This document shows positions 1 through 64,000 of a stretch of DNA of 64,000 bases, one piece after another. How positions within the stretch are numbered: position 1 is the first letter of the stretch; every line of letters begins with the position of its first letter. The stretch lies in the IMG/VR virus record IMGVR_UViG_3300042463_000890, positions 1-64,000 of that record. One strand, written 5' to 3'. A program made the translations under genes and the position numbers. Origin of the DNA: a virus. The notes below the pieces were generated by a model. It ran no database searches and had not been told where the DNA came from. It saw only the letters and a program-made list of their open reading frames with translations.

Positions 1-290
1 GCAACATCAGAATTTAAGTAATATAAATTATTTTCAAATGGTGGATAATTAGTTTGACCACTATAGGAATTATTAAATAATAGAGCGAATTTAGCCGTAG
101 GTCTAAATATATCAGACTTTTGACGTTCATCATCATATACTTGTTCTAATCCAACATCAATACTTCTATCAAATTCGGTTATTTCTTTAGTATTTTGTAC
201 TAAAGGAACCTGAAAAAATAAATTAGTGTCAGGAGCTGATTTATACCTTAATGAACCTAAAACAACTCGTGTATCAATTCTATTACCCAT
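1..290 (-). CDS. Partial hypothetical protein (probably virion structural), runs off the window start
   Basis: ATG at 290-288, just after the stop of the 1707-aa ORF. Open frame MGNRIDTRVVLGSLRYKSAPDTNLFFQVPLVQNTKEITEFDRSIDV... to position 1. Not in the ORF track. Confidence 0.75.
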   Translation of the reverse strand, partial: MGNRIDTRVVLGSLRYKSAPDTNLFFQVPLVQNTKEITEFDRSIDVGLEQVYDDERQKSDIFRPTAKFALLFNNSYSGQTNYPPFENNLYYLNSDV

Positions 291-291
291 A

Positions 292-3200
292 TTAATCAGT
301 TATAGTTTCAAAGTTTATCCATTGTTTTGCAAATCTATCAAAAGCGGTTTTACCTTTTTTAAGTCCAAAGTAAAAGTGTTGCGGAGCTCCAACTGTTATA
401 ATCCTTTCTGATGAACTCCAAGGTGCCGCGTTAGGAGATTGTGATGTCCAAATTGGTTCAAGGTCTCCTGAGCCATCTACGGAATAAATATATCCTTTAA
501 AGTACTGTGTTTGAGAGTTTCCATTTGTTCTAAAATATCTAGAATTTGGTTGTAGTCTATCCATAGATTGGTACCTGTACTGTAAATATGAAGAATTTAA
601 AGGTTGTGTATACCAATCATTTGATTGAGAGCCGAAAATGGTGTCGGGGCCAGCGTTAGGTGGTGATGGTGTTTTTACATTCCATTGATAAAAAGGAACT
701 ACTTGGGAAAAGACTCTAAAATAATTAAATGCACATGGGTCAGTTACAGTGGCCGTTGGTGAAATAATTGTTCTTTTTGGTGTAATAAAGTCTCTTAATT
801 GTGTATCAGATGAAAAAAAGATTCCAAAAATAACGTCTTCATCATCCCCCCATCCAAAGTATATTGGGTCTTGTCCCGTTACTGGAGGATAATTTCCAGC
901 GTCAAAATCTGAAATTCCTAATTCGGAACTTATCGATATCATTTGAGCGTAATCTCCGTCCACAAAATTTTTACTCCTTCTGTCAAAATATGTTAACACA
1001 TTCGCTCCTCCCCCTCCAAAAAGAGATTCTAAAAATTTGGTATTGGTCAATCTATTAAGTATAAATAAATTCAAGATATCCTCTATGTCGGTAAATGATG
1101 TGTCATTTAATCTGTTCATAACGTAACCATCATAATCATCTGACATCACCAATTCTTGTAAATAAAAAGTTCTAGGACCTAAATCTAAAATTGTCGTAGG
1201 ATACTTTAAATTACGATAGTTACCCCCATACCCTCCAAAAATACCTGTTGGTGGGTTTGAACCAATAAAATTAGTCCCATCATATGGGCTACTTCTATAA
1301 TAAAAGTTATTTGTCGGGTGTAGGTACATGGTGTCTCTACAGTATTCAGAATAAGGTTGGTTTGGTGGATTTGCGGTAGGACTAGTGAAAAATCTATCGT
1401 TCTTGAATGAGAATGCGTATAATGTACCATTTATCCAATTATTAGTAAAAATGTGCGAGAACACATTTCTACATGCCGCAAAGGTTATTTGAATTCTAGA
1501 CGACCACTCAGTTAAAAGTTCAAAATCTTTACCATTAACTAAAGTACCTAAAATAGATGATACTAAAATATAACACCCGTTTTCCATAATAGGTCTACCT
1601 TCAACACCATTTTCATAACATGATGCAGGATTTGCAAAATAAGTAACTTCACCATTAGGTAATGTATAATAACATCCCAATGGTACCATATCAGAACAAT
1701 TAAAAGTGTTTAATATATTCTGAGGGTCTGGTAATTCAGCGTTATTTTCCAATCCTTCTTGAGGGTCTCCAGCTGATGGTGTATTTTGAGATTGTGGTTG
1801 GTTCTGACTAGTCCCGTCATCCTCAATCAGGTATATCGCAAAATTAGGATTACCATGAAGTGCATAACTATTATTTAAAATATCTTTAGTCGATGTAGAT
1901 GTTGGTAATCTATCGGACCTCATAACAATTTGATTGTTAGTTACAGTTACGTTGTTATTAAACTGAAACAATGTAATTGCATATCTTGGTGAATAAAGGA
2001 AACCTGTTTGGATTGGTGTGGTGAAAGGAACTGCGACACTTCTTTGTAGGAAAGCAGAACCGCCTTCAACACTCTCATTATCGTAATATCCTCTAGTAAC
2101 ACCCATAGCGGTATTAGTTTGGTCGTTATAGAAAGTACAACCTGGTAATGGTACTAAAGAGGTGTATTGAATCGTAAAACCATTAAATTGAGGTGGTGAG
2201 CTCCAAGGTTTAATTCTTGTTCCGTAAGTCGCGTTTGGGTTAACAACAAAAGCACCTAATGTTCCAGGAGATGACCCCCCAGGGTTAAACCCTAAATTGG
2301 TACCATCTAAACTTGAATAATAACTTGGTAAGTTAGAGGTGAATGCGGTAAATACCGCTCCTGGTCCGACAACCGATGGTTGGAAATGGAATGAGTCGTA
2401 ATAAAGATTTAACCCTGTTGAATTTGCGGTATCCGTTACTGTGGTATCCGCAATCATATTTGTATGTGATACTGATTTGTAACTACCTTGTATAGGATAA
2501 TTCATTTTATAATCACCCGTTACTACGAATTGCCCTGCGTTATGGTAGAAATTATAACCAAATAATACACTCAAGTCATAAGTATGTTGTCTTCTTGAGG
2601 TGTTTGGGTCTACCCCTCTAACTAAAAACACTACTCCTTGTTGGTTGGCATCACTAAAATATGTCATAGGATTAACATCTCCAGTACTTACCCAACATCC
2701 AGTTGTGGAATCAACAAGGTTCCATCTCATTACATTATTAAGATATCTGTTAAGTAATGATTGTGGGTTAGCAGGGTTTGATACTGAAGAAAAAGTCCCG
2801 TATGTCATTGCAGTAATGACTTGGAAATATTCCATGTCCATACCAAACTTATGGTAATTAGCATCATCAGGGTCTTGAGTTATTACGTAAAGTGCGTTTG
2901 GTTGACTTGTTAAAGTACCTGAACCTGCTGGGTCAGCGTAAGATATTTGAATTGGTGTTGGCCCTACATTTATAGTAACTCCAGTCATTGACGATGTACC
3001 AAATTGATTCCAACTTGTAAACCCTGTTAAATTTACGTCTTGACTTAATAAAGGGTCTTGGAATGTCACCAATTTTCCTGGGGTAAGTTGTGATAATTGT
3101 GCAGGTACAACTGAAATTGCAATTACGTTATCTAAATGCCATTTATCAGATGGCAATGGAGATGTCGTAGTTGGTGCGATATTAACATCTGACTCAAAAG

Positions 3201-5415
3201 TAACTCTTATCCTATTAACTCCTCCACCAGGATTATTAGGTCCCGCGTCGAAGTATTTTGCTTTAGTATTAAACAGGTTAAGTCTTTCTGATGTTGTTAA
3301 ACTGTTTGTAAATATAGAATTACTTGTAGTGTCATCATAAGGTAAAAGTTGTGGAACATATGCTTGGATGGTGGGAGCATTTGGGTCATTTGATGACCCT
3401 GCGAATAATTGACCAATTATCAAAGGATATGTGAATGAGCTACCGTTTAATAATTCAGCATATTGACCTGATTGACTAAATTTTGATAAAGCGGAATTTA
3501 AACCGATTTCTTCAAATAATGTATCAACATTTCCACCAGCCCCTGATGGGTCAACAGGTCCTGGGTCAGGATTTCCACCTTGTTTACAATCACATAATTC
3601 ACAATCAGAATAAGATAAATTTGGTATTGCTATATTTGTAAAATATTTGTATAAATCCAACATTTGTTCAACCAAAGCATATTGGTCGACACATTTTTGA
3701 CAATCGTCATTTAAACATCCCCCACAAAACGCTGAGACTATATAACAAACTACGACAATAATTGTTAATACAATAGCAACTATTACCGCTAATATAGGTC
3801 CTAAAATATATTTTAAAAGAAACGCTAAAATGTGAACAATAACTATTAAAACATATAAAATAGGTTTAAATAAAAAAATCATTATCACAAAAAGTAGATA
3901 AATCAAATCAAACCTTAATATTGAATCATTGTTTGGAAATTTAACGTTTTCACTTTCACAAACATCATCTAAGTTATTTTTAATGGATACCATTCTATTA
4001 GGGAGATATCCTTTTCTATATTGGTCAATTAATTGTGAAACAGTATAAACTTTATTATAAACCATAGGATAGAACCTGTCTTCACAATCAATAGCTTCTT
4101 GGAGCATTTGTAACCCAATAGGTGTTAATGGGTCTCCGTAGTCTTCCCAATCTAAACTAAAAGCATATGAATTTCTAGCATTAACAAAGTCAGCAATTGA
4201 TGCGGGGTTTTGAAGGGGGTCGGTACTTGAGTTTATCCAACCATATTCTTTAATATTAGGAACTAAAAAATAACCTCTCTTGACAGGTTCATTTAATGTT
4301 GGTTCTTGATTCCATTTAACTTTAAATCTGTACTTACCTTTAGTTGGAATTCCTTTTGATGGGTCATTAGATATAACTCTTTCACCAAACTCATTAGTTA
4401 CCACATAATCTAAATTCATAGGAACATCCACCATCCACGCTCCATTTTCGTCAATAACTTGACCTCCTTGTTCTAACTCAAAAGTTTCTAATACAGGTCT
4501 TCCATTTATATCCTGTTGTATTGTTTGTCGTATCGCCAAAATTTCACCAGGACCTGTTACCAAATTACATAAATTGCCTTGTTTTAATTTAGGCTTACAA
4601 TTTTTTTTCATGAATTGGTCATCATTTGATGAGATAATTGAACCCATGAAAATGGCGGTAGGTGTTATAGTAATATTAGCTTCTGCAGTTAAATCAAAAT
4701 CAGTTCTAGTTATCCCTATATTACAAATTTCGGGTTGTCCCCAAAGAGGTTCAACTTCGATAGTTCTATTAATTGAAACGATTTGTGGTAATTCGTTAAG
4801 GTTATTTGAACTTTTAAATTTAGTTCCCGCAACTTGAGCAGGTGTTGCAACACCCATTCTAACTAAATCTTGTGGTGATAATGAAAATTCACCTATGTCA
4901 GATAAATCGATATCTACGTGTATTGTTTGTGACCCAATAGGTACACCAAAAATCATATAATCCCCACTATCGTTTGTTCTTGCAGTATAACGATAATATT
5001 TGTCATAGACCTCTATTAAAGTTTGGTCTAATAAAACGTCTTCTCTATCGAAAAAAGTACCTGTAGGATTATGTCCACTATGTTGTTGTACGTATGGTAA
5101 TAAATTATATCTATAACCATCCTCATTTAATTCTGTTAAATTTTTATAAGGGTATAAATCGGCAATAATTGGATTTTCTTCATCTTCTGAAGTTAGGGGT
5201 ACAAAAATTGAAACCTTGACATTAGGGATACCGAACCCATCGTTTGCGGTTACCCTACCAATTACAACACCATAATCAGAACATGGTCTTGTATAAATTT
5301 GACTCTGTAGAATTTTTAAAGACAATATCTCTAAAAACTCAAAGTCTTGGTCTAAAAGTACTTTTAATGATTTATCAACACCTACTTGTGTTCTTATCCT
5401 ATATGAATTCGACAT
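292..5415 (-). CDS. Large putative baseplate/virion structural protein (1707 aa) with an N-terminal beta-sandwich-like region and an internal hydrophobic segment
   Basis: Long ORF directly downstream of the gp6-like wedge gene. N-terminal VIGRVTANDGFGIPNVKVSI...ARTNDSGDYMIFGVPIG resembles a carboxypeptidase-regulatory-like beta sandwich. About 60 hydrophobic residues near aa 500-560. Confidence 0.6.
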   Translation of the reverse strand: MSNSYRIRTQVGVDKSLKVLLDQDFEFLEILSLKILQSQIYTRPCSDYGVVIGRVTANDGFGIPNVKVSIFVPLTSEDEENPIIADLYPYKNLTELNEDGYRYNLLPYVQQHSGHNPTGTFFDREDVLLDQTLIEVYDKYYRYTARTNDSGDYMIFGVPIGSQTIHVDIDLSDIGEFSLSPQDLVRMGVATPAQVAGTKFKSSNNLNELPQIVSINRTIEVEPLWGQPEICNIGITRTDFDLTAEANITITPTAIFMGSIISSNDDQFMKKNCKPKLKQGNLCNLVTGPGEILAIRQTIQQDINGRPVLETFELEQGGQVIDENGAWMVDVPMNLDYVVTNEFGERVISNDPSKGIPTKGKYRFKVKWNQEPTLNEPVKRGYFLVPNIKEYGWINSSTDPLQNPASIADFVNARNSYAFSLDWEDYGDPLTPIGLQMLQEAIDCEDRFYPMVYNKVYTVSQLIDQYRKGYLPNRMVSIKNNLDDVCESENVKFPNNDSILRFDLIYLLFVIMIFLFKPILYVLIVIVHILAFLLKYILGPILAVIVAIVLTIIVVVCYIVSAFCGGCLNDDCQKCVDQYALVEQMLDLYKYFTNIAIPNLSYSDCELCDCKQGGNPDPGPVDPSGAGGNVDTLFEEIGLNSALSKFSQSGQYAELLNGSSFTYPLIIGQLFAGSSNDPNAPTIQAYVPQLLPYDDTTSNSIFTNSLTTSERLNLFNTKAKYFDAGPNNPGGGVNRIRVTFESDVNIAPTTTSPLPSDKWHLDNVIAISVVPAQLSQLTPGKLVTFQDPLLSQDVNLTGFTSWNQFGTSSMTGVTINVGPTPIQISYADPAGSGTLTSQPNALYVITQDPDDANYHKFGMDMEYFQVITAMTYGTFSSVSNPANPQSLLNRYLNNVMRWNLVDSTTGCWVSTGDVNPMTYFSDANQQGVVFLVRGVDPNTSRRQHTYDLSVLFGYNFYHNAGQFVVTGDYKMNYPIQGSYKSVSHTNMIADTTVTDTANSTGLNLYYDSFHFQPSVVGPGAVFTAFTSNLPSYYSSLDGTNLGFNPGGSSPGTLGAFVVNPNATYGTRIKPWSSPPQFNGFTIQYTSLVPLPGCTFYNDQTNTAMGVTRGYYDNESVEGGSAFLQRSVAVPFTTPIQTGFLYSPRYAITLFQFNNNVTVTNNQIVMRSDRLPTSTSTKDILNNSYALHGNPNFAIYLIEDDGTSQNQPQSQNTPSAGDPQEGLENNAELPDPQNILNTFNCSDMVPLGCYYTLPNGEVTYFANPASCYENGVEGRPIMENGCYILVSSILGTLVNGKDFELLTEWSSRIQITFAACRNVFSHIFTNNWINGTLYAFSFKNDRFFTSPTANPPNQPYSEYCRDTMYLHPTNNFYYRSSPYDGTNFIGSNPPTGIFGGYGGNYRNLKYPTTILDLGPRTFYLQELVMSDDYDGYVMNRLNDTSFTDIEDILNLFILNRLTNTKFLESLFGGGGANVLTYFDRRSKNFVDGDYAQMISISSELGISDFDAGNYPPVTGQDPIYFGWGDDEDVIFGIFFSSDTQLRDFITPKRTIISPTATVTDPCAFNYFRVFSQVVPFYQWNVKTPSPPNAGPDTIFGSQSNDWYTQPLNSSYLQYRYQSMDRLQPNSRYFRTNGNSQTQYFKGYIYSVDGSGDLEPIWTSQSPNAAPWSSSERIITVGAPQHFYFGLKKGKTAFDRFAKQWINFETITD

Positions 5416-5488
5416 TCTTTATCTTTTTTGATAAATAGTTTATGGTCTATTTTACAAAAGATAAATCACTTTTTTATAAAATAAATTA

Positions 5489-7327
5489 TCAAGAGAAATT
5501 AACAGTTTTAAGATTCTTAACTCTTACAATTACATCTTTACTAGGAAATCTTAATTGATAGGTTTGACTTGGTTCGGCAAAAATAGTGTCATCGATTAAT
5601 TCTATTTGTTTAGTGTCCTCATTAGAATATCTTTGGGAAGTTTGAGATGACGAGTATTGTCCCCCAACTTTGTTAAACACTTGAATGTCCGCAACGGAAA
5701 TAACGCCATTTTCACTCTGTACTAACCTTCTAATTTCAGAGATATAAACATTTTGTCCCATTTGTCTATTTGAAGGACTTAAATATTCTGTAATAATATT
5801 AACTATTTGAGAAATTACCGTCCCTTGATTTTGACTATTATCTAAAACAACGTCGATATTGATTCCCAAATCAATTACATTTGCACTTTGTATTGAGATA
5901 TAGTCATTAATCATTCTATAATTTGACAAATAATTAGCAACATTATTCTTTAATGTGTTAGAGACTATTTCAGTTAAACTTCCTGATTCGTCGTACGCTA
6001 ACATTTTAATGATTATTTTATTGTTTTCTTCGGTTATCGCTACTTTTGCGGGAGCCCCAAATTGTGACGGCATTGTTCTTATTATTGAGTCATAGTCATT
6101 AATGGTTACCGCTCTATTTTGAGCCGCAAAATTAAATGCCACTAAATTTCTAACTTCTTCTGTTGTTGGTGAGGGAGCCCCTCCGATTGCCGCAGTGACA
6201 TTAGTACAAGACAATGAGTTAACCACACTTGTATTGATAGACTCTGAAGGTCCGTTGACAAAGAATGATATATTACCAATTTGAGTAATTACATTTACAC
6301 CTAAATTACTAGCCGTTCCTCCTCCAATTCTATACTGTATGAATAATGTTGAATTACCTTTTAAGGTACTACCTAACGCAAAGTTATTAGAATATTTGTA
6401 CAAATCTAATTGATACCCGTTTCTGGCAAATTCTCTCAACTGTTCGTCAGCGGATTGGGTTCCTCCACCAAAAGTCATTTTTAAAAATCCTTCAGGTGTA
6501 AATTCAGTAATAAATTTATCACTTGTCTGTATGTATCTACCAACTTTAATTCCAGGGTTGTCGGACACTTTTGTTGGGTCCTCAACAAAAACTCTATCTT
6601 CAATTAACGCTTTTACTTCATACCATCTATTATCCAATCCTAAAAATTCTTGAGCCGATGGAACGTTTGAGTATTGGGTTCCGTCTTTTAACAAAACACT
6701 TGTAACTCCCAATACATTTTTCTCAGGTAAAAATAATTCAAAAAATGGTCTAACATCGTTAGGTGTAATTACTCTTTTGAAAACTTTGGTAATCCCATTA
6801 ACAACTGTTTCTCTTTTAACAATAGTATAATTTAACAATTTGTTATTGGCGTCAAAATTAGGTATCTTTAACCTGTTTGGGAATCCTTCTGCGTTAATTG
6901 CTGAAGCGAAATCAATGTCATATACGGTTTCAAATACTTGTCCTGCACCATTTACTTGTGACCCTCTTCTTAAAATACCACAATATCTTAAATCTTCTTT
7001 ATCCCCAAAAGCAGGAACTGTTATTGAGAAGTCAACTAATGCGACTGAAGGTCTTTGTCCAGGGATTTTTAAACCGTATGTTCTTGCAATGTTAAATATT
7101 GAAGACCTTTGTTGGGCATACTGAAGTACAGTTTCTTGAATACTTCTATCTATGTTAAATTGTAAGTTGTCGGTAACCGCAGCATTTAAATCTAATAATG
7201 CCGAGAATACTGAGGCGTCGTTAAAATTATCAATCAACTCAGGATAATAAGTTCTTGTAAAATTAACAAGTTCAGTTCTAATGGATTGAAAATCCCTAGT
7301 AGTATATGATATTTTTTTATTTGCCAT
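5489..7327 (-). CDS. Baseplate wedge subunit (T4 gp6 / baseplate J-like)
   Basis: YTTRDFQSIRTELVNF N-terminus, ETVLQYAQQRSSIFNIARTYG and AAIGGA...EEVR...AQNRAVTINDY are gp6-family hallmarks. Adjacent to a gp25-like gene. Confidence 0.88.
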   Translation of the reverse strand: MANKKISYTTRDFQSIRTELVNFTRTYYPELIDNFNDASVFSALLDLNAAVTDNLQFNIDRSIQETVLQYAQQRSSIFNIARTYGLKIPGQRPSVALVDFSITVPAFGDKEDLRYCGILRRGSQVNGAGQVFETVYDIDFASAINAEGFPNRLKIPNFDANNKLLNYTIVKRETVVNGITKVFKRVITPNDVRPFFELFLPEKNVLGVTSVLLKDGTQYSNVPSAQEFLGLDNRWYEVKALIEDRVFVEDPTKVSDNPGIKVGRYIQTSDKFITEFTPEGFLKMTFGGGTQSADEQLREFARNGYQLDLYKYSNNFALGSTLKGNSTLFIQYRIGGGTASNLGVNVITQIGNISFFVNGPSESINTSVVNSLSCTNVTAAIGGAPSPTTEEVRNLVAFNFAAQNRAVTINDYDSIIRTMPSQFGAPAKVAITEENNKIIIKMLAYDESGSLTEIVSNTLKNNVANYLSNYRMINDYISIQSANVIDLGINIDVVLDNSQNQGTVISQIVNIITEYLSPSNRQMGQNVYISEIRRLVQSENGVISVADIQVFNKVGGQYSSSQTSQRYSNEDTKQIELIDDTIFAEPSQTYQLRFPSKDVIVRVKNLKTVNFS

Positions 7328-7333
7328 ATATTA

Positions 7334-7789
7334 TTAAATATTGATAATCACGAAATCACTTTCATTAAATGCAGAATCTGTGATAATATAATCTATTTTT
7401 ATTTTAGCGGTATGTTCCATTTCTCCAATACCAGGAACTTTATAAACTCTTTTATCGTCTTCAATATAAGAGCCTTTGTTTTCTTCTCCTTCAGAAGCTG
7501 GTTTTACACTTATGTTTTGAATCGTAATTCCTGGCATATATTCAGAAACAGAGTCACGAATCTCAGCTTCAATGTCTGAAAATGTTGGTCCATCCATTGG
7601 TTCAAAAATGAACTCGTATAATCGGGTTCCAAAATCAGGTAAATAATATCTAGTTCCTTTTCTTGTTAAAAGTAAGTGTACAAGATTACTTCTAATTTCA
7701 GAATCTTTATCTTCAGATAAACTTAAATAAGTTCCTTTTGCCGAATCTTGAAATGGGAAATTTATACCGTATGTTTTACCTTCTGCCAT
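7334..7789 (-). CDS. Baseplate wedge subunit, T4 gp25-like
   Basis: IRSNLVHLLLTRKGTRYYLPDFGTRLYEFIFEP is the GPW/gp25 signature. Confidence 0.9.
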   Translation of the reverse strand: MAEGKTYGINFPFQDSAKGTYLSLSEDKDSEIRSNLVHLLLTRKGTRYYLPDFGTRLYEFIFEPMDGPTFSDIEAEIRDSVSEYMPGITIQNISVKPASEGEENKGSYIEDDKRVYKVPGIGEMEHTAKIKIDYIITDSAFNESDFVIINI

Positions 7790-7831
7790 ATCTAATAAAT
7801 ATATGTCGCGATTATTTCTTATAAATAGATA

Positions 7832-7862
7832 AAAAATAAAAATCCCGACAAAGTGTCGGGAT
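7832..7862 (-). terminator. Intrinsic terminator downstream of nrdA
   Basis: Stem ATCCCGACA (7842-7850) / TGTCGGGAT (7854-7862), followed on the minus strand by a T-rich tract. Confidence 0.7.
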
Positions 7863-7873
7863 AAGTGTCGTGA

Positions 7874-10306
7874 TTAAGATGAACATCCAAAACAATCAAA
7901 TTGACTATTTTCAGGTTTTGGTGGTAGATTCATATGACTAAAATCAACTTTAGGTGGTTCAGGAGTTGTTTTTGGTTTCTCAATTTTAGAGATATCGACC
8001 GCCAAATGTTTCGCCCCTGTTGAAATCGCTTTTGTTCTTACATAGTAACAAAGAGTTTTAAGTCCTTTCTCCCAACCATAAAAATGTGATGACGATATTT
8101 TAGATAACGTTGGGTTAGCCATATAAATGTTCATTGACTGTGATTGGTCTATAAATGGAGCTCTATCTGAGGCCATAGTTATCAACTCTTTCTGAGAAAT
8201 TTCCCAAATAGTTTTGTATTTTAAAATTAAATGTTCAATACGTTTAACTTTAAAATTATATCTTTTATCTTCAGGGTCAAGGTAATTAATGAAATTAATA
8301 TTTTGAATTGAACCTTCATTTAAGATAATCTCATTTTTTAAATCCTCGCACCAAATTCCAATCTTTTCAAAATCATTAATCAAGTATTTGTTAACAATCA
8401 TAATCTCACCACCAACTACACGTCTGTTAAAGATTGCTGAGTGAGCGGGTTCTGTCATTTCATATGAACCTGTAATTTTAGCGGAAGACGCGACAGGCAT
8501 CTGAGCGGTAAATAATGAATTACAAACACCATGATTAGAGACTTCTAATTTAAGGTTATCCCAATCCCACATTCTACCTAATCCTTCATAATCTAATCCC
8601 CACATATCAAATTGAAATATTCCTTTTGACATCGGTGACCCTTCAAAATGAGCATAAGGTTTATATTCACCTGATTTACACAACTCCATACTTTCAGTGA
8701 TAGCTGCGAAATAAATTGTTTCAAAAATTTCTTTATTCAATTTTTTAGCTTCTTCAGAAGTGAATACATAATCCATTAAATAAAATACGTCCGCAAGACC
8801 TTGGGTTCCAATAGCGATTGCTCTTTGTTCTCTACCTCCCTTTTCTCCTTTAAAAGTTGAGTAGTTGTTAATATCAACCACTTTATTTAAAGCTCTAACA
8901 ACTTTTCTAACCTCACTATATAAAAGATTATAATTGAATGAACCGTCCTTAACAAAATTCTTCAATACCATGGATGATAATGTACATATCGCAGTAGTAT
9001 TTTCGTCAGTGTACTGATAAATCTCATTACAAAGATTTGATTGTTTAATTACTCCAATATTTTGATGGTTAGTCTTCTTGTTTGCATTATCTTTAGAACA
9101 AAGATATGGTACACCTGTTTCAATTTGTGATTCGATAATTTTGTTCCAAATTTCCTGTGCCTTAACTTTCTTACCAAGTCCCATAGAAACCGCTTTATTA
9201 TAATTCTGTTCGTATTCGTCACCGTAAGACTCTTGTAAAGGTTTTATACCCGCCTTTTTAATGTCATTAGGACAAAACAAATACCAATCATCATTATTTC
9301 TAACCGCCTTCATAAAATTATCAGGAATCCATAATGCAGTAAACAAATCTCTCGCTCTTAACTCTTCAGCCCCTGTATTCTTTTTAATATCTAATAGGTC
9401 AAAAATGTCTTTATGCCAAGGTTCTAAATAGATTGCCGCAGAACCAGGTCTACGTCCTTGTTGGTTAAAGAATCTTAATGATTCATTAACAATCTTCAAA
9501 TATTTTAACAATCCTCCCGCATATCCACCTGAAGATGAAATACGACTTTCTTTACTTCTAATATTTGACATAGATAGTCCGATACCTGCCGCGTCTGAAG
9601 AATACGTAGAAATGTCTCTCATAGTATTCAACAACCCTTCTCTAGAATCGGCATCGTTGTAGTGTAAAACGCAAGATGCTAACTGAGGTGTTTTAGTACC
9701 CGAATTAATCATGATTGGAGTCGCGGGTGAAATTAATTGATTAGACAATGATTTATAATATTCCAAAGCCTCTTCCCATGTTTTAGTAACCCAAAGTGCA
9801 ACTCTCATGTACATGTGTTGAGGTCTTTCGACTACAATTCCGTTTGATAATTTTAAAAGGTACATCTCTTGTAATGACCTCCAAGCAAAATAATCAAAAT
9901 TATAATCATTATCATGATTAATCGCATCGTCAATAACATTAGGACCGTATAATGCAATTGTTTGCATCAATTCACTATTAATAACTCCTTCTTGATGAAG
10001 TTTAGTCATAGTGTTTGAAAAACTTTCGTCCGTTTCTTTATGATAAGAAGATATAGCAACTGAAGATGCTAGTCTTGAATAATCGTGGTGACTACCAGTA
10101 TATGCTGCGGCAATTTCATAAATTAGTTTATCTAATTCTTTTGTTGTAATAATACCTTCAGTTGGTACTGAAGTAATAACTTTAATAAAGATTTCATCAG
10201 AATTAACGGTTAATCCTTTTGAAGCTCTTTTAATTCTGTTATAAATTTTTTGGGGATTGAAAGACGCGTCGTCCCCACTACGTTTTTTTATTCTTAGTGA
10301 CATCAT
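7874..10306 (-). CDS. nrdA: Ribonucleoside-diphosphate reductase class Ia alpha subunit with N-terminal ATP cone
   Basis: ATP cone (IKKRSGDDASFNPQKI), SPATP, QLASC, QSNLCNEI, MPVASS, DQSQS, GLKTLCYY and C-terminal CxxC (CFGCSS). Confidence 0.97.
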   Translation of the reverse strand: MMSLRIKKRSGDDASFNPQKIYNRIKRASKGLTVNSDEIFIKVITSVPTEGIITTKELDKLIYEIAAAYTGSHHDYSRLASSVAISSYHKETDESFSNTMTKLHQEGVINSELMQTIALYGPNVIDDAINHDNDYNFDYFAWRSLQEMYLLKLSNGIVVERPQHMYMRVALWVTKTWEEALEYYKSLSNQLISPATPIMINSGTKTPQLASCVLHYNDADSREGLLNTMRDISTYSSDAAGIGLSMSNIRSKESRISSSGGYAGGLLKYLKIVNESLRFFNQQGRRPGSAAIYLEPWHKDIFDLLDIKKNTGAEELRARDLFTALWIPDNFMKAVRNNDDWYLFCPNDIKKAGIKPLQESYGDEYEQNYNKAVSMGLGKKVKAQEIWNKIIESQIETGVPYLCSKDNANKKTNHQNIGVIKQSNLCNEIYQYTDENTTAICTLSSMVLKNFVKDGSFNYNLLYSEVRKVVRALNKVVDINNYSTFKGEKGGREQRAIAIGTQGLADVFYLMDYVFTSEEAKKLNKEIFETIYFAAITESMELCKSGEYKPYAHFEGSPMSKGIFQFDMWGLDYEGLGRMWDWDNLKLEVSNHGVCNSLFTAQMPVASSAKITGSYEMTEPAHSAIFNRRVVGGEIMIVNKYLINDFEKIGIWCEDLKNEIILNEGSIQNINFINYLDPEDKRYNFKVKRIEHLILKYKTIWEISQKELITMASDRAPFIDQSQSMNIYMANPTLSKISSSHFYGWEKGLKTLCYYVRTKAISTGAKHLAVDISKIEKPKTTPEPPKVDFSHMNLPPKPENSQFDCFGCSS

Positions 10307-10316
10307 AATTTAAATT

Positions 10317-11264
10317 TTAAAAATCATCAGTAAATGATAGGGTTTCGTTAAGTTTCGCTTTTTGATACTCAACAGTTCTTGATTCGAAAAAATTACCTTT
10401 TGTTTCTACCGCAATTTGTTCCATGAACTTAAATGGTTGTTCAACATTAAAATGTTTTTTACAACCCATTTTAACTAATAATCCATCTACAACAAATTCA
10501 AGGTATTGTTTCATAAGGTTTTGATTCATACCAATTAGAGAAACAGGTAAAGATTCAGTGATAAATTCTTTTTCAATTTCCAATGCCGATAATAAAATTT
10601 CTTTTATTCTTTTTTCACTTGGTTTATTCTCAACATGATTGTTTAGTAAGTGAATTGCAAAGTCGCAATGTAAATTCTCGTCTTTAAATATAAGAGCGTT
10701 TGCATTACATAAACCTTGCATAATCCCTCTTGATTTCAACCAAAATATTGAACAGAATGAACCTGAAAAGAATATCCCTTCAACCGCCGCAAAAGCAACT
10801 AATCTTTCCTGAAAAGACGCATTCTCAATCCATTCTAATGCCCACTTAGCTTTTTTCTGTACCGCAGGTAATCTATCAATTGCGTTAAAACAATCATCTT
10901 TTTCTTGTGGATTTGACACATAAGTATCAATTAAAAGAGAATACATTAATGAGTGAATATTTTCCATCATTAACTGAAATCCATAGAAGAATTTCGCTTC
11001 AGGATATTGAACTTCCCTGTAAAAGTTTTCCGCCAAGTTTTCATTAACGATACCGTCTGAAGCGGCAAAAAATGATAGTACATTTTTTACAAAGTATTTT
11101 TCATTATCAGAAAGACTTTCCCAATCTCTGATATCATTAGACAAATCTACTTCTTCCGCAGTCCAAAAAGCGGCTTGGTGCATTTTATAATATTCCCAAA
11201 TATCATTGTATTGGATAGGGAATATAACAAATCGGTTAGGATTTTCAATCAAAATTTTTTCCAT
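10317..11264 (-). CDS. nrdB: Ribonucleoside-diphosphate reductase class Ia beta subunit
   Basis: [45 protein letters not shown] and NFFE motifs. Confidence 0.97.
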
Positions 11265-11266
11265 AA

Positions 11267-12652
11267 TTAAATATTGTTTTTTTGTTCTCTTTGTTTTCTT
11301 TTTTCCATCAAGTCTTTAACTCTTTGACGGTTTTGTTCTTCTTTTTGTTCTTCAAGACCTAAGAACGTTACTGATGATTCAGTATCAATTTCCAACATAC
11401 CATTATCAAACTTACAATTCTCAAACACAATACCATCATCACCAATTCTTGATTTTGTAATTGCGATAGTTGCAAGTTTCATTTCTTTTTGTTGTAGTGT
11501 TTTAGCCACAGATATGATAACGTGACCAACTTGAGCCTTTTTAATAGAGCCTCCCATTTGGTCTGTTGTTACAACCTCAGATGAGATTGAACTTCTATTA
11601 CCTTGTGTTGCGGTCCACCCAACCAAATTAAGTTCATGACACATAGCCTCAAACGCTCTCATGACAGAACCTTCAGATTTCCATTCATCACCTAAATTTT
11701 TATCAGGTACAACACAATCAATGTAATCCAAAAGTATCATATCAATTTTAATCCCATCAGCAATCATTTTTCTGATTTGATTTTTGATTTGTAACATGGT
11801 CATTGTATCAGAAGGTAATTTTTTTAACACAAGTTTATTGTCCATTGTGTCTTTAATTTCTTGTACTTTATTCATTACCTCTTCTTTTTTATTTGACATG
11901 TCGTCAGGATGAACTTTTGTCCAAAGTGTAAAGTGTTTTCTTTGGATAATTTTAGGGTTATCCTCGAAGAAAATTTGAAGTACGTTATAACCTAAATTAA
12001 ATGCGTGGTTTGAAATTTTTGTAAGTAGAGTTGATTTACCAACTCCTGTTGGAGCTAATACTACCCCTATCTCACCTTTAGCCAAACCGCCCTTCAATAA
12101 TCTGTCAATAGATGGTATACCCATTGGGATTGGGTGTCTGAAATCTTCATTTAAAACATCATCTAAATTAGAGAATACGTCAGACATTCCATCTTCTCTT
12201 TCTCCTACTTGTAACGCCTCTCTGATAACAGTTTCTACTGTTTCATAATTTTCAAACTCACCGCCATCGATGACTTTTTGTGCTTTAGTTATTGCCTTTT
12301 GTAACTCTTGTTGTTTACAAAATTTCAATGCTTTATCTTGCACAAAAGAACCTCCATCAATAGGAGCTTCTTTAATTTTGTTCAAAGTATCTAATACAAT
12401 TTTAGAAGCGAGTTCTTGTTGTAATTCAGACTTTGTAATTTGTTCTAATGTTTCGAACGTGGGAGTATGCTCGTATTTTGAATAATACTCCTTTATCATT
12501 TGTGTTATTATTTTGAAGTACTTATTATCAAAATAATTAACATCCATAACATCAATGATTGACCTTGCAAAGTCTTTATCAATGATAATCTGATTCAATA
12601 ATTGAATCTGAAAACTGTTCCCTAAATAATCAAAATTTTTGTTTGTCGCCAT
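11267..12652 (-). CDS. Replicative DNA helicase (DnaB / T4 gp41-like, SF4)
   Basis: Walker [16 protein letters not shown] and WTATQGNR motifs. N-terminal domain typical of phage gp41-like helicases. Confidence 0.92.
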
Positions 12653-12680
12653 ATTTTTTCCTCTATTGTTTTAATAAATA

Positions 12681-13133
12681 TTAGGCCTTAAGAGGAATGT
12701 CCAAGTACTCGTATGTTAATTTTTTGGAAGAAAAAATGTCAGTTAAATCTGAAAGTAGAGTTTTTATGTGCGGACGGATGTCTACGGTGTATCTTATTTT
12801 TGGCGGGAATATTTTAGCATCCATCATTCTATGACAAATTGTCACATCATTTAATTTAATAAAAATTTTAAAGTGTTCTGGACCATCGGTATTTGAGGTG
12901 TCTAACACCGCAGGATTAGAAGCAATCTCATAAGAATTTGCTAACATGTAATCCACGGTTTTCATCTTTAAATCATATTCTAGTAATTCCTTAAAAGTAT
13001 GTAGATACTCATACAATTCCAAAGAGTTTTTAGCCTCAGGATTAAAGTCTCTAACATTGAAAAATCTTTGAACGATAATATTATCGTTAACCATCATAAG
13101 GAATTCCAATTTTGTTGATTCTTGTTCTTTCAT
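12681..13133 (-). CDS. Hypothetical protein (150 aa)
   Basis: Tightly packed ORF in the replication operon. No recognisable motif. Confidence 0.8.
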   Translation of the reverse strand: MKEQESTKLEFLMMVNDNIIVQRFFNVRDFNPEAKNSLELYEYLHTFKELLEYDLKMKTVDYMLANSYEIASNPAVLDTSNTDGPEHFKIFIKLNDVTICHRMMDAKIFPPKIRYTVDIRPHIKTLLSDLTDIFSSKKLTYEYLDIPLKA

Positions 13134-13143
13134 AATTTTTGTT

Positions 13144-14148
13144 TTATTTGTTTTTGAATTTTTTCTTTTCTTTTCTTGTTAATTTTAAAAATGGGGTTAA
13201 AAAATTTACCCAATTATTGTCTCCTTTAGGTAGAAACTTGAAGAACCCATCTTCCATCATCATTCTTATTATATTTCTGTGCCCTCTACCATCAGGGTCT
13301 AAACTTTCAGAGTAATAAAGTTCAACAACTTCTTTGCCTTCTTCAGTTATTAATGGTTTTGATAAATCTACTATTTTTTCATTTATTTCAAAAAATTCAT
13401 CACCATATATACCTGTTTTAGTTTTACCCGTTAGTAAATTATTTAAGACAGTGTTGTTCTTATCTTGTTCAAACAACTCATTAGCTTTTTGTAAAATATC
13501 GGTTATTTTTAAAGGTCGGTCAAGTAACTCAGGAAATAATTTCACTAAAGTTTTTTCACCTAAATAATATATCCCATCGATATTATCCGACTTATCACCC
13601 ATTAAAATTTTACAAATCTTTACGTTGTGATGAGGTACTTCAATGTCATACATTTTTATATTATCACCTTGTTTGTAAAGTTTTTTTGTGTTAGGTGAAT
13701 AAATGGATACTCTATCTGAAATTAATTGTGTGAGGTCTCTGTCACCCGAAAAAATAGTTATTTGTTCATTTTCTGAAATTTGACAATAATATGCAATAAG
13801 GTCATCTGCCTCATTGTTCTCAATGTTTACTTGTCTAATAAACATTTCTTCCAAATATTGTTTAATACGTTCCTTTTGTGTGTTAAAGGAGGTTACTTTA
13901 AACTCATTTGTTTCTTGATTTCGATTTTCTTTATATCTAGGATATATGATTTTTCTACTATTCGAACTCCCTTCTCCGTCCCAAAAAACAACTACTTTAT
14001 CAAAGTTATCTTCTTCAATAAAACGTCTTAAGGTATTTAAAAAGTGCCAAGTACCACCAACATGATTTCCTTCATGAAAGAAGTCCTTGACACCGTGAAA
14101 TCCAATTTTAAGAAGATTATTACCATCAACAAGTAATGTCTTGTTCAT
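13144..14148 (-). CDS. 5'-3' exonuclease / flap endonuclease (PolI N-terminal, T4 RNase H-like)
   Basis: LLVDGNNL, VVFWDG, YKENR, EADDLIA, SGDRDLTQL and LMGDKSDNIDGI..LGEKT motifs. Confidence 0.93.
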   Translation of the reverse strand: MNKTLLVDGNNLLKIGFHGVKDFFHEGNHVGGTWHFLNTLRRFIEEDNFDKVVVFWDGEGSSNSRKIIYPRYKENRNQETNEFKVTSFNTQKERIKQYLEEMFIRQVNIENNEADDLIAYYCQISENEQITIFSGDRDLTQLISDRVSIYSPNTKKLYKQGDNIKMYDIEVPHHNVKICKILMGDKSDNIDGIYYLGEKTLVKLFPELLDRPLKITDILQKANELFEQDKNNTVLNNLLTGKTKTGIYGDEFFEINEKIVDLSKPLITEEGKEVVELYYSESLDPDGRGHRNIIRMMMEDGFFKFLPKGDNNWVNFLTPFLKLTRKEKKKFKNK

Positions 14149-14170
14149 TTTATAATTTTAATTCGGTTTG

Positions 14171-15178
14171 TTACTCTACTTCTTCTTTTTCTGTTTTCAA
14201 TACAAAATCGCCATCAACACCAATAATTTCTTTCCAATATTCGGCGTATTCCGCTTTATATTTTTCTATTGATGATTTTTCTTCAGCCGCGTCTTTACCA
14301 GGTAAAAACCCGTGAGGTGTGACAATTATTTTACCATCTTCAAACCCGAGTCCGTTGATGTGGTTTTTAAGAACCGAAACTTTTGTTCTTGATGCAAACT
14401 TAACAGTTCTTTTATCTTTAGTCGCGGTTATTTTTGTGGTTCCCGCCCCTTTTTGGTTACCAAATAAAAACACTAATGATGAATTTAACCAAATTGCTTC
14501 ACCACCTTTAGCTTTAATCTTTGGTTGTCCAAAAGGATTGTCAGGTAATTCAACCCAAGGTTGGTTAACGATAATCAGAGTATTTTCATATTTTGAGTCG
14601 GCCTTTCTTGAACCTGAGATACGTTGATTGATACCCATACCAATTTTATCTGCCAGTACAGAAGCATTATGTTGTTTTCCTCCTTTACCATCGTAAGTCA
14701 TTTTACAAGGTACTGAACCTACCGAATCCCACATTATACACAATGAATAATCTAATTCACCTTTTTCTTGTGCATCTAATAGTTCATTGATGTAATCAGT
14801 AATCTGTTCAATGTAATCAAAGTTATTGTTAAATAGGAAAAACCCATCCCATCCAATTTCACCTGTTTCTTCATCAACAACTTCATCACACTCTAAACCC
14901 ATTAATTTTGAATGTTCAAAAGACCATTTTTGTTCTGTAATAATAAAAACAGGTAAGATATTTTTTCGTTGAGCGTCAACCGCAGTTTTGATTAGAGCAG
15001 TTGTTTTTCCTGTATCGGAGTGACCTAATAACATATTTAAATGTCCGATAGCGGGGCCTGGTAACCCAACCGCGTCTAAGAACTCAGGACCCAAATCAAA
15101 GTATCTTTGTGGTTTGTATTTTGCCGATGTCGAAAATTTCTTCTTTAACGAAGAAAAATCAGTTTTCTTTATCGCCAT
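14171..15178 (-). CDS. RecA/UvsX-like recombinase
   Basis: Walker A GHSDTGKTT, WDSVG, IIVNQ and KAKGGEA motifs. Confidence 0.88.
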   Translation of the reverse strand: MAIKKTDFSSLKKKFSTSAKYKPQRYFDLGPEFLDAVGLPGPAIGHLNMLLGHSDTGKTTALIKTAVDAQRKNILPVFIITEQKWSFEHSKLMGLECDEVVDEETGEIGWDGFFLFNNNFDYIEQITDYINELLDAQEKGELDYSLCIMWDSVGSVPCKMTYDGKGGKQHNASVLADKIGMGINQRISGSRKADSKYENTLIIVNQPWVELPDNPFGQPKIKAKGGEAIWLNSSLVFLFGNQKGAGTTKITATKDKRTVKFASRTKVSVLKNHINGLGFEDGKIIVTPHGFLPGKDAAEEKSSIEKYKAEYAEYWKEIIGVDGDFVLKTEKEEVE

Positions 15179-15180
15179 AA

Positions 15181-15405
15181 TTAATTGTATTTATAAAATT
15201 CTTTAATTGTTTCTAATTTGTCTTTTGCGGATGCAATTTTATCAACAAGTTTATCCATTTCTTCTATGTGTTGTGGATGTTCTCCAATTCCAACGGGTGA
15301 AGTAAAATAAACAAGTAAAGATGTCTCAGCATCTGCCATTTCAGCTTCGTATTTTTTACACAAAGCGTCATACATTTTTTGTGTAATTTTGTTTTCTTTG
15401 TCCAT
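15181..15405 (-). CDS. Small conserved phage protein (GIGEHP motif)
   Basis: Helical hairpin with PVGIGEHP, a motif I recall from small T4-like phage proteins. Function unknown. Confidence 0.75.
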   Translation of the reverse strand: MDKENKITQKMYDALCKKYEAEMADAETSLLVYFTSPVGIGEHPQHIEEMDKLVDKIASAKDKLETIKEFYKYN

Positions 15406-15425
15406 GTAATTTGTGATTTTTTGTT

Positions 15426-15472
15426 AAAAAAATAAGAACATGGACACTTTGTCTATGTAAGTGTCCATGTTC
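15426..15472 (-). terminator. Intrinsic terminator downstream of the SSB gene
   Basis: 14-bp perfect stem GAACATGGACACTT / AAGTGTCCATGTTC (15436-15472), followed by TTATTTTTTT on the minus strand. Confidence 0.8.
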
Positions 15473-15481
15473 GATTAAATA

Positions 15482-16330
15482 TTAGAACGGCATATCATCG
15501 TCCGCATCATCATTCGCCTGTGGGTCTTCATAAGTTTCTTTTTTTCCACCTATGTTAACTTCAGATTCTTCAGAGTTACTGTAAACGTATCCTCCTTTTT
15601 CACTGTCCCATTTAGGGGTTTCTCCACGAGCAATTGCTTCAAGATATTCTACAGGTTTTTTAGAATACACGTCTTCCCATGTTAATTCATCATTAACCCA
15701 AGAATCAGATGTTTCTTTATCTTCATGGATTGGAGCTGGGTCATCGTACATTACAGTCTGAATTACTGTGTAAACCGCTCCTGTTGGAGTTTTTGCTTTA
15801 GTCAGCTCGAGGATAATGTCGCGACCTTTCTCAGGGTCTGTAATATCACCTTTAGCTCTCCAAATAGGAATAATTTTGTCAAGAATACCTTCATTCTTGT
15901 AATTGTGTTTGAAACGCCAAAACTTAACTCCGTCTTGTTCGTTATCACGGTCAACAACTTTTACAATGTAAAATTTACGAGGTTTATAAGTTGTAGCCAA
16001 TTTTTTGTCACTGTCTTTTCCTGTAGCCATGAGTTCATCATAAACTTCAGTAAGAGGTGAGCGTTCATTGTCATTTTTTCCTGGGTCATAGAATTTTTGC
16101 CATTTACCATCCACTTGAACTTCGTGGAACCATACTTCTTTAAATGGTGAGGACCCGTCTTTTGTTGGTAGGATTCTTAGTCTTTTTTGACCTTGTTTTT
16201 CATTATCTTTGAGGATTGCCGCAAAGTATTTTTTCATTCTTTCATCTTGTGTCATTGAGGAAGAAGATGAGCCTCCTTTTTTTGATTGTTCGTACTGTGA
16301 TAGTACTGCGTCTAAACTGTTTGTCGCCAT
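15482..16330 (-). CDS. Single-stranded DNA-binding protein (T4 gp32-like)
   Basis: RLRILP...PFKEVWFH, DITDPEKGRDIIL and an acidic C-terminal tail ending DDADDDMPF. Confidence 0.85.
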   Translation of the reverse strand: MATNSLDAVLSQYEQSKKGGSSSSSMTQDERMKKYFAAILKDNEKQGQKRLRILPTKDGSSPFKEVWFHEVQVDGKWQKFYDPGKNDNERSPLTEVYDELMATGKDSDKKLATTYKPRKFYIVKVVDRDNEQDGVKFWRFKHNYKNEGILDKIIPIWRAKGDITDPEKGRDIILELTKAKTPTGAVYTVIQTVMYDDPAPIHEDKETSDSWVNDELTWEDVYSKKPVEYLEAIARGETPKWDSEKGGYVYSNSEESEVNIGGKKETYEDPQANDDADDDMPF

Positions 16331-16356
16331 AATATATAGATTTAAATTGTTTACTA

Positions 16357-16385
16357 ATAATAAGTGTCAGCCTTGTGTTTGTCAA
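16357..16385 (-). promoter_or_regulatory. Sigma70-type promoter for the SSB/recombination/replication operon
   Basis: Minus strand TTGACA (16385-16380), 17-nt spacer, TATTAT (16362-16357), about 27 nt upstream of the SSB ATG. Confidence 0.72.
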
Positions 16386-16415
16386 ATAAATTCGGCCTCT
16401 ATTTTTGAGGCCGAA
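16386..16415 (-). terminator. Intrinsic terminator after the proline-rich gene
   Basis: Stem TTCGGCCTC / GAGGCCGAA (16391-16415) followed by TTTATTT on the minus strand. Confidence 0.75.
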
Positions 16416-16418
16416 CTA

Positions 16419-17093
16419 TTATTGTATTCTTTTAAAATTGTCAATTTCAGGTTCTTCGTCTCCAAATGCTCTGAAACTTCTTTTAATCTCATTAGGTGAA
16501 TACCCTTCAACATCTTGTTGTGTTAAAACATACTCATTTTTTCCAGACTTTTCAATGTCTTCTTGTTTATCAACAAAAAAATCACTTAATTTCTGATTAT
16601 AAGGTCCTGAATCTAAACTTCTTAACTCTAATTTTTCTTCAGGTGTCTTAGTTCTATATTTTTCAACCTTAGTTTCCAAATCATTTAATTTGTTCATTAT
16701 CTCATCCATTGCGGATAATTTATTTTCCAAATCGTTTAAATGATTAAACAAAGTATCAAAATATTCTTCTTGTTTTTTCTCAACATTTTTTTGAGATTTA
16801 ACCAAATCAGTTACTTCAATTTCTTTACCTTTCTTATCTGTTTCACCAACCTTTTCAACTTCAGGGTCATTGGCAGTGTCTACAGGTTCTCCTGCGGGTG
16901 GAGGAGGTACTGCTCCTGCATCACCTGGAGGTGGTGGGACTGCTCCTTCAGCTGGCGGTGGAGGTGGTGGTAATGCCCCAGCGTCTCCCTCAGGTGGAGG
17001 TGGTGGTGGTAAGGTGGCTTCTTGCTCGTTGATATAGTTATTTATTTTTCTATATCTTTCAAGTTCTTCAATAATCTTTAAGTCAACTTTCAT
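16419..17093 (-). CDS. Proline-rich coiled-coil protein (224 aa), possibly head-associated
   Basis: Four polyproline runs (PPPPPPEGDAGALPPPPPP...) followed by a heptad-rich coiled coil. Confidence 0.75.
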   Translation of the reverse strand: MKVDLKIIEELERYRKINNYINEQEATLPPPPPPEGDAGALPPPPPPAEGAVPPPPGDAGAVPPPPAGEPVDTANDPEVEKVGETDKKGKEIEVTDLVKSQKNVEKKQEEYFDTLFNHLNDLENKLSAMDEIMNKLNDLETKVEKYRTKTPEEKLELRSLDSGPYNQKLSDFFVDKQEDIEKSGKNEYVLTQQDVEGYSPNEIKRSFRAFGDEEPEIDNFKRIQ

Positions 17094-17099
17094 TTTATA

Positions 17100-17324
17100 T
17101 TAACCGTTTAATAATTGTTTAACTCCAGTTGTAGTTTCAACTTGAATTTTTTTATTTTTTTGGATTGTATTATCAACCCTTTCAATAAGTCCGTCTTTCA
17201 TTCTTATGGTGTAACAGTCTCCTGTTTCCATATCACAAACTTGTTTGGTTCCGTCACCCATATCTTTTTCGGTAACTTTAGTATTTTTACCTAAATAGTT
17301 ATCTAAAATTAATTTTGTACTCAT
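17100..17324 (-). CDS. Hypothetical protein (74 aa)
   Basis: ORF preceded by the TATTTAT motif (17340-17346) and coupled to the next gene. Confidence 0.7.
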   Translation of the reverse strand: MSTKLILDNYLGKNTKVTEKDMGDGTKQVCDMETGDCYTIRMKDGLIERVDNTIQKNKKIQVETTTGVKQLLNG

Positions 17325-17366
17325 AATATTGTTTTTACTATAAATATCTTTGTATGTTAAAAAAAC

Positions 17367-20300
17367 TTATGGTGTAGGTGAAGGTGTTGGGGTAGGAGTT
17401 ATTTGTTCCATAGATTTCCATATATCAATTGCTTTTTGGGCTTTAGCTTCTAATTGTGATAGTGTTGCAGATTGAGATTGTAGTTGATTATACATTGAAC
17501 TACCTTGTGATGTGTTAGCTCCAAAGTTAATCGCCCAAAATTTAAATAAATTAGGACCGTCAATAGATGTTATTTGACTTGTTTTACTTCTCCATCTGTC
17601 AATTAAAACTTTAACGTTATTTGTTAAATCGTCAAATACCGCATAAGATTTTGTGTTACCATCACTTCCTTTCAAACAAAAATACTGTTGGTTATTTTCA
17701 AAATATTGTGATTGGTTCCCCCAATATTGATTTAAATCTATACCAGCGAAATTATTTTCATACGCCTCAAATCCTGTTGAATTTCCTGATTCAAGATAAA
17801 GTGCAACGAATACCGCGTATTTCAATTTACCGTCATCACCGCCAACTGAAACTAATTGTTGTATAGTTCCTTTTACAATACTATAAGCCAATTTTTGTGT
17901 TGTTGGTGTAATTGATACAAATTTAACATACTTCTCAGCCGTTGGGGAACATGTATTTGTTTGAGTAAACTCCTTGCCTCCGTTAGCATTAGATACCGTA
18001 TTGTTAGACTGTGAAATCACGTTACCATTCGCATCCTTTGTTTTATCTTTAGATTTTTCTTTGTTTTTTTCAACAATTGATTTTAGTAAATTATTCTTTA
18101 AAGATTGAAGATAATTATCAATTTTAGGTAACGCGGCAACAGGTTGTCTGATACCCGTGAAATTAGTTTCAAATACCCCAGGTCCTATATTGTGTGTTAC
18201 TTCTAAAATCATGTAAGGACCACTAAACATAGGTACGTATCTTAAATTAAAATACATCGTAGGTTGAATCATTGCATTACCCAACATCTGAACACTACAG
18301 TTGTAACTTCTGTTTTTATACACATTATATAGTGATAAACTTTGAGTCGCCCCTCCTCGATTACCCGCTTGATTAGCCATTTGATTTAAAACCTGTAAAG
18401 ATTCCGCGGTGGCGACTCCACTACCTTGACTAACAGAAAAATTGGTAAATACCCCTTGATTTTGAGGTCCCATATCCACATTAAAACCAACAACTTTATT
18501 TGATTTGTCCCAATCATTTTTGTTTTTTAAATCTTCAACTAATGGATTATCACTCGCCCTTCTTAAATCAAAAACGTCATTTCGGTATCTGTAATCAACA
18601 TTATTTTTTATATCTAATATTTCACTTGGTTTACCTCCATAAAAACAAACTAATTTCGCACTTGATTGTCTATAATCAACGGACATAAAAGTACCAAATA
18701 AAGTATTTGCGAATTCAATACTACCTTCAGCTCTTGGTTTTGGATTTTTAACTGCGTCCTGAACATTGTAGAAATTAACGTATGAAGGTATATTCATAAC
18801 CACAAAATGGTTTTCAACTAAAATTGATTCAACCATCGCCATCATATCCGACTTTGGGTTAATATTTGTTAATCTATTTTTTAACTTGTAGATATCAACC
18901 AATATTTTATCCCCAATATTTCTACTCGCTCTGTCTAATAAAAGTACATCCTCAAAAAATGTTTTTGTACTAAAATCATTACCTGATATCCATTTATCAT
19001 TTAAAGATTTAAAAGATTCCCATAAATCAACTTTAGTTGCGGGTCCTTCCAAATCAGATTCTACTTGTCCTTCAGCAACACTATTAACATTAGGTAGTGA
19101 GGTTTGTAATTTTGGCATTAAGTTGTTAATTACTTTACCGATAAATTCATTAATACCTAATAAGTAATTTGACATTGTTTCGTAAAACTTGTTAAGTCCT
19201 TCTTTTGAATTAGGATTTGGTACTTGAGGATACGTTGGGGCGGGTGAAGATACAAAACTTACAATATATTGTGTATCTCCCGTATTTGTCGCCAAGGCTC
19301 CGTAAACATCAATAATTGTTTCATTAACTAATTCTTGATAAAATGCGGTTGTAGGAGGTCCTATTGTCTCTAATCCTTCAAATAAAACAGTACCTTGGTT
19401 ATTTCTTAAAACAGTATATTTCTTACCGCCCCCAATTTGTATTACACTAATTGTGTCTCCACTGTATAATGTCGCCAATGCAACACTTTGAGCTGGATTA
19501 TTAACAGGTGGTTCTGTTGGTGGTATAGGGTCGGGTTGAAACTGATTTAATTTTTGTGTTGCATAAACTTTAATTATGTTAGAGAACTGAATCACATTAT
19601 CCACCGTAAATGCAATATTTAAATCAACAAAAAAATCAGTAATATAAGAACCATTATTACTATAAACTAATTCAGGTATTTCTGAAAACCCTACATAGGT
19701 TTTTAATGCTGCCCACTCCAACGGATATTGGGTTTGTGAGTCACTCAAAGTAACAGACCCTCCGTTAGTTGGTAATGAATTAGGTGTTGTAGAAGTATAA
19801 CTACCCCACGTATATGGGTCAGTTAATGGTAAATTAGAAAACGTGTAAAATAATTTTTTATCAAAATTACCAGGGTTTCCATATTTAAAAATTACATCAT
19901 AAGTCAAGAAACTTTTTAAAATAGGTTGCATTCTTTTAATCTGTTCTTGTTGTAATTTTTGAACTATTTCTTGTCCTGTATTACCTGTGACAATAGGGAC
20001 TTTCATAAAACTTCTAAACAACATTTGGAAGTTTTTGAATGACTTTTCAGTCTCTGTTAAATTTTCAGAATTATCGGGTTCGTAATCATATATTGATTTG
20101 GAAAAATTTAAAAACTCTTGTTCAAATAAGTCTAATATTTGTTTTTCAAACACCGACAACATCTCACTCATCTTGGTGTACTTAGCTTGAATCCCGTTAA
20201 TCGAGAAATTTTCTTGGATTGATTGTCCTGAAAAAATTTCTTTCATATATTCATCGGGATTTGGTTTTCTTAATCTTCCATTGTCAAAATATCCATAATT

Positions 20301-23300
20301 TGGAGCCGCCCAAAATAATCTAGCAGACCCGTCATAGACTGCTTGGTTATCATTAACTTCAATTCTTATCTTATCGTTTACAAAACATTCATTTAATGTT
20401 TGATTCAATAAAGAACCATTTGATGGCATTATATAATAAAATTGGTTATCAGGTGTTTTAACAGTTACAGACCAAGGTATTATTCTTAAATCTCTATTTA
20501 CATTACCACTATCAAATCCTTCAGGTAAATCAATTATAGCGTCTTGCACATAATTAATTGTTACCCCAGAATCTGTGATTCCACTTTGTATCGCAGAATC
20601 AGTGTATCCTGAAAAAACTTCATATCCTTGATAGAAGACATTAAAGTCATTAATTAATTTTGGGTAGAATCCTGTGTTAATTAAACTAGACAGTTCAGTA
20701 CCAATTGTGGTGTCTTTTTGTAATACAATGTCGATTGGGGCTCCGTTAATAATTAAACCATAATTTCTTGTTTTAGCGGAAGTTGTTGGGTCGAAATTTG
20801 TTGTATAAGAAGTACCAGTCCAAACTGAATCCAAGATATCAACCTCATCATTAACAAACTTTTTATATCGGTGCCAAATAGAACCTATTTTTAGAATCCA
20901 AGCGTAAGGTACTTTGTGTATTGCACCAAACTTTTTAATCGCAGCATAAATGTAATCTAAATCAGTTGCAGATGGTGGAGTCGTTTTATTATCATCTTTA
21001 AATTTTTCTCTGAGTGTTGATAATGGTAAACTATTTAAGAAAAGGTATGCCGCTTCAACAAATGGATATTCAAGGTTATCTCTAAAATTATCAACCCCTT
21101 TTTGTATTGAATTTATAAAATATGGGGTATTAAAAATTGAAGTCGTTTGGATACTACTTACATACCCAGCATAATCAACATATTTTATGTCACCTTCAGT
21201 TGGTAATTGTAAATTGTAACCTCTAGCTTCATAAAATACTTTTAAATCTGTCGTATAAGTTACATTAGGTTGATTTACCTCATTATAAATAAAATTTGTA
21301 ATAGGTCTTACTTTTTCAACCGATAAATCAGAAGGAAAACTACAAATAACTTTTTTACCTGTATCAAAGGTAAGTGTCTTAGTTGTGTTAAAACTGTTTT
21401 CGGATTTTAGAATTGTCGTACCATTAGCCAAATATTTTTTATCCCAATTACTATTAGTAAATGGAAAAATATCTAACATATCAAATTTATTTGATGTTGT
21501 TGAGTTATCAATATATTCAACAAACTCGTTTTCATTTGGTAATGAAACTAATGGTTGTGTATTAGTTTTATTAAAAAGACTAATATCTAAAAATTCAAAA
21601 CTAGAATTTTCAACTTTATTTTTAATATATTTTGTATTGAATATCCCTCTAATGTAATTTTGCCAACTCTCCCCAATTCCCTGATTTGAAAACTGTCTTA
21701 GAATTATTGTAAAATTTGTTGCGTTAAAACCATAATCTTTTAATTTTTGAATTATAAATGGATTATCGTTAGATAAACTTTTTACAATGTTTAAATTTTC
21801 ACATTCGGCTATTAAGTTTGTTATTTTATCGGAGTCAGATATTAATGTGTTAGTTCTTGATAATCTTGAGTAGAAAGATGTCAACAATATTCTTTCATAT
21901 ATTTCATAAAAATATTTTACTTCTTCTTTATTAGAGAATACATCATTACCTATAGGAAATTCAATTGCATCTAACGTAACTCGTTGTGGTTCAGTTGTTT
22001 CGTTAAAATTTGCAGTCAAATCGGCAGGTGGAAGGGTTCTTTCAACAAACCCTTTAATAAATTCTTCAACAAATTCAATTTCGGGCCACACATCATATAG
22101 ATAACCTTTAGTTCTACTAATAATACTACTATCACCAGGATATCTGATTTCATATTTTTCTTGACCATTTTCTCCTGTTGTTTCAACAATTAATTGAGGC
22201 CATGGGTATACTGGTACCTCTTCATCAACACCCGAACTTAGATTATCTTGGCTAGCCCCACCAACTTGTTTATCAAAAATAACACTCTTCCTAATTTTAT
22301 TATCTCTTTGTTCCCAAGCATCTCTATGAACATCGTCCATTAATCGTAAGAAAGCTTCACCATTAGCAAAAAACACCGCCAAAACATTTCTGATGTTAGG
22401 AATAAATCCAATACCACTATTTTTGTTTTCTAATAAATTAGACAACGCTTTTGTCAGTTCAGCTTCAATTTCTTCTCTATATGCCTTTAAAGCTTTACCC
22501 ATCTTATCAATGTAATCAACAAAAGTATTAGGACCTTCAAATACATAATAAATAACTTTAGGAGTTTTATCACCATCCGAAGTTTTTACACTAGCAGACC
22601 CTAAGTAATTTTGTTTTTGTAACTCGGCTGAAAAACTATCTAACTCTTGCTGAGAAGGTTCTTTTTTACCTTTAACAACAGTATAAGTTTGTTTTATGTC
22701 AATATCAGAAAAATTAATCTCCTTTGGAAAAATGTCGTATGATATAGGAGTAAATGGAATTGATATTTGTTTTGTTTTTCCGTTAATCGTATATTTCCCT
22801 TCCTTACCTACCGTAGGATTTTCCTCAAGTATCTTTTTATATTTTTCGATTATTTTTTTTAATTCAGGAATTGCAACTTCTTCTTGTTTTTGTTTTGATT
22901 TAAATTCTTCTTTAAAAGGATAAACTGTTGTTTTATTTTTATCGTTTAAAACAAATACATTTTTTTTATCCAAATATTTATCAATCCAAGACGAACCCGC
23001 AGCGTAGTATACTTCCTTACCAAAATTATTTAATGATTTTTGGTAATCTTCACAATAAGTTAAAGGGTCTAAATTTTCTTTTGTAAAAGAATCTAATACA
23101 TTTTTGACAAAATTTTCAATTCTGTCTTTCATTTGTATAACCGTAATTTCAGGAAAATCCTCAGGAATTAATCCTTTGGACTTATATTCGCTATACATTT
23201 CCTTAACTTTTTGATACCCTCTTTCAACAATCGCATCATCAACAGGTGAAAACTGAGAAGCGTTACCTTGTAATGTTTGTATTTTAACTCTTGATTTATA

Positions 23301-24056
23301 CATGTGAGGAGTTGCTAACAAATATCCCATACTAATTTCTTTGAGTACTGTATATTTGTAAGTGTAAAACTCTAATGTTATATCAAAATTTCCTGAATAT
23401 GAGTTATAGGAAGAGGTAAAACTATTTAACATCAATGCCAACCTAACGGCTTTACCATAAAATCCTTTAATAGTTAGATAAAAGGTTGGGTATGGTAAAT
23501 TAAAAAAGGCCGCGTATGGAGAATTATCCGCCCCTTCAAATAAGGCTCTACCTTTAATATCGACAAGTCTCACAGTAATTTTAGGGGTGAATGCCGTATT
23601 TGTTTTAATTGAGATGTTCATTATCCCTAACAACCCATTGTCAACCGCACCAGGTTTTCCACCTGAAGTTATAGTCTGTCTGATAAAAAAGTCGTCATCT
23701 TTTTTGGGGTTAGATATTGAGGTGGATTTAGGTTGATTAACTCCCTCTCCTTTAAGAGTATCTTTACCTGTTATTTCATCAGTGTAACTATTATCTAAAA
23801 ATGTTTTACCTCCAGGTTTTAAAAAGTTAATTGACGCAACCGATACTGTTTGTATCGCGTCTCTATTATCAACTCCAACCGCTAATTTTGTTCTTGGTAA
23901 AACCTTACATTCCAAATTAGCATACATAACCAAATCTTCATGTCTAACAAGGCGTTCTTTAGCCGCCCCGTTTTCGTCAATTACTTTGTTCGGGTCTATT
24001 ACAATAATGTTATTGTAATCAAATTCTACTAAAATATTTTCTTGGTTATCTGCCAT
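17367..24056 (-). CDS. Giant baseplate hub-like protein (2229 aa) with a C-terminal lysozyme-fold/glucosaminidase-like domain
   Basis: LGNAMIQPTMYFNL...GPYMILEVTHNI...FETNFTGIR resembles the gp27/late-control-D C-terminus. ALYLESG...NNFAGI...YAVF resembles GH73/lysozyme-like motifs. Follows a LysM/gp53-like gene. Confidence 0.65.
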   Translation of the reverse strand: MADNQENILVEFDYNNIIVIDPNKVIDENGAAKERLVRHEDLVMYANLECKVLPRTKLAVGVDNRDAIQTVSVASINFLKPGGKTFLDNSYTDEITGKDTLKGEGVNQPKSTSISNPKKDDDFFIRQTITSGGKPGAVDNGLLGIMNISIKTNTAFTPKITVRLVDIKGRALFEGADNSPYAAFFNLPYPTFYLTIKGFYGKAVRLALMLNSFTSSYNSYSGNFDITLEFYTYKYTVLKEISMGYLLATPHMYKSRVKIQTLQGNASQFSPVDDAIVERGYQKVKEMYSEYKSKGLIPEDFPEITVIQMKDRIENFVKNVLDSFTKENLDPLTYCEDYQKSLNNFGKEVYYAAGSSWIDKYLDKKNVFVLNDKNKTTVYPFKEEFKSKQKQEEVAIPELKKIIEKYKKILEENPTVGKEGKYTINGKTKQISIPFTPISYDIFPKEINFSDIDIKQTYTVVKGKKEPSQQELDSFSAELQKQNYLGSASVKTSDGDKTPKVIYYVFEGPNTFVDYIDKMGKALKAYREEIEAELTKALSNLLENKNSGIGFIPNIRNVLAVFFANGEAFLRLMDDVHRDAWEQRDNKIRKSVIFDKQVGGASQDNLSSGVDEEVPVYPWPQLIVETTGENGQEKYEIRYPGDSSIISRTKGYLYDVWPEIEFVEEFIKGFVERTLPPADLTANFNETTEPQRVTLDAIEFPIGNDVFSNKEEVKYFYEIYERILLTSFYSRLSRTNTLISDSDKITNLIAECENLNIVKSLSNDNPFIIQKLKDYGFNATNFTIILRQFSNQGIGESWQNYIRGIFNTKYIKNKVENSSFEFLDISLFNKTNTQPLVSLPNENEFVEYIDNSTTSNKFDMLDIFPFTNSNWDKKYLANGTTILKSENSFNTTKTLTFDTGKKVICSFPSDLSVEKVRPITNFIYNEVNQPNVTYTTDLKVFYEARGYNLQLPTEGDIKYVDYAGYVSSIQTTSIFNTPYFINSIQKGVDNFRDNLEYPFVEAAYLFLNSLPLSTLREKFKDDNKTTPPSATDLDYIYAAIKKFGAIHKVPYAWILKIGSIWHRYKKFVNDEVDILDSVWTGTSYTTNFDPTTSAKTRNYGLIINGAPIDIVLQKDTTIGTELSSLINTGFYPKLINDFNVFYQGYEVFSGYTDSAIQSGITDSGVTINYVQDAIIDLPEGFDSGNVNRDLRIIPWSVTVKTPDNQFYYIMPSNGSLLNQTLNECFVNDKIRIEVNDNQAVYDGSARLFWAAPNYGYFDNGRLRKPNPDEYMKEIFSGQSIQENFSINGIQAKYTKMSEMLSVFEKQILDLFEQEFLNFSKSIYDYEPDNSENLTETEKSFKNFQMLFRSFMKVPIVTGNTGQEIVQKLQQEQIKRMQPILKSFLTYDVIFKYGNPGNFDKKLFYTFSNLPLTDPYTWGSYTSTTPNSLPTNGGSVTLSDSQTQYPLEWAALKTYVGFSEIPELVYSNNGSYITDFFVDLNIAFTVDNVIQFSNIIKVYATQKLNQFQPDPIPPTEPPVNNPAQSVALATLYSGDTISVIQIGGGKKYTVLRNNQGTVLFEGLETIGPPTTAFYQELVNETIIDVYGALATNTGDTQYIVSFVSSPAPTYPQVPNPNSKEGLNKFYETMSNYLLGINEFIGKVINNLMPKLQTSLPNVNSVAEGQVESDLEGPATKVDLWESFKSLNDKWISGNDFSTKTFFEDVLLLDRASRNIGDKILVDIYKLKNRLTNINPKSDMMAMVESILVENHFVVMNIPSYVNFYNVQDAVKNPKPRAEGSIEFANTLFGTFMSVDYRQSSAKLVCFYGGKPSEILDIKNNVDYRYRNDVFDLRRASDNPLVEDLKNKNDWDKSNKVVGFNVDMGPQNQGVFTNFSVSQGSGVATAESLQVLNQMANQAGNRGGATQSLSLYNVYKNRSYNCSVQMLGNAMIQPTMYFNLRYVPMFSGPYMILEVTHNIGPGVFETNFTGIRQPVAALPKIDNYLQSLKNNLLKSIVEKNKEKSKDKTKDANGNVISQSNNTVSNANGGKEFTQTNTCSPTAEKYVKFVSITPTTQKLAYSIVKGTIQQLVSVGGDDGKLKYAVFVALYLESGNSTGFEAYENNFAGIDLNQYWGNQSQYFENNQQYFCLKGSDGNTKSYAVFDDLTNNVKVLIDRWRSKTSQITSIDGPNLFKFWAINFGANTSQGSSMYNQLQSQSATLSQLEAKAQKAIDIWKSMEQITPTPTPSPTP

Positions 24057-24369
24057 AATAGAAGAAGTGGTTCTCTAATTCGTTTTTATAGTCTTGTAAT
24101 GAAGCTACTAAAGGAAATGGAATTGTCAATATTGCACCATCAGGAATGTTCCATTCTTGTCCACCATAATTAGAATTCGCCACTAAAATTAACCATCCAA
24201 ACACGGGAGTATCATAATATTGTTGCGACACTTTATCTAATCTTGATTGTCCAACTTTATAAATAAATCTCTTATCAGTTGTTTTAGATGGTAAATTAAT
24301 ATAAGGAACAACAGTTTGTTGTCCATTTATTACGAAATCGGTATATCTATTATAAGTTTGTCTTGCCAT
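24046..24369 (-). CDS. LysM-like baseplate wedge protein (T4 gp53 / P2 gpX-like)
   Basis: RLDKVSQQYYDTPVFGWLILVAN...GAILTIP pattern, positioned between the tube-like baseplate gene and the hub gene. Confidence 0.8.
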   Translation of the reverse strand: MARQTYNRYTDFVINGQQTVVPYINLPSKTTDKRFIYKVGQSRLDKVSQQYYDTPVFGWLILVANSNYGGQEWNIPDGAILTIPFPLVASLQDYKNELENHFFYYGR

Positions 24370-24371
24370 TG

Positions 24372-27300
24372 TTAATCAAATTTAATTTTACCATCAAATG
24401 TTGATTTATTTGTATCAACATTAACCGTTTTATATAAATCAGAAATTAATTTCTTTTTATCATCATCAGTTGGTTGTGGTTCTGTACTATATTCAAATTT
24501 TCTAGCCTTTCCTTTAGGATACATTAATTCATCTAATCCTTCAGTAAGTTTTTTGAATTGTGTTTCTTTTTTAAGTTTTTCAAATAATTTTTCTTCTTCT
24601 TTAATTTCTTTTTCATAAGTTTTACCTAAATCGTCAACAATTTTTTCAAATTTATTCATTAATTTTACAGGGTTTTTCCAATCAACTAAATCACCTTTTA
24701 TAACATAATTAATAAATTCATTTTTTTTGTTTTTGTCAGATAAAATTCTTGCCATAAACAAATAGAAAGTTTTATCAGGAAGTGATGAAATGTCATCTTT
24801 AAATGTTATAAAATCACCAGAATTGTATGTATCGCTACCAAAGGCGATGTGATAAGGAAAGTCCCCAATTAATTTGTTAAATCCTCCAGTCCCAACAGTG
24901 ACATTTTCTAATGTTCTAAAATCATAAATCAATTCTTCATAAGTATCATTAGGAATACTTGCACTTTGTTTACTTGAATCGCTAACTTCTGTAGTTCCTG
25001 ACAGGTTATAAATTCTAGGAAGATTAGTTTCTAATAATTTACCATCAGTTTTTTGAGCTACAACATTTATTTTTCTTATTATCTGTACATAATTTTGTTC
25101 TTCAACAACAATTTCTTGGACTGTTGTTGCGACACCGTTCTTATATGTAGTCGCTAAATTTTCCAAATAAGCTTTGATATTGTTTTTAACATCTCTTATT
25201 GGTTTACTGTCATCATCTATGTTAAAAAAACTTCCTAATTTTTTTATAATAGGGTTATTGTTTGCATCAATATCATCCAAGGCAAAGGCTAATCGGTTAT
25301 CAATTTCTTTTTCCCATTCTTTAGGCTTACCATAAATTTCAATTAATACTCCTTGTCCTGGAATAGTATCTCCTGTAACAACTGTACCGCCACTAAAATC
25401 TCTAACACTATTTAATAGTTGTACAAGACCATAGTTGTATGATGAATTAATACTTTCTAATTTGTTAGTAATAAGTTCAAAATAACTTTTCGTACCATCA
25501 ATTAAATTATCCATTATTTTTTGGTAACCTATTTCACCTGTTTGTCCACTTGGTGTTGGTATGTTTGTGACAATCTCTCCTATCGTTGACCCTCCGTCAT
25601 TAGTTGATGTTGTATCCACGTTATTTTGAGTTGCGGGAGTTTGACTTGCTAATATTGCGTCAACAATTTGTTTATCTAATGCGGAAGTGTCTTCAGTCCA
25701 AACCGCTCTTTCATCATATATTTCAGTGTTACCATAATAATTAAATGATAACGCATTTTGTAATTGTTCTACAGGTCTTGCAAGTCCATGACCTCCGATA
25801 AAATCAAAACCCAGTGTAACATTCGCAATCATTGGTTGGATACCAATCCCTTCAGGATTTATATCAAAAACTAAAGGTTCATAAGTAAATGAAACAGTTT
25901 TAGGCACTATTTTAGTATGGTAGAAATCTCCAATTCTTAATACCAAAATAGGTGGAGCACCAAATGATGTATTAACCGCGTCGTTAAATTTAGGTTTACC
26001 ATCAGTACCAATTGTTGGTATTGTTTCACCAGGTCTTACACATTGATTTAAAAAAGTAAGTCTTGCGTTTAATCCTTCGGGTGTCATGGAATGGAAGACA
26101 GGATTAAAATATTTAATTTTCTCCTTTATCGTATCCAAAACCATTGGATTTGATTCTTTAATTACTTCAAAATAATCACACTCAGAAAATAAATTTCTTA
26201 ATATTTTTTTACTAATACCTTCTTTAATTTTTTTAATATAATCAACAGTTGGTTGTGGTTTTGGAACTGGTACATTTTGTTCAGGATTAGGTTGTGGTAA
26301 TACTGTAGTTGTTGTAGTTGTTGGTTGTGGAGGTAATTCAACTTTGATATCTTTAATTCTAACTCTTCTACAAGCCATTGCGTTAACTGAGTAGATTTGA
26401 GAGTTTGAATTCACAGTCCCTGTTCCACCTGTAATATTTTTAGTACAATTTACATCAAAGAAACTCTCACCACTTTCAGATTTAGGAATTGAAATCTCTT
26501 CGCCTTTTGCGTCAGTTAAAACTACTTTAAATTTTTGGCTATCGATATATTCCGCCAAATTAGCGTCACCAATCTTATATTCCTTAAAAAATTTGATAAC
26601 TGAATCGTTTCTTCTTTTAGATAAATTTTGGTTATAACTAACTGAAGCGGGTGCGGACGCGGAACCTATCATAGATAATGTTATTGTTCCTCCTTGTTTT
26701 AATATATTGAATGCTTCAACTACAAAGTTTTTATCATCTTTAGCAATCTTATTATAGTTAGATACGACTACAGAGTCGAAAAACTCTCCAACTTTTTTAG
26801 CTCTACTGCAATATTCCGAATACGTTACCGATTCTCCAGGTACTGTTCCTGTTTTTTTACAAAATGAAGAATCCTCACTAAATGTTGAATTAGCTCTATC
26901 AATATATGTTGGTTTTAATCCGATGTATGAATCAAAGGTTTGATTATATGGAACTGAAGAAGTTGTTGAATTACTATTTGGGTCGGGAATATCATTATGG
27001 AAATAAAATGACAATCCTTCGTAAGTAGACTTAAAACTAGCCGCATCAACATTATCATTTGGTGCGGTATTATTATTAGTGTTCTGAGTTCCTGTAGTAT
27101 TAATTGGGTCGTTATCTTTAGGTATCGATTTATTAATACCCGCAAGTTCTTCATCCGTCAATCTTGGATTATTTAAAATTTCCTGATATGTGAACAAATC
27201 TTTTACAGGTATAGTATTAAACTTTTTAGCTAATTCATAAATGTCATATTTAACACATCCCGCAAAAAATGAATCTATAATTGAATTAATTCTTTCTTTT

Positions 27301-29459
27301 GCCTGACCTTTTAATTGTTTTTCAATTAAAGTATTCATTACTGAAGGGTGGTCAACAATTATCTTCCAACTTATACTACCAGTTCTTGTTGAATCTTTAT
27401 AAGTATAAATTGGTTCAGGTCTACCTAAGAAACTTGTTTGTGACCAATTGGCTTGGCTTGTGTCGTTAAATTTTAAATCATATGGCGGAAACCACATAAC
27501 TCTACCTCCATTAGGACCTTTTTCACAAGTAGGTAATTCATCGTAAGTAAATCCAGGTCTGCTTGATGTCCTCCAAGCTAAGTTCTCGATTGAGAACATG
27601 TATTTTTTTGCATATCCTCCTCGTCCAACATCATTATCAGGAATGATATTAGTTGAACCAGGGTTTCTAAGTGGTGCGATGTTTAAATTATATGTATTAT
27701 CAAATACTGAGTTTGTAAACCTTCTTCCTGAAGTTGTAATACCATCTGTTTTTTGTAAATCTGCGTAAGTATAATAAGGAGTATCTTTTTGGAATACTCT
27801 ACAATACTCAATACCTGCTTCGCCACCTGTTGTATTATCAGTATAAGAAACCACTTGAGAACCTTTGGTCATTTCTTTGTACCCATCGTTAAAGACTTTA
27901 CTAACTTGATTAATCGCATTACCAACATGTTTTAATCTCGCAATTCCTGAAACATTATCTGCGGAATCAATAAGTCTTTGAGTTTGGTCTAATATTGAAC
28001 TTTGTTTAAAAGTAATATTTGTTGATTCATTACTTAAATAACTTGAACTTATTATATTAAATTCTTCATCTAAAGAACCTGAGCCTCCGCCAGGTGTTGA
28101 TTTAAACCCTGCGTTTCCTTTATATTTTGGTGAAGTCCACACGAATTGACCGTCAATACCTCCTCCATCAGTATAAGACTTCCCTTTTAAACCAAAATTA
28201 ATTTTTTCGTCATTACCTTCAAATAAAATACCCAATTCAGAAGGTCCGTATACAGGGACTTGGTCTTGTTGTCCAAATGGATTAACAGGAATTTGATTTG
28301 GTGGTGATGTAATTGTGGATGGTTCGGCATTTCTACTACCAACATAATATCCGCCAATTAGAGTTCCGTTGTCAGGATTAATAAGGTTAACTGCTAAATT
28401 AATTAACCCTTGAGCAACTCCTAATAATCCACCAAAATTTTTGTCGTACCCTGGTTGATATCTATTATAATTAATGTTTGCAAATAATGCAGACCTTTGT
28501 CCGTTACCTGTGTTAGCTAAAAATATTTGTGAAGGATTTCTTTTAATATTTAAAATAGGTCCTAAAAAACCACCTGTTAATTGATTAATAACATTAAGAG
28601 CGGTTGATGTTTGTTGAGTTTGAGCTCCATTAGCAGTGTTTTCATCAAAATAATCACCAGGGATTGGTGATACAGGCCAATAAGCTCCACCTAATCTTGT
28701 TAAAAAATCAGCGGCTGCTAATAATGGATTTTCAGGTACTGTTATCCTCCAATTTTTATATACTAATGGTTCTTGTCCTGTAACAATTAAACTAGCCTCA
28801 AAAGGGTCTGAAAGTGACTCTAAATTTACAAGACCAACTGTATTTTGGTAAATTTCAGCGTCAATTCTATCTTGGAAAAGTTTCTTTAAAGTTTGTGCAC
28901 CTAATCTGGCCAAATAAGAATCTTGAGACAATGTACCATCAGAACCTGTCGGATTATCAGATAATAAAATTTCATATGGTGAATATGATGAGGGTCTAAA
29001 AGTTGGTGGTTCCCAATAAGGTAGGTATATTTTATTGTTATTTTGAATACTGTCAATAACAACCATCTGATTGAATCCTCCTTCAGGCCCGTATATATTT
29101 TCGATATATGCAGCATCGATGTAAAATTCATTTACAATGTCTAAAATTGTATCATTTGGGTCGTACTCACCTTTGTTAGGTTCAACAGGTAATGGTGGTC
29201 CGTTATACGTTATTTCGGTATTAAACCCTCCTTCAGGTCCGTATTCGTTTAACGGATATAACTGTTGAGCAAAAACTCCATCACTAATTAATTCATCAGG
29301 AGAATCTATTACAGGACTTACTGTTAAATTTGTTTCATAGTTTACCGCTCCCGTAGGTGGTGAGAATACACCATTAACGGAATAGGGTGGCAAGTTTTTA
29401 TTAATTAAAGAATTTCTAAAACTTGATGAATTTATAAATGATAATGAACTTTCTGACAT
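24372..29459 (-). CDS. Giant baseplate/tube-initiator-like protein (1695 aa) with an inserted OmpA-like peptidoglycan-binding domain
   Basis: Tube-initiator-like segments (FPPYDLKFNDTSQANWSQTSFLGRPEPIYTY; PPILVLRIGDFY...VSFTYE...PMIANVTLGFDFIG) flank IGSASAPASVSYNQNLSKRRNDSV...GE...CRRVRI. Directly downstream of the tape measure. Confidence 0.65.
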   Translation of the reverse strand: MSESSLSFINSSSFRNSLINKNLPPYSVNGVFSPPTGAVNYETNLTVSPVIDSPDELISDGVFAQQLYPLNEYGPEGGFNTEITYNGPPLPVEPNKGEYDPNDTILDIVNEFYIDAAYIENIYGPEGGFNQMVVIDSIQNNNKIYLPYWEPPTFRPSSYSPYEILLSDNPTGSDGTLSQDSYLARLGAQTLKKLFQDRIDAEIYQNTVGLVNLESLSDPFEASLIVTGQEPLVYKNWRITVPENPLLAAADFLTRLGGAYWPVSPIPGDYFDENTANGAQTQQTSTALNVINQLTGGFLGPILNIKRNPSQIFLANTGNGQRSALFANINYNRYQPGYDKNFGGLLGVAQGLINLAVNLINPDNGTLIGGYYVGSRNAEPSTITSPPNQIPVNPFGQQDQVPVYGPSELGILFEGNDEKINFGLKGKSYTDGGGIDGQFVWTSPKYKGNAGFKSTPGGGSGSLDEEFNIISSSYLSNESTNITFKQSSILDQTQRLIDSADNVSGIARLKHVGNAINQVSKVFNDGYKEMTKGSQVVSYTDNTTGGEAGIEYCRVFQKDTPYYTYADLQKTDGITTSGRRFTNSVFDNTYNLNIAPLRNPGSTNIIPDNDVGRGGYAKKYMFSIENLAWRTSSRPGFTYDELPTCEKGPNGGRVMWFPPYDLKFNDTSQANWSQTSFLGRPEPIYTYKDSTRTGSISWKIIVDHPSVMNTLIEKQLKGQAKERINSIIDSFFAGCVKYDIYELAKKFNTIPVKDLFTYQEILNNPRLTDEELAGINKSIPKDNDPINTTGTQNTNNNTAPNDNVDAASFKSTYEGLSFYFHNDIPDPNSNSTTSSVPYNQTFDSYIGLKPTYIDRANSTFSEDSSFCKKTGTVPGESVTYSEYCSRAKKVGEFFDSVVVSNYNKIAKDDKNFVVEAFNILKQGGTITLSMIGSASAPASVSYNQNLSKRRNDSVIKFFKEYKIGDANLAEYIDSQKFKVVLTDAKGEEISIPKSESGESFFDVNCTKNITGGTGTVNSNSQIYSVNAMACRRVRIKDIKVELPPQPTTTTTTVLPQPNPEQNVPVPKPQPTVDYIKKIKEGISKKILRNLFSECDYFEVIKESNPMVLDTIKEKIKYFNPVFHSMTPEGLNARLTFLNQCVRPGETIPTIGTDGKPKFNDAVNTSFGAPPILVLRIGDFYHTKIVPKTVSFTYEPLVFDINPEGIGIQPMIANVTLGFDFIGGHGLARPVEQLQNALSFNYYGNTEIYDERAVWTEDTSALDKQIVDAILASQTPATQNNVDTTSTNDGGSTIGEIVTNIPTPSGQTGEIGYQKIMDNLIDGTKSYFELITNKLESINSSYNYGLVQLLNSVRDFSGGTVVTGDTIPGQGVLIEIYGKPKEWEKEIDNRLAFALDDIDANNNPIIKKLGSFFNIDDDSKPIRDVKNNIKAYLENLATTYKNGVATTVQEIVVEEQNYVQIIRKINVVAQKTDGKLLETNLPRIYNLSGTTEVSDSSKQSASIPNDTYEELIYDFRTLENVTVGTGGFNKLIGDFPYHIAFGSDTYNSGDFITFKDDISSLPDKTFYLFMARILSDKNKKNEFINYVIKGDLVDWKNPVKLMNKFEKIVDDLGKTYEKEIKEEEKLFEKLKKETQFKKLTEGLDELMYPKGKARKFEYSTEPQPTDDDKKKLISDLYKTVNVDTNKSTFDGKIKFD

Positions 29460-29485
29460 TTATTTCATTTTATTATAAATAGTAA

Positions 29486-31381
29486 TTAACCAAAATTATA
29501 AGAGTTTAATTCACCACTTTTTATTTGTTGATTTAATTGGTTAGGATTAGAATTAGGGTTCATACCTGTAATAACCGCTTGAACAATTTGTTGTTTAACC
29601 GATAAGTCATTTAATGCCATTGATAATGAATTAGTATCAATTCCTTGAGATGTAACATTTACTGTTATGTTTCCATCAACAGAAATTTTTTGATTAGATT
29701 CAGTCGGGGGTGTGTTAGTATTATTACCTAAATTTGTACCTCCAACAATCGCATTGTTATAAATTCTTAATTGGTCTTGTTCAAATGGTATTACAAAATC
29801 TTTAACTTCAGTTGTTTTAGGGGGTATTAATTTTTCTTTTTCACCAACATAAGTTGCGGTTTTTTCGGCTAGTCCTGTAAATAATTGTGTTAATGGATTA
29901 GTTGATTTGGTTAAATCGTCAATTGCGGTCTTACTATTCTTTAAAGCCTCGTCAAACGCTCCTTGAATATAGGTACTAGTACTCGTCAATGCGGTTGTAA
30001 ATCCTCCTAAGGCGTCTCCCTTATTTATACTATCAAGTAAATTACTTAGTCCACTACCTAAAGCTTCTCTTAACGTATCAATTTGTAATTTTTCACCACT
30101 CGCCGCTTTACCCAAAACATTATATCCCTCTACTGTTGCCTGTCTACCCTGCTCAACAATCCTTGTACCCGCCAAAGCAGTTCCTGTTCTGTTCTTCATA
30201 GACTCCAATATACCAGCAATTCTTTCACTAGTTTTTAATTGTTCTTTCGCCAAATCTTCCATACTTTTTTCAGTATCAGAAGCTTTACCTAATTGTTCAA
30301 TATCTTCTTTACTTAATTCTGTAATCGCCTTTGTTTGAGTTTTACCTTCTTTATCTTCAAATGTAACTTGATATTGTCCTCCCTCTCCCATTTCAGCGAG
30401 ATTAGCAATCATTTTTTGTTGTTCTTCAGTTGCAAAATCAGGGAAACTAATTTTACTTAATTTGTCATCTAATTCTGCACTACCTAACGCCATTTTAGTC
30501 AATTCATCTGCGGTCATGCCAACAAGTGGAGCGATTTCTCTTAATTGTCGTCTAGCTCCTGGCATTATTTCAAATTGACCTTTTTCATTTAATTGGACAA
30601 ATTGTTTTGACATTTCAGCAATTTGATTTTGTAATTCAGCAGGGTCATTTTGAGCCAAATCCATTAATCTTAATGGGTCTAACAAATCACTTTGGGTAAC
30701 TCCTAACCTTTGTAACCCTGCCGCCATATCAATCGCTTTCTCGGGACTAAATAAACTATCCGCGAGAGTAAGGGTTTTATTCATGTCTATTCTCAAGGCG
30801 GTAGCTTGAGCAGCCATTTTTGCAAGTCCCTGAACACCATTTTCAAATCCAAACTTATTTAAAGCGGACATATTTTCTAAAACTTTGTCTGAAACCGCAA
30901 CCGCACTAACACCTTGTTGTCTAGCAACATCAACTACGCTTTTCATTTCTTTATTAATATGTGAAATAGAAAATCCTGCGTCTTTGAACCCTTTAACTAA
31001 TTCTGCGGTTGATTGTTCTGTTACTTTAGTAACCGCATATATTTCTTCAATTGTTTTACCTTGTGTTATGACATTTCTTCCAAGTTCCTTTGCTACGTTA
31101 AACATGATGTCTGAAATTTCTTTCATACCACCACCCATCTCTTTTACTTTGATGGCTGCATCCCCCATTGCTGCCTGCATTGCAACAACATTTTCTCTAC
31201 CTTGTCCAAATTGGTGGGCAATACTAGTCGCATACCCTTCCATTTCCTCCATGGTTTTGATTATTTCGGAACCTTCAAAATTGGTCATGATAGCATCCCC
31301 AATATCTTTACCCAAACTTTTAAGATAATCCCCAAAACCTTGGATTGGGTTTGTTGTTCCTGTAGATGAACCTGCTTGCAT
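29486..31381 (-). CDS. Tape measure protein
   Basis: Ala/Gln/Lys/Met-rich helical 631-aa protein in the canonical position after tube and chaperone and before the baseplate genes. Confidence 0.75.
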   Translation of the reverse strand: MQAGSSTGTTNPIQGFGDYLKSLGKDIGDAIMTNFEGSEIIKTMEEMEGYATSIAHQFGQGRENVVAMQAAMGDAAIKVKEMGGGMKEISDIMFNVAKELGRNVITQGKTIEEIYAVTKVTEQSTAELVKGFKDAGFSISHINKEMKSVVDVARQQGVSAVAVSDKVLENMSALNKFGFENGVQGLAKMAAQATALRIDMNKTLTLADSLFSPEKAIDMAAGLQRLGVTQSDLLDPLRLMDLAQNDPAELQNQIAEMSKQFVQLNEKGQFEIMPGARRQLREIAPLVGMTADELTKMALGSAELDDKLSKISFPDFATEEQQKMIANLAEMGEGGQYQVTFEDKEGKTQTKAITELSKEDIEQLGKASDTEKSMEDLAKEQLKTSERIAGILESMKNRTGTALAGTRIVEQGRQATVEGYNVLGKAASGEKLQIDTLREALGSGLSNLLDSINKGDALGGFTTALTSTSTYIQGAFDEALKNSKTAIDDLTKSTNPLTQLFTGLAEKTATYVGEKEKLIPPKTTEVKDFVIPFEQDQLRIYNNAIVGGTNLGNNTNTPPTESNQKISVDGNITVNVTSQGIDTNSLSMALNDLSVKQQIVQAVITGMNPNSNPNQLNQQIKSGELNSYNFG

Positions 31382-31414
31382 ACTTTTTAAGTTTTAATAT
31401 AAATAGGTTCCGAT

Positions 31415-31576
31415 TTAATTTTTTGGAGTATTTTCTTCTATGATTTTGTTGATTAGAAATTTTCGAGCGTATGTGGGGATATTAAGAAATTCATAATATG
31501 AAGTTCTTAATATTTTAGCCATAACATAGAATTCTTCAAGTAGGAATAGTCTGTAATCAGAAGAAAGGGCGAAAAA
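31415..31576 (-). CDS. Tail assembly chaperone extension (T4 gp51 / lambda gpT-like), probably reached by frameshift
   Basis: The +1 frame overlapping the end of the 254-aa gene reads FFALSSDYRLFLLEEFYVMAKILRTSYYEFLNIPTYARKFLINKIIEENTPKN*. An in-frame ATG at 31522 would give 35 aa. Not in the ORF track. Confidence 0.65.
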   Translation of the reverse strand, partial: FFALSSDYRLFLLEEFYVMAKILRTSYYEFLNIPTYARKFLINKIIEENTPKN

Positions 31577-32321
31577 ATTCAGCCCCAAAGGTAATCTCGA
31601 AAGATACCAATTCTCCTGACGGGGCTATAACTTGTCTTCTTAAGTCTAAAGAGATTTGATTTTCTCTCATAAAATTTCGAATGTGTTTAGAATCCATAAT
31701 TGGTAACGATGCAACAAATTGAGCGATATGTCCTCTATCTGAATTACCGTCAACTTCTTGGATTTGTCTTTCTAATCTCCATGTTATTTTTGGAGCAACT
31801 CTACCAACGGGATATTGTTCTACCATTTTTTCAATATCCATAATTTCACCATAAGTTAATGGTTTCAATTTAACTGTTGAGCCACTTCTTGGTAGTTTAG
31901 TAGTAAATAATCCGTTCTCATCAGGTGCGTTTGGAATACGTTTAATATTTAACTCATCCAAAAGGATTTCGGTATCAAACGGTTTACCTGTTTTTGGGTC
32001 GGTAACTGATATTTTATATTCAGGCCCAAATGAAGTATTTCGTAAAAATATGAGAATCGCTTCAATATCCCCTTCAAGCATTTCATCAGGTCTGATGTCG
32101 TGTTCGTATATTTTGTTTCTTAATAATGATAGTACTATATTTGTAGATGAGCCAGGTTGTGACGCAACTGATACTAAAAAGTTTTCATCATTAGCGGTTA
32201 AATAACCAACTTTAACTGATTTCTTTTTTGATTTATAAAAAATACCCCCTGTTGGTAATTGTACCACATCATGTGGTAAATTAAAATTTTCTTGTCCTAC
32301 GGTATATGCGTTTTGTTCCAT
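31557..32321 (-). CDS. Baseplate hub assembly / tail assembly chaperone (T4 gp26-like)
   Basis: VQLPTGGIFY, YLTANDE, MLEGDIEAILIFLRNTSFGPEY and a C-terminal FF motif. Lies between tube and tape measure. Confidence 0.78.
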   Translation of the reverse strand: MEQNAYTVGQENFNLPHDVVQLPTGGIFYKSKKKSVKVGYLTANDENFLVSVASQPGSSTNIVLSLLRNKIYEHDIRPDEMLEGDIEAILIFLRNTSFGPEYKISVTDPKTGKPFDTEILLDELNIKRIPNAPDENGLFTTKLPRSGSTVKLKPLTYGEIMDIEKMVEQYPVGRVAPKITWRLERQIQEVDGNSDRGHIAQFVASLPIMDSKHIRNFMRENQISLDLRRQVIAPSGELVSFEITFGAEFFRPFF

Positions 32322-32357
32322 GTTTTTCTTTTAAAAATAATTTGACTATTATAAAAA

Positions 32358-32486
32358 TCAATCTTTCTTTTTAGAATCTGATTGTTTATTATTTTTTTTC
32401 TTTTTTTTATGTCTATTGTCAAACTCTTCTTTAGTTTCAAATATTTTACCACAAGTTTGACATGTATATCCTGTTAAGTTTTCCAT
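32358..32486 (-). CDS. Small zinc-finger-like basic protein (42 aa)
   Basis: MENLTGYTCQTCGKIFETKEEFDNRHKKKKKNNKQSDSKKKD*. YxCxxCGKxF pattern. AT-rich leader with A at -3. Below the ORF-track cutoff. Confidence 0.55.
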   Translation of the reverse strand: MENLTGYTCQTCGKIFETKEEFDNRHKKKKKNNKQSDSKKKD

Positions 32487-32496
32487 AATTATATAA

Positions 32497-32529
32497 TAAA
32501 AAAAGTTCCACGTTTGTACATGGAACTTT
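32497..32529 (-). terminator. Intrinsic terminator after the tail tube gene
   Basis: Stem AAAGTTCCA / TGGAACTTT (32502-32529) running into a T tract on the minus strand. Confidence 0.7.
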
Positions 32530-32552
32530 AAATTTTATGTTAATTCTAAATT

Positions 32553-33041
32553 TTAGTATACTAATACACAACGGTCCATCTGAAGTGTTGCAGAAATTGT
32601 TGCAATACCATCGGTTGAATATCCTAAAGAGTCAAAGTTAACTGAAGTTAAAAATGTCCCTTCAATAATCCATTTTTCAACAACAACACCTGTTGGGTCT
32701 AACATTTCAAGGTCCACATTCTTTTTATAACCCGCAGCGTAACCCATACGACCTGTTACAGATTCCGCACATAAACGAACCCACTCCATAAGAGCTTGTG
32801 ATGCTGAAGGACCAATAGGGTCACGGAATTTAACGTTAATAGGATTCCATTTAAATCTACCAGCAACATATGTCGAGGTATTTAAAAACGGTATCTCTGT
32901 AGCGTTAACTGTGATTGACGGTCTAGCGGCGGTTTCTACAAACCATTCATTGATACCCAATGTAGATGGAAATCTCATGATGAACCTGTTCTGTCTTTTA
33001 GGTTCATAAGGTATCGGCATTTTCATTAATAAATCAGCCAT
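32553..33041 (-). CDS. Tail tube protein (T4 gp19-like)
   Basis: YEPKRQNRF, YVAGRFKWNPINVKFRD, AAGYKKNVDLEMLDPTGVVVEKWIIEGTF and ISATLQMD motifs. Confidence 0.92.
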   Translation of the reverse strand: MADLLMKMPIPYEPKRQNRFIMRFPSTLGINEWFVETAARPSITVNATEIPFLNTSTYVAGRFKWNPINVKFRDPIGPSASQALMEWVRLCAESVTGRMGYAAGYKKNVDLEMLDPTGVVVEKWIIEGTFLTSVNFDSLGYSTDGIATISATLQMDRCVLVY

Positions 33042-33149
33042 TTTGTTGTATTTTTTTTTCTTCTTTTATTTTATTATAAATATCCCCAAGTAAAATTTTT
33101 CTCTTTACTTTTGGTTTTTTAATTTTAATCTTCCATTATAAGTATCTAG

Positions 33150-33968
33150 TTAATATAATTTTTTCTTTCCTCCAGCAGTTGAATAAGTTTTAAGTATCGG
33201 TTCTTTTTCAAAATGTTGTTTCATTTTTTCTAAATTTCTAACATCATCATCTGAAAATCCAATTGTAGGTAAGAAATTATTAGATACTTTGTTCTTTAAA
33301 AAAGCTTTCTTTTGAAGGTGGGAAGCCATATCTCTAACATACGAAATAAATTCTTTCATCGCTTTAACTTTACCTTCTTCAGGATTTGTTGCAGAACCTT
33401 CTCCATAACTTACAGGGTAAAATTTACACATATCTAAATACTCTCTAATCATTTCTCTTGGGGAAGACTCCTCTTCGTCCGTTAAATTTCTATATTTTGT
33501 TAAATTTTTAACCAACTCCTTTGCAGATATCCCTCCTGTATTTGAGACAATTAAATTATAAACTGCCTCTTTTAATACATTTGGTGTATGTCCTCTTGCA
33601 GTGATTATGGAAAAAATAGACCCGTTATTTATCGCCTCCACAAAATCATCCCATGCAGGTCCTTGCTTTGCCGTCAAAGAATCTACAATAAATTGTTTAT
33701 CTCCTTTAACCCCAAAATATCTAAACGGTTCTTCTGCAAAACCTACTATGGTATGACCTTCATACTCAAATGGTTCTTTACCTATTTCAGTTCTATATTC
33801 CGCAAAGTCTTCTGTTGACATACCAACTTCATTACCACCTTCGTCTTTAAGGATTATCTTTGTTGGCATAACCATAATATTATCATCCCAGTCGAATGAA
33901 TAATATTTCATGTCAGGAGTACCCTCCTCATCAATTCCCTCTTTAAAAATTCTTCTATTAACTTTCAT
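33150..33968 (-). CDS. HAD-superfamily phosphatase-like protein
   Basis: Motif I FDWDDN, motif II IITARG, a conserved Lys (GKVK) and motif IV GFSDDD. Confidence 0.7.
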   Translation of the reverse strand: MKVNRRIFKEGIDEEGTPDMKYYSFDWDDNIMVMPTKIILKDEGGNEVGMSTEDFAEYRTEIGKEPFEYEGHTIVGFAEEPFRYFGVKGDKQFIVDSLTAKQGPAWDDFVEAINNGSIFSIITARGHTPNVLKEAVYNLIVSNTGGISAKELVKNLTKYRNLTDEEESSPREMIREYLDMCKFYPVSYGEGSATNPEEGKVKAMKEFISYVRDMASHLQKKAFLKNKVSNNFLPTIGFSDDDVRNLEKMKQHFEKEPILKTYSTAGGKKKLY

Positions 33969-33982
33969 ATAATTAAATGGCT

Positions 33983-34015
33983 AAAAGGTGGGGAATAAAC
34001 CCCACCTTATTTTTT
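33983..34015. terminator. Intrinsic terminator after the sheath gene (possibly bidirectional)
   Basis: Stem AAGGTGGGG / CCCCACCTT (33985-34008) with A/T tracts on both sides. Confidence 0.78.
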
Positions 34016-34018
34016 GTT

Positions 34019-37000
34019 TTAGATATTTTCAAACGACGCTCCTGTTGGAGTAATGTAGAATGTGATATCAATGAATTCAAGTGACTTAGTTGGTTTGATG
34101 TAAATCTTACCTGTCATTTGGTTTCTATCTAAGTCAGCAGCATCTGAAGAAACTGTTACACGGAAATCGTATACCCCTCTGTCTCTTCTAATTGCGTCTA
34201 AGATAGGATTCACCGCATTTAAGAAGTCTTGTCTTACTTTCTCGTCATTCTGTTCGAATAGTAATCTTACAGAAACCGCTGAAATCAACTTACGAGCTTG
34301 TAGTAACAATCTTCTAACGTTTATTCTGTCAAGTGCAGACTCTCTAATCTGTAAAGTTTTGTTACCCCAAATAACCGTACCAACATCAGAGAAAGTAGCG
34401 ATTGGGTTAAGTCTACCTTTATATAGAGTATCTCTATCTTCTTGAGTTAACTTCTTACGTGCTTTAATTGCGTTTACTATACCACGAGTGTAACCCGCTG
34501 ATGCGAACCATGGGAAAGCGATATTATCTGTTAACGCTAAGTTTCTACAAACTTCAGCAGTTGCTGGAATGTAAATCTGAGTGTTATTTACAGTATCACG
34601 AGTTAGAACCCAAGGGTAGTAAGTACATGTATAGTTAGAATCGATTCCCGCAGTTTCTAAGTTGTCAACCGCTTCTTGAGGATAAATCAAGTCTAATTGG
34701 TCACCTGTTTGAGGTACAAACATATTGTAGTCAGGTGTAGTACAGATGTACAAGGAATCCGCTCTATCGTTTTCAACCATGTCAATCGCGGTACCTACCA
34801 ATCCTGGATGATTTAAATAATCAATACCTGGTGTTACAAATACGTTAATATTAACCGCTTCAGGATTAGCAAAAGTTCTTTGTCCTAATAAGTATGCGTA
34901 GTAGTCAGTGTTTGCCCAATCTTGAGTATTGTCACCAACTGTGATTTGTTTAAACGCTCCCCACCCTGATGCAGTTGGGTATCTAAACGAAGGACACGCT
35001 CCTTTTAAATAACCTGACCTACCTAGAACAAAACGGTCTTGGTTGGTTCTATATTCTCTGTAAATATCCCAACCGTCAAAACCTCCTGAACATAAGAATG
35101 AGAACTTACGTGCGAATAATCTATAGTATTGGTTAGTTTCATCTTCAGGGTCTTGAGTAAATTCAGATGCTCCAACAAAGAATGCTGGTGTTCCACTTGT
35201 ACTAAATGCTCCTGAAATTGTAATTCCACTTGCGTTTTTATCCATGTGGTAACCTCTAGTTTTGTATGCCCATTCATCACCTGAAACATCAGTACAAACA
35301 TCCAATGGTAATTGTTTACCTTTATAAGTGTAAAAATCAACGTCAAAACCAATAGTGTCAGAAATACCCAAATATGTTCTTCTCACATTATCTCCTGCAC
35401 TTCTTACGATATCGTCCGCTCCTGAAGATAAACCAAATGGTGGGTTATAAACAACCTCACCTGGGAAGTCATATTTAGTTTTGTATATTGGGAATGGAGG
35501 TCTAAGACCTGCGTATTCTCTAAATGCGTAACCTTGGAATCCACAAGGTAATGCGTCTACAGGAGCGTCAGGATTAAGTTCCAACATTATAAATTTAGAG
35601 TTTAATTCATATTCACCGTCTACTGAACCAACTTTTTTACCAACGAAATTGTTGTTACTTGGGTCAAGTGAACAGTTAGTGAATTTTTCTAATACTGTAG
35701 GTGCTGAATCAGAGTCAAAGAAATCTCTAACAAATAAATCAAATGTTCCGTTTCCAAATGAAATGTTAGCAATTGAAATCTTAACCTCGATATTAGCCGC
35801 GTCACCGTCAGCGATTGTTGTTACTTTGAACAGGTTGTAAACTTTATTACCTCTAAGTTCAGATACAACCCAAGGTGACATAGGTGATTGATATTTTTCA
35901 AGGTACCACGCGATTGATGTAGGGTCATTACCTTGTCTTGCGTCAGGTAAAGCGGTTAAACTACAATTTAATCCTCTAATGTATCCTTTTCTCCATGCGT
36001 AATTTAATAACGCTTGGAACCTTTCTTCGACAAATAAAGGAACTTCTCTTCTTGGTTTTGCGAAGTTAGATGCTCCAAACACTTTAGAAAGATATTTAGG
36101 GTCTGAGTTTTGGAATGATGTTTCAAAGAAGAAACTTTGACCATCATTATTAGTTACGTTTAGACCAAAAGTTGCATATGGGTTTTTAGTAACCGCACTA
36201 TAACCATTTGTACAATCCATTGATACGTCAGTTAATCCTGTAACTTCGTATACCGCTCCGTCATCAGAAGAATACGTTGCCAATCCTCTTGAACGGAATG
36301 TTGCGATTACTAAATCGTCATAGTCAGTGTAAGCAACACCATCAAACACATATAATGTACCAATCAATTTACCTGTGTAACAATTTACAGGAACAGGTGA
36401 AGGTGTTGGTGTTACATTAGGAAGTGGTGTTGGAGATATACATGGATTAACAGGTGATGGTGAAGGTGTTGGTGTGGTTAATGGTACTGTTGTTGTAGTT
36501 GTAACAGGTACAGGTTGTAAATCTGATACAACACTAAAGAATGAGAATCCACTATAAATTGCGTTTCCTAAGTTATCAAAAGTTGCATAATACCATGGGT
36601 CGTTTTGAGATGCACAATAATTAATCTCAGAAGCGTTAACGTTCTCAACACCGAATACGTTAGTTTCCGCGGTAAATGTTGTTGACAACGCACTATAAAC
36701 ATCTCCTGAAATTGGTCCGTAGTAGTAAATAGAAGTTGCCTCTGTAGATGGAGTTCTTAACACATCAAAAATTTGATTAATCATATTTTCATATAATGTA
36801 GAAGTACTACCATCAAAATTCTCATATGGTAAATATAATTTTTCTAAAAGGTAATCAGGAATGTCTGCAGTGTCTAAGACAATGGTCGATGAATTATTTG
36901 TACATCCTGTAAAGTCAATTGCATAATCTATAGTTAGATATTCATCACATTGTTCAACACAGTTTACAGTGGTGCTAGACAAACAATAAAAATCAACCGT

Positions 37001-37351
37001 ACTACAGTCAACGTTAGCCTTTGTACTTATAGACCAAGAAGGTCCAGCGTCGTAACCCGAAAGTCCTAAAACTCTAGTTACAAACAACTGATTAGATTGT
37101 TGTAAATATGATTTAGCAATGTATGCCGCCTCATACTTAGGAATTTGGGTGTTTATGAATTTCTCTGGAGACGTTCCTCCAAAATATGTAGAGAATTCAT
37201 CAAAGTTTCTAATAAAAATAGGTTCAAATGCAGGTCCTTTAATTGTTTCACCCACAATACCTAAAGTAGTAACCCCAACGCTTTGGGCTACGAAACTTAA
37301 ATCTACTTCTGATGTATATACCCCAGGGGATACGAATACTTTGTTTGCCAT
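34019..37351 (-). CDS. Contractile tail sheath protein (T4 gp18-like), enlarged by inserted domains
   Basis: VSPGVYTSEVDLS N-terminus, GETIKGPAFEP, YYPWV, PWFASAGYTRG, IWGNKTLQ, DRINVRRLL and IKPTKSLEFI motifs. Confidence 0.95.
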   Translation of the reverse strand: MANKVFVSPGVYTSEVDLSFVAQSVGVTTLGIVGETIKGPAFEPIFIRNFDEFSTYFGGTSPEKFINTQIPKYEAAYIAKSYLQQSNQLFVTRVLGLSGYDAGPSWSISTKANVDCSTVDFYCLSSTTVNCVEQCDEYLTIDYAIDFTGCTNNSSTIVLDTADIPDYLLEKLYLPYENFDGSTSTLYENMINQIFDVLRTPSTEATSIYYYGPISGDVYSALSTTFTAETNVFGVENVNASEINYCASQNDPWYYATFDNLGNAIYSGFSFFSVVSDLQPVPVTTTTTVPLTTPTPSPSPVNPCISPTPLPNVTPTPSPVPVNCYTGKLIGTLYVFDGVAYTDYDDLVIATFRSRGLATYSSDDGAVYEVTGLTDVSMDCTNGYSAVTKNPYATFGLNVTNNDGQSFFFETSFQNSDPKYLSKVFGASNFAKPRREVPLFVEERFQALLNYAWRKGYIRGLNCSLTALPDARQGNDPTSIAWYLEKYQSPMSPWVVSELRGNKVYNLFKVTTIADGDAANIEVKISIANISFGNGTFDLFVRDFFDSDSAPTVLEKFTNCSLDPSNNNFVGKKVGSVDGEYELNSKFIMLELNPDAPVDALPCGFQGYAFREYAGLRPPFPIYKTKYDFPGEVVYNPPFGLSSGADDIVRSAGDNVRRTYLGISDTIGFDVDFYTYKGKQLPLDVCTDVSGDEWAYKTRGYHMDKNASGITISGAFSTSGTPAFFVGASEFTQDPEDETNQYYRLFARKFSFLCSGGFDGWDIYREYRTNQDRFVLGRSGYLKGACPSFRYPTASGWGAFKQITVGDNTQDWANTDYYAYLLGQRTFANPEAVNINVFVTPGIDYLNHPGLVGTAIDMVENDRADSLYICTTPDYNMFVPQTGDQLDLIYPQEAVDNLETAGIDSNYTCTYYPWVLTRDTVNNTQIYIPATAEVCRNLALTDNIAFPWFASAGYTRGIVNAIKARKKLTQEDRDTLYKGRLNPIATFSDVGTVIWGNKTLQIRESALDRINVRRLLLQARKLISAVSVRLLFEQNDEKVRQDFLNAVNPILDAIRRDRGVYDFRVTVSSDAADLDRNQMTGKIYIKPTKSLEFIDITFYITPTGASFENI

Positions 37352-37476
37352 TATTAATTTCTTTTTTTAGCTATTGATTTATTTTTATTGATAAATATTA
37401 GATAAAAAACCAAAATACTTTACTTTGTAGTAACTATTTATAAATTGGGTAGAATAAATTCTGCCTTTTTTCTACC

Positions 37477-37638
37477 ATGTCTGACAATAAGAAAATAAAG
37501 AATTTAAAGATATCAGTTGAGGTTCACGATATACTTAAAAAATATTGTGATAAAAAGGGAGTAAAGATGTATAGGTTTTTAGAAAAACTTATAACTGATA
37601 AATGTAAAGAAAAACCTGATATATACGGGGAGAATTAA
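37477..37638 (+). CDS. Ribbon-helix-helix-like small DNA-binding protein (53 aa)
   Basis: MSDNKKIKNLKISVEVHDILKKYCDKKGVKMYRFLEKLITDKCKEKPDIYGEN*. Alternating beta strand (KNLKIS), helix, G turn, helix. Divergent from the sheath gene, with TATTTAT at 37435-37441. Not in the ORF track. Confidence 0.75.
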   Translation: MSDNKKIKNLKISVEVHDILKKYCDKKGVKMYRFLEKLITDKCKEKPDIYGEN

Positions 37639-38672
37639 ATTAGATTAATAAACAACTCTAATTTAGACTCTAAAACATCGTCATTTTTTTCTATTATAAT
37701 TTTTAACACATCGTTTGTGTTAATTTGAATTTCACTAACATCTGAACCATAATAATCGTTGTTAATATAAACATCAAAAGTATTAATATTTTCACTTAAC
37801 CCGACAAGGATATTCGCGGTATAATTAAATAATTGAGACAAGGTTGTATTACCAATAACAAAAATTAAATTTTCAGTAAAACTTGATGGGTCATCATCTT
37901 TTTTAACTTTTCTTTTTGTTGTTCTAGTATCAACTTCCACAACTTGTAGTAGTCTATTTATTGCAGGAGACACCTCAAATTCATCTTCATCAATTAAAAA
38001 CCCTAACATAGTAAATTCATAACTTTGGATATAATATTTTCTTTTCTCAGCATCTAAAACAGATTCATCAGAAATATTATTCATAACTATTGGGATATAA
38101 TGTCCTTTAATTACTTGATAGGCTTGTCTTGATGAAAATTTCTCTAAAACAATTTTATTAAACTTATTTAATTCCCTCATTCTGTTACAAAGTATTTTAA
38201 CTTGATAAGTAATATCGACAGGAACAGGTTGAGGTATTTTATATATGTCCATACCATGTCTATTACCATCCCATGTAGGAACTTGAGCATAAAAATATTG
38301 TCTTCTATTTGGTATGGTATATAATAAAGACGGGTTTGTACCATACTTAACTTCGGGAACTCTTACCGTTGTAATAAAAGGTAATTCAACATTTTTGTCT
38401 AAATTTTGTATATCCCAAGTTTCAGTAAACTGAGACCAATTTTGAGTTGTAACAATTATATCTATAGTCGGGACTGTTTTCCCTTCAACACTTAGTTTTA
38501 ACTCGTCTTTTACAAAATCTAAAAACCCCCTATCCAAATCAGCGTGTAAAATAGATTTTGGCAGATATGTACCATCTTTATTAATTTTTTCAACTAATTC
38601 TTCCCTTCTAGGTAAAAGAGTTTTAGATGAGGTTAAAGGTATATTCTTTTTTATTTTTTTTGGTAATGGCAT
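37635..38672 (-). CDS. Tail terminator / tail completion protein (T4 gp15-like)
   Basis: PQPVPVDITYQVKILCNRMRELNKFNKIV...YEFTMLGFL pattern, immediately upstream of the sheath. Confidence 0.65.
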   Translation of the reverse strand: MPLPKKIKKNIPLTSSKTLLPRREELVEKINKDGTYLPKSILHADLDRGFLDFVKDELKLSVEGKTVPTIDIIVTTQNWSQFTETWDIQNLDKNVELPFITTVRVPEVKYGTNPSLLYTIPNRRQYFYAQVPTWDGNRHGMDIYKIPQPVPVDITYQVKILCNRMRELNKFNKIVLEKFSSRQAYQVIKGHYIPIVMNNISDESVLDAEKRKYYIQSYEFTMLGFLIDEDEFEVSPAINRLLQVVEVDTRTTKRKVKKDDDPSSFTENLIFVIGNTTLSQLFNYTANILVGLSENINTFDVYINNDYYGSDVSEIQINTNDVLKIIIEKNDDVLESKLELFINLI

Positions 38673-40162
38673 TATTTTAAAATTTGAGGCATTTCATTAA
38701 AAATCGCCATTGTCTTTGAAACGACTTTGTAATTACGATTATCAAAAATTAATATCTCATCATTTTTTGAGAAAGCTATTTTATCTACTTTTTTACCTGA
38801 ATAATCTCTCATACCATAAGTATTAATTGTAAACACCCCGTTTTTATCGGTATAGGAAGATAAAGGTTTTATTTGATAACTAACACCGTCAATTATAACA
38901 TCAACACCTCCCCATCTATCCATTTTAGAACCAAAAGGAAAATATACAACGTTATTGGTATTCATTTTATTTAAAAACTTGTCAACCGAATCCTTTTCTA
39001 ATTTAAATCCCCTTTCAATTGATTTCCATTGTCTATCAACTAAAAGTTTGACAAAGTTTTTATCTTTTTTAAATAGTTTTACCATCCAATCAACAATATC
39101 CCCTTCAAAAACATCATCAAAATATTTTAAATAAATTAAATTGTGTATTTCTTCTTTTGTATCAAAAAAATTCATTATCGACCAATCTTCTCTAGGGTCC
39201 CCAATTTTACTACCTATTGTGTGTATACCTCTCAAACCTGGTGAAAAAATGGGTGTCTCCGCTTTCCAATGTCTAGGAAAAGCTTTTTCTAACGCAGTTC
39301 TAATATTTGATGAAGTTATACCAATCTCTTCTGTTTTTTTAACTCCTTGATATTTCGGGTATGCTAATTCAAAATTTTCTTTAGTTATTGCAATAGTATT
39401 TTTTTCAGGGTTTATTATTAAATCCCCTTTGTTAAAAATGAAATCTCCTGACGCTCCTTCAATCTTTATTTTTCCATCAATTGGGTCGGGGTCATTAACT
39501 GGTAGAACACTATTAAAATAATATCTTTTAGTTGTGCCTTTTTCAAAAAGACCTAATGTGGTGTAGGTATATTTTGTCGGTTCTGATTCAGAGGTTTCTT
39601 CAGACTCTATCAATCTACTTGACACAATTTCAGAAATTACAAATAATTTGTTTTTTTGATTTATCATGTCAACTTCCTTGGCGGTATAAACAGGTTCTTC
39701 AGTGTCTTTATAAACAAACGAATCATATTTATATGGGTTATATGTAACAATTTTACTTGACGATTCTTCAGGTATGTTATCACAAGGATATTCACAATAA
39801 TCTACTAAAGTACCAATCACAAAGGCGTGAACATTCTTTGACATTTCTTGTCTAACACGTTGTTTCCCGCCCTGTCTAACTCTAAACTCAACATTTTTAA
39901 GTTTTACATAATCGGCATGTAAAATAACTTTTGACTTATATGTTACAGAAAATGTGTGTTTATGTAAATTATAATAAACCATAACTTTTTTACCTCGGTA
40001 ATCTTCTTCAGAATTGTTATGACCACATTTATGACAAATAAACGGGTCATTACCACCATCACTTAAGTCCCAAGACCAACCACAATTATCACAAATAACT
40101 TCTTGATTAGAAATTTTTTCTAATAATTTTGTTTTTTGTTTTTCTGTAATTAATATTTTCAT
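38672..40162 (-). CDS. Multidomain protein: IITE-type leader, zinc ribbon, conserved phage domain and C-terminal PD-(D/E)xK-like domain
   Basis: MKILITEKQ leader; CDNC...CHKC; VYYNLHKHTFSV...KNVHAFVIG; C-terminal GSKMDRWGGVDVIIDGVSYQIKP. Confidence 0.6.
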   Translation of the reverse strand: MKILITEKQKTKLLEKISNQEVICDNCGWSWDLSDGGNDPFICHKCGHNNSEEDYRGKKVMVYYNLHKHTFSVTYKSKVILHADYVKLKNVEFRVRQGGKQRVRQEMSKNVHAFVIGTLVDYCEYPCDNIPEESSSKIVTYNPYKYDSFVYKDTEEPVYTAKEVDMINQKNKLFVISEIVSSRLIESEETSESEPTKYTYTTLGLFEKGTTKRYYFNSVLPVNDPDPIDGKIKIEGASGDFIFNKGDLIINPEKNTIAITKENFELAYPKYQGVKKTEEIGITSSNIRTALEKAFPRHWKAETPIFSPGLRGIHTIGSKIGDPREDWSIMNFFDTKEEIHNLIYLKYFDDVFEGDIVDWMVKLFKKDKNFVKLLVDRQWKSIERGFKLEKDSVDKFLNKMNTNNVVYFPFGSKMDRWGGVDVIIDGVSYQIKPLSSYTDKNGVFTINTYGMRDYSGKKVDKIAFSKNDEILIFDNRNYKVVSKTMAIFNEMPQILK

Positions 40163-40455
40163 TTTTTCTTTCTAACTTTATTAAATCCCCTTCTAATTTT
40201 ATCATTATATTCTCCCCCTACAATCGTTAAAAAATTGTATCTTTCAAAATCAATGTCAGGGTACTTAGTTTTAAATATTCTACTAACTCTTTGTATCACC
40301 CAATTTTCATAAACTCCAAAGTTGTCAGGTTTATTTCCTGGCCCACCTTGTTTAATGTCGTCATTCAAACTATCAATAGCATAATTAACAAATTCACCTA
40401 TTTCATATATTCTTCTTAATACACCAATCTGATTTTCTGTAATTATTATATTCAT
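40159..40455 (-). CDS. Hypothetical protein with an IITE-type leader (98 aa)
   Basis: The MNIIITENQ N-terminus matches that of the neighbouring gene. Confidence 0.7.
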   Translation of the reverse strand: MNIIITENQIGVLRRIYEIGEFVNYAIDSLNDDIKQGGPGNKPDNFGVYENWVIQRVSRIFKTKYPDIDFERYNFLTIVGGEYNDKIRRGFNKVRKKK

Positions 40456-40970
40456 TATAACCCTCTAAATTCATTGTCAATAACCGCCGATGCGGTAATT
40501 GTTCTGTAAAATGGTTTATACCCTGCATAGGTATGTTTGTTGTCAGATATTACACGACCATCATTATTTACAGTATAATACCTAACTCTATTCTCAGTTT
40601 CATAATATCCAATATAATCTCCATAGTTTATATCAATACCTAATTCATCCAATTGTCTTTGATAGATTGATATTCTGATGTTACCAGGTTCGGTTTGATT
40701 TATTTTAGAATTTCCTAAGTTTTTATTTTCAGGGGCTGAAATTTGTACAAATGCTTTAAACTCAACAGGGGGTAAAAATTTTACACCATCTTTTACAGTT
40801 TCACCATAAACATCATCTGTTTTTGTTTTTAATCTATCTACCCTGTAAAGGACTAAAGTAAAGTTCATATCACCATATAACCACTCCTCACCTATTGAGA
40901 GGTCTAAGTTATAATCTTCGGCACCGAAAAACTTACCTATTCTTGTTATTGGAACTTTATTTGTTGACAT
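40455..40970 (-). CDS. Neck / head-closure protein (T4 gp14-like)
   Basis: LYRVDRLKTKTDDVYGE...GIDINYGDYIGY...YYTV pattern, located near the tail terminator and neck genes. Confidence 0.65.
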   Translation of the reverse strand: MSTNKVPITRIGKFFGAEDYNLDLSIGEEWLYGDMNFTLVLYRVDRLKTKTDDVYGETVKDGVKFLPPVEFKAFVQISAPENKNLGNSKINQTEPGNIRISIYQRQLDELGIDINYGDYIGYYETENRVRYYTVNNDGRVISDNKHTYAGYKPFYRTITASAVIDNEFRGL

Positions 40971-41021
40971 ATTGATAAATATCCATTCAATTGTTATTTT
41001 TATTAAAACGTAAAACGAATA

Positions 41022-42782
41022 GTGTCTGAAAATATATCAAATCTAATTGAACAGAGAGCACTTTCAATCTTGGATTCATATTCAGGGGCGAATAACTATA
41101 TACTAAAATTAAAAAATCAGAAAGATAATAATAAAAAATTTTATCCGACTAGGTCTCAATCAGACTATATTATATCTTTTCATGATAAGTCCCCAAAAGT
41201 AGGAAAAAAATGGGTTGACTTGGACCCTTATTTCGCAAAGAAAATCGCAGATGAAAAACTCTACATGGAAATTCCAAAACAAATTTGGGTAGAGAAATTA
41301 TTAGCCGAAAAAGAAAAATCATATCATATATGGGGTAAAATATTCGAGTCTCAAGAAAACCATGATTTTTGGGTCCCTAAAGCCGCGTTATTAAAAACCC
41401 ATAAAGTTGAAAAGATTGATATAGATTATTCTAAATATTCTCATAGACCTCCTCTTGAGCACCAAAAAGAAGCTATTGAAAAATTAGCAGGGTCAAAGAG
41501 ATTTATTTTAGCGGATGATATGGGATTGGGTAAAACTACATCAACGATAATCGCCGCTTTAGAAAGTAATGCGAAAAGAATATTAATAATTTGTCCTGCA
41601 TCACTTAAAATAAATTGGGAAAGAGAGATTAGAAATTATACCGATAGAAGTGTTTATATTGCCGAAGGGAAGAATTTTTCAACTGAACATGATTTTGTTA
41701 TTGTTAATTACGATATTCTAAAAAATTTTTATGATATTAAAGAAAAAGAACAATCACTAATATATCAATTTGACCCCGAATTAATCATTATTGATGAAGC
41801 TCATTATATTCAAAACGCTCAAGCCCAAAGAACCAAACTTGTTAATAATTTTTCTAAAAAAGTAGACAAACTTTGGTTACTGACAGGGACTCCAATGACA
41901 TCAAGACCTATGAATTATTACAATTTATTAAGTCTAATTGAAAGTCCTGTCGCCCAAAATTGGATGGCTTACGCAATTAGATATTGTCAAGGGTATCAAT
42001 TTAAAGCTGGTAATAGAAAAGTATGGAATGTGACAGGAGCTTCTAATTTAGAAGAGCTTAGAGACAGAACCTCCAAACAAGTATTAAGAAGATTAAAAGA
42101 AGATGTATTAGATTTACCTGATAAAATAATAACACCTGTATACTTGAGATTAAAATCTAAAATGTATGAAGGTTTAATGGGCGAATACTATGATTGGTAT
42201 GACAATAAAACCGACGAGTCAAATTCATTAACAGTCCAATTTTCAAAATTAATGAAAGTTAGACAAGTTATCGCAAATGAAAAAGTCGACTCTACTATAG
42301 AATTGGCTCAAAATATAATAGACCAAGACAAAAAGGTTATTATTTTTACAAACTTCACTGACACGTTAACAAAAATTAAAGACCATTTTGGTAAACAAGC
42401 CGTTTTTTTAGACGGTAGTTGTACTAAACCACAAAGACAATATGCGGTTGACCAATTTCAAGAAAATGAAAAAATAAAAGTTTTTGTTGGTAACTTAAAA
42501 GCCGCAGGAGTTGGTATTACATTAACCGCTGCGGAGGCGGTTATTATGAACGACCTGTCATTTGTACCATCAGACCACTCTCAAGCTGAAGACAGGTCAT
42601 ATAGATATGGTCAAAAATCTAATGTTTCTGTATATTACCCAATCTTTGAAAACACGATTGAAGGGATTATTTATGATATGTTAAAAAACAAGAAAAATAT
42701 ATTTGAAACTGTGATGGGGGACAATTTAAACAAGTCTGACATCATCGAAGAAATGATGAATAAAATTAATACGCTGAGATAA
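41022..42782 (+). CDS. SNF2-family (SMARCAL1/HARP-like) helicase
   Basis: ILADDMGLGKT, ICPASLKINW, IIDEAH, LLTGTP, AAGVGITLT and QAEDRSYRYGQ motifs. GTG start. Confidence 0.92.
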   Translation: MSENISNLIEQRALSILDSYSGANNYILKLKNQKDNNKKFYPTRSQSDYIISFHDKSPKVGKKWVDLDPYFAKKIADEKLYMEIPKQIWVEKLLAEKEKSYHIWGKIFESQENHDFWVPKAALLKTHKVEKIDIDYSKYSHRPPLEHQKEAIEKLAGSKRFILADDMGLGKTTSTIIAALESNAKRILIICPASLKINWEREIRNYTDRSVYIAEGKNFSTEHDFVIVNYDILKNFYDIKEKEQSLIYQFDPELIIIDEAHYIQNAQAQRTKLVNNFSKKVDKLWLLTGTPMTSRPMNYYNLLSLIESPVAQNWMAYAIRYCQGYQFKAGNRKVWNVTGASNLEELRDRTSKQVLRRLKEDVLDLPDKIITPVYLRLKSKMYEGLMGEYYDWYDNKTDESNSLTVQFSKLMKVRQVIANEKVDSTIELAQNIIDQDKKVIIFTNFTDTLTKIKDHFGKQAVFLDGSCTKPQRQYAVDQFQENEKIKVFVGNLKAAGVGITLTAAEAVIMNDLSFVPSDHSQAEDRSYRYGQKSNVSVYYPIFENTIEGIIYDMLKNKKNIFETVMGDNLNKSDIIEEMMNKINTLR

Positions 42783-42824
42783 TTCAAAGTTTTAGATTAT
42801 TTATAGTATATTAATTTTAGCCAC

Positions 42825-44363
42825 ATGAACAAATTAGAAGAAAGAGTTCATTTACTTAACGAACAAATACTCTTACAAGAAAAAAACCAAGACAAATTAC
42901 ATTTCCTTAATGAAATGAAAAAGATTGGTATAGAAAAATTACCATATTCTTATTCATCTTTAAAACAATTTATCGATTCTGAGACTATGTCTTATCACTA
43001 TAACAAACATTATAAAGGTTATGTTGATAAACTAAATAAAGCTCTGTCAAAAAAGGATTACGGTGATTTAGAATTAGAAGAAATTATTAAATCAATTAGT
43101 AAATACAATACCACAATTAGAAACAATGCGGGAGGAGCGTTCAATCACGCTTTGTTTTGGAAAATGTTATCCCCAAAAAAACAAACTCCTAAAGGAGACT
43201 TATTGAAAAAATTAAAATCCGATTTTGGAAGTTTTGAAAAATTTAAAACTGAATTTGAAGAAATTGCTAAAGAAAGATTCGGTTCAGGTTGGGTTTGGTT
43301 AGTTTTAACTAAAAAAAATCAATTAAAGATAATGTCCACCCCTAACCAAGATAACCCATTAATGAATGTTGTTAAAAGTGGTGGGTACCCAATATTAGGG
43401 TTAGATTTATGGGAACACGCATATTATCTAAAATACAAAAATAAAAGAGACGAGTATATCTCTAACTTTTGGAAATGTGTTAATTGGGATTTTGTAGACG
43501 AATTATTTTCATTACGCTCTAATAGAAAATTAAATGAAGGGAATATTATTAAACAAGTAATTAGTGAAGGTATTTCTGAAAGATGTTCGAGAGAAGAAAA
43601 TGAAGCAATACGATTTATTTTTAACATTAATCCAAAGGTTAAACAAATTTTTAGATTAAAAATAGATTCTATTTTAAAAGAAGTCTTCAAAGAAAATTAC
43701 TATGAAAAAGGTGAATATGGTGAAAATGAATCTTCAGGTATCTATGATTTAGAGACTGAAGGTAGGTCAGTAATTAATAAACTTAACACTAACTACACTT
43801 GTTTTTGTATTTTATTAAATGATGTTAATAAAGTTTTAGAATATGAAAAACAACCTAAAATTAAATTGATTGGACAACCTCCCTTTGTTCAGATTAGTGA
43901 AACTAAAAAATTTGTTAATGTAATTGAAAAATACAAAGACAGAATTTTTAACATACAGTCACCAACGTTTTCAAACCTAATGTCAACTTTAACTAAAACA
44001 AATTCAATTGGAGATAAAACTGAAAACTCAACCGTTAATATTTTAAAGAAAAAATTTGGTGAGGAAAACGTTGTTCAGATTGGTAAATTAGGGAGTACTG
44101 AAGACATGGTTGGGGGTGTTGATTGTGAGATAGTAATTGATTCCATAACTTACACCGCACAAATAAAACCTTACACTAATTTTAAAAAGATTGATGATAG
44201 TTATGTGGTTTACGGCACAGGTCAAGTTAAACCGTATAAAACAGACTTTTTAATTTTTACTAAAAGTAATAAAGATGTTTTAGTTTTTAAAAATGAATCT
44301 ACTAAAATCATAAATGGTAATTTTGTTTTACCTGTGGGTAATTTAATTTATCAACTCAATTGA
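42825..44363 (+). CDS. Fe/Mn superoxide dismutase fused to a C-terminal PD-(D/E)xK-like domain
   Basis: LPYSYSSL, HYNKHYKGY, NNAGGAFNHALFW, FGSGWVWL, NQDNP and DLWEHAYYLKY give all four metal ligands; GG and NQD suggest Mn-type or cambialistic. About 270 extra C-terminal residues contain EDMVGGVD...AQIKP. Confidence 0.9.
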   Translation: MNKLEERVHLLNEQILLQEKNQDKLHFLNEMKKIGIEKLPYSYSSLKQFIDSETMSYHYNKHYKGYVDKLNKALSKKDYGDLELEEIIKSISKYNTTIRNNAGGAFNHALFWKMLSPKKQTPKGDLLKKLKSDFGSFEKFKTEFEEIAKERFGSGWVWLVLTKKNQLKIMSTPNQDNPLMNVVKSGGYPILGLDLWEHAYYLKYKNKRDEYISNFWKCVNWDFVDELFSLRSNRKLNEGNIIKQVISEGISERCSREENEAIRFIFNINPKVKQIFRLKIDSILKEVFKENYYEKGEYGENESSGIYDLETEGRSVINKLNTNYTCFCILLNDVNKVLEYEKQPKIKLIGQPPFVQISETKKFVNVIEKYKDRIFNIQSPTFSNLMSTLTKTNSIGDKTENSTVNILKKKFGEENVVQIGKLGSTEDMVGGVDCEIVIDSITYTAQIKPYTNFKKIDDSYVVYGTGQVKPYKTDFLIFTKSNKDVLVFKNESTKIINGNFVLPVGNLIYQLN

Positions 44364-44383
44364 TATTTATATAATAAAAAACT

Positions 44384-45505
44384 ATGGCAATTATAGCAGA
44401 ACCAGAAAGAAGTCAACTTTACACAAGACTTAGACATATTTTAGGTGCTCCTCTTAGAAGTGTTGAATTGGAAGATGAGCAATTGGATTCTCTTTTAGAG
44501 ATTGCAATCGAGGATTATTCTCAATATGTCCAAGATTGGTTAATTGAATCTCAATGGACTGCATTATATAATTTAAATTTAGACACCCAATCTTTAGCTA
44601 AAGCATTTGTTACTAAAAGTTTAGATTATGAACAAAGATATACTTACGCATATTCTAAAATAGTGGGTTTACAGACCAACGGTGATTCCGTTCTAAAAAA
44701 AGATTACATCCAATTAGTTAGAGGGCAACAAATATATGAAATTCCTGCGGGTAGAGAGTTAAATGAATTATTGTGGTTTACTCCCGCAGAACTTAATAAT
44801 TTATTATTTGACCCTTGGACTTTCGGAGCTTTAGGTGGTGTTGGTTTAGGAGGCCCTGGGGGTTATTCACAAATGGGAATGTCTGGGTCATATTTTATGA
44901 TGCCCGCGTTTGATATGTTACTGAGAATGCAAGAAATTAATATTCAAAGAAGAATTATTGCTGGTGATTTAACCTATAGAATGACGGCATTACCTGAAGG
45001 TAAAAAGGCTATTCATCTAATGAATGTCCCTGGAGGTAAATTTGATTTTGGTAACGCTACTTTAATGAGAGGTAAAGTTTGGTATTGGTATTATGAGGCG
45101 GAAGGTTCTGATAGAGACAAATGTCTAAAAGACAATCCTGACATTATTAAACTACCTTCAGATGTACCGTTTGAAAAAATCTCTTGGGAGGATTTAAACA
45201 ACCCTGCTCAGATATGGGTTAGAAGATATTTTTACGCAAGCGCTAAAGAAACTTTATCTAAAGTTAGAGGTAAATTTAGTGGTAACATTAAAACTCCTGA
45301 TTCGGAATTAACTTTGGATTATCAATCATTAGCGACTGAAGGTAAAGATGAAAAAACTAAATTGATTGAGGAATTAATTGGTGCTGAAGGTAGACTTACA
45401 AGACTAAGACCTGAAAAGGTTATGGAGAGAGAAGCTTTGTTAGCGGAAAACCTTAACAAACAAAAAAGATTTACTGCAATGCCAAGACAAATTTACGTTA
45501 TTTAA
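44384..45505 (+). CDS. Neck / head-tail adaptor protein (T4 gp13-like)
   Basis: LGAPLRSVELEDEQLD N-terminus and WVRRYFYASAKETLSKVRGKF...LTLDYQSLATEGKDEKTKL. Confidence 0.8.
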   Translation: MAIIAEPERSQLYTRLRHILGAPLRSVELEDEQLDSLLEIAIEDYSQYVQDWLIESQWTALYNLNLDTQSLAKAFVTKSLDYEQRYTYAYSKIVGLQTNGDSVLKKDYIQLVRGQQIYEIPAGRELNELLWFTPAELNNLLFDPWTFGALGGVGLGGPGGYSQMGMSGSYFMMPAFDMLLRMQEINIQRRIIAGDLTYRMTALPEGKKAIHLMNVPGGKFDFGNATLMRGKVWYWYYEAEGSDRDKCLKDNPDIIKLPSDVPFEKISWEDLNNPAQIWVRRYFYASAKETLSKVRGKFSGNIKTPDSELTLDYQSLATEGKDEKTKLIEELIGAEGRLTRLRPEKVMEREALLAENLNKQKRFTAMPRQIYVI

Positions 45506-45506
45506 T

Positions 45507-45845
45507 ATGAAATCTACATTAGTTAGGAAAAAAATTGGCGATAAAATCTATCAAGAATTTACACAAGAAAGAATGGTAAAAATTGTTACTAATAGTTCAT
45601 ATACCACAAATGGGGAATCTATTTTAATTATAAAAGACTCCCCTATTTGTAATCTATATTTAGATAGGTCAACAACTAAAACTATAAAAATTAAAGCGAT
45701 GACTAAAGTTTCAATCATACCAAAAAACTCATCAATTGATGAGTTTTATGATGAACTTGTAATTGAAAAAGGCGCTTGTGTAGAATTAGAGTTTGTAGAT
45801 AATAGTTGGTATATATTATCTTCAGATGGTCTAAAATTAAACTAA
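45507..45845 (+). CDS. Hypothetical beta-rich protein (112 aa)
   Basis: Coupled to the neck gene. The C-terminal ELEFVDNSWYILS is typical of virion beta-sandwich modules. Confidence 0.65.
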   Translation: MKSTLVRKKIGDKIYQEFTQERMVKIVTNSSYTTNGESILIIKDSPICNLYLDRSTTKTIKIKAMTKVSIIPKNSSIDEFYDELVIEKGACVELEFVDNSWYILSSDGLKLN

Positions 45846-48626
45846 TTCTTCCCATCCTTCTGACGCCAACTTATAAATGTAGTCAGGGTCTAACCCTCGT
45901 TTTTCCCAATATTTAATTTCACCTTCAGATAAAGCCAATACCTCATCTAATTTATCTTGGTCTTTTTCTTCAAATGGAACGCCATTAATCAATTCACATT
46001 GGTCTTTAGTAAAGAAACTTCTATCTTCAGGTTTATTAACTAACAACCCATCTCTAATTTCTTCTTTGAAGACCACCAATAAAGGTTCTATTCTTTTATT
46101 AAATGTTGCAATTGCTCTCGGAACATTGTAATCTCCCTTCATTTCAGGATTATTTTCAATTTCAGATTGGTCCAACATATAACAATTAATTTGTACCATT
46201 GATGTAACAGAATCGTCAGGATATTTTCCATGGTCATCAAAATAATATTTAAGTTGTTCCTCGCTCCATCCTCGTTTAAGTTTACTGACTTTCTGAACAT
46301 CCCCTTGAGACGCCTTGGTTCCGTTATTAACATAATAAATAACATCCCCCAAGCTTACATTTAACTTATTTTTTGCCGCAAGTTCCATATGAGCCATCAT
46401 ACTCATCGCTCCACCTGATTTTGTTTTTTGGTTAGAACGTTTTTTATAATCTTCCATACTTAACTTAACCTTTGCCCTTTGAGCAATTTTCATAAGTGGA
46501 ATTTGTTTATCATGGATTTTGGTAAGGTATTCATAGTACCACTCAACAAATTCTTGACCCTTACCTTCAAGTAATTGCTTCACTCCTTTATCTAAGAAAT
46601 CCTCAATATATAATGGTAATTTTTTGGACTTAATTGTATTACCTGTCAATTTAATTTTACCACTCGCTTCCATAACCGCATAGTTCTTACGAGCTAAATT
46701 AATACATGACGGCCATGTACCATCGGTGTCCAAAGCCATTTCACCTCTCATGAAAGTATCGTTAAATTCCGCAACGTCAGCATCATCCCCTGTATATTCT
46801 TTACCTTCTTTAACTTTCCAATTAAGTCCTTTACCAATATACCTACGATTCTCCCATCCTTCAGGTTTAGAGAAGTTAACACCATCCGTATCCATTACAA
46901 GAGGAGTATAACCTTTTTTCATAAAGAACTTAATCATTTGTCGAAGATATTGTCTACCTGTACAAGTAATTTGTTCACCCATATACATATCACCCCAAGC
47001 AAATACTTGTGGAGCAGATAACGCACCGAACATCGAGTTGATGAAAATCTTAATTGGTAACTGTTTTCGGTCATATGATAGGGATTTCTTTTTGTCTTTA
47101 TCGTACCATTCACCCGCCAAATTTTTGTATTTAATACGTGTTGTTCTGAAATAAGATAACATACCTTTCATTGCTCCTGTAATATCACATTCAGGGAATA
47201 CATCATGTACTAATTGTATTGAGGGATATAGTGACGAGTAGTCAAGTTTTAATACGTTTCTTGAATAACCTACTTTAAGTAATCTAGATAAACCACCAAC
47301 AAATTCTGTTTTTTGTTGTTTTTCAGGAATTGCCAATTTGTACTTATAACTCCAAGCCAACATCAACATCTTCCATAATGTTGCGGTACCCATTGTGGAT
47401 ACTCTTTCATATGTTGTTGGTACCATTGAAGCCAATAAAAATGTCCCTTGATTGAACTCATCATCGACTAATAAAGTTTCCTCCAAGTCATCGTCAAGAT
47501 ATCTCTCAACAATATCATCACCTGTTGTTTTAATATATGTTCCTGGAAATCTTGTATCTAAATTATCAAACTTAGGGTTATCGGCTCTTTTATATTTACC
47601 GTTTGTTACGTTTAACCAAAATTCTTCTTTCTTTGCATACATCGGACCAATTTTATCGTGGTCAATATATATTCGGTCAGGAGCCTCAGCATTAATGTAT
47701 TGAGTGATATACTTCAACCCAGCAGATTTGATACTTGAGTTAATTGCTTGAGCTCTTCTAACTGAATGCAAAATGTCAATATTATTGTAACCCCACATAC
47801 CAATTTGATTATACTTCTCAACCTCATTTGCAAGTTTCAATAAACTTTCACTTTGTTTGATGTTAATATTTGGGTTTAACGTCCTACATATCTTTTTAAT
47901 ATCCAAATTAAGTGCTTTACATCTTTCAAATATCCAATACCAGTCGAAGTTAAATGAGTTATATCCTCCTATAATTGACGGTTTAAGTTCATTTATGTGG
48001 TTAAAGAATTGTACTAACCCTCTTCGTTCTTCATCTTCATTAGAACATTCAATAACCTTTCTAAAACCTTTATTGGTTTTCATACCTATCATGAATATAC
48101 GACCGTCTTTTGGTTCTAATGCGGTCGTCTCCAAGTCGAATACAAATCTTGTGATATCATTGTATTCCTCAAAACCTTTAAATAATCTTTTTTCTTTTTG
48201 AATTAAGTATTGTTCTACAGGAGGTAATATTAGAATTTTGTCTTTTGTTCGTTCCCCCCATGGGTCAACCCCTCCATCTCTAAAAAATTGAATTAATGAA
48301 CGATAACCTTTTAGTGACTTAACCATAAATTTAAGTCCGTTTTCCATTCGTTCATTATCACCTGTCTCTAATTTTTCAATCATTATACCATGTGTTGACA
48401 TGGCTTCTTTTTGTAATCCTTTAGATGATTGATAAAAATTTAGACCTCGTAAATCCCCTACCCAAGCAAATGGGGTGAATGTATCTTTTCGGATTTCTTT
48501 TCCTTTACCAGGAATTTCTTTAATCTTATAGATTGAATCTGACGCATAATCAAATTCTATCGCAACAATGTGTTCTTCAGGGTCGTTTCCGTGTAAGAAC
48601 GATTCAATTTCTTCTTGAGTAATCAT
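45837..48626 (-). CDS. Family B DNA polymerase
   Basis: Exo I FDLET, Exo II GYNSFNFD, polymerase motif A DYSSLYPS, motif B KIFINSMFG, motif C MDTDG, and RKNYA. Confidence 0.95.
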   Translation of the reverse strand: MITQEEIESFLHGNDPEEHIVAIEFDYASDSIYKIKEIPGKGKEIRKDTFTPFAWVGDLRGLNFYQSSKGLQKEAMSTHGIMIEKLETGDNERMENGLKFMVKSLKGYRSLIQFFRDGGVDPWGERTKDKILILPPVEQYLIQKEKRLFKGFEEYNDITRFVFDLETTALEPKDGRIFMIGMKTNKGFRKVIECSNEDEERRGLVQFFNHINELKPSIIGGYNSFNFDWYWIFERCKALNLDIKKICRTLNPNINIKQSESLLKLANEVEKYNQIGMWGYNNIDILHSVRRAQAINSSIKSAGLKYITQYINAEAPDRIYIDHDKIGPMYAKKEEFWLNVTNGKYKRADNPKFDNLDTRFPGTYIKTTGDDIVERYLDDDLEETLLVDDEFNQGTFLLASMVPTTYERVSTMGTATLWKMLMLAWSYKYKLAIPEKQQKTEFVGGLSRLLKVGYSRNVLKLDYSSLYPSIQLVHDVFPECDITGAMKGMLSYFRTTRIKYKNLAGEWYDKDKKKSLSYDRKQLPIKIFINSMFGALSAPQVFAWGDMYMGEQITCTGRQYLRQMIKFFMKKGYTPLVMDTDGVNFSKPEGWENRRYIGKGLNWKVKEGKEYTGDDADVAEFNDTFMRGEMALDTDGTWPSCINLARKNYAVMEASGKIKLTGNTIKSKKLPLYIEDFLDKGVKQLLEGKGQEFVEWYYEYLTKIHDKQIPLMKIAQRAKVKLSMEDYKKRSNQKTKSGGAMSMMAHMELAAKNKLNVSLGDVIYYVNNGTKASQGDVQKVSKLKRGWSEEQLKYYFDDHGKYPDDSVTSMVQINCYMLDQSEIENNPEMKGDYNVPRAIATFNKRIEPLLVVFKEEIRDGLLVNKPEDRSFFTKDQCELINGVPFEEKDQDKLDEVLALSEGEIKYWEKRGLDPDYIYKLASEGWEELV

Positions 48627-48689
48627 ATTATACTATTTAGACGGTTCATTTGCTGCCGAACTTTTGCCGACATTTACCTTGTCTATATA

Positions 48690-48718
48690 AGTATAAAAAT
48701 CATATCGATTTAAGTCAA
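48690..48718 (-). promoter_or_regulatory. Sigma70-type promoter for the DNA polymerase
   Basis: Minus strand TTGACT (48718-48713), 17-nt spacer, TATACT (48695-48690). Confidence 0.75.
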
Positions 48719-48813
48719 ATATCTTACAATTTTAAATTACACTGTAACATTTTCAGCAACTATAGTTCCTCCACTTAAAAAAGTAACATACACACTACCC
48801 ATATTATCTTTAA

Positions 48814-49404
48814 CTATATTGGTGTAGGTGTTAAAGTTGGGGTCGGTGTAGGATTAAATGTTGTGGTTGTAGTAGTTGTAGGATTAAACGTAGTTGTTGT
48901 TGTAGTATAATTAGGTGTTGGTGTTGGTTGAGGGCAAGTAGGACAACTTGGACATGGAGAAGTTGTTGTTGTGGTAGTGTAAGGTCCGTTTATACAACAA
49001 GGGAATTCTGACACATAACAACTGTCATACGGTAAATCATCAGCAATAAAAGATTCTTGAATATTAATATACAGTTTTTCCCTTATTGGTAAGATTAAAA
49101 CCCCGTCATCATTTCTTAACATAAATTGACCTTCATATCGGCCAACTTTATTTGTATCTCTATTTTGAAATTGATAGTAAATATAGTATTCAGGTTCTGC
49201 ATTTGGGTCTATAAAAGTTTTCTCTACAAACCCTGCAGGTCTTGATGTTACTTTAGATACACCTGTTGCAGTGTCAACCATAGAAAAGAAAATTGCGGAT
49301 AATTCTATGGTTTTCATAAAATTATCGAAATCACTTCTACCGTCTTTAACTACTTGTAATTTTAATAAAGGAAGAGTAGCATTTTTTTTAATGAAAAATT
49401 CCAT
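48814..49404 (-). CDS. Putative virion protein: BppU-like N-terminal domain with a Cys/Thr/Pro mucin-like tail
   Basis: FFIKKNATLPLL...YQFQNRDTNKVGRYEGQF...ILP resembles the BppU N-terminal Ig-like domain. The C-terminus is TTTTTTSPCPSCPTCPQPTPTPNYTTTTTTFNPTTTTTTTFNPTPTPT. Confidence 0.6.
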   Translation of the reverse strand: MEFFIKKNATLPLLKLQVVKDGRSDFDNFMKTIELSAIFFSMVDTATGVSKVTSRPAGFVEKTFIDPNAEPEYYIYYQFQNRDTNKVGRYEGQFMLRNDDGVLILPIREKLYINIQESFIADDLPYDSCYVSEFPCCINGPYTTTTTTSPCPSCPTCPQPTPTPNYTTTTTTFNPTTTTTTTFNPTPTPTLTPTPI

Positions 49405-49452
49405 CCAATCTATTTTATTCTATAAATACTTTACTTGTATAAAATAAACAGA

Positions 49453-51159
49453 TTAACTTTCTTTTCTTAATTTTCCATCATAGTGGTCAAACCTATTATG
49501 TTCAGTTGGTGTCATTAATAACAAACCTGAGGATATATGACCTTTAATTGTTTCTTGATACATATGACTCATCCAAGTCTGCTCAAATGGGTGTCCCCAC
49601 TTTGTTTCTAAAAACATTTTTTTGTTTCCTTCTTTTGAAACTATTTGAGGCCAATTACAATAATATACCTCACCTAAAGCATAAGGAACATCTTTATGTA
49701 TTTTAATTTTTGTAAACACAGTATTTGGAGCCTCAGGGTCTAATCCTAATTGTGGGAGTGTTGGTTTTTCGGGCCAATGGGTTTCTCTAAAATTTTGAGG
49801 TACGTTATACCAACTCCATTGTGTTGAATTGTTACCAAAAAATTCAGTAAAATTTAATTTAAGAAAATCTAATTCTTCTTTTTTTATGATTTCTAAAGAT
49901 TTGTTAAATAAATCATTAACATATCTGTTAAATCCATTTTTACAAGTCTCCCCTGGTTTTGGGTAAAAAAACATGTCATCTTCAAAAAATAACATATACT
50001 CTAATTTAGTTTCGTCAAAATGTTCTGCAATCCATTGTCTTCCACCACAGATTCCTAAGTTGTCCATTTTTATATGGGTGAATCCGTAATCGTCACAAAG
50101 TTTTTTATATTCAGGAGTTGTTGATAAATCTGTAGAGTTATTTAACAAATATTTTTCTGTCTTATCTAAAAAATCAGAATCATATTCTTCCATTGACTTA
50201 ATTAAAGTTCTAAACTGATTTGGACTATTAAATGTTAGAACATAAAGTCCTACACCTTTATTGTCAGATTGTTTTAGAACATTTATTTTTTTAAGTATAT
50301 TTTTCGAATCTTTAATTTTTTGACCTTGAGTCTTCACAACTAAAGAATCATTTTTCAAATCCTCAAAAAATTTACCAACTAATCCGTTACTTTCAATTTC
50401 AAAATAATTTATTAAATTATGATTTTTATATAACATTATTGAAAATACAGATTCTTCAGTCCCCATATAACCTTTAGAAAGAGTATCTTTTAAAGATGAA
50501 TAATATATTGTATTAATATCACTAATACTATCTTTAGGCCCTCCAAAGAACCCTCCCCTAGGAATTAATTTTACATCGGATGATGCCCATTCATTAATTT
50601 TTGGATAACTAAATCCGTGTATTTCATTATTTGCATTATACGGAAAACAAACAAATGAAAACTTATTTATATATTTTGGTAATTTTTCTAAAACTTTATC
50701 ATGTGTGAAATATCCTGAATGAACTGTGTTTGTCAACCCAGCATCAATCCAAAACATGTATTTTGAATTAAACCTATCTAATAACTTCGCATCATGTAAT
50801 AGAAATATCTTTGACATAACTAACGGGTTATACATTTCTAATTGAGCTTGTGTAGAATCTTTTAACCAACTCGCCTGATTAAACCAATTAGGGTCTTTTC
50901 TTATTTTTTGTATTAAAGGATAAAATTCGTTTGTTTTAAACCAAGTTTGACTTCTAACTATAAACTGAGTATTTTCTTTTTTTCTATGTTGCCAAACAAA
51001 TGATTCTAATTCTGGTTCACCAAAAATAATCATTTTATTTTCGACCTTTAGAAGTTGGGAAAATTTGTCTTTATAATGGTCAAATGTTCTAGACCATCCT
51101 TCTTTAAGATTAACTCTTCCTATATCCCATAATCCTGTTACTAAAGTAATTTCAGACAT
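49453..51159 (-). CDS. Two-domain glycosyltransferase: HtrL/YibB-like plus GT-A (GT2-like)
   Basis: ITLVTGLWDIGR...RTFDHY, FWIDAG, GGFFGG and GTEES (HtrL-like). The second domain has LYVLTFN, NLGICGGRQ and FFEDD. Confidence 0.75.
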   Translation of the reverse strand: MSEITLVTGLWDIGRVNLKEGWSRTFDHYKDKFSQLLKVENKMIIFGEPELESFVWQHRKKENTQFIVRSQTWFKTNEFYPLIQKIRKDPNWFNQASWLKDSTQAQLEMYNPLVMSKIFLLHDAKLLDRFNSKYMFWIDAGLTNTVHSGYFTHDKVLEKLPKYINKFSFVCFPYNANNEIHGFSYPKINEWASSDVKLIPRGGFFGGPKDSISDINTIYYSSLKDTLSKGYMGTEESVFSIMLYKNHNLINYFEIESNGLVGKFFEDLKNDSLVVKTQGQKIKDSKNILKKINVLKQSDNKGVGLYVLTFNSPNQFRTLIKSMEEYDSDFLDKTEKYLLNNSTDLSTTPEYKKLCDDYGFTHIKMDNLGICGGRQWIAEHFDETKLEYMLFFEDDMFFYPKPGETCKNGFNRYVNDLFNKSLEIIKKEELDFLKLNFTEFFGNNSTQWSWYNVPQNFRETHWPEKPTLPQLGLDPEAPNTVFTKIKIHKDVPYALGEVYYCNWPQIVSKEGNKKMFLETKWGHPFEQTWMSHMYQETIKGHISSGLLLMTPTEHNRFDHYDGKLRKES

Positions 51160-51788
51160 TATTTTTTAATTTTACAAACCCAAACAACTTTGGAGAATTT
51201 ATCTTGGTTATAGAAGCTTAAATTGTTTTCAGATGATGATTTTGAAATGTCATCCTCCACAATTTCACACCAATTCCATATTTTATTATTAATTTCTTTT
51301 TCAAATGTAGACTTATCAATACAATAATCATGAGCCATAATAAAGTCACCTGACTTAATATACTTAGACAATATGTTAAACTCACCTATCTTCCATCCAC
51401 CGTCACATAAAACTAATGTAACACCTTCTGATGAGACATAATTTTTTATTTCTAATGGTATATCTTTATAATCGCCAAATATATCCTCAATCCTAACATC
51501 AATTCCTCTTTTAATCATATCATTATACCAAGGTCTTGCGCTAATATCAAAAGTTAATATATTGGTATCTAAATTTAATTCATCAATCGTTGTCTTTAAA
51601 AACATTGTAAATCCACCTAACGCGGTACCAATTTCTAAAATCCTCTTAGGTTTGACTTCTTTTATAAAATCATAAAATACTTGATATACATCGTGATGTT
51701 GTTGAGCGGAATGACCATCAAACGATGATAAACTGTCGTTCGCTAATAAATTTGTTTTTTTAGTAATTCTGTTTTTAATATTTTCCAT
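51159..51788 (-). CDS. Class I SAM-dependent methyltransferase (CmcI / Methyltransf_24-like)
   Basis: KPKRILEIGTALGG, LTFDI, LCDGG and GDFIMAHD motifs. Confidence 0.8.
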   Translation of the reverse strand: MENIKNRITKKTNLLANDSLSSFDGHSAQQHHDVYQVFYDFIKEVKPKRILEIGTALGGFTMFLKTTIDELNLDTNILTFDISARPWYNDMIKRGIDVRIEDIFGDYKDIPLEIKNYVSSEGVTLVLCDGGWKIGEFNILSKYIKSGDFIMAHDYCIDKSTFEKEINNKIWNWCEIVEDDISKSSSENNLSFYNQDKFSKVVWVCKIKK

Positions 51789-51801
51789 GTTTAAAATATA
51801 A

Positions 51802-52509
51802 TTAAAATCTTATATGTGTAACCCCTGTATTTGCTACGAAACTAAAAAAATCTTTAAGTTCGTACATTTTTTTCCAATCCATGTTCATATTAGCATCTAC
51901 TGCTGACATACCAATTTCAACCCCTTCAGCAAATGCCCAAATATCATTTTTAACCCCAAATTCATTTCTTTCTTTCCATTTGTTGACAAATGTTTTAAGT
52001 TTTGGGCTATTTTTAAAAACTAAAAATTGTTCATTAACTACTTGTGCTTTATCATAACGAGTGGTGTTTAACAGTCCGTAGGGTTCTACTTTGTGTCTCC
52101 AAAAACATTTGTGTGGGTCCCTTTTTGTGTCTCCTATCGAATGAGGTCTTTCGTAGATAAAATCTAAATTACTGTTTTTAAATGATTCTAAAAATGAAAG
52201 TAATTTACTTTCATTATAACCATTGAACAAATCCCAATCTGCATCAAAAAATAATACAAAATCAAAATCTAATTTTAATGATTCCATTATTGGGATGTAT
52301 TTTAAATTGTAATTAAAATAATTTTTAATAAATTTTACTTCATTATTGTTAAATTTTACAAATGATGTGTTTTTAACTTCTTTATGGTTCCCGTCAGTTA
52401 TTATTAATACTTTATGAGTAATTGATTTTTCATTTAATTTTTCAGCAAATTTAATGGCTGATTTTAAATATTTTTCACCTATAGCAATAGTACAATACAC
52501 ATATTTCAT
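51802..52509 (-). CDS. GT-A glycosyltransferase (GT6-like N-terminus)
   Basis: YCTIAIGEKY start, LIITD and the DxD motif FFDAD. Confidence 0.65.
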   Translation of the reverse strand: MKYVYCTIAIGEKYLKSAIKFAEKLNEKSITHKVLIITDGNHKEVKNTSFVKFNNNEVKFIKNYFNYNLKYIPIMESLKLDFDFVLFFDADWDLFNGYNESKLLSFLESFKNSNLDFIYERPHSIGDTKRDPHKCFWRHKVEPYGLLNTTRYDKAQVVNEQFLVFKNSPKLKTFVNKWKERNEFGVKNDIWAFAEGVEIGMSAVDANMNMDWKKMYELKDFFSFVANTGVTHIRF

Positions 52510-53198
52510 AATTTGTCCGCAATTTTAATTGTGTCTTCATTAAATGGACCATTATCGTGTACGATGATTGGGTCATAACCATTAATTTTTACTTTATTAT
52601 TATTCAATTCTATATTTTTTTTGGAGTTAAGTGAACTCATGAAAAATTCACAATTATAGTCTATTAAAATATCATCATGAAGGAGATACTCAATAGACCA
52701 TTTACCTTGGTCATCAATACCTGTGTCGTAAACTTCTTTGATTATCTTTTCTAAATGAAAAATAATTTTATCAACGTATCCAAAATATGTCCCAGAATTT
52801 AAGTATTTGTATTCTGATGTAATATTTTTTTTGTTATAAAGATGTGTAAATGAATTTGGTGGCCATAGACATTTCTCGGCCCCCATAATTATTGAACAAT
52901 TTTTTTCTTTGAACTTATCCACAATATCTTTAGGTGAGGAGTAAAAATTTGTGTCGGTCGCATCTAAAAATAATATGTAATCATAGTTGTTAATTATATT
53001 ATTTTTAATATACTCCAATAACATTACCACTTTATAAAAGTAAAGTTTGTCATAGTATGAATCACCTTTAAATAAGTTATTATGTCTTATAACATGTATA
53101 TCGTTTTTGTCAAAAAAATTTAATGCGTTTTTGTAAAATAGTGGGGTATAACTATTTGGGTAATCAAACAACACTGTTATTAATGCGATGTTTTTCAT
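52506..53198 (-). CDS. PLOD/LH3-like glycosyltransferase domain protein
   Basis: ILFLDATD, IIMGAEKCLWP, YKYLNSGTYFG, DDQ and PIIVHDNG match the procollagen lysyl hydroxylase GT-domain pattern. Confidence 0.8.
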   Translation of the reverse strand: MKNIALITVLFDYPNSYTPLFYKNALNFFDKNDIHVIRHNNLFKGDSYYDKLYFYKVVMLLEYIKNNIINNYDYILFLDATDTNFYSSPKDIVDKFKEKNCSIIMGAEKCLWPPNSFTHLYNKKNITSEYKYLNSGTYFGYVDKIIFHLEKIIKEVYDTGIDDQGKWSIEYLLHDDILIDYNCEFFMSSLNSKKNIELNNNKVKINGYDPIIVHDNGPFNEDTIKIADKL

Positions 53199-54439
53199 AA
53201 GTTACCGACTAATCTTTCGCACCAACCTTTAGAAACTGAGTGAGGCCAAACAACCCAATACTTAGGTTTTTCTTTGGTGTTGAACTCTCTCCATATTTTA
53301 CAGTACTTATCAGGGTCAGTCATCATTCTATTTATTTCATTAATATCGGCATCCCTTCTGAAGATAGTTTCATCTTTTTCATCGTGGAAAGCAACAACCC
53401 AAAAGTCATAATCTTTTTCAGGTACTTGACTAAAACTAACATCAATACAATGTTTAAAAATTGACAAGAAACTATTTTCCCATTCCTCATCAGTTTCATA
53501 TATTGTTGGATTTGGCGGATAATTTTTGTCGATAGTATACTGTTGTACCGCTCTTTTTGAAAAACTTAATCCTGCATATATTTCATACTCTTTTAAGGTT
53601 CTCTCAGTTCCGAAACCGTATTTTCCGAAATCAATCGAGGTCTCACCGTCCATCCCAAAAAGTTGTCTATTCTTTTTATGTGAACTATCATTTTTCTTAA
53701 ACCATTCTTTATCGTCATCCCACTGTTTGGTTCTATTTTTTCTTGTGTATTCGTGCCAAATAACTGTTTTGTGTGGATGGAATAAATCATATCCGTGAGT
53801 GTAAGCTCTAACCGCGATTGAAATTTCTTCTCCATGGAAATAAAACTCAGGGTCGTGTTGAACCTCTTTTGCAAATTTACCTAAAGTAAAACAAAAATGT
53901 GCGGAATAAAATCTTGCAGGAACAGGTTCAGTTAAGTTTTCCCACCCAGGAATTGTTTCAGGTAAAAAGAAAACCGCTCCTTCAGGAATAAATCTGTCAA
54001 AAGCCATTCTCCATGGTTCTTTAACTCTACCTTGTGGGTCATTATCAGGGTCAAATGATGAAACGTATGATGTTAATAAAGGTTTTTCAAAACCTTTATC
54101 TTGTAATTGTTTAACCATATTGATTAAGGTTTCATCCCAATCTTTGTCAAACCTCATATGAGAGTCTAACTGTAATGTATAGTCTTCATCTTGGTACAAT
54201 TGTTGAACTTTATTTCTTGCCCAACATACTCCTTTAGATTCTGAATACAATACGTTTTCTACTCTAAATCTTTCGTCAGATTCAAATTCAGTTAATTCGT
54301 CAAATTTATCATCAGGGTGATATTGTCTACAAATACCAATTCTTAAATTTTCAGGATGTTTTGCATTTTCCAACATGTCTTTTAATGTTGGTATTAATTG
54401 CGGGTCTCGATAAGACGCAATCTGAACAAATATTGTCAT
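53195..54439 (-). CDS. GT60 / Gnt1-like polypeptide alpha-GlcNAc transferase
   Basis: TIFVQIASYRDP, GVCWAR, YTLQLDSHMRFDKDWD, FHGEEISIAVRAYTHGYDLFHP and WHEY match the Skp1-Hyp GlcNAc-T / Pfam GlcNAc family. Confidence 0.85.
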   Translation of the reverse strand: MTIFVQIASYRDPQLIPTLKDMLENAKHPENLRIGICRQYHPDDKFDELTEFESDERFRVENVLYSESKGVCWARNKVQQLYQDEDYTLQLDSHMRFDKDWDETLINMVKQLQDKGFEKPLLTSYVSSFDPDNDPQGRVKEPWRMAFDRFIPEGAVFFLPETIPGWENLTEPVPARFYSAHFCFTLGKFAKEVQHDPEFYFHGEEISIAVRAYTHGYDLFHPHKTVIWHEYTRKNRTKQWDDDKEWFKKNDSSHKKNRQLFGMDGETSIDFGKYGFGTERTLKEYEIYAGLSFSKRAVQQYTIDKNYPPNPTIYETDEEWENSFLSIFKHCIDVSFSQVPEKDYDFWVVAFHDEKDETIFRRDADINEINRMMTDPDKYCKIWREFNTKEKPKYWVVWPHSVSKGWCERLVGNL

Positions 54440-54487
54440 ATTACTTTTTTATCAAAAAATAAATAATGACATAAAAAAATAAATGTT

Positions 54488-56359
54488 TTATATTCCTCCT
54501 CCATCAGATATTGACCATAATTTTGTTCCTGTAAGATAAGTTCTACTTGCTCCTGCCGTCGCAATTGTGTACACAGAGTTTCCACCATTAAATGTTACAC
54601 TTGATTGCAATGAACCTCCTAATGACGCCCATCCGTTAAGTAAAGAATTATAATTAGGTGTTGATAATGTCACACCGTTAAACATATTAAACATTAGTAC
54701 AACTGAAGAAACATTCCAAGAACCTAAATCTTGGTCAAATAATGGGGCGTTGTTAAACATATTATCCATGTTTGTGACATTAGAAACATCCCAGTTTCCT
54801 AATGGTTGGTTAAATGATGTTGCGGTGTTAAACATATTAGACATGTCTGTAACACCTGAAACATTCCATACGTCTATTGGTTTGTTAAAATTCGCCGTGT
54901 TATTGAACATTGAGGACATATTTGTAACATTAGAAACATCCCAATTATCTAGTGGTTGATTAAAGTTTAATGCCGAGTTAAACATACTAGCCATGTTTGT
55001 AACACCTGAAACATTCCAAGTATTTAAATCTTGATTGAAACTTGATGTTATCTGGAACATCCCTGACATGGATGTTACAGATGATACATCCCAACTACTA
55101 ATTGATTGGTTAAACATTGTACACTGAGAGAACATACTTGACATGGATGTTACAGATGATACATCCCAAGAATCTATTCCTAACGACCCTCCATTATTAA
55201 ATATGGTACAACTTGCAAACATACCAAACATGGTTGTAACATTTGATACAACCCAAGAACTTAAATCTTGGTCAAATGACGAACATCCGCCAAAAGTACT
55301 AAACATACTTGTAATATTTGATACGTCCCAAGAACTAACGTTACTGATTGTAGTTATAGATGTACATCCCCCTAAAAATCTAGCTAAATGGGTAACGCCA
55401 CTTAAATTTAAAACATCACTTACTGAATTTAATGTTAGGTTAATACATTGAGCAAAGGCGGAGTTACTTATAGTTGACGGACCTAAACTAAAACATCCCC
55501 ATTGTAATATTCCTGTTATTTTTTCTAAATCCCCTGTCTGTTGGAAACTCCATCCTTCTAATAAACCTGTAATAGTTATTGTGTAATCACCAGAAGATGA
55601 GTAAGTATGAGTAGTTTCAGGTTGATTCCATAATGTTATAGTGTCCGTAGGACCCCCATCCCCCCAATCAACAATAAAGTTATATGTTCCTAAGGAAACT
55701 AATGGTAATTTTACTTGATTTGATAACGTTGAGCCTGGAGAAGTATTTGTTGTATTCCAAGTACTTATAAACGCCAAATTAGGTGGTGTTTGAGTTGGTG
55801 TTGGAGTAATGGTAGGGGTTATTGTTTGTGTAGGTGTTATAGTTGGCGTCAAAGTTGGCGTTTGAGTAGGGGTTGCAGATGGTGGTGGAGGTATGGGGTT
55901 GCAAGCCCCTTCGGTACATGGTAATGATATGTCAAACACAACACCATCTTCCGCAAATGGTGAATTACCACAAACATATATTGTTGTTAACGCAGGAACA
56001 GAACCATAAAAATAATTTCCGTCACACTGAATGTACTCTATATTAACGGATGAAGGAGATATGTTTTCAAACTGAATACATCTACACTCTGAAGGAGTTG
56101 TTGTTGGAGTTAAAGTCGGTGTTGGGGTCGGTGTTGCGGTAGGGCAATTATATAAATGTAAAAATTCGCACCCATTAGAATCAATCATTTTAACCATTAC
56201 AGATGAAACAATATCTAACGGATACACCAAGGTATATAAAAAATTTGGCGGAAAACTAATTCCTGACCCCGCTAAAACACAATATGTGAGAGTATAATCA
56301 CATACGTAGATATCATAAGGTCCTGTACCTGTCGCTCCTGTTATTTCTATTTGATACAT
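54488..56359 (-). CDS. Putative virion surface/adhesin protein: Thr/Pro linkers, PKD-like domain and BspA/DUF285-type repeats
   Basis: PTPTPT tracts; VDWGDG...THTYSSSGDYTITITG (PKD); about eight WDVSNVTNMxxMF repeats. Confidence 0.8.
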   Translation of the reverse strand: MYQIEITGATGTGPYDIYVCDYTLTYCVLAGSGISFPPNFLYTLVYPLDIVSSVMVKMIDSNGCEFLHLYNCPTATPTPTPTLTPTTTPSECRCIQFENISPSSVNIEYIQCDGNYFYGSVPALTTIYVCGNSPFAEDGVVFDISLPCTEGACNPIPPPPSATPTQTPTLTPTITPTQTITPTITPTPTQTPPNLAFISTWNTTNTSPGSTLSNQVKLPLVSLGTYNFIVDWGDGGPTDTITLWNQPETTHTYSSSGDYTITITGLLEGWSFQQTGDLEKITGILQWGCFSLGPSTISNSAFAQCINLTLNSVSDVLNLSGVTHLARFLGGCTSITTISNVSSWDVSNITSMFSTFGGCSSFDQDLSSWVVSNVTTMFGMFASCTIFNNGGSLGIDSWDVSSVTSMSSMFSQCTMFNQSISSWDVSSVTSMSGMFQITSSFNQDLNTWNVSGVTNMASMFNSALNFNQPLDNWDVSNVTNMSSMFNNTANFNKPIDVWNVSGVTDMSNMFNTATSFNQPLGNWDVSNVTNMDNMFNNAPLFDQDLGSWNVSSVVLMFNMFNGVTLSTPNYNSLLNGWASLGGSLQSSVTFNGGNSVYTIATAGASRTYLTGTKLWSISDGGGI

Positions 56360-56360
56360 A

Positions 56361-57494
56361 TTATGGTCCTGGTTGAGCGAAAGGTGGGTAATTTAGTTTT
56401 AGATTATACGGTATTGGTAAAATACCAGGGCTTCCCGCATAAAATGAATGGGTAAATGTGGTTATAATAGGTGAAGTACATGGGTTACCTCCAAAATTAC
56501 CATCTGTTTGATAAATAAAAGTACCAACAAAATTTTCCCTTAAATGGAAATACACCGTATTACCAACAGGTATGTTTATATTACCAAATGAAATAAGTGT
56601 AGAACATTGTTGTAGTGTTTGAGTACTTAGTAAATTCCAAGTCGCACCTGTCGGAAATGGTTGTGTACCATCAAAATACGGTAATATTGCGTAATATAAC
56701 CTGTACGATTGAGCTCCGTATAATGGGTCTAATGTACCTTGAATATTTAAAATGGCAACTTCAGGAGTTGGGGTTAGAGTAACTGTCGGTGTTATAGTAG
56801 GTGTAATAGTATTTGTAGGGGTAACTGTTGGTGTTGACGTATTTGTAGGTGTAATAGTATTTGTAGGGGTAACTGTTGGTGTTGACGTATTTGTAGGGGT
56901 AACTGTTGGTGTTGACGTATTTGTAGGGGTAACTATTGGTGTTGACGTATTTGTAGGGGTAACTGTTGGTGTTGACGTATTTGTAGGGGTAACTGTTAGT
57001 GTAACTGTTGGTGTTGGCGTATTTTTACAATCCGTAGGAGTAGGAGTAGGTGTTTTAGTAGGAGTTGTAGTTGGTTTTACAGGTAAACATCCGCAAGGAT
57101 TTGTACAACTAACTGTAGGTGTTGGTGTATGTGTTGGTGTAACCGTATTTGTTGGGGTGATGCTTGGTGACGGGGTAAAACATGGGGTAAGTGTTGGGGT
57201 AACTGATGGGGTTGGGGTAGGTGTTGGGGTTTGAGTTTTTGTTGGGGTTAAAGTAGGTGTTGGTGTTGGAGTTGGTCTTGGTACATTCAAGTAATATACA
57301 CAGTTGTTATATAAAGTCGTTATTGTGTAAATTCCATAAATCTTTTGCGGTGGTATTAATAATCCCGCGTTAAATGTAAAAGGTAAAATATGGTCCCCCA
57401 AATTTAAAACTAATTCAGTTCCCTGTGGATTGAATAATATATTTGCAATCTCACCATCATAATTTATACTTTTTATGGTAATAATTTGTTCCAT
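56361..57494 (-). CDS. Mucin-like Thr/Pro-rich protein (377 aa)
   Basis: About 170-aa [10 protein letters not shown]-type region between two small globular domains. Confidence 0.8.
56809..57000. repeat. 30-bp coding tandem repeat ([10 protein letters not shown] unit)
   Basis: Unit GTATTTGTAGGGGTAACTGTTGGTGTTGAC at 56809, 56857, 56887, 56917 (1 mismatch), 56947 and partial 56977, with an 18-bp sub-unit inserted at 56839. Confidence 0.92.
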
Positions 57495-57497
57495 TAA

Positions 57498-60400
57498 TTA
57501 AAACTTATTTTCTATCGCTAAACAAATTTCACCTTGTTCGTTTATTAATCTTTGCATATCGGAAAAACTTATAAATGCGTAACCATTCTTACCCCATGAA
57601 CGACCCCAACTATTTTTAATTCTAAATAGTTTAGTTCTTAAATCAACACCGTTTATTACGTAAGCATGTCCACCAGCAATTCTACCACTAGCTTTAATTA
57701 AACCGTTTTTATTAGGATAGAACATACCTTGATACCAGTTGGTACCAACAACTACTGGCCCTTTAACTAAAACCGTATTTATTAAAACCGATAAATCGTA
57801 TGTCCATAGATATGACGAGATTTTTCCAGTGTTTTTCAAATATTTCGCACCTCCTCTAACAGATGTTCCATCATAATTTTCACCAACCCATTCATCTAAT
57901 CTTTGTGCTTGTTTATAAATTGTAGTTGGATTTATTATTGGTGGTACACCTCCGTGTTTTATAGGACCGTCCTCAATCCAATGAGCCCAAGCATACCCAA
58001 CACATTGAGGAGTATTTCCTTGATTACCCCACCATTCCTCTGAATCCCAATATTTTGAGGTTAATGTTGTCGGCCTAAATTGTAACCTATTTTCAATTAA
58101 AAACAATTTATCTCTTTTGTCTTCAATATAAATTCTACCTAACGGTTGTGGGTCAATATTAGTCGTTGTTGTAGTTGTAGGATTAAATGTTGTAGTTGTT
58201 GTAGTTGTAGGATTAAATGTTGTAGTTGTTGTAGTTGCCGTTGGTGTCGGGGTATCTCCTGTAGTGTATCCAAAATCATCAGGTAAACATTCTAAAGTAG
58301 TACAATCAGGACAATCAGGGTTAAACATCCTAAACGTATTTTTTAATAACAAGAAATTATGTTTAACCTCAGGTGCAGATAAAGGAGTTACGTACATTCT
58401 AAACTGAGATATCGCACCTTCAAAAGTACCTGCAAAATTTTGTTCAATTAATATATTTGTTTTTAATCCATTAAATGTTGTTCCTGTTAAATCGTTTGTT
58501 GGGAAATTTTCAGGGTCTTGCTGATACGGGCCAAAATATAAAATCTCCTCTCTTGTTACCAATGTTAATATATTAGTACTAGATGGATTTGTTATTACAG
58601 GAGTATCATCCCATTTAGCAATAATAGTACCCGTTTCATTTGTTAAGTTTGATAAAATCTGAGGTTCACCAAAACAATCTAAATAAGTTATATCAGTTGT
58701 AACATCTCCTATTGAATAATTCCATACAGAACATGCTCTAAATGTTAAGTTTTCTCTTAACCCCTGAGTACCCCCGCCCCAAGACACATTAAATGGTACT
58801 CCTACTTGTTTTTCTTTATCGGTGTTTAAAGCTCTTGGTATAATCTCTTCAAAATCTTCAATAGTCCAAAATAACTTACCATTTATATAAATTTTAAGTC
58901 GACCTTTTCTATATTTTTTTTCTAATAACCATTTTTCATTAAGATTAACGATTTCTATTTTTTCGGCCTCTTCCGCTTCAGGACGAGTATATGGAACAGT
59001 AATTAAAGATGAAGTATTGTTAGCCAGTGATTGTAGGTATAACTTTTTTGTTATATCACCTAACCCACCTCGATACCATAAATCACAATCATCGAACCAA
59101 GTGTATCTTTCCCAAACCGCATCGACTTGGAACCAGTGTTCTAAGTCTAACCACGCAGGGTTTATTTTAAAACAATCAGGATAAATTGGTGGTGAACAAT
59201 AATCTAAAACAGTGTAACCTGTTGTATATGTTACACCTGTTGTAGAACAAGAACCTGTTGTTTCACAATCTCCTGTAAACAACAATACTCTTACCCCTAT
59301 TTGAGGATTTTTAGGTTCTCCACATAATCTAAAGGACAACGCATTAGATAATGAATCGTATAATGGGTCTTTTTCACAAGTATCTTCTATAGAAGTAAAA
59401 CCAGTGTTAGGCGGACATGTATCACAATCGTTACAAGTTTCACATTTAGTACAAGAAGGTGTACAAACAGGAGGTAATATACAACCTTCTGATATTGGTG
59501 TAGGAGATGGTGTTGGTGTTGGAGTTGGAAAAATAACCGACTCACATTTATGAGTTTGACATTCCCACCCACAAGATTCACATTTCACCTCACCACAACC
59601 GCATCCACATGAAATACTTTTACTTGGGTTACCGTTACACTTATCACAACCATAATTAACATGTGGGTCATGAACACCACCTTCAGACCTTGGTGGGTAA
59701 ACAAATATACAACGACTATCTGTTATAGTTTTATTACAACAAGCACAAGTGGTTAATCCTGTTAAAGGTGTAGTTATACGAGTGTATCCCGTAAAACAAT
59801 TTGGGGTCCCGTCAGCGTGATGGTAGAATTTATTTTCCGCTCTTGTACCAAAATAAAAAAATGTATTTTTGTTTTTTGGGTATATTTTGTTTAGAGTGGT
59901 CTCACCAGGACCTGGAAAAAATTCATCCTCTAATCTTGGTTTGAGTAACATTTCAACAGACCAACCCTTGTTCATCCTTTCGGGGAAGATATTATAGTCG
60001 TAACCAAATAACCTATAAAATCCTTGATAAAATCCTCCATATAATTCATGGTACCTACCCTCAAAAGGACTAAATTTACTTACAACTTCATACAATACGA
60101 CATCAGGAAATCCTGAAAATCTAACTATATCAAGAGCGGTATTTGCGGTTACTTGAAATAATTTTAGTCTTCTATCAAAACTTAATCTATCAAATTTTTC
60201 TGAATTACTTAATAAACCTTGAGTAAAGGTTATTGTTTGACCTGTCATATACTCAACTAATCCATTATCAACACCTGTTAATCCAATGTCACAAGAAGTT
60301 GACGATGTAAAACATTTTAAATCTAAATCTTTAGGATTATAATAATTTTGGGAGACAAAAATATTATCTCTATTATAATTTTTATAAGTTAAAGTTAAAT

Positions 60401-60599
60401 TCTGAGCAGTTTCAGGGTTATTAATATCAAAATAAAAAGGTAATCTATTACCATAAGTTTGCGCAATCAAATAAGGTGAAAATACCACCTCTTGATTAAA
60501 ATCCATTTCATCACTAGTCAATGACATGTCATGAGCGTCTAAAGACAACTTAGGAAACAAATTTGGTCTTACATATTGATTTATATTTTGACTCGCCAT
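57498..60599 (-). CDS. Multidomain putative virion protein: LamG/ConA-like, Cys-rich, Thr-rich linker, C-terminal papain-like (C1) cysteine protease
   Basis: GWSVEMLL, LKIYINGKL and FEGAISQFRMYVTPLS (LamG-like). Catalytic motifs NQGNTPQCVGYA (Q, C), GGHA (H) and IKNSWG (N). Confidence 0.8.
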   Translation of the reverse strand: MASQNINQYVRPNLFPKLSLDAHDMSLTSDEMDFNQEVVFSPYLIAQTYGNRLPFYFDINNPETAQNLTLTYKNYNRDNIFVSQNYYNPKDLDLKCFTSSTSCDIGLTGVDNGLVEYMTGQTITFTQGLLSNSEKFDRLSFDRRLKLFQVTANTALDIVRFSGFPDVVLYEVVSKFSPFEGRYHELYGGFYQGFYRLFGYDYNIFPERMNKGWSVEMLLKPRLEDEFFPGPGETTLNKIYPKNKNTFFYFGTRAENKFYHHADGTPNCFTGYTRITTPLTGLTTCACCNKTITDSRCIFVYPPRSEGGVHDPHVNYGCDKCNGNPSKSISCGCGCGEVKCESCGWECQTHKCESVIFPTPTPTPSPTPISEGCILPPVCTPSCTKCETCNDCDTCPPNTGFTSIEDTCEKDPLYDSLSNALSFRLCGEPKNPQIGVRVLLFTGDCETTGSCSTTGVTYTTGYTVLDYCSPPIYPDCFKINPAWLDLEHWFQVDAVWERYTWFDDCDLWYRGGLGDITKKLYLQSLANNTSSLITVPYTRPEAEEAEKIEIVNLNEKWLLEKKYRKGRLKIYINGKLFWTIEDFEEIIPRALNTDKEKQVGVPFNVSWGGGTQGLRENLTFRACSVWNYSIGDVTTDITYLDCFGEPQILSNLTNETGTIIAKWDDTPVITNPSSTNILTLVTREEILYFGPYQQDPENFPTNDLTGTTFNGLKTNILIEQNFAGTFEGAISQFRMYVTPLSAPEVKHNFLLLKNTFRMFNPDCPDCTTLECLPDDFGYTTGDTPTPTATTTTTTFNPTTTTTTTFNPTTTTTTNIDPQPLGRIYIEDKRDKLFLIENRLQFRPTTLTSKYWDSEEWWGNQGNTPQCVGYAWAHWIEDGPIKHGGVPPIINPTTIYKQAQRLDEWVGENYDGTSVRGGAKYLKNTGKISSYLWTYDLSVLINTVLVKGPVVVGTNWYQGMFYPNKNGLIKASGRIAGGHAYVINGVDLRTKLFRIKNSWGRSWGKNGYAFISFSDMQRLINEQGEICLAIENKF
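58171..58237. repeat. Perfect 30-bp tandem duplication encoding TTTTTTTFNP
   Basis: GTAGTTGTAGGATTAAATGTTGTAGTTGTT at 58171 and 58201. A related pair lies at about 48847-48906. Confidence 0.9.
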
Positions 60600-60609
60600 C
60601 TTTTTTATG

Positions 60610-60636
60610 ATAAATACACCAAAACGAAGTATTTAT
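60610..60636. promoter_or_regulatory. Back-to-back TATTTAT putative late promoters
   Basis: TATTTAT on the minus strand at 60616-60610 (before the 1033-aa gene) and on the plus strand at 60630-60636 (before the 277-aa gene). The same motif precedes most structural operons. Confidence 0.6.
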
Positions 60637-60649
60637 TGATAAAAAAGGC

Positions 60650-61483
60650 ATGATAAGTTTTAATAAAGAATATTTCAGGAATAATTGTTATTTCTACTTA
60701 AAAGATAAAGGAGAAACTTTTTCTTTATATTATTCTGTTGCCGACACATTAGTTGAGTCAAGAAAAAAAGACGAGAAAAAAGATTTTCCAAAAAATAAAT
60801 TAAAAAAAGTAGAATCGTTAATAAAAAAATATTTTACATCTAAATCAAAACCTTCAAAAAAAGAAGTCGATAAGGATTTAGAGAACGTTGAGAAATCTGA
60901 AATAGATGAATTAATCGATTCTGACGGTACAATGTTAAGCTCAAGAGTACCATTTTTGAATATGTACTTACACCCAAAGAAGACAATGGACCAAACTGTT
61001 GTTGCTTCAAGAATTTCTAATGACCCTGTAACAAGAGGTTATCGTGTATATTGGGGTGAAAGTGAAGATGAAAAAGATAATGTTGTTTCTGAAATAGATT
61101 ATTCTGACGCATTTGGTTATGAAGAAACCGAATATAAAGATTTTAACGACACAGTTAAAACTTTAAAGAATATGGGTGTGGACAATGCCGTTGAAAGAGC
61201 TAAACAATTTGGTAAACTACCTAAACAAAAGAGAACAAAAGGTAAATTAAAACAAAGATTAGTTGAAAAGGGTTCTATAGAAGAGGAAGAGAAAAAAATG
61301 ATGTCTAAAATGGTTGAAGATATTTTAGCAAAAAAATCTAAAGACTCTTCTGATGTTGTTTCTAAAAATGATGACGCGGTTAGTAAAATTCTTATGAGAA
61401 ATTTAAAATCGATTAAGAAAATTGCGGAAAAAGAGGGGGTGAGTATAAATAAATTAATAAACATCTTGAAATCAGATGAATAA
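60650..61483 (+). CDS. Hypothetical charged protein (277 aa)
   Basis: Lys/Glu-rich ORF, first gene of a plus-strand operon. Confidence 0.75.
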   Translation: MISFNKEYFRNNCYFYLKDKGETFSLYYSVADTLVESRKKDEKKDFPKNKLKKVESLIKKYFTSKSKPSKKEVDKDLENVEKSEIDELIDSDGTMLSSRVPFLNMYLHPKKTMDQTVVASRISNDPVTRGYRVYWGESEDEKDNVVSEIDYSDAFGYEETEYKDFNDTVKTLKNMGVDNAVERAKQFGKLPKQKRTKGKLKQRLVEKGSIEEEEKKMMSKMVEDILAKKSKDSSDVVSKNDDAVSKILMRNLKSIKKIAEKEGVSINKLINILKSDE

Positions 61484-61946
61484 AGATTTATACGGACATA
61501 AAGTACCTATACCTGAAGAAGTTGTAAATTATTTACAACAATGTCATGATGCCGCTAAAGGGGCGGATGAAAATACTGAAGGGTACAGAAGAAACATAGA
61601 TTTGAGAGATAGTAAAGAAGTGACATATCAACAATTAAAAAGAATGAAAAACTTTTTTGATAATTTTAACGGTCATGATAACGATTTACCATTTATTTTA
61701 AATGGGGGTCATTATGTCAAAGGATGGGTTGATAGAACTTTAGGGGGAATGAGAGATGGGATTGATTTAGGCAAAGAAATTAAATCTGAAGTGTTACCTA
61801 ATCAATTTATCCAACAACATGATAAAAATAATATTAAAAACTTGAATAGACCAAGTAAAAGCCATTCAGATAACGTTGGGTATTACGATTTAGCGGTAAC
61901 TGAAAGTTTAAAAAGAATAAACGATTTAATGAAAAAAATAATTTAA
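61476..61946 (+). CDS. Hypothetical protein (156 aa)
   Basis: Overlapping start/stop coupling. VTYQQLKRMKNFF...GG..W loosely resembles a small phage head-associated domain. Confidence 0.7.
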   Translation: MNKDLYGHKVPIPEEVVNYLQQCHDAAKGADENTEGYRRNIDLRDSKEVTYQQLKRMKNFFDNFNGHDNDLPFILNGGHYVKGWVDRTLGGMRDGIDLGKEIKSEVLPNQFIQQHDKNNIKNLNRPSKSHSDNVGYYDLAVTESLKRINDLMKKII

Positions 61947-61947
61947 T

Positions 61948-62244
61948 ATGGCAGTTAATGAACCTTTAAATTTTGAGCAACCAAGTAATGAGTTGTCATC
62001 AATTGCAGAAGCGGAAAGAAAAAAACTTCTACCTAAAAATGATTTCACTAAACAGGCAAATGAATACTCATCAGTTAATAAAGATGCGTTGGCCGATGGT
62101 GATGATTATGGTAAAGGTACGGGTGTATTCTTAGATGTTTATAATCAAGGTGCGGGAGCGATACAAGATATTCTCGAAAGAAAAGCTGAAGTAGTTATTA
62201 ACGAATATCAACCAAACAAACCGTACACAACACCAAGTGCGTAA
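61948..62244 (+). CDS. Hypothetical protein (98 aa)
   Basis: Coupled ORF within the operon. Contains a DALADGDDYGKGTG segment. Confidence 0.72.
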   Translation: MAVNEPLNFEQPSNELSSIAEAERKKLLPKNDFTKQANEYSSVNKDALADGDDYGKGTGVFLDVYNQGAGAIQDILERKAEVVINEYQPNKPYTTPSA

Positions 62245-62648
62245 TGAAATTAACCAAAATCGCTAAATCATTAATTTTAGAGGTTGCGTCAATAGAAAAT
62301 ATTGTTGATGCAATTAAAAAACGCCAAAAAATTGTGATTTACTACGATGGTGATGAACCAGGTGGTAGGGGTCTTAGAGAGATTGAACCTGTTTGTTTTG
62401 GGTATAGTAAATCGGATAATCCCGTATTAAGAGCTTGGGATTCCGAAGGAGCGTCTCACACGGGTTATAAAGGTGAACAACCTTTACCTGGATGGAGACT
62501 TTTTAGGGTCGACAAGATTTTATCATTTAAACCAACAGGAGAAACATTTAACGAACCTAAACCAAATTACAATCCAAATGGTGACAAAAGCATGAGAAGA
62601 GTTATAATTAATGTTGTATTCGATAACAATCAACAACAAACTGTATAA
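62244..62648 (+). CDS. Stand-alone WYL-domain protein
   Basis: IVDAIKKRQKIVIYY...REIEPVCFG...LRAW...WRLFRVDKI is the WYL fold signature. Confidence 0.8.
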   Translation: MKLTKIAKSLILEVASIENIVDAIKKRQKIVIYYDGDEPGGRGLREIEPVCFGYSKSDNPVLRAWDSEGASHTGYKGEQPLPGWRLFRVDKILSFKPTGETFNEPKPNYNPNGDKSMRRVIINVVFDNNQQQTV

Positions 62649-62649
62649 T

Positions 62650-63234
62650 ATGAATAGTGAAAATGAATTAATCCAAAAACTTATGATGTCTAAAAAAATA
62701 ATGGACATTCATAGTAAAACACCAAGAAATCAAACTTCAGGTATGAATATTAATATGCCTGTTGTTGAGGAATTTTCAGCTCCACAAGCGTCTTATAATA
62801 TACCTCAAGACGTTTTAACTGAAGTGAATCAATCACCTGTACCTAAAAAAATGAATCAAGAAGTTCCTACAGAACAAAGAATCATGTCATCAAAATTACC
62901 TGATGAAATTAAACGACTAATGATTGAACACCCAATTGCACAACCAAACTCTATGTCTGGCCCTACCTTATCTAATGAGTTAGTTGAAAAGGCATCAAGA
63001 TTGATGGGTACCACACCAATTCAAGAAAATAATCAACAACAAAGAAGACAAACCTCAAATCCAAATGTAAATTTAGATGATATTAGGTCTGTTGTTAGGG
63101 AAACTGTTGAGGAGGTTTTGAAAGAAAACGGCCTTTTATTAGAGTCCACAAGTAAATCAAGTGAAACAATAACCTTTAAAGTAGGTAAACACGTTTTTGA
63201 AGGTAAGGTTACAAAAATTAAAAAATTACAATAA
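62650..63234 (+). CDS. Hypothetical protein (about 194 aa)
   Basis: More plausible start at ATG 62650 (MNSENE), directly after the WYL stop, than the track start at 62611. Confidence 0.72.
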   Translation: MNSENELIQKLMMSKKIMDIHSKTPRNQTSGMNINMPVVEEFSAPQASYNIPQDVLTEVNQSPVPKKMNQEVPTEQRIMSSKLPDEIKRLMIEHPIAQPNSMSGPTLSNELVEKASRLMGTTPIQENNQQQRRQTSNPNVNLDDIRSVVRETVEEVLKENGLLLESTSKSSETITFKVGKHVFEGKVTKIKKLQ

Positions 63235-63240
63235 AACTTT

Positions 63241-63270
63241 AACCCCTCTACATGAGGGGTTTTTTATTTT
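63241..63270 (+). terminator. Intrinsic terminator
   Basis: AACCCCTC-TACAT-GAGGGGTT followed by TTTTATTTT. Confidence 0.85.
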
Positions 63271-63277
63271 AATACGG

Positions 63278-63306
63278 TTGATTAAACAAATTAGATGACT
63301 TATATT
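63278..63306 (+). promoter_or_regulatory. Sigma70-type promoter for the terminal glycosyltransferase
   Basis: TTGATT (63278-63283), 17-nt spacer, TATATT (63301-63306), directly after a terminator. Confidence 0.6.
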
Positions 63307-63328
63307 TCAATTATTATATTGAAAAATT

Positions 63329-64000
63329 ATGTCTAAAAAAATTAATGTTTTAATACTACCATCGGATAAAACTGGTGTTGGTAAATTTCGCTCTGTAGAC
63401 CCTCATATTATGCTACAAAACATGTATCCTGATGATTTTCATGTGGATATTGATTATGAACCTAGATTGAATGACCCTAACTTTTGGAAAAAGTACCAAA
63501 TTGTACATGTACATAGAAATATTGGTAATAATTATGACCAAACACCTCATTTAATTAGAACTCTAAAACAAATGGGTATTGTTGTTATTGTGGATATCGA
63601 TGATTATTGGTTACCAACTAAAGAACACCCAATTCATTCAATTATCCTACACGATAAAATACATGAAAAAATTATTACAAATTTAAAAGAGGCTAGTTAT
63701 GTTACAACTACAACAAAAATATTTGCCGATGAAATTCGTAAATTTAACAAAAATGTTGTGGTTTTACCAAACGCAATTAACCCAGATGAACCACAATTTA
63801 AACAAGCAACAGAAGATTCAGATAAAATAAGAGTCGGTTGGTTAGGCGGTTCCTCTCACTTATACGATTTAAAACTTTTAGAAGGGTTTATTTCAAAAAA
63901 TGGTAGTGATATAAATAATAATGTACAATATGTTATTTGTGGATTTGACACACGAGGTTCTGTGACTGAAATTGACCAAAAAACAGGACAAAGAAAACAA
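63329..64000 (+). CDS. GT-B (GT4-like) glycosyltransferase, partial (runs off the window end)
   Basis: MSKKINVLILPSDKTGVGKFRSVDPH...VIVDIDDYW...ASYVTTTTKIFADEIRKFNKNVVVLPNAIN...IRVGWLGGSSHLYDL. Not in the ORF track. Confidence 0.8.
   Translation, partial: MSKKINVLILPSDKTGVGKFRSVDPHIMLQNMYPDDFHVDIDYEPRLNDPNFWKKYQIVHVHRNIGNNYDQTPHLIRTLKQMGIVVIVDIDDYWLPTKEHPIHSIILHDKIHEKIITNLKEASYVTTTTKIFADEIRKFNKNVVVLPNAINPDEPQFKQATEDSDKIRVGWLGGSSHLYDLKLLEGFISKNGSDINNNVQYVICGFDTRGSVTEIDQKTGQRKQ

Follow-up and report, generated by a model that had tools for sequence, protein, structure and literature searches.

A putative phage-encoded protein O-glycosylation locus for Thr/Pro-rich appendage linkers in an uncultured aquatic jumbo phage

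Gene content of the locus

The window analysed was a 64,000 nt stretch (positions 1 to 64,000) of IMG/VR virus record IMGVR_UViG_3300042463_000890. Nine ORFs, all on the minus strand, were confirmed within 48814-60599. Five coupled enzyme genes form a block at 49453-54439, flanked by four genes encoding proteins with Thr/Pro tracts. Adjacent enzyme genes overlap by 4 nt at 53195-53198 and at 52506-52509, are separated by a 13 nt gap at 51788/51802 and share 1 nt at 51159. An earlier sequence-only reading had described five coupled enzyme genes with Thr/Pro genes on both sides and on the same strand, and the ORF coordinates bore this out. Its enzyme family calls also held, including PF11397 for 53195-54439 and GT_PLOD for 52506-53198. 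TM segments and signal peptides were absent from all cassette enzymes and Thr/Pro proteins, and no membrane protein was found within the cassette. PolB adjoins the cassette, and a dUTPase gene is nearby.

The enzyme gene at 53195..54439 (minus strand) encodes a 414 aa GT60-family glycosyltransferase which is predicted to be soluble. It matched PF11397 'GlcNAc' with an E value of 1e-75 and 255.9 bits (cut-off 21 bits) and phrog_24687 at 1.8e-173. Homologues were found on 369 IMG/VR contigs, the best 80 of which were 74-93% identical. D92 and H94 (QLDSH) were invariant among 37 diverse homologues, and the phage protein has a C-terminal extension of ~110 residues past the Pfam domain. Characterised GT60 members transfer GlcNAc to Thr in polypeptides, as TcOGNT1 does on Trypanosoma cruzi mucins (PMC9472816). 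By extrapolation of donor and acceptor from these protist enzymes, the phage GT60 is proposed to be an initiating polypeptide HexNAc transferase.

Three smaller enzymes follow. The 230 aa product of 52506..53198 (minus strand) has a PLOD-type glycosyltransferase domain (PF25342 GT_PLOD, 2.5e-18). Its best solved relative is mimivirus R699 (9.5e-16), which extends a protein-linked sugar (PMC9546862), followed by human LH3; no lysyl hydroxylase was found here. The 235 aa product of 51802..52509 (minus strand) had no Pfam match. Its AlphaFold (AF2) model had a pLDDT of 90.5, and in Foldseek GT6 enzymes filled the top ~50 rows (BoGT6a, TM 0.60). It was classed as a GT-A glycosyltransferase of GT6-like fold with a DxD motif in which D89 and D91 are invariant. 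The 209 aa product of 51159..51788 (minus strand) is a SAM-dependent sugar O-methyltransferase of the CmcI/rhamnosyl-O-methyltransferase type (PF04989 RMNT_CmcI, 6.4e-8, 33 bits against a cut-off of 23.2 bits).

The block ends with a 568 aa fusion (49453..51159, minus strand). Residues 2-252 form an HtrL/WlaTC-family domain (PF09612 HtrL_YibB, 4.4e-17), which also matched TIGR02192 at 2.6e-22, short of the equivalog cut-off. The C-terminal half is a probable GT-A (GT2-like) domain, judging by its motifs (TFNSP, NNSTD, EDD), a weak PHROG match (phrog_842) and an Atlas lead; a PDB profile search with this half found nothing. The earlier description of an HtrL and GT-A fusion was therefore firm for HtrL and probable for GT-A.

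A promoter-like TATTTAT motif lies at 54459..54465 (minus strand), 26 nt upstream of the GT60 start codon. Of 71 genes, 18 have the motif in the 50 nt upstream, where 0.9 would be expected, a ~20-fold enrichment. It was said to be common to the cassette and the structural operons and does precede the sheath and baseplate genes, but it also precedes DnaB and SOD and so is not specific to structural genes.

The enzymes might instead glycosylate hydroxymethylated pyrimidines in the phage DNA as protection from restriction, in the manner of T-even phages. The C-terminal domain of the fusion weakly matches a PHROG beta-glucosyl-HMC alpha-glucosyltransferase (E 3.8e-4), and the placement beside PolB, with dUTPase in the vicinity, would suit such a role. 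However, GT60, PLOD-type and GT6 glycosyltransferases are not DNA-modifying families. No dCMP/dUMP hydroxymethylase was found in five relatives, where the sole thymidylate-synthase-family gene is ThyA, exceeding the equivalog cut-off (342.8 vs 325 bits). Sugar O-methyltransferase, fucosyltransferases and carbamoyltransferases also suit a complex glycan and not DNA. Modification of DNA is thus considered highly improbable.

The Thr/Pro-tract proteins

Thr/Pro tracts were present in only 7 of the 72 ORFs of the 86.6 kb contig, comprising the four flanking the cassette and three tail proteins (the sheath and two large tail proteins). The largest flanking gene (57498..60599, minus strand) encodes a modular protein of 1033 aa (p1033; Peptidase_C1 3.6e-7, phrog_16701 1.6e-55). 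A conserved N-terminal part of ~355 aa leads into a Cys-rich region. A PT linker (357-369) and a poly-Thr/FNP linker (782-813) enclose the middle part, and a papain-type C1 peptidase forms the C-terminus. The middle part is possibly a ConA-like lectin, with an Atlas Laminin_G_3 match as a lead only. Throughout the family of its N-terminal part the tract keeps the same position (~356). The gene has TATTTAT 17 nt upstream.

The next gene (56361..57494, minus strand) encodes a 377 aa protein (p377). It has a conserved N-terminal domain of ~70 aa, a tract of ~175 aa and a C-terminal domain of ~130 aa. Residues 71-245 are 67% Thr plus Pro and include decapeptide repeats. Part of the tract is encoded by 30 bp tandem repeats of 97-100% identity, one array of which (56857-57002) has 4.9 copies at 97% identity. 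The first tract begins at ~71 in the 19 members of its family. p377 is the best candidate acceptor.

The gene at 54488..56359 (minus strand) encodes a 623 aa protein with DUF285 (BspA-like) repeats (2.6e-84). A PT linker joins a conserved N-terminal domain of ~72 aa to a Cys domain, and two more PT linkers lead on to a weakly matched PKD-like domain and the DUF285 repeats. The 36 members of its N-terminal family range from 170 to 2641 aa and have the tract at ~73. The protein is probably an adhesin or fibre.

On the other side of the block, the gene at 48814..49404 (minus strand) encodes a 196 aa protein (p196) with TATTTAT 24 nt upstream. A conserved Ig-like N-terminal domain of ~140 aa is followed only by a Thr/Pro tail of 55 aa. 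In structure comparison with the AF2 model (pLDDT 87) the domain resembled BppU_N baseplate anchors. The top VIA rows were TP901-1 BppU (4v96, Z 8.1), the 80alpha baseplate (Z 8.0) and 3uh8 (Z 7.5), scores which are barely above the Ig-fold background of ~7. Among the BFVD rows are BppU as well as proteins of the minor tail and baseplate. In relatives this anchor bears variable C-terminal modules including C1 peptidase, and the homologue in the complete relative G001 is a C1 peptidase fusion.

Each of the four proteins thus stands for a family in which the N-terminal domain is conserved, the tract falls at a fixed junction and the C-terminus is hypervariable. This arrangement suggests that the tracts connect domains, as linkers or stalks, in modular appendages of the fibre or baseplate. 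On this basis, and given the tracts in tail proteins, the proteins look like virion appendages; they do not resemble the mucin-like coat originally envisaged, whether on the capsid or over the whole virion.

Distribution across related genomes

Related loci were taken from the best 80 of the 369 IMG/VR contigs with GT60. The core genes were GT60 (80/80), the HtrL fusion which closes the cassette (75/80) and p196 (75/80). The interval between GT60 and the fusion is hypervariable, with 0-8 ORFs falling into 48 protein clusters that include GT10, GT11, GT34, GT7 and carbamoyl-, acetyl- and methyltransferases. The PLOD-type enzyme was present in only 4 of the 80 loci and the O-methyltransferase in 15, while the GT6-like enzyme was detected in 9 by tblastn and its protein cluster covers 20. 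The five-enzyme cassette is therefore not a conserved unit: its two ends persist and its three middle genes are members of a variable island. Such a layout, in which the initiator is conserved and the extension island hypervariable, is expected of a surface-exposed glycan under diversifying selection.

The same-strand ORF directly upstream of GT60 bears a Thr/Pro tract in 66 of the 80 loci. Tracts occur in 88 of 175 ORFs of the upstream block, 40 of 120 ORFs between HtrL and PolB, 5 of 241 other ORFs and no enzyme genes. In G001 a distance of ~30 kb separates the cassette from the homologues of p377 and p1033, so adjacency is common but not obligatory. Conservation does not extend to the tracts of core tail proteins, and the G001 sheath has none.

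The TPTPTP-coding pattern gave 44, 43, 29, 26 and 19 matches in five GT60-positive phages (0-1 for the reversed-pattern control) and none in eight GT60-negative large myoviruses. The negative set includes RsoM2USA, the nearest relative of XacN1 by PolB, and two other Xanthomonas jumbo phages. The comparison covers 13 genomes with two independent positive lineages, which are distant (~50% GT60 identity, GC 32% vs 49%). The association of GT60 with Thr/Pro-rich ORFs predicted from the sequence was thus strong and recurrent in phages. Pairing in bacteria was weak: only 8 of 61 GT60 loci had a tract-bearing ORF within 3 kb, and such ORFs were near GT60 in 9/361 compared to 3/594 far from it (p 0.013).

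A second glycan-biosynthesis island, identified from ORFs and Pfam matches, starts just outside the 48814-60599 region (63329..64000, plus strand). It is larger than the cassette and extends beyond the window to ~77373 of the contig. A bidirectional terminator-like hairpin (63241-63261) lies ahead of it and TATTTAT is absent upstream. Its genes encode a possible GT-B, a cytidylyltransferase, a GT2_5+GT2 fusion, a DegT fragment, three further GT2, a PglD-like and a second hexapeptide acyltransferase, a CmcI-type methyltransferase, BKACE and WbqC.

WbqC, PglD-like, DegT and GT2 are classic O-antigen-type genes, and HtrL/YibB and WlaTC originate in LPS and LOS loci. The glycosyltransferases could accordingly alter, during infection, a glycan on the surface of the host (LPS O-antigen or core, capsule or S-layer), blocking superinfection or preventing the trapping of progeny, as Iyer et al. 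proposed for polymorphic glycosyltransferase clusters of jumbo cyanophages (PMC7824862). The tracts would then be unglycosylated flexible linkers that share the variable region, and the scarcity of tract-bearing neighbours at bacterial GT60 loci agrees with this. However, no characterised GT60 enzyme has a known lipid-linked acceptor (PMC9472816), Bac_transf (phosphoglycosyltransferase), Glycos_transf_4 and Wzy_C/ligase genes were not found in the complete relatives, and the cassette has no membrane protein. Remodelling of the host also leaves unexplained why TPTPTP tracts occur in all five GT60-positive phages and in none of the eight GT60-negative ones, among them phages of the same host genus, and XacN1 virions contain glycoproteins. 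It is regarded as unlikely, if the foremost of the alternatives.

Proposed pathway and comparison with known systems

The interpretation favoured, with moderate confidence, is that the phage encodes a cytoplasmic, sequential O-glycosylation of its own Thr/Pro appendage linkers. From gene families, conservation, solubility and co-occurrence we infer a donor sugar, an acceptor, an order of steps and a benefit to the phage. The soluble GT60 would transfer the first HexNAc from a UDP-sugar directly to Thr in the tracts of 57498-60599, 56361-57494, 54488-56359 and 48814-49404 and of the three tail proteins. The HtrL/GT-A fusion would add the next conserved sugar or sugars, and strain-variable enzymes, here the PLOD-type and GT6-like glycosyltransferases and the sugar O-methyltransferase, would finish the glycan. 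As linkers or stalks, the tracts would connect conserved N-terminal virion anchors with variable C-terminal modules that bind or act as enzymes. Glycosylation may stiffen the linkers, shield them from proteases and lend the particle a glycan surface specific to the strain. Soluble enzymes and the lack of lipid-carrier, DNA-hydroxymethylation and prolyl hydroxylase genes in the relatives searched fit direct cytoplasmic O-glycosylation of Thr. TATTTAT ahead of the GT60, p196, p1033, sheath and baseplate genes also counts in favour of virion glycosylation. Protein glycosylation as first suggested thus agrees with the families, the tract association and the solubility, with the tracts as its presumed target.

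Pro/Thr linkers can serve as extended spacers without sugar. The virion proteins may be modified outside the tracts, for example in the capsid, the sheath or folded domains of the fibres, much as happens in chloroviruses and mycobacteriophages. Core-tail tracts that are not conserved, as the G001 sheath shows, and PAS-positive XacN1 bands that are known by their stain would allow this. The GT60 precedent is, however, Thr in mucin-like repeats (PMC9472816), GT60 co-occurs specifically with the tracts, and a tract-bearing gene directly precedes it at most loci. Modification at other sites is judged improbable, slightly more so than host remodelling.

The closest known system is that of XacN1, whose virions contain at least two Schiff-positive (PAS) glycoproteins (PMC5852040, Fig. 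S4), known as stained bands without protein names. Its authors proposed in 2018 that ORF334 glycosylates the virion (PMC5852040). ORF334 is the orthologue of the GT60 described here. The idea of such a pathway in a tailed phage, of which the earlier reading knew no example, is thus not wholly new; the GT60 family, the HtrL partner and the Thr/Pro acceptors were not recognised in that paper. XacN1, Xoo-sp13, Stenotrophomonas CM1 and RAS14 share with the window orthologues of GT60 (48-52% identity, 99% of length) and of the HtrL/GT-A fusion (41-43%; XacN1 ORF330, 43% across 99% of length). They also share the order of GT60 first, modifiers between and HtrL last, with PolB nearby and many TPTPTP tracts. 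They differ in phage lineage, GC content and host, and their middle genes are a carbamoyltransferase and two ORFs (in XacN1, between ORF334 and ORF330) in place of the PLOD-like, GT6-like and methyltransferase genes.

The protist enzymes TcOGNT1 and Skp1 Gnt1 belong to the same Pfam family, to which the phage GT60 has a full-length match, and the candidate phage acceptors are Thr/Pro-rich and mucin-like. Gnt1 of Dictyostelium is a soluble cytoplasmic enzyme, as the phage GT60 is predicted to be. TcOGNT1, by contrast, resides in the Golgi (PMC9472816). The phage relatives yielded no prolyl hydroxylase, so a hydroxyproline acceptor of the Skp1 type is unlikely. Mycobacteriophages reportedly use other glycosyltransferase families, in actinobacterial hosts, on capsid and tail-tube subunits, and are said to have neither GT60 nor a hypervariable island of eukaryote-like families. 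Their glycosyltransferases act in the bacterial cytoplasm on virion proteins of the phage itself (Freeman et al. 2023, Cell Host Microbe, as cited in PMC12582341 and PMC10568470).

Giant viruses (mimivirus fibrils and collagen R699/L230, chlorovirus Vp54) likewise encode multi-enzyme glycan machinery for their own structural proteins. Genes for sugar modification (aminotransferase, acetyltransferase, methyltransferase) are present in the phage as well. Their hosts are eukaryotic and their acceptors are collagen hydroxylysine, on which R699 acts as a Gal-Hyl glucosyltransferase (PMC9546862, PMC12279948), and atypical N-glycans. The cellulase comparison concerns proteins that are secreted and glycosylated by the host, in contrast to the Thr/Pro proteins of the window, which have no signal peptide and whose enzymes are phage-encoded and cytoplasmic. 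In these bacterial and fungal cellulases, Pro/Thr interdomain linkers are O-glycosylated, and the sugar protects the linker from proteolysis and extends it.

Source phage and cassette enzymes

The source contig is 86.6 kb in length, of which the window is the first 64 kb, and has a GC content of approximately 32%. It was estimated by CheckV to be approximately 30% complete, implying a jumbo-phage genome of approximately 290 kb. Genes in the window code for a contractile-tail sheath, a baseplate wedge, a class I ribonucleotide reductase, a DnaB-type helicase, a UvsX-like recombinase and a family-B DNA polymerase (PolB). Megablast of the whole region gave no match to isolate phages, indicating that there is no close cultured relative. 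In a sheath-based search for isolates the best matches, at approximately 30% identity, were an uncultured 484-kb phage and Microcystis phage Mel-JY01.

The nine ORFs of the block at 48814-60599 are all real and all on the minus strand, as first described. Five of them (49453-54439) encode the cassette enzymes and are translationally coupled: neighbouring genes overlap by 1 or 4 nt or, in one case, are separated by 13 nt. The 414-aa product of 53195-54439 was expected to match GT60/PF11397 and did so with an E value of 1e-75 (255.9 bits against a cut-off of 21), covering profile positions 1-44 and 96-351 of 352. PF11397 is the Pfam family to which the polypeptide GlcNAc transferases of CAZy GT60 belong. 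Residues D92 and H94, in the motif QLDSH, were invariant in 37 homologues of 37-51% identity and are probably the metal ligands of the Asp-x-His/Asp motif of GT-A enzymes. Neither phmmer nor profile searches of the PDB detected a solved GT60 structure. Metagenomic proteins of 1100-2461 aa (P0122-P0135 and others) contained two to four tandem GT60 domains.

The expected PLOD glycosyltransferase domain was also present in the 230-aa product of 52506-53198 (PF25342, E value 2.5e-18, 66.6 bits against 27). The closest solved relative of this protein was mimivirus R699 (9.5e-16), a collagen galactosyl-hydroxylysine glucosyltransferase (PMC9546862, PMC12279948), followed by human LH3 (1.5e-7). For the 235-aa glycosyltransferase (51802-52509) no Pfam family was matched at E ≤ 0.1 and no PDB sequence at E ≤ 10. 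Its AlphaFold model (pLDDT 90.5) gave BoGT6a, bovine alpha-3-GalT and human GTA/GTB as approximately the top 50 Foldseek PDB matches, with E values of 2e-7 to 5e-6 and TM-scores of 0.5-0.6 (up to 0.60), and a DxD motif was invariant across its family. The model points to a GT6-like fold, so the original description as GT6-like holds at the level of predicted structure but not of sequence membership. The 209-aa protein (51159-51788), claimed to be a SAM methyltransferase, is one of the CmcI/rhamnosyl-O-methyltransferase type (PF04989, 33 bits against 23.2).

The 568-aa protein (49453-51159) had been described as a fusion of HtrL and GT-A domains, and the HtrL/YibB domain (PF09612) was identified at residues 2-252 with 63 bits against 24.1. 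The domain passed this Pfam cut-off and fell under the NCBIfam equivalog cut-off (79.8 against 264.9), which places the protein in the HtrL/YibB family but not as an orthologue of E. coli YibB. The C-terminal half contained the GT2-like motifs TFNSP, NNSTD and EDD, with a weak PHROG match and an Atlas lead. Searches of the PDB by phmmer and by profile returned nothing for this half, so the GT-A part of the description is drawn from motifs and leads only.

Thr/Pro-tract proteins

Thr/Pro-rich (TP) tracts were present in 7 of the 72 ORFs of the contig. These were the four genes flanking the cassette, the sheath and two large tail/baseplate proteins; none of the replication genes of the contig carried a tract. 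The four flanking genes encode proteins of 1033 aa (57498-60599), 377 aa (56361-57494), 623 aa (54488-56359) and 196 aa (p196, 48814-49404). Residues 71-245 of the 377-aa protein (175 residues) are 67% Thr and Pro, and part of this stretch is coded by 4.9 copies of a 30-bp unit that are 97% identical. Such a long tandem-repeat tract is one mark of a mucin-type (PTS) domain; dense O-glycosylation would be the other.

The TP proteins form four families with a conserved N-terminal domain of approximately 140, 72, 70 or 355 residues. Within a family the junction at which the first tract lies is fixed, and the C-terminal part ranges from nothing to more than 2500 residues, with modules that include DUF285/BspA-like repeats, PKD domains and a papain-type peptidase. 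The 140-residue N-terminal domain of p196 is predicted to fold as an Ig-like sandwich (pLDDT 87). Its best VIA matches were to TP901-1 BppU (Z 8.1; 3uh8, Z 7.5) and the 80alpha and NF5 baseplates, little higher than the score of approximately 7 given by generic Ig domains. BFVD matches to the domain were named 'BppU domain protein', 'minor tail protein' and 'baseplate component'. No Pfam match was found for p196, and no PDB match to its N-terminal domain by phmmer or profile search. The TP proteins are built like phage fibres and receptor-binding appendages. The sequence-only reading had proposed a mucin-like coat over the virion; with their fixed junctions and variable C-termini, the tracts are better read as appendage linkers or stalks.

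The 196-aa and 1033-aa proteins share a 30-bp repeat coding for TTTTTTFNP (window 48847-48906 and 58165-58237). In G001, a complete larger aquatic relative, a p196-type anchor (171256-172359) carries the C1 peptidase that is found on the 1033-aa protein in the window. From the shared repeat and the swapped peptidase, the Thr/Pro linkers seem to be recombination joints for module shuffling. The papain-family C1 peptidase lies at the end of the fibre-like 1033-aa protein (57498-58200, C-terminal 210 aa), and ORF382 of the cultured Xanthomonas jumbo phage XacN1 is likewise a C1 peptidase. It could be a virion-borne protease directed against a proteinaceous host surface layer, in which case glycosylated linkers could shield the phage's own proteins from it.

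The motif TATTTAT was located within 50 nt 5' of the start codon in 18 of 71 genes, against 0.9 expected. It took the form TATTTAT(A), lay 11 to 46 nt upstream of these genes and resembles the T4 late promoter TATAAATA. Examples are at 54459-54465 and in the regions of 49428-49434 and 60616-60622. The GT60, 196-aa, 1033-aa, sheath and baseplate genes all bear it; it was missing 5' of PolB and of a second glycan island. The earlier statement that the motif precedes structural operons is correct for the sheath and baseplate, but DnaB and SOD also carry one and the motif is therefore not diagnostic for structural operons. A sigma-70 scan was uninformative, with 104 sites against 83 expected. No convincing intrinsic terminator was found inside the cassette region on the minus strand (60599-48814).

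Conservation of the cassette and association with TP tracts

The GT60 gene was found in 369 IMG/VR contigs, the best 80 of which were at 74-93% identity, and metagenomic proteins formed more than 7000 GT60 clusters at 90% identity. The carriers are a large clade of aquatic jumbo phages. Gene order was kept in the 80 loci: TP-tract proteins, GT60, a variable island, the HtrL fusion, the p196 family and PolB. GT60 was present in 80 of 80 loci, with the HtrL fusion and the p196 family in 75 each. The remaining cassette genes were far less frequent (methyltransferase 15, GT6-like gene 9, PLOD-like gene 4). Between GT60 and the HtrL fusion there were 0-8 ORFs, belonging to 48 protein clusters. Glycosyltransferase families in this interval were GT10, GT11, GT34, GT7, GT25, GT2 and RXYLT1; other Pfam assignments were several methyltransferase families, carbamoyltransferase, GNAT, HAD, DegT, nucleotidyltransferase and epimerase. 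The first and last enzymes are conserved and the middle is hypervariable.

The same-strand ORF directly 5' of GT60 bore a tract in 66 of the 80 loci. Tract-bearing ORFs made up 88 of 175 in the upstream block, 40 of 120 in the HtrL-PolB interval and 5 of 241 elsewhere, with zero tracts in the enzyme genes and PolB across the 80 loci. Among isolates in the phage collection, a GT60 homologue was found only in XacN1 and Xoo-sp13 (Xanthomonas) and in CM1 and RAS14 (Stenotrophomonas). In their annotated regions, XacN1, Xoo-sp13 and RAS14 share one operon frame: GT60, a carbamoyltransferase, one or two ORFs and the HtrL fusion. In CM1 the GT60 and HtrL fusion genes are on one strand with the spacing of the XacN1 group.

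Co-occurrence of GT60 with Thr/Pro proteins, put forward as a check on the initial proposal, was assessed using a DNA pattern for TPTPTP, for which the reversed-pattern control gave 0-1 hits. The GT60-positive genomes had 44 hits (aquatic relative G001), 43 (aquatic relative G002), 29 (XacN1), 26 (Xoo-sp13) and 19 (RAS14). Eight large myoviruses lacking GT60 had 0 hits each; among them are two further jumbo phages of Xanthomonas and RsoM2USA, which by PolB is closest to the XacN1 group. The association thus held in all 13 genomes, which contain only two independent positive lineages. In XacN1 (AP018399, 124048-133104) six adjacent hypothetical genes, ORF232-ORF237, encode products of 401-746 aa with many TPTPTP tracts. 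These are candidates for its PAS-positive virion proteins.

Bacterial GT60 homologues were widespread, with at least 582 loci. The HtrL fusion also occurred in 22 of the 80 bacterial GT60 loci fetched, including Saprospiraceae and Gemmatimonadota MAGs. A TP-tract neighbour was present in 8 of 61 bacterial loci, and tracts were more frequent near GT60 (9/361) than far from it (3/594, p 0.013). This weak enrichment was counted as weak support plus caution. GTDB MAG contigs binned as Saprospiraceae, Lewinellaceae, Bacteroidia, Chitinophagia and Cytophagaceae carried GT60 at 57-80% identity, mostly with the HtrL fusion directly 3' of it. Some of these contigs are short and may be mis-binned phage; one (L126, 611 kb, 62% GC) looks chromosomal. 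They hint that the host or gene donor may be a member of the Bacteroidota.

A second and larger glycan island begins on the plus strand at 63329-64000 of the window and continues to approximately 77373 of the contig, as assigned from ORFs and Pfam. Its genes encode a possible GT-B (406 aa, no Pfam match), a cytidylyltransferase, a GT2_5+GT2 fusion, a DegT fragment, three more GT2 glycosyltransferases, two hexapeptide acyltransferases (one of them PglD-like), a CmcI-type methyltransferase, BKACE and WbqC. Genes for a 3'-5' exonuclease, dUTPase and PhoH are interspersed. A perfect 8-bp GC-rich hairpin at 63241-63261, with T-runs on both strands and resembling a bidirectional terminator, divides this island from small plus-strand genes. 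The island may supply the GT60 pathway, or its targets may be glycans of the host.

It is unlikely that the glycosyltransferases serve to remodel host-surface glycans, as was proposed by Iyer et al. for glycosyltransferase clusters of jumbo cyanophages (PMC7824862). Such a role agrees with the LPS context of the HtrL family and suits the second island especially, which carries WbqC, PglD-like, DegT, BKACE and several GT2 genes, follows the terminator-like hairpin and lacks TATTTAT. However, it leaves unexplained both the all-or-none co-occurrence with TP tracts and the virion glycoproteins of XacN1.

Acceptor and comparison with known systems

Purified XacN1 virions contain at least two Schiff-positive proteins, and the authors of that study suggested that the virion glycoproteins are made by the phage's own glycosyltransferases, among them ORF334 (PMC5852040). 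ORF334 is an orthologue of the window's GT60. The Schiff-positive bands were left unnamed, and GT60, its HtrL partner and the TP tracts are absent from the discussion in that paper (PMC5852040). Glycosylation of virion proteins at sites outside the TP tracts was considered as well and appears slightly less probable than host-surface remodelling.

No transmembrane helix or signal peptide was predicted in the cassette enzymes or TP proteins. In the contig and in four larger relatives, of which two are at least 91% complete, nothing was above cut-off for the phosphoglycosyltransferases Bac_transf and Glycos_transf_4 (PF02397, PF00953) or for the Wzy/ligase family Wzy_C (PF04932). No lipid-carrier pathway encoded by the phage was found in these searches, though host enzymes may supply one. 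Prolyl 4-hydroxylase (PF13640) was not matched in five larger relatives, making a Skp1-type hydroxyproline acceptor unlikely and Thr a plausible acceptor. The GT60 enzyme of T. cruzi makes GlcNAc-alpha-O-Thr on mucin-like proteins (PMC9472816).

The sole thymidylate-synthase-family gene (PF00303) in the five relatives passed the ThyA equivalog cut-offs. DNA glucosylation was considered unlikely, as only this bona fide ThyA and no dCMP/dUMP hydroxymethylase was found in the five relatives, the contig itself being approximately 30% of a genome. With only a ThyA-type gene and no sign of hydroxymethylated bases in the relatives, glycosylation of DNA by the cassette is highly improbable. The clade thymidylate synthase (relatives G001-G005) is approximately 404-424 aa, suggesting an insertion of approximately 140 aa. 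In G001 and G004 the match was broken into separate open frames, which may be an intron, an intein or a split gene.

Taken on sequence evidence, GT60-led glycosylation of the TP linkers on phage appendages is the probable function of the cassette. The initial interpretation is partly supported: a system of this kind exists and is tied to the Thr/Pro proteins, its target is presumed, and glycosylated appendage linkers take the place of a coat. A broader form of this proposal is tentative, with somewhat less than an even chance of being right. A two-enzyme core, the soluble GT60 and the HtrL/GT-A fusion, common to bacteria and two jumbo-phage lineages, would start cytoplasmic mucin-type O-glycosylation of Thr/Pro linkers. 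The eukaryote-like island (fucosyl-, galactosyl- and xylosyl-type glycosyltransferases; methyl, carbamoyl and acetyl groups) would make the glycan strain-specific and so determine particle stability or host interaction. If true, one of the most abundant aquatic jumbo-phage groups would hold a widespread pathway of protein glycosylation that is so far undescribed.

Should linker glycosylation be confirmed, a very abundant clade of uncultured jumbo phages from aquatic habitats would carry a GT60-started, strain-variable mucin-type glycan on the linkers of its appendages. This would give GT60 its first substrate context in a prokaryotic virus, provide a source of soluble, probably peptide-directed glycosyltransferases and unusual eukaryote-like glycosyltransferase families, and bring in a new variable for the stability and host range of phages and for the chemistry of particle surfaces in lakes and oceans. 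The reading can be tested directly, as four cultured phages (XacN1, Xoo-sp13, CM1 and RAS14) have the same core operon.

In the literature no GT60-initiated pathway was found described in phages, the only mentions of GT60 being an item in a viral auxiliary-gene list and a giant algal virus. Virion glycosylation is established in mycobacteriophages (Freeman 2023, as cited in PMC12582341). Self-encoded virion glycosylation has been shown for these phages and for giant viruses of eukaryotes; XacN1 offers the only hint of it in phages that infect Gram-negative bacteria. Phage-encoded virion glycosylation is already known as a kind, and the system in the window is probably a variant of it.
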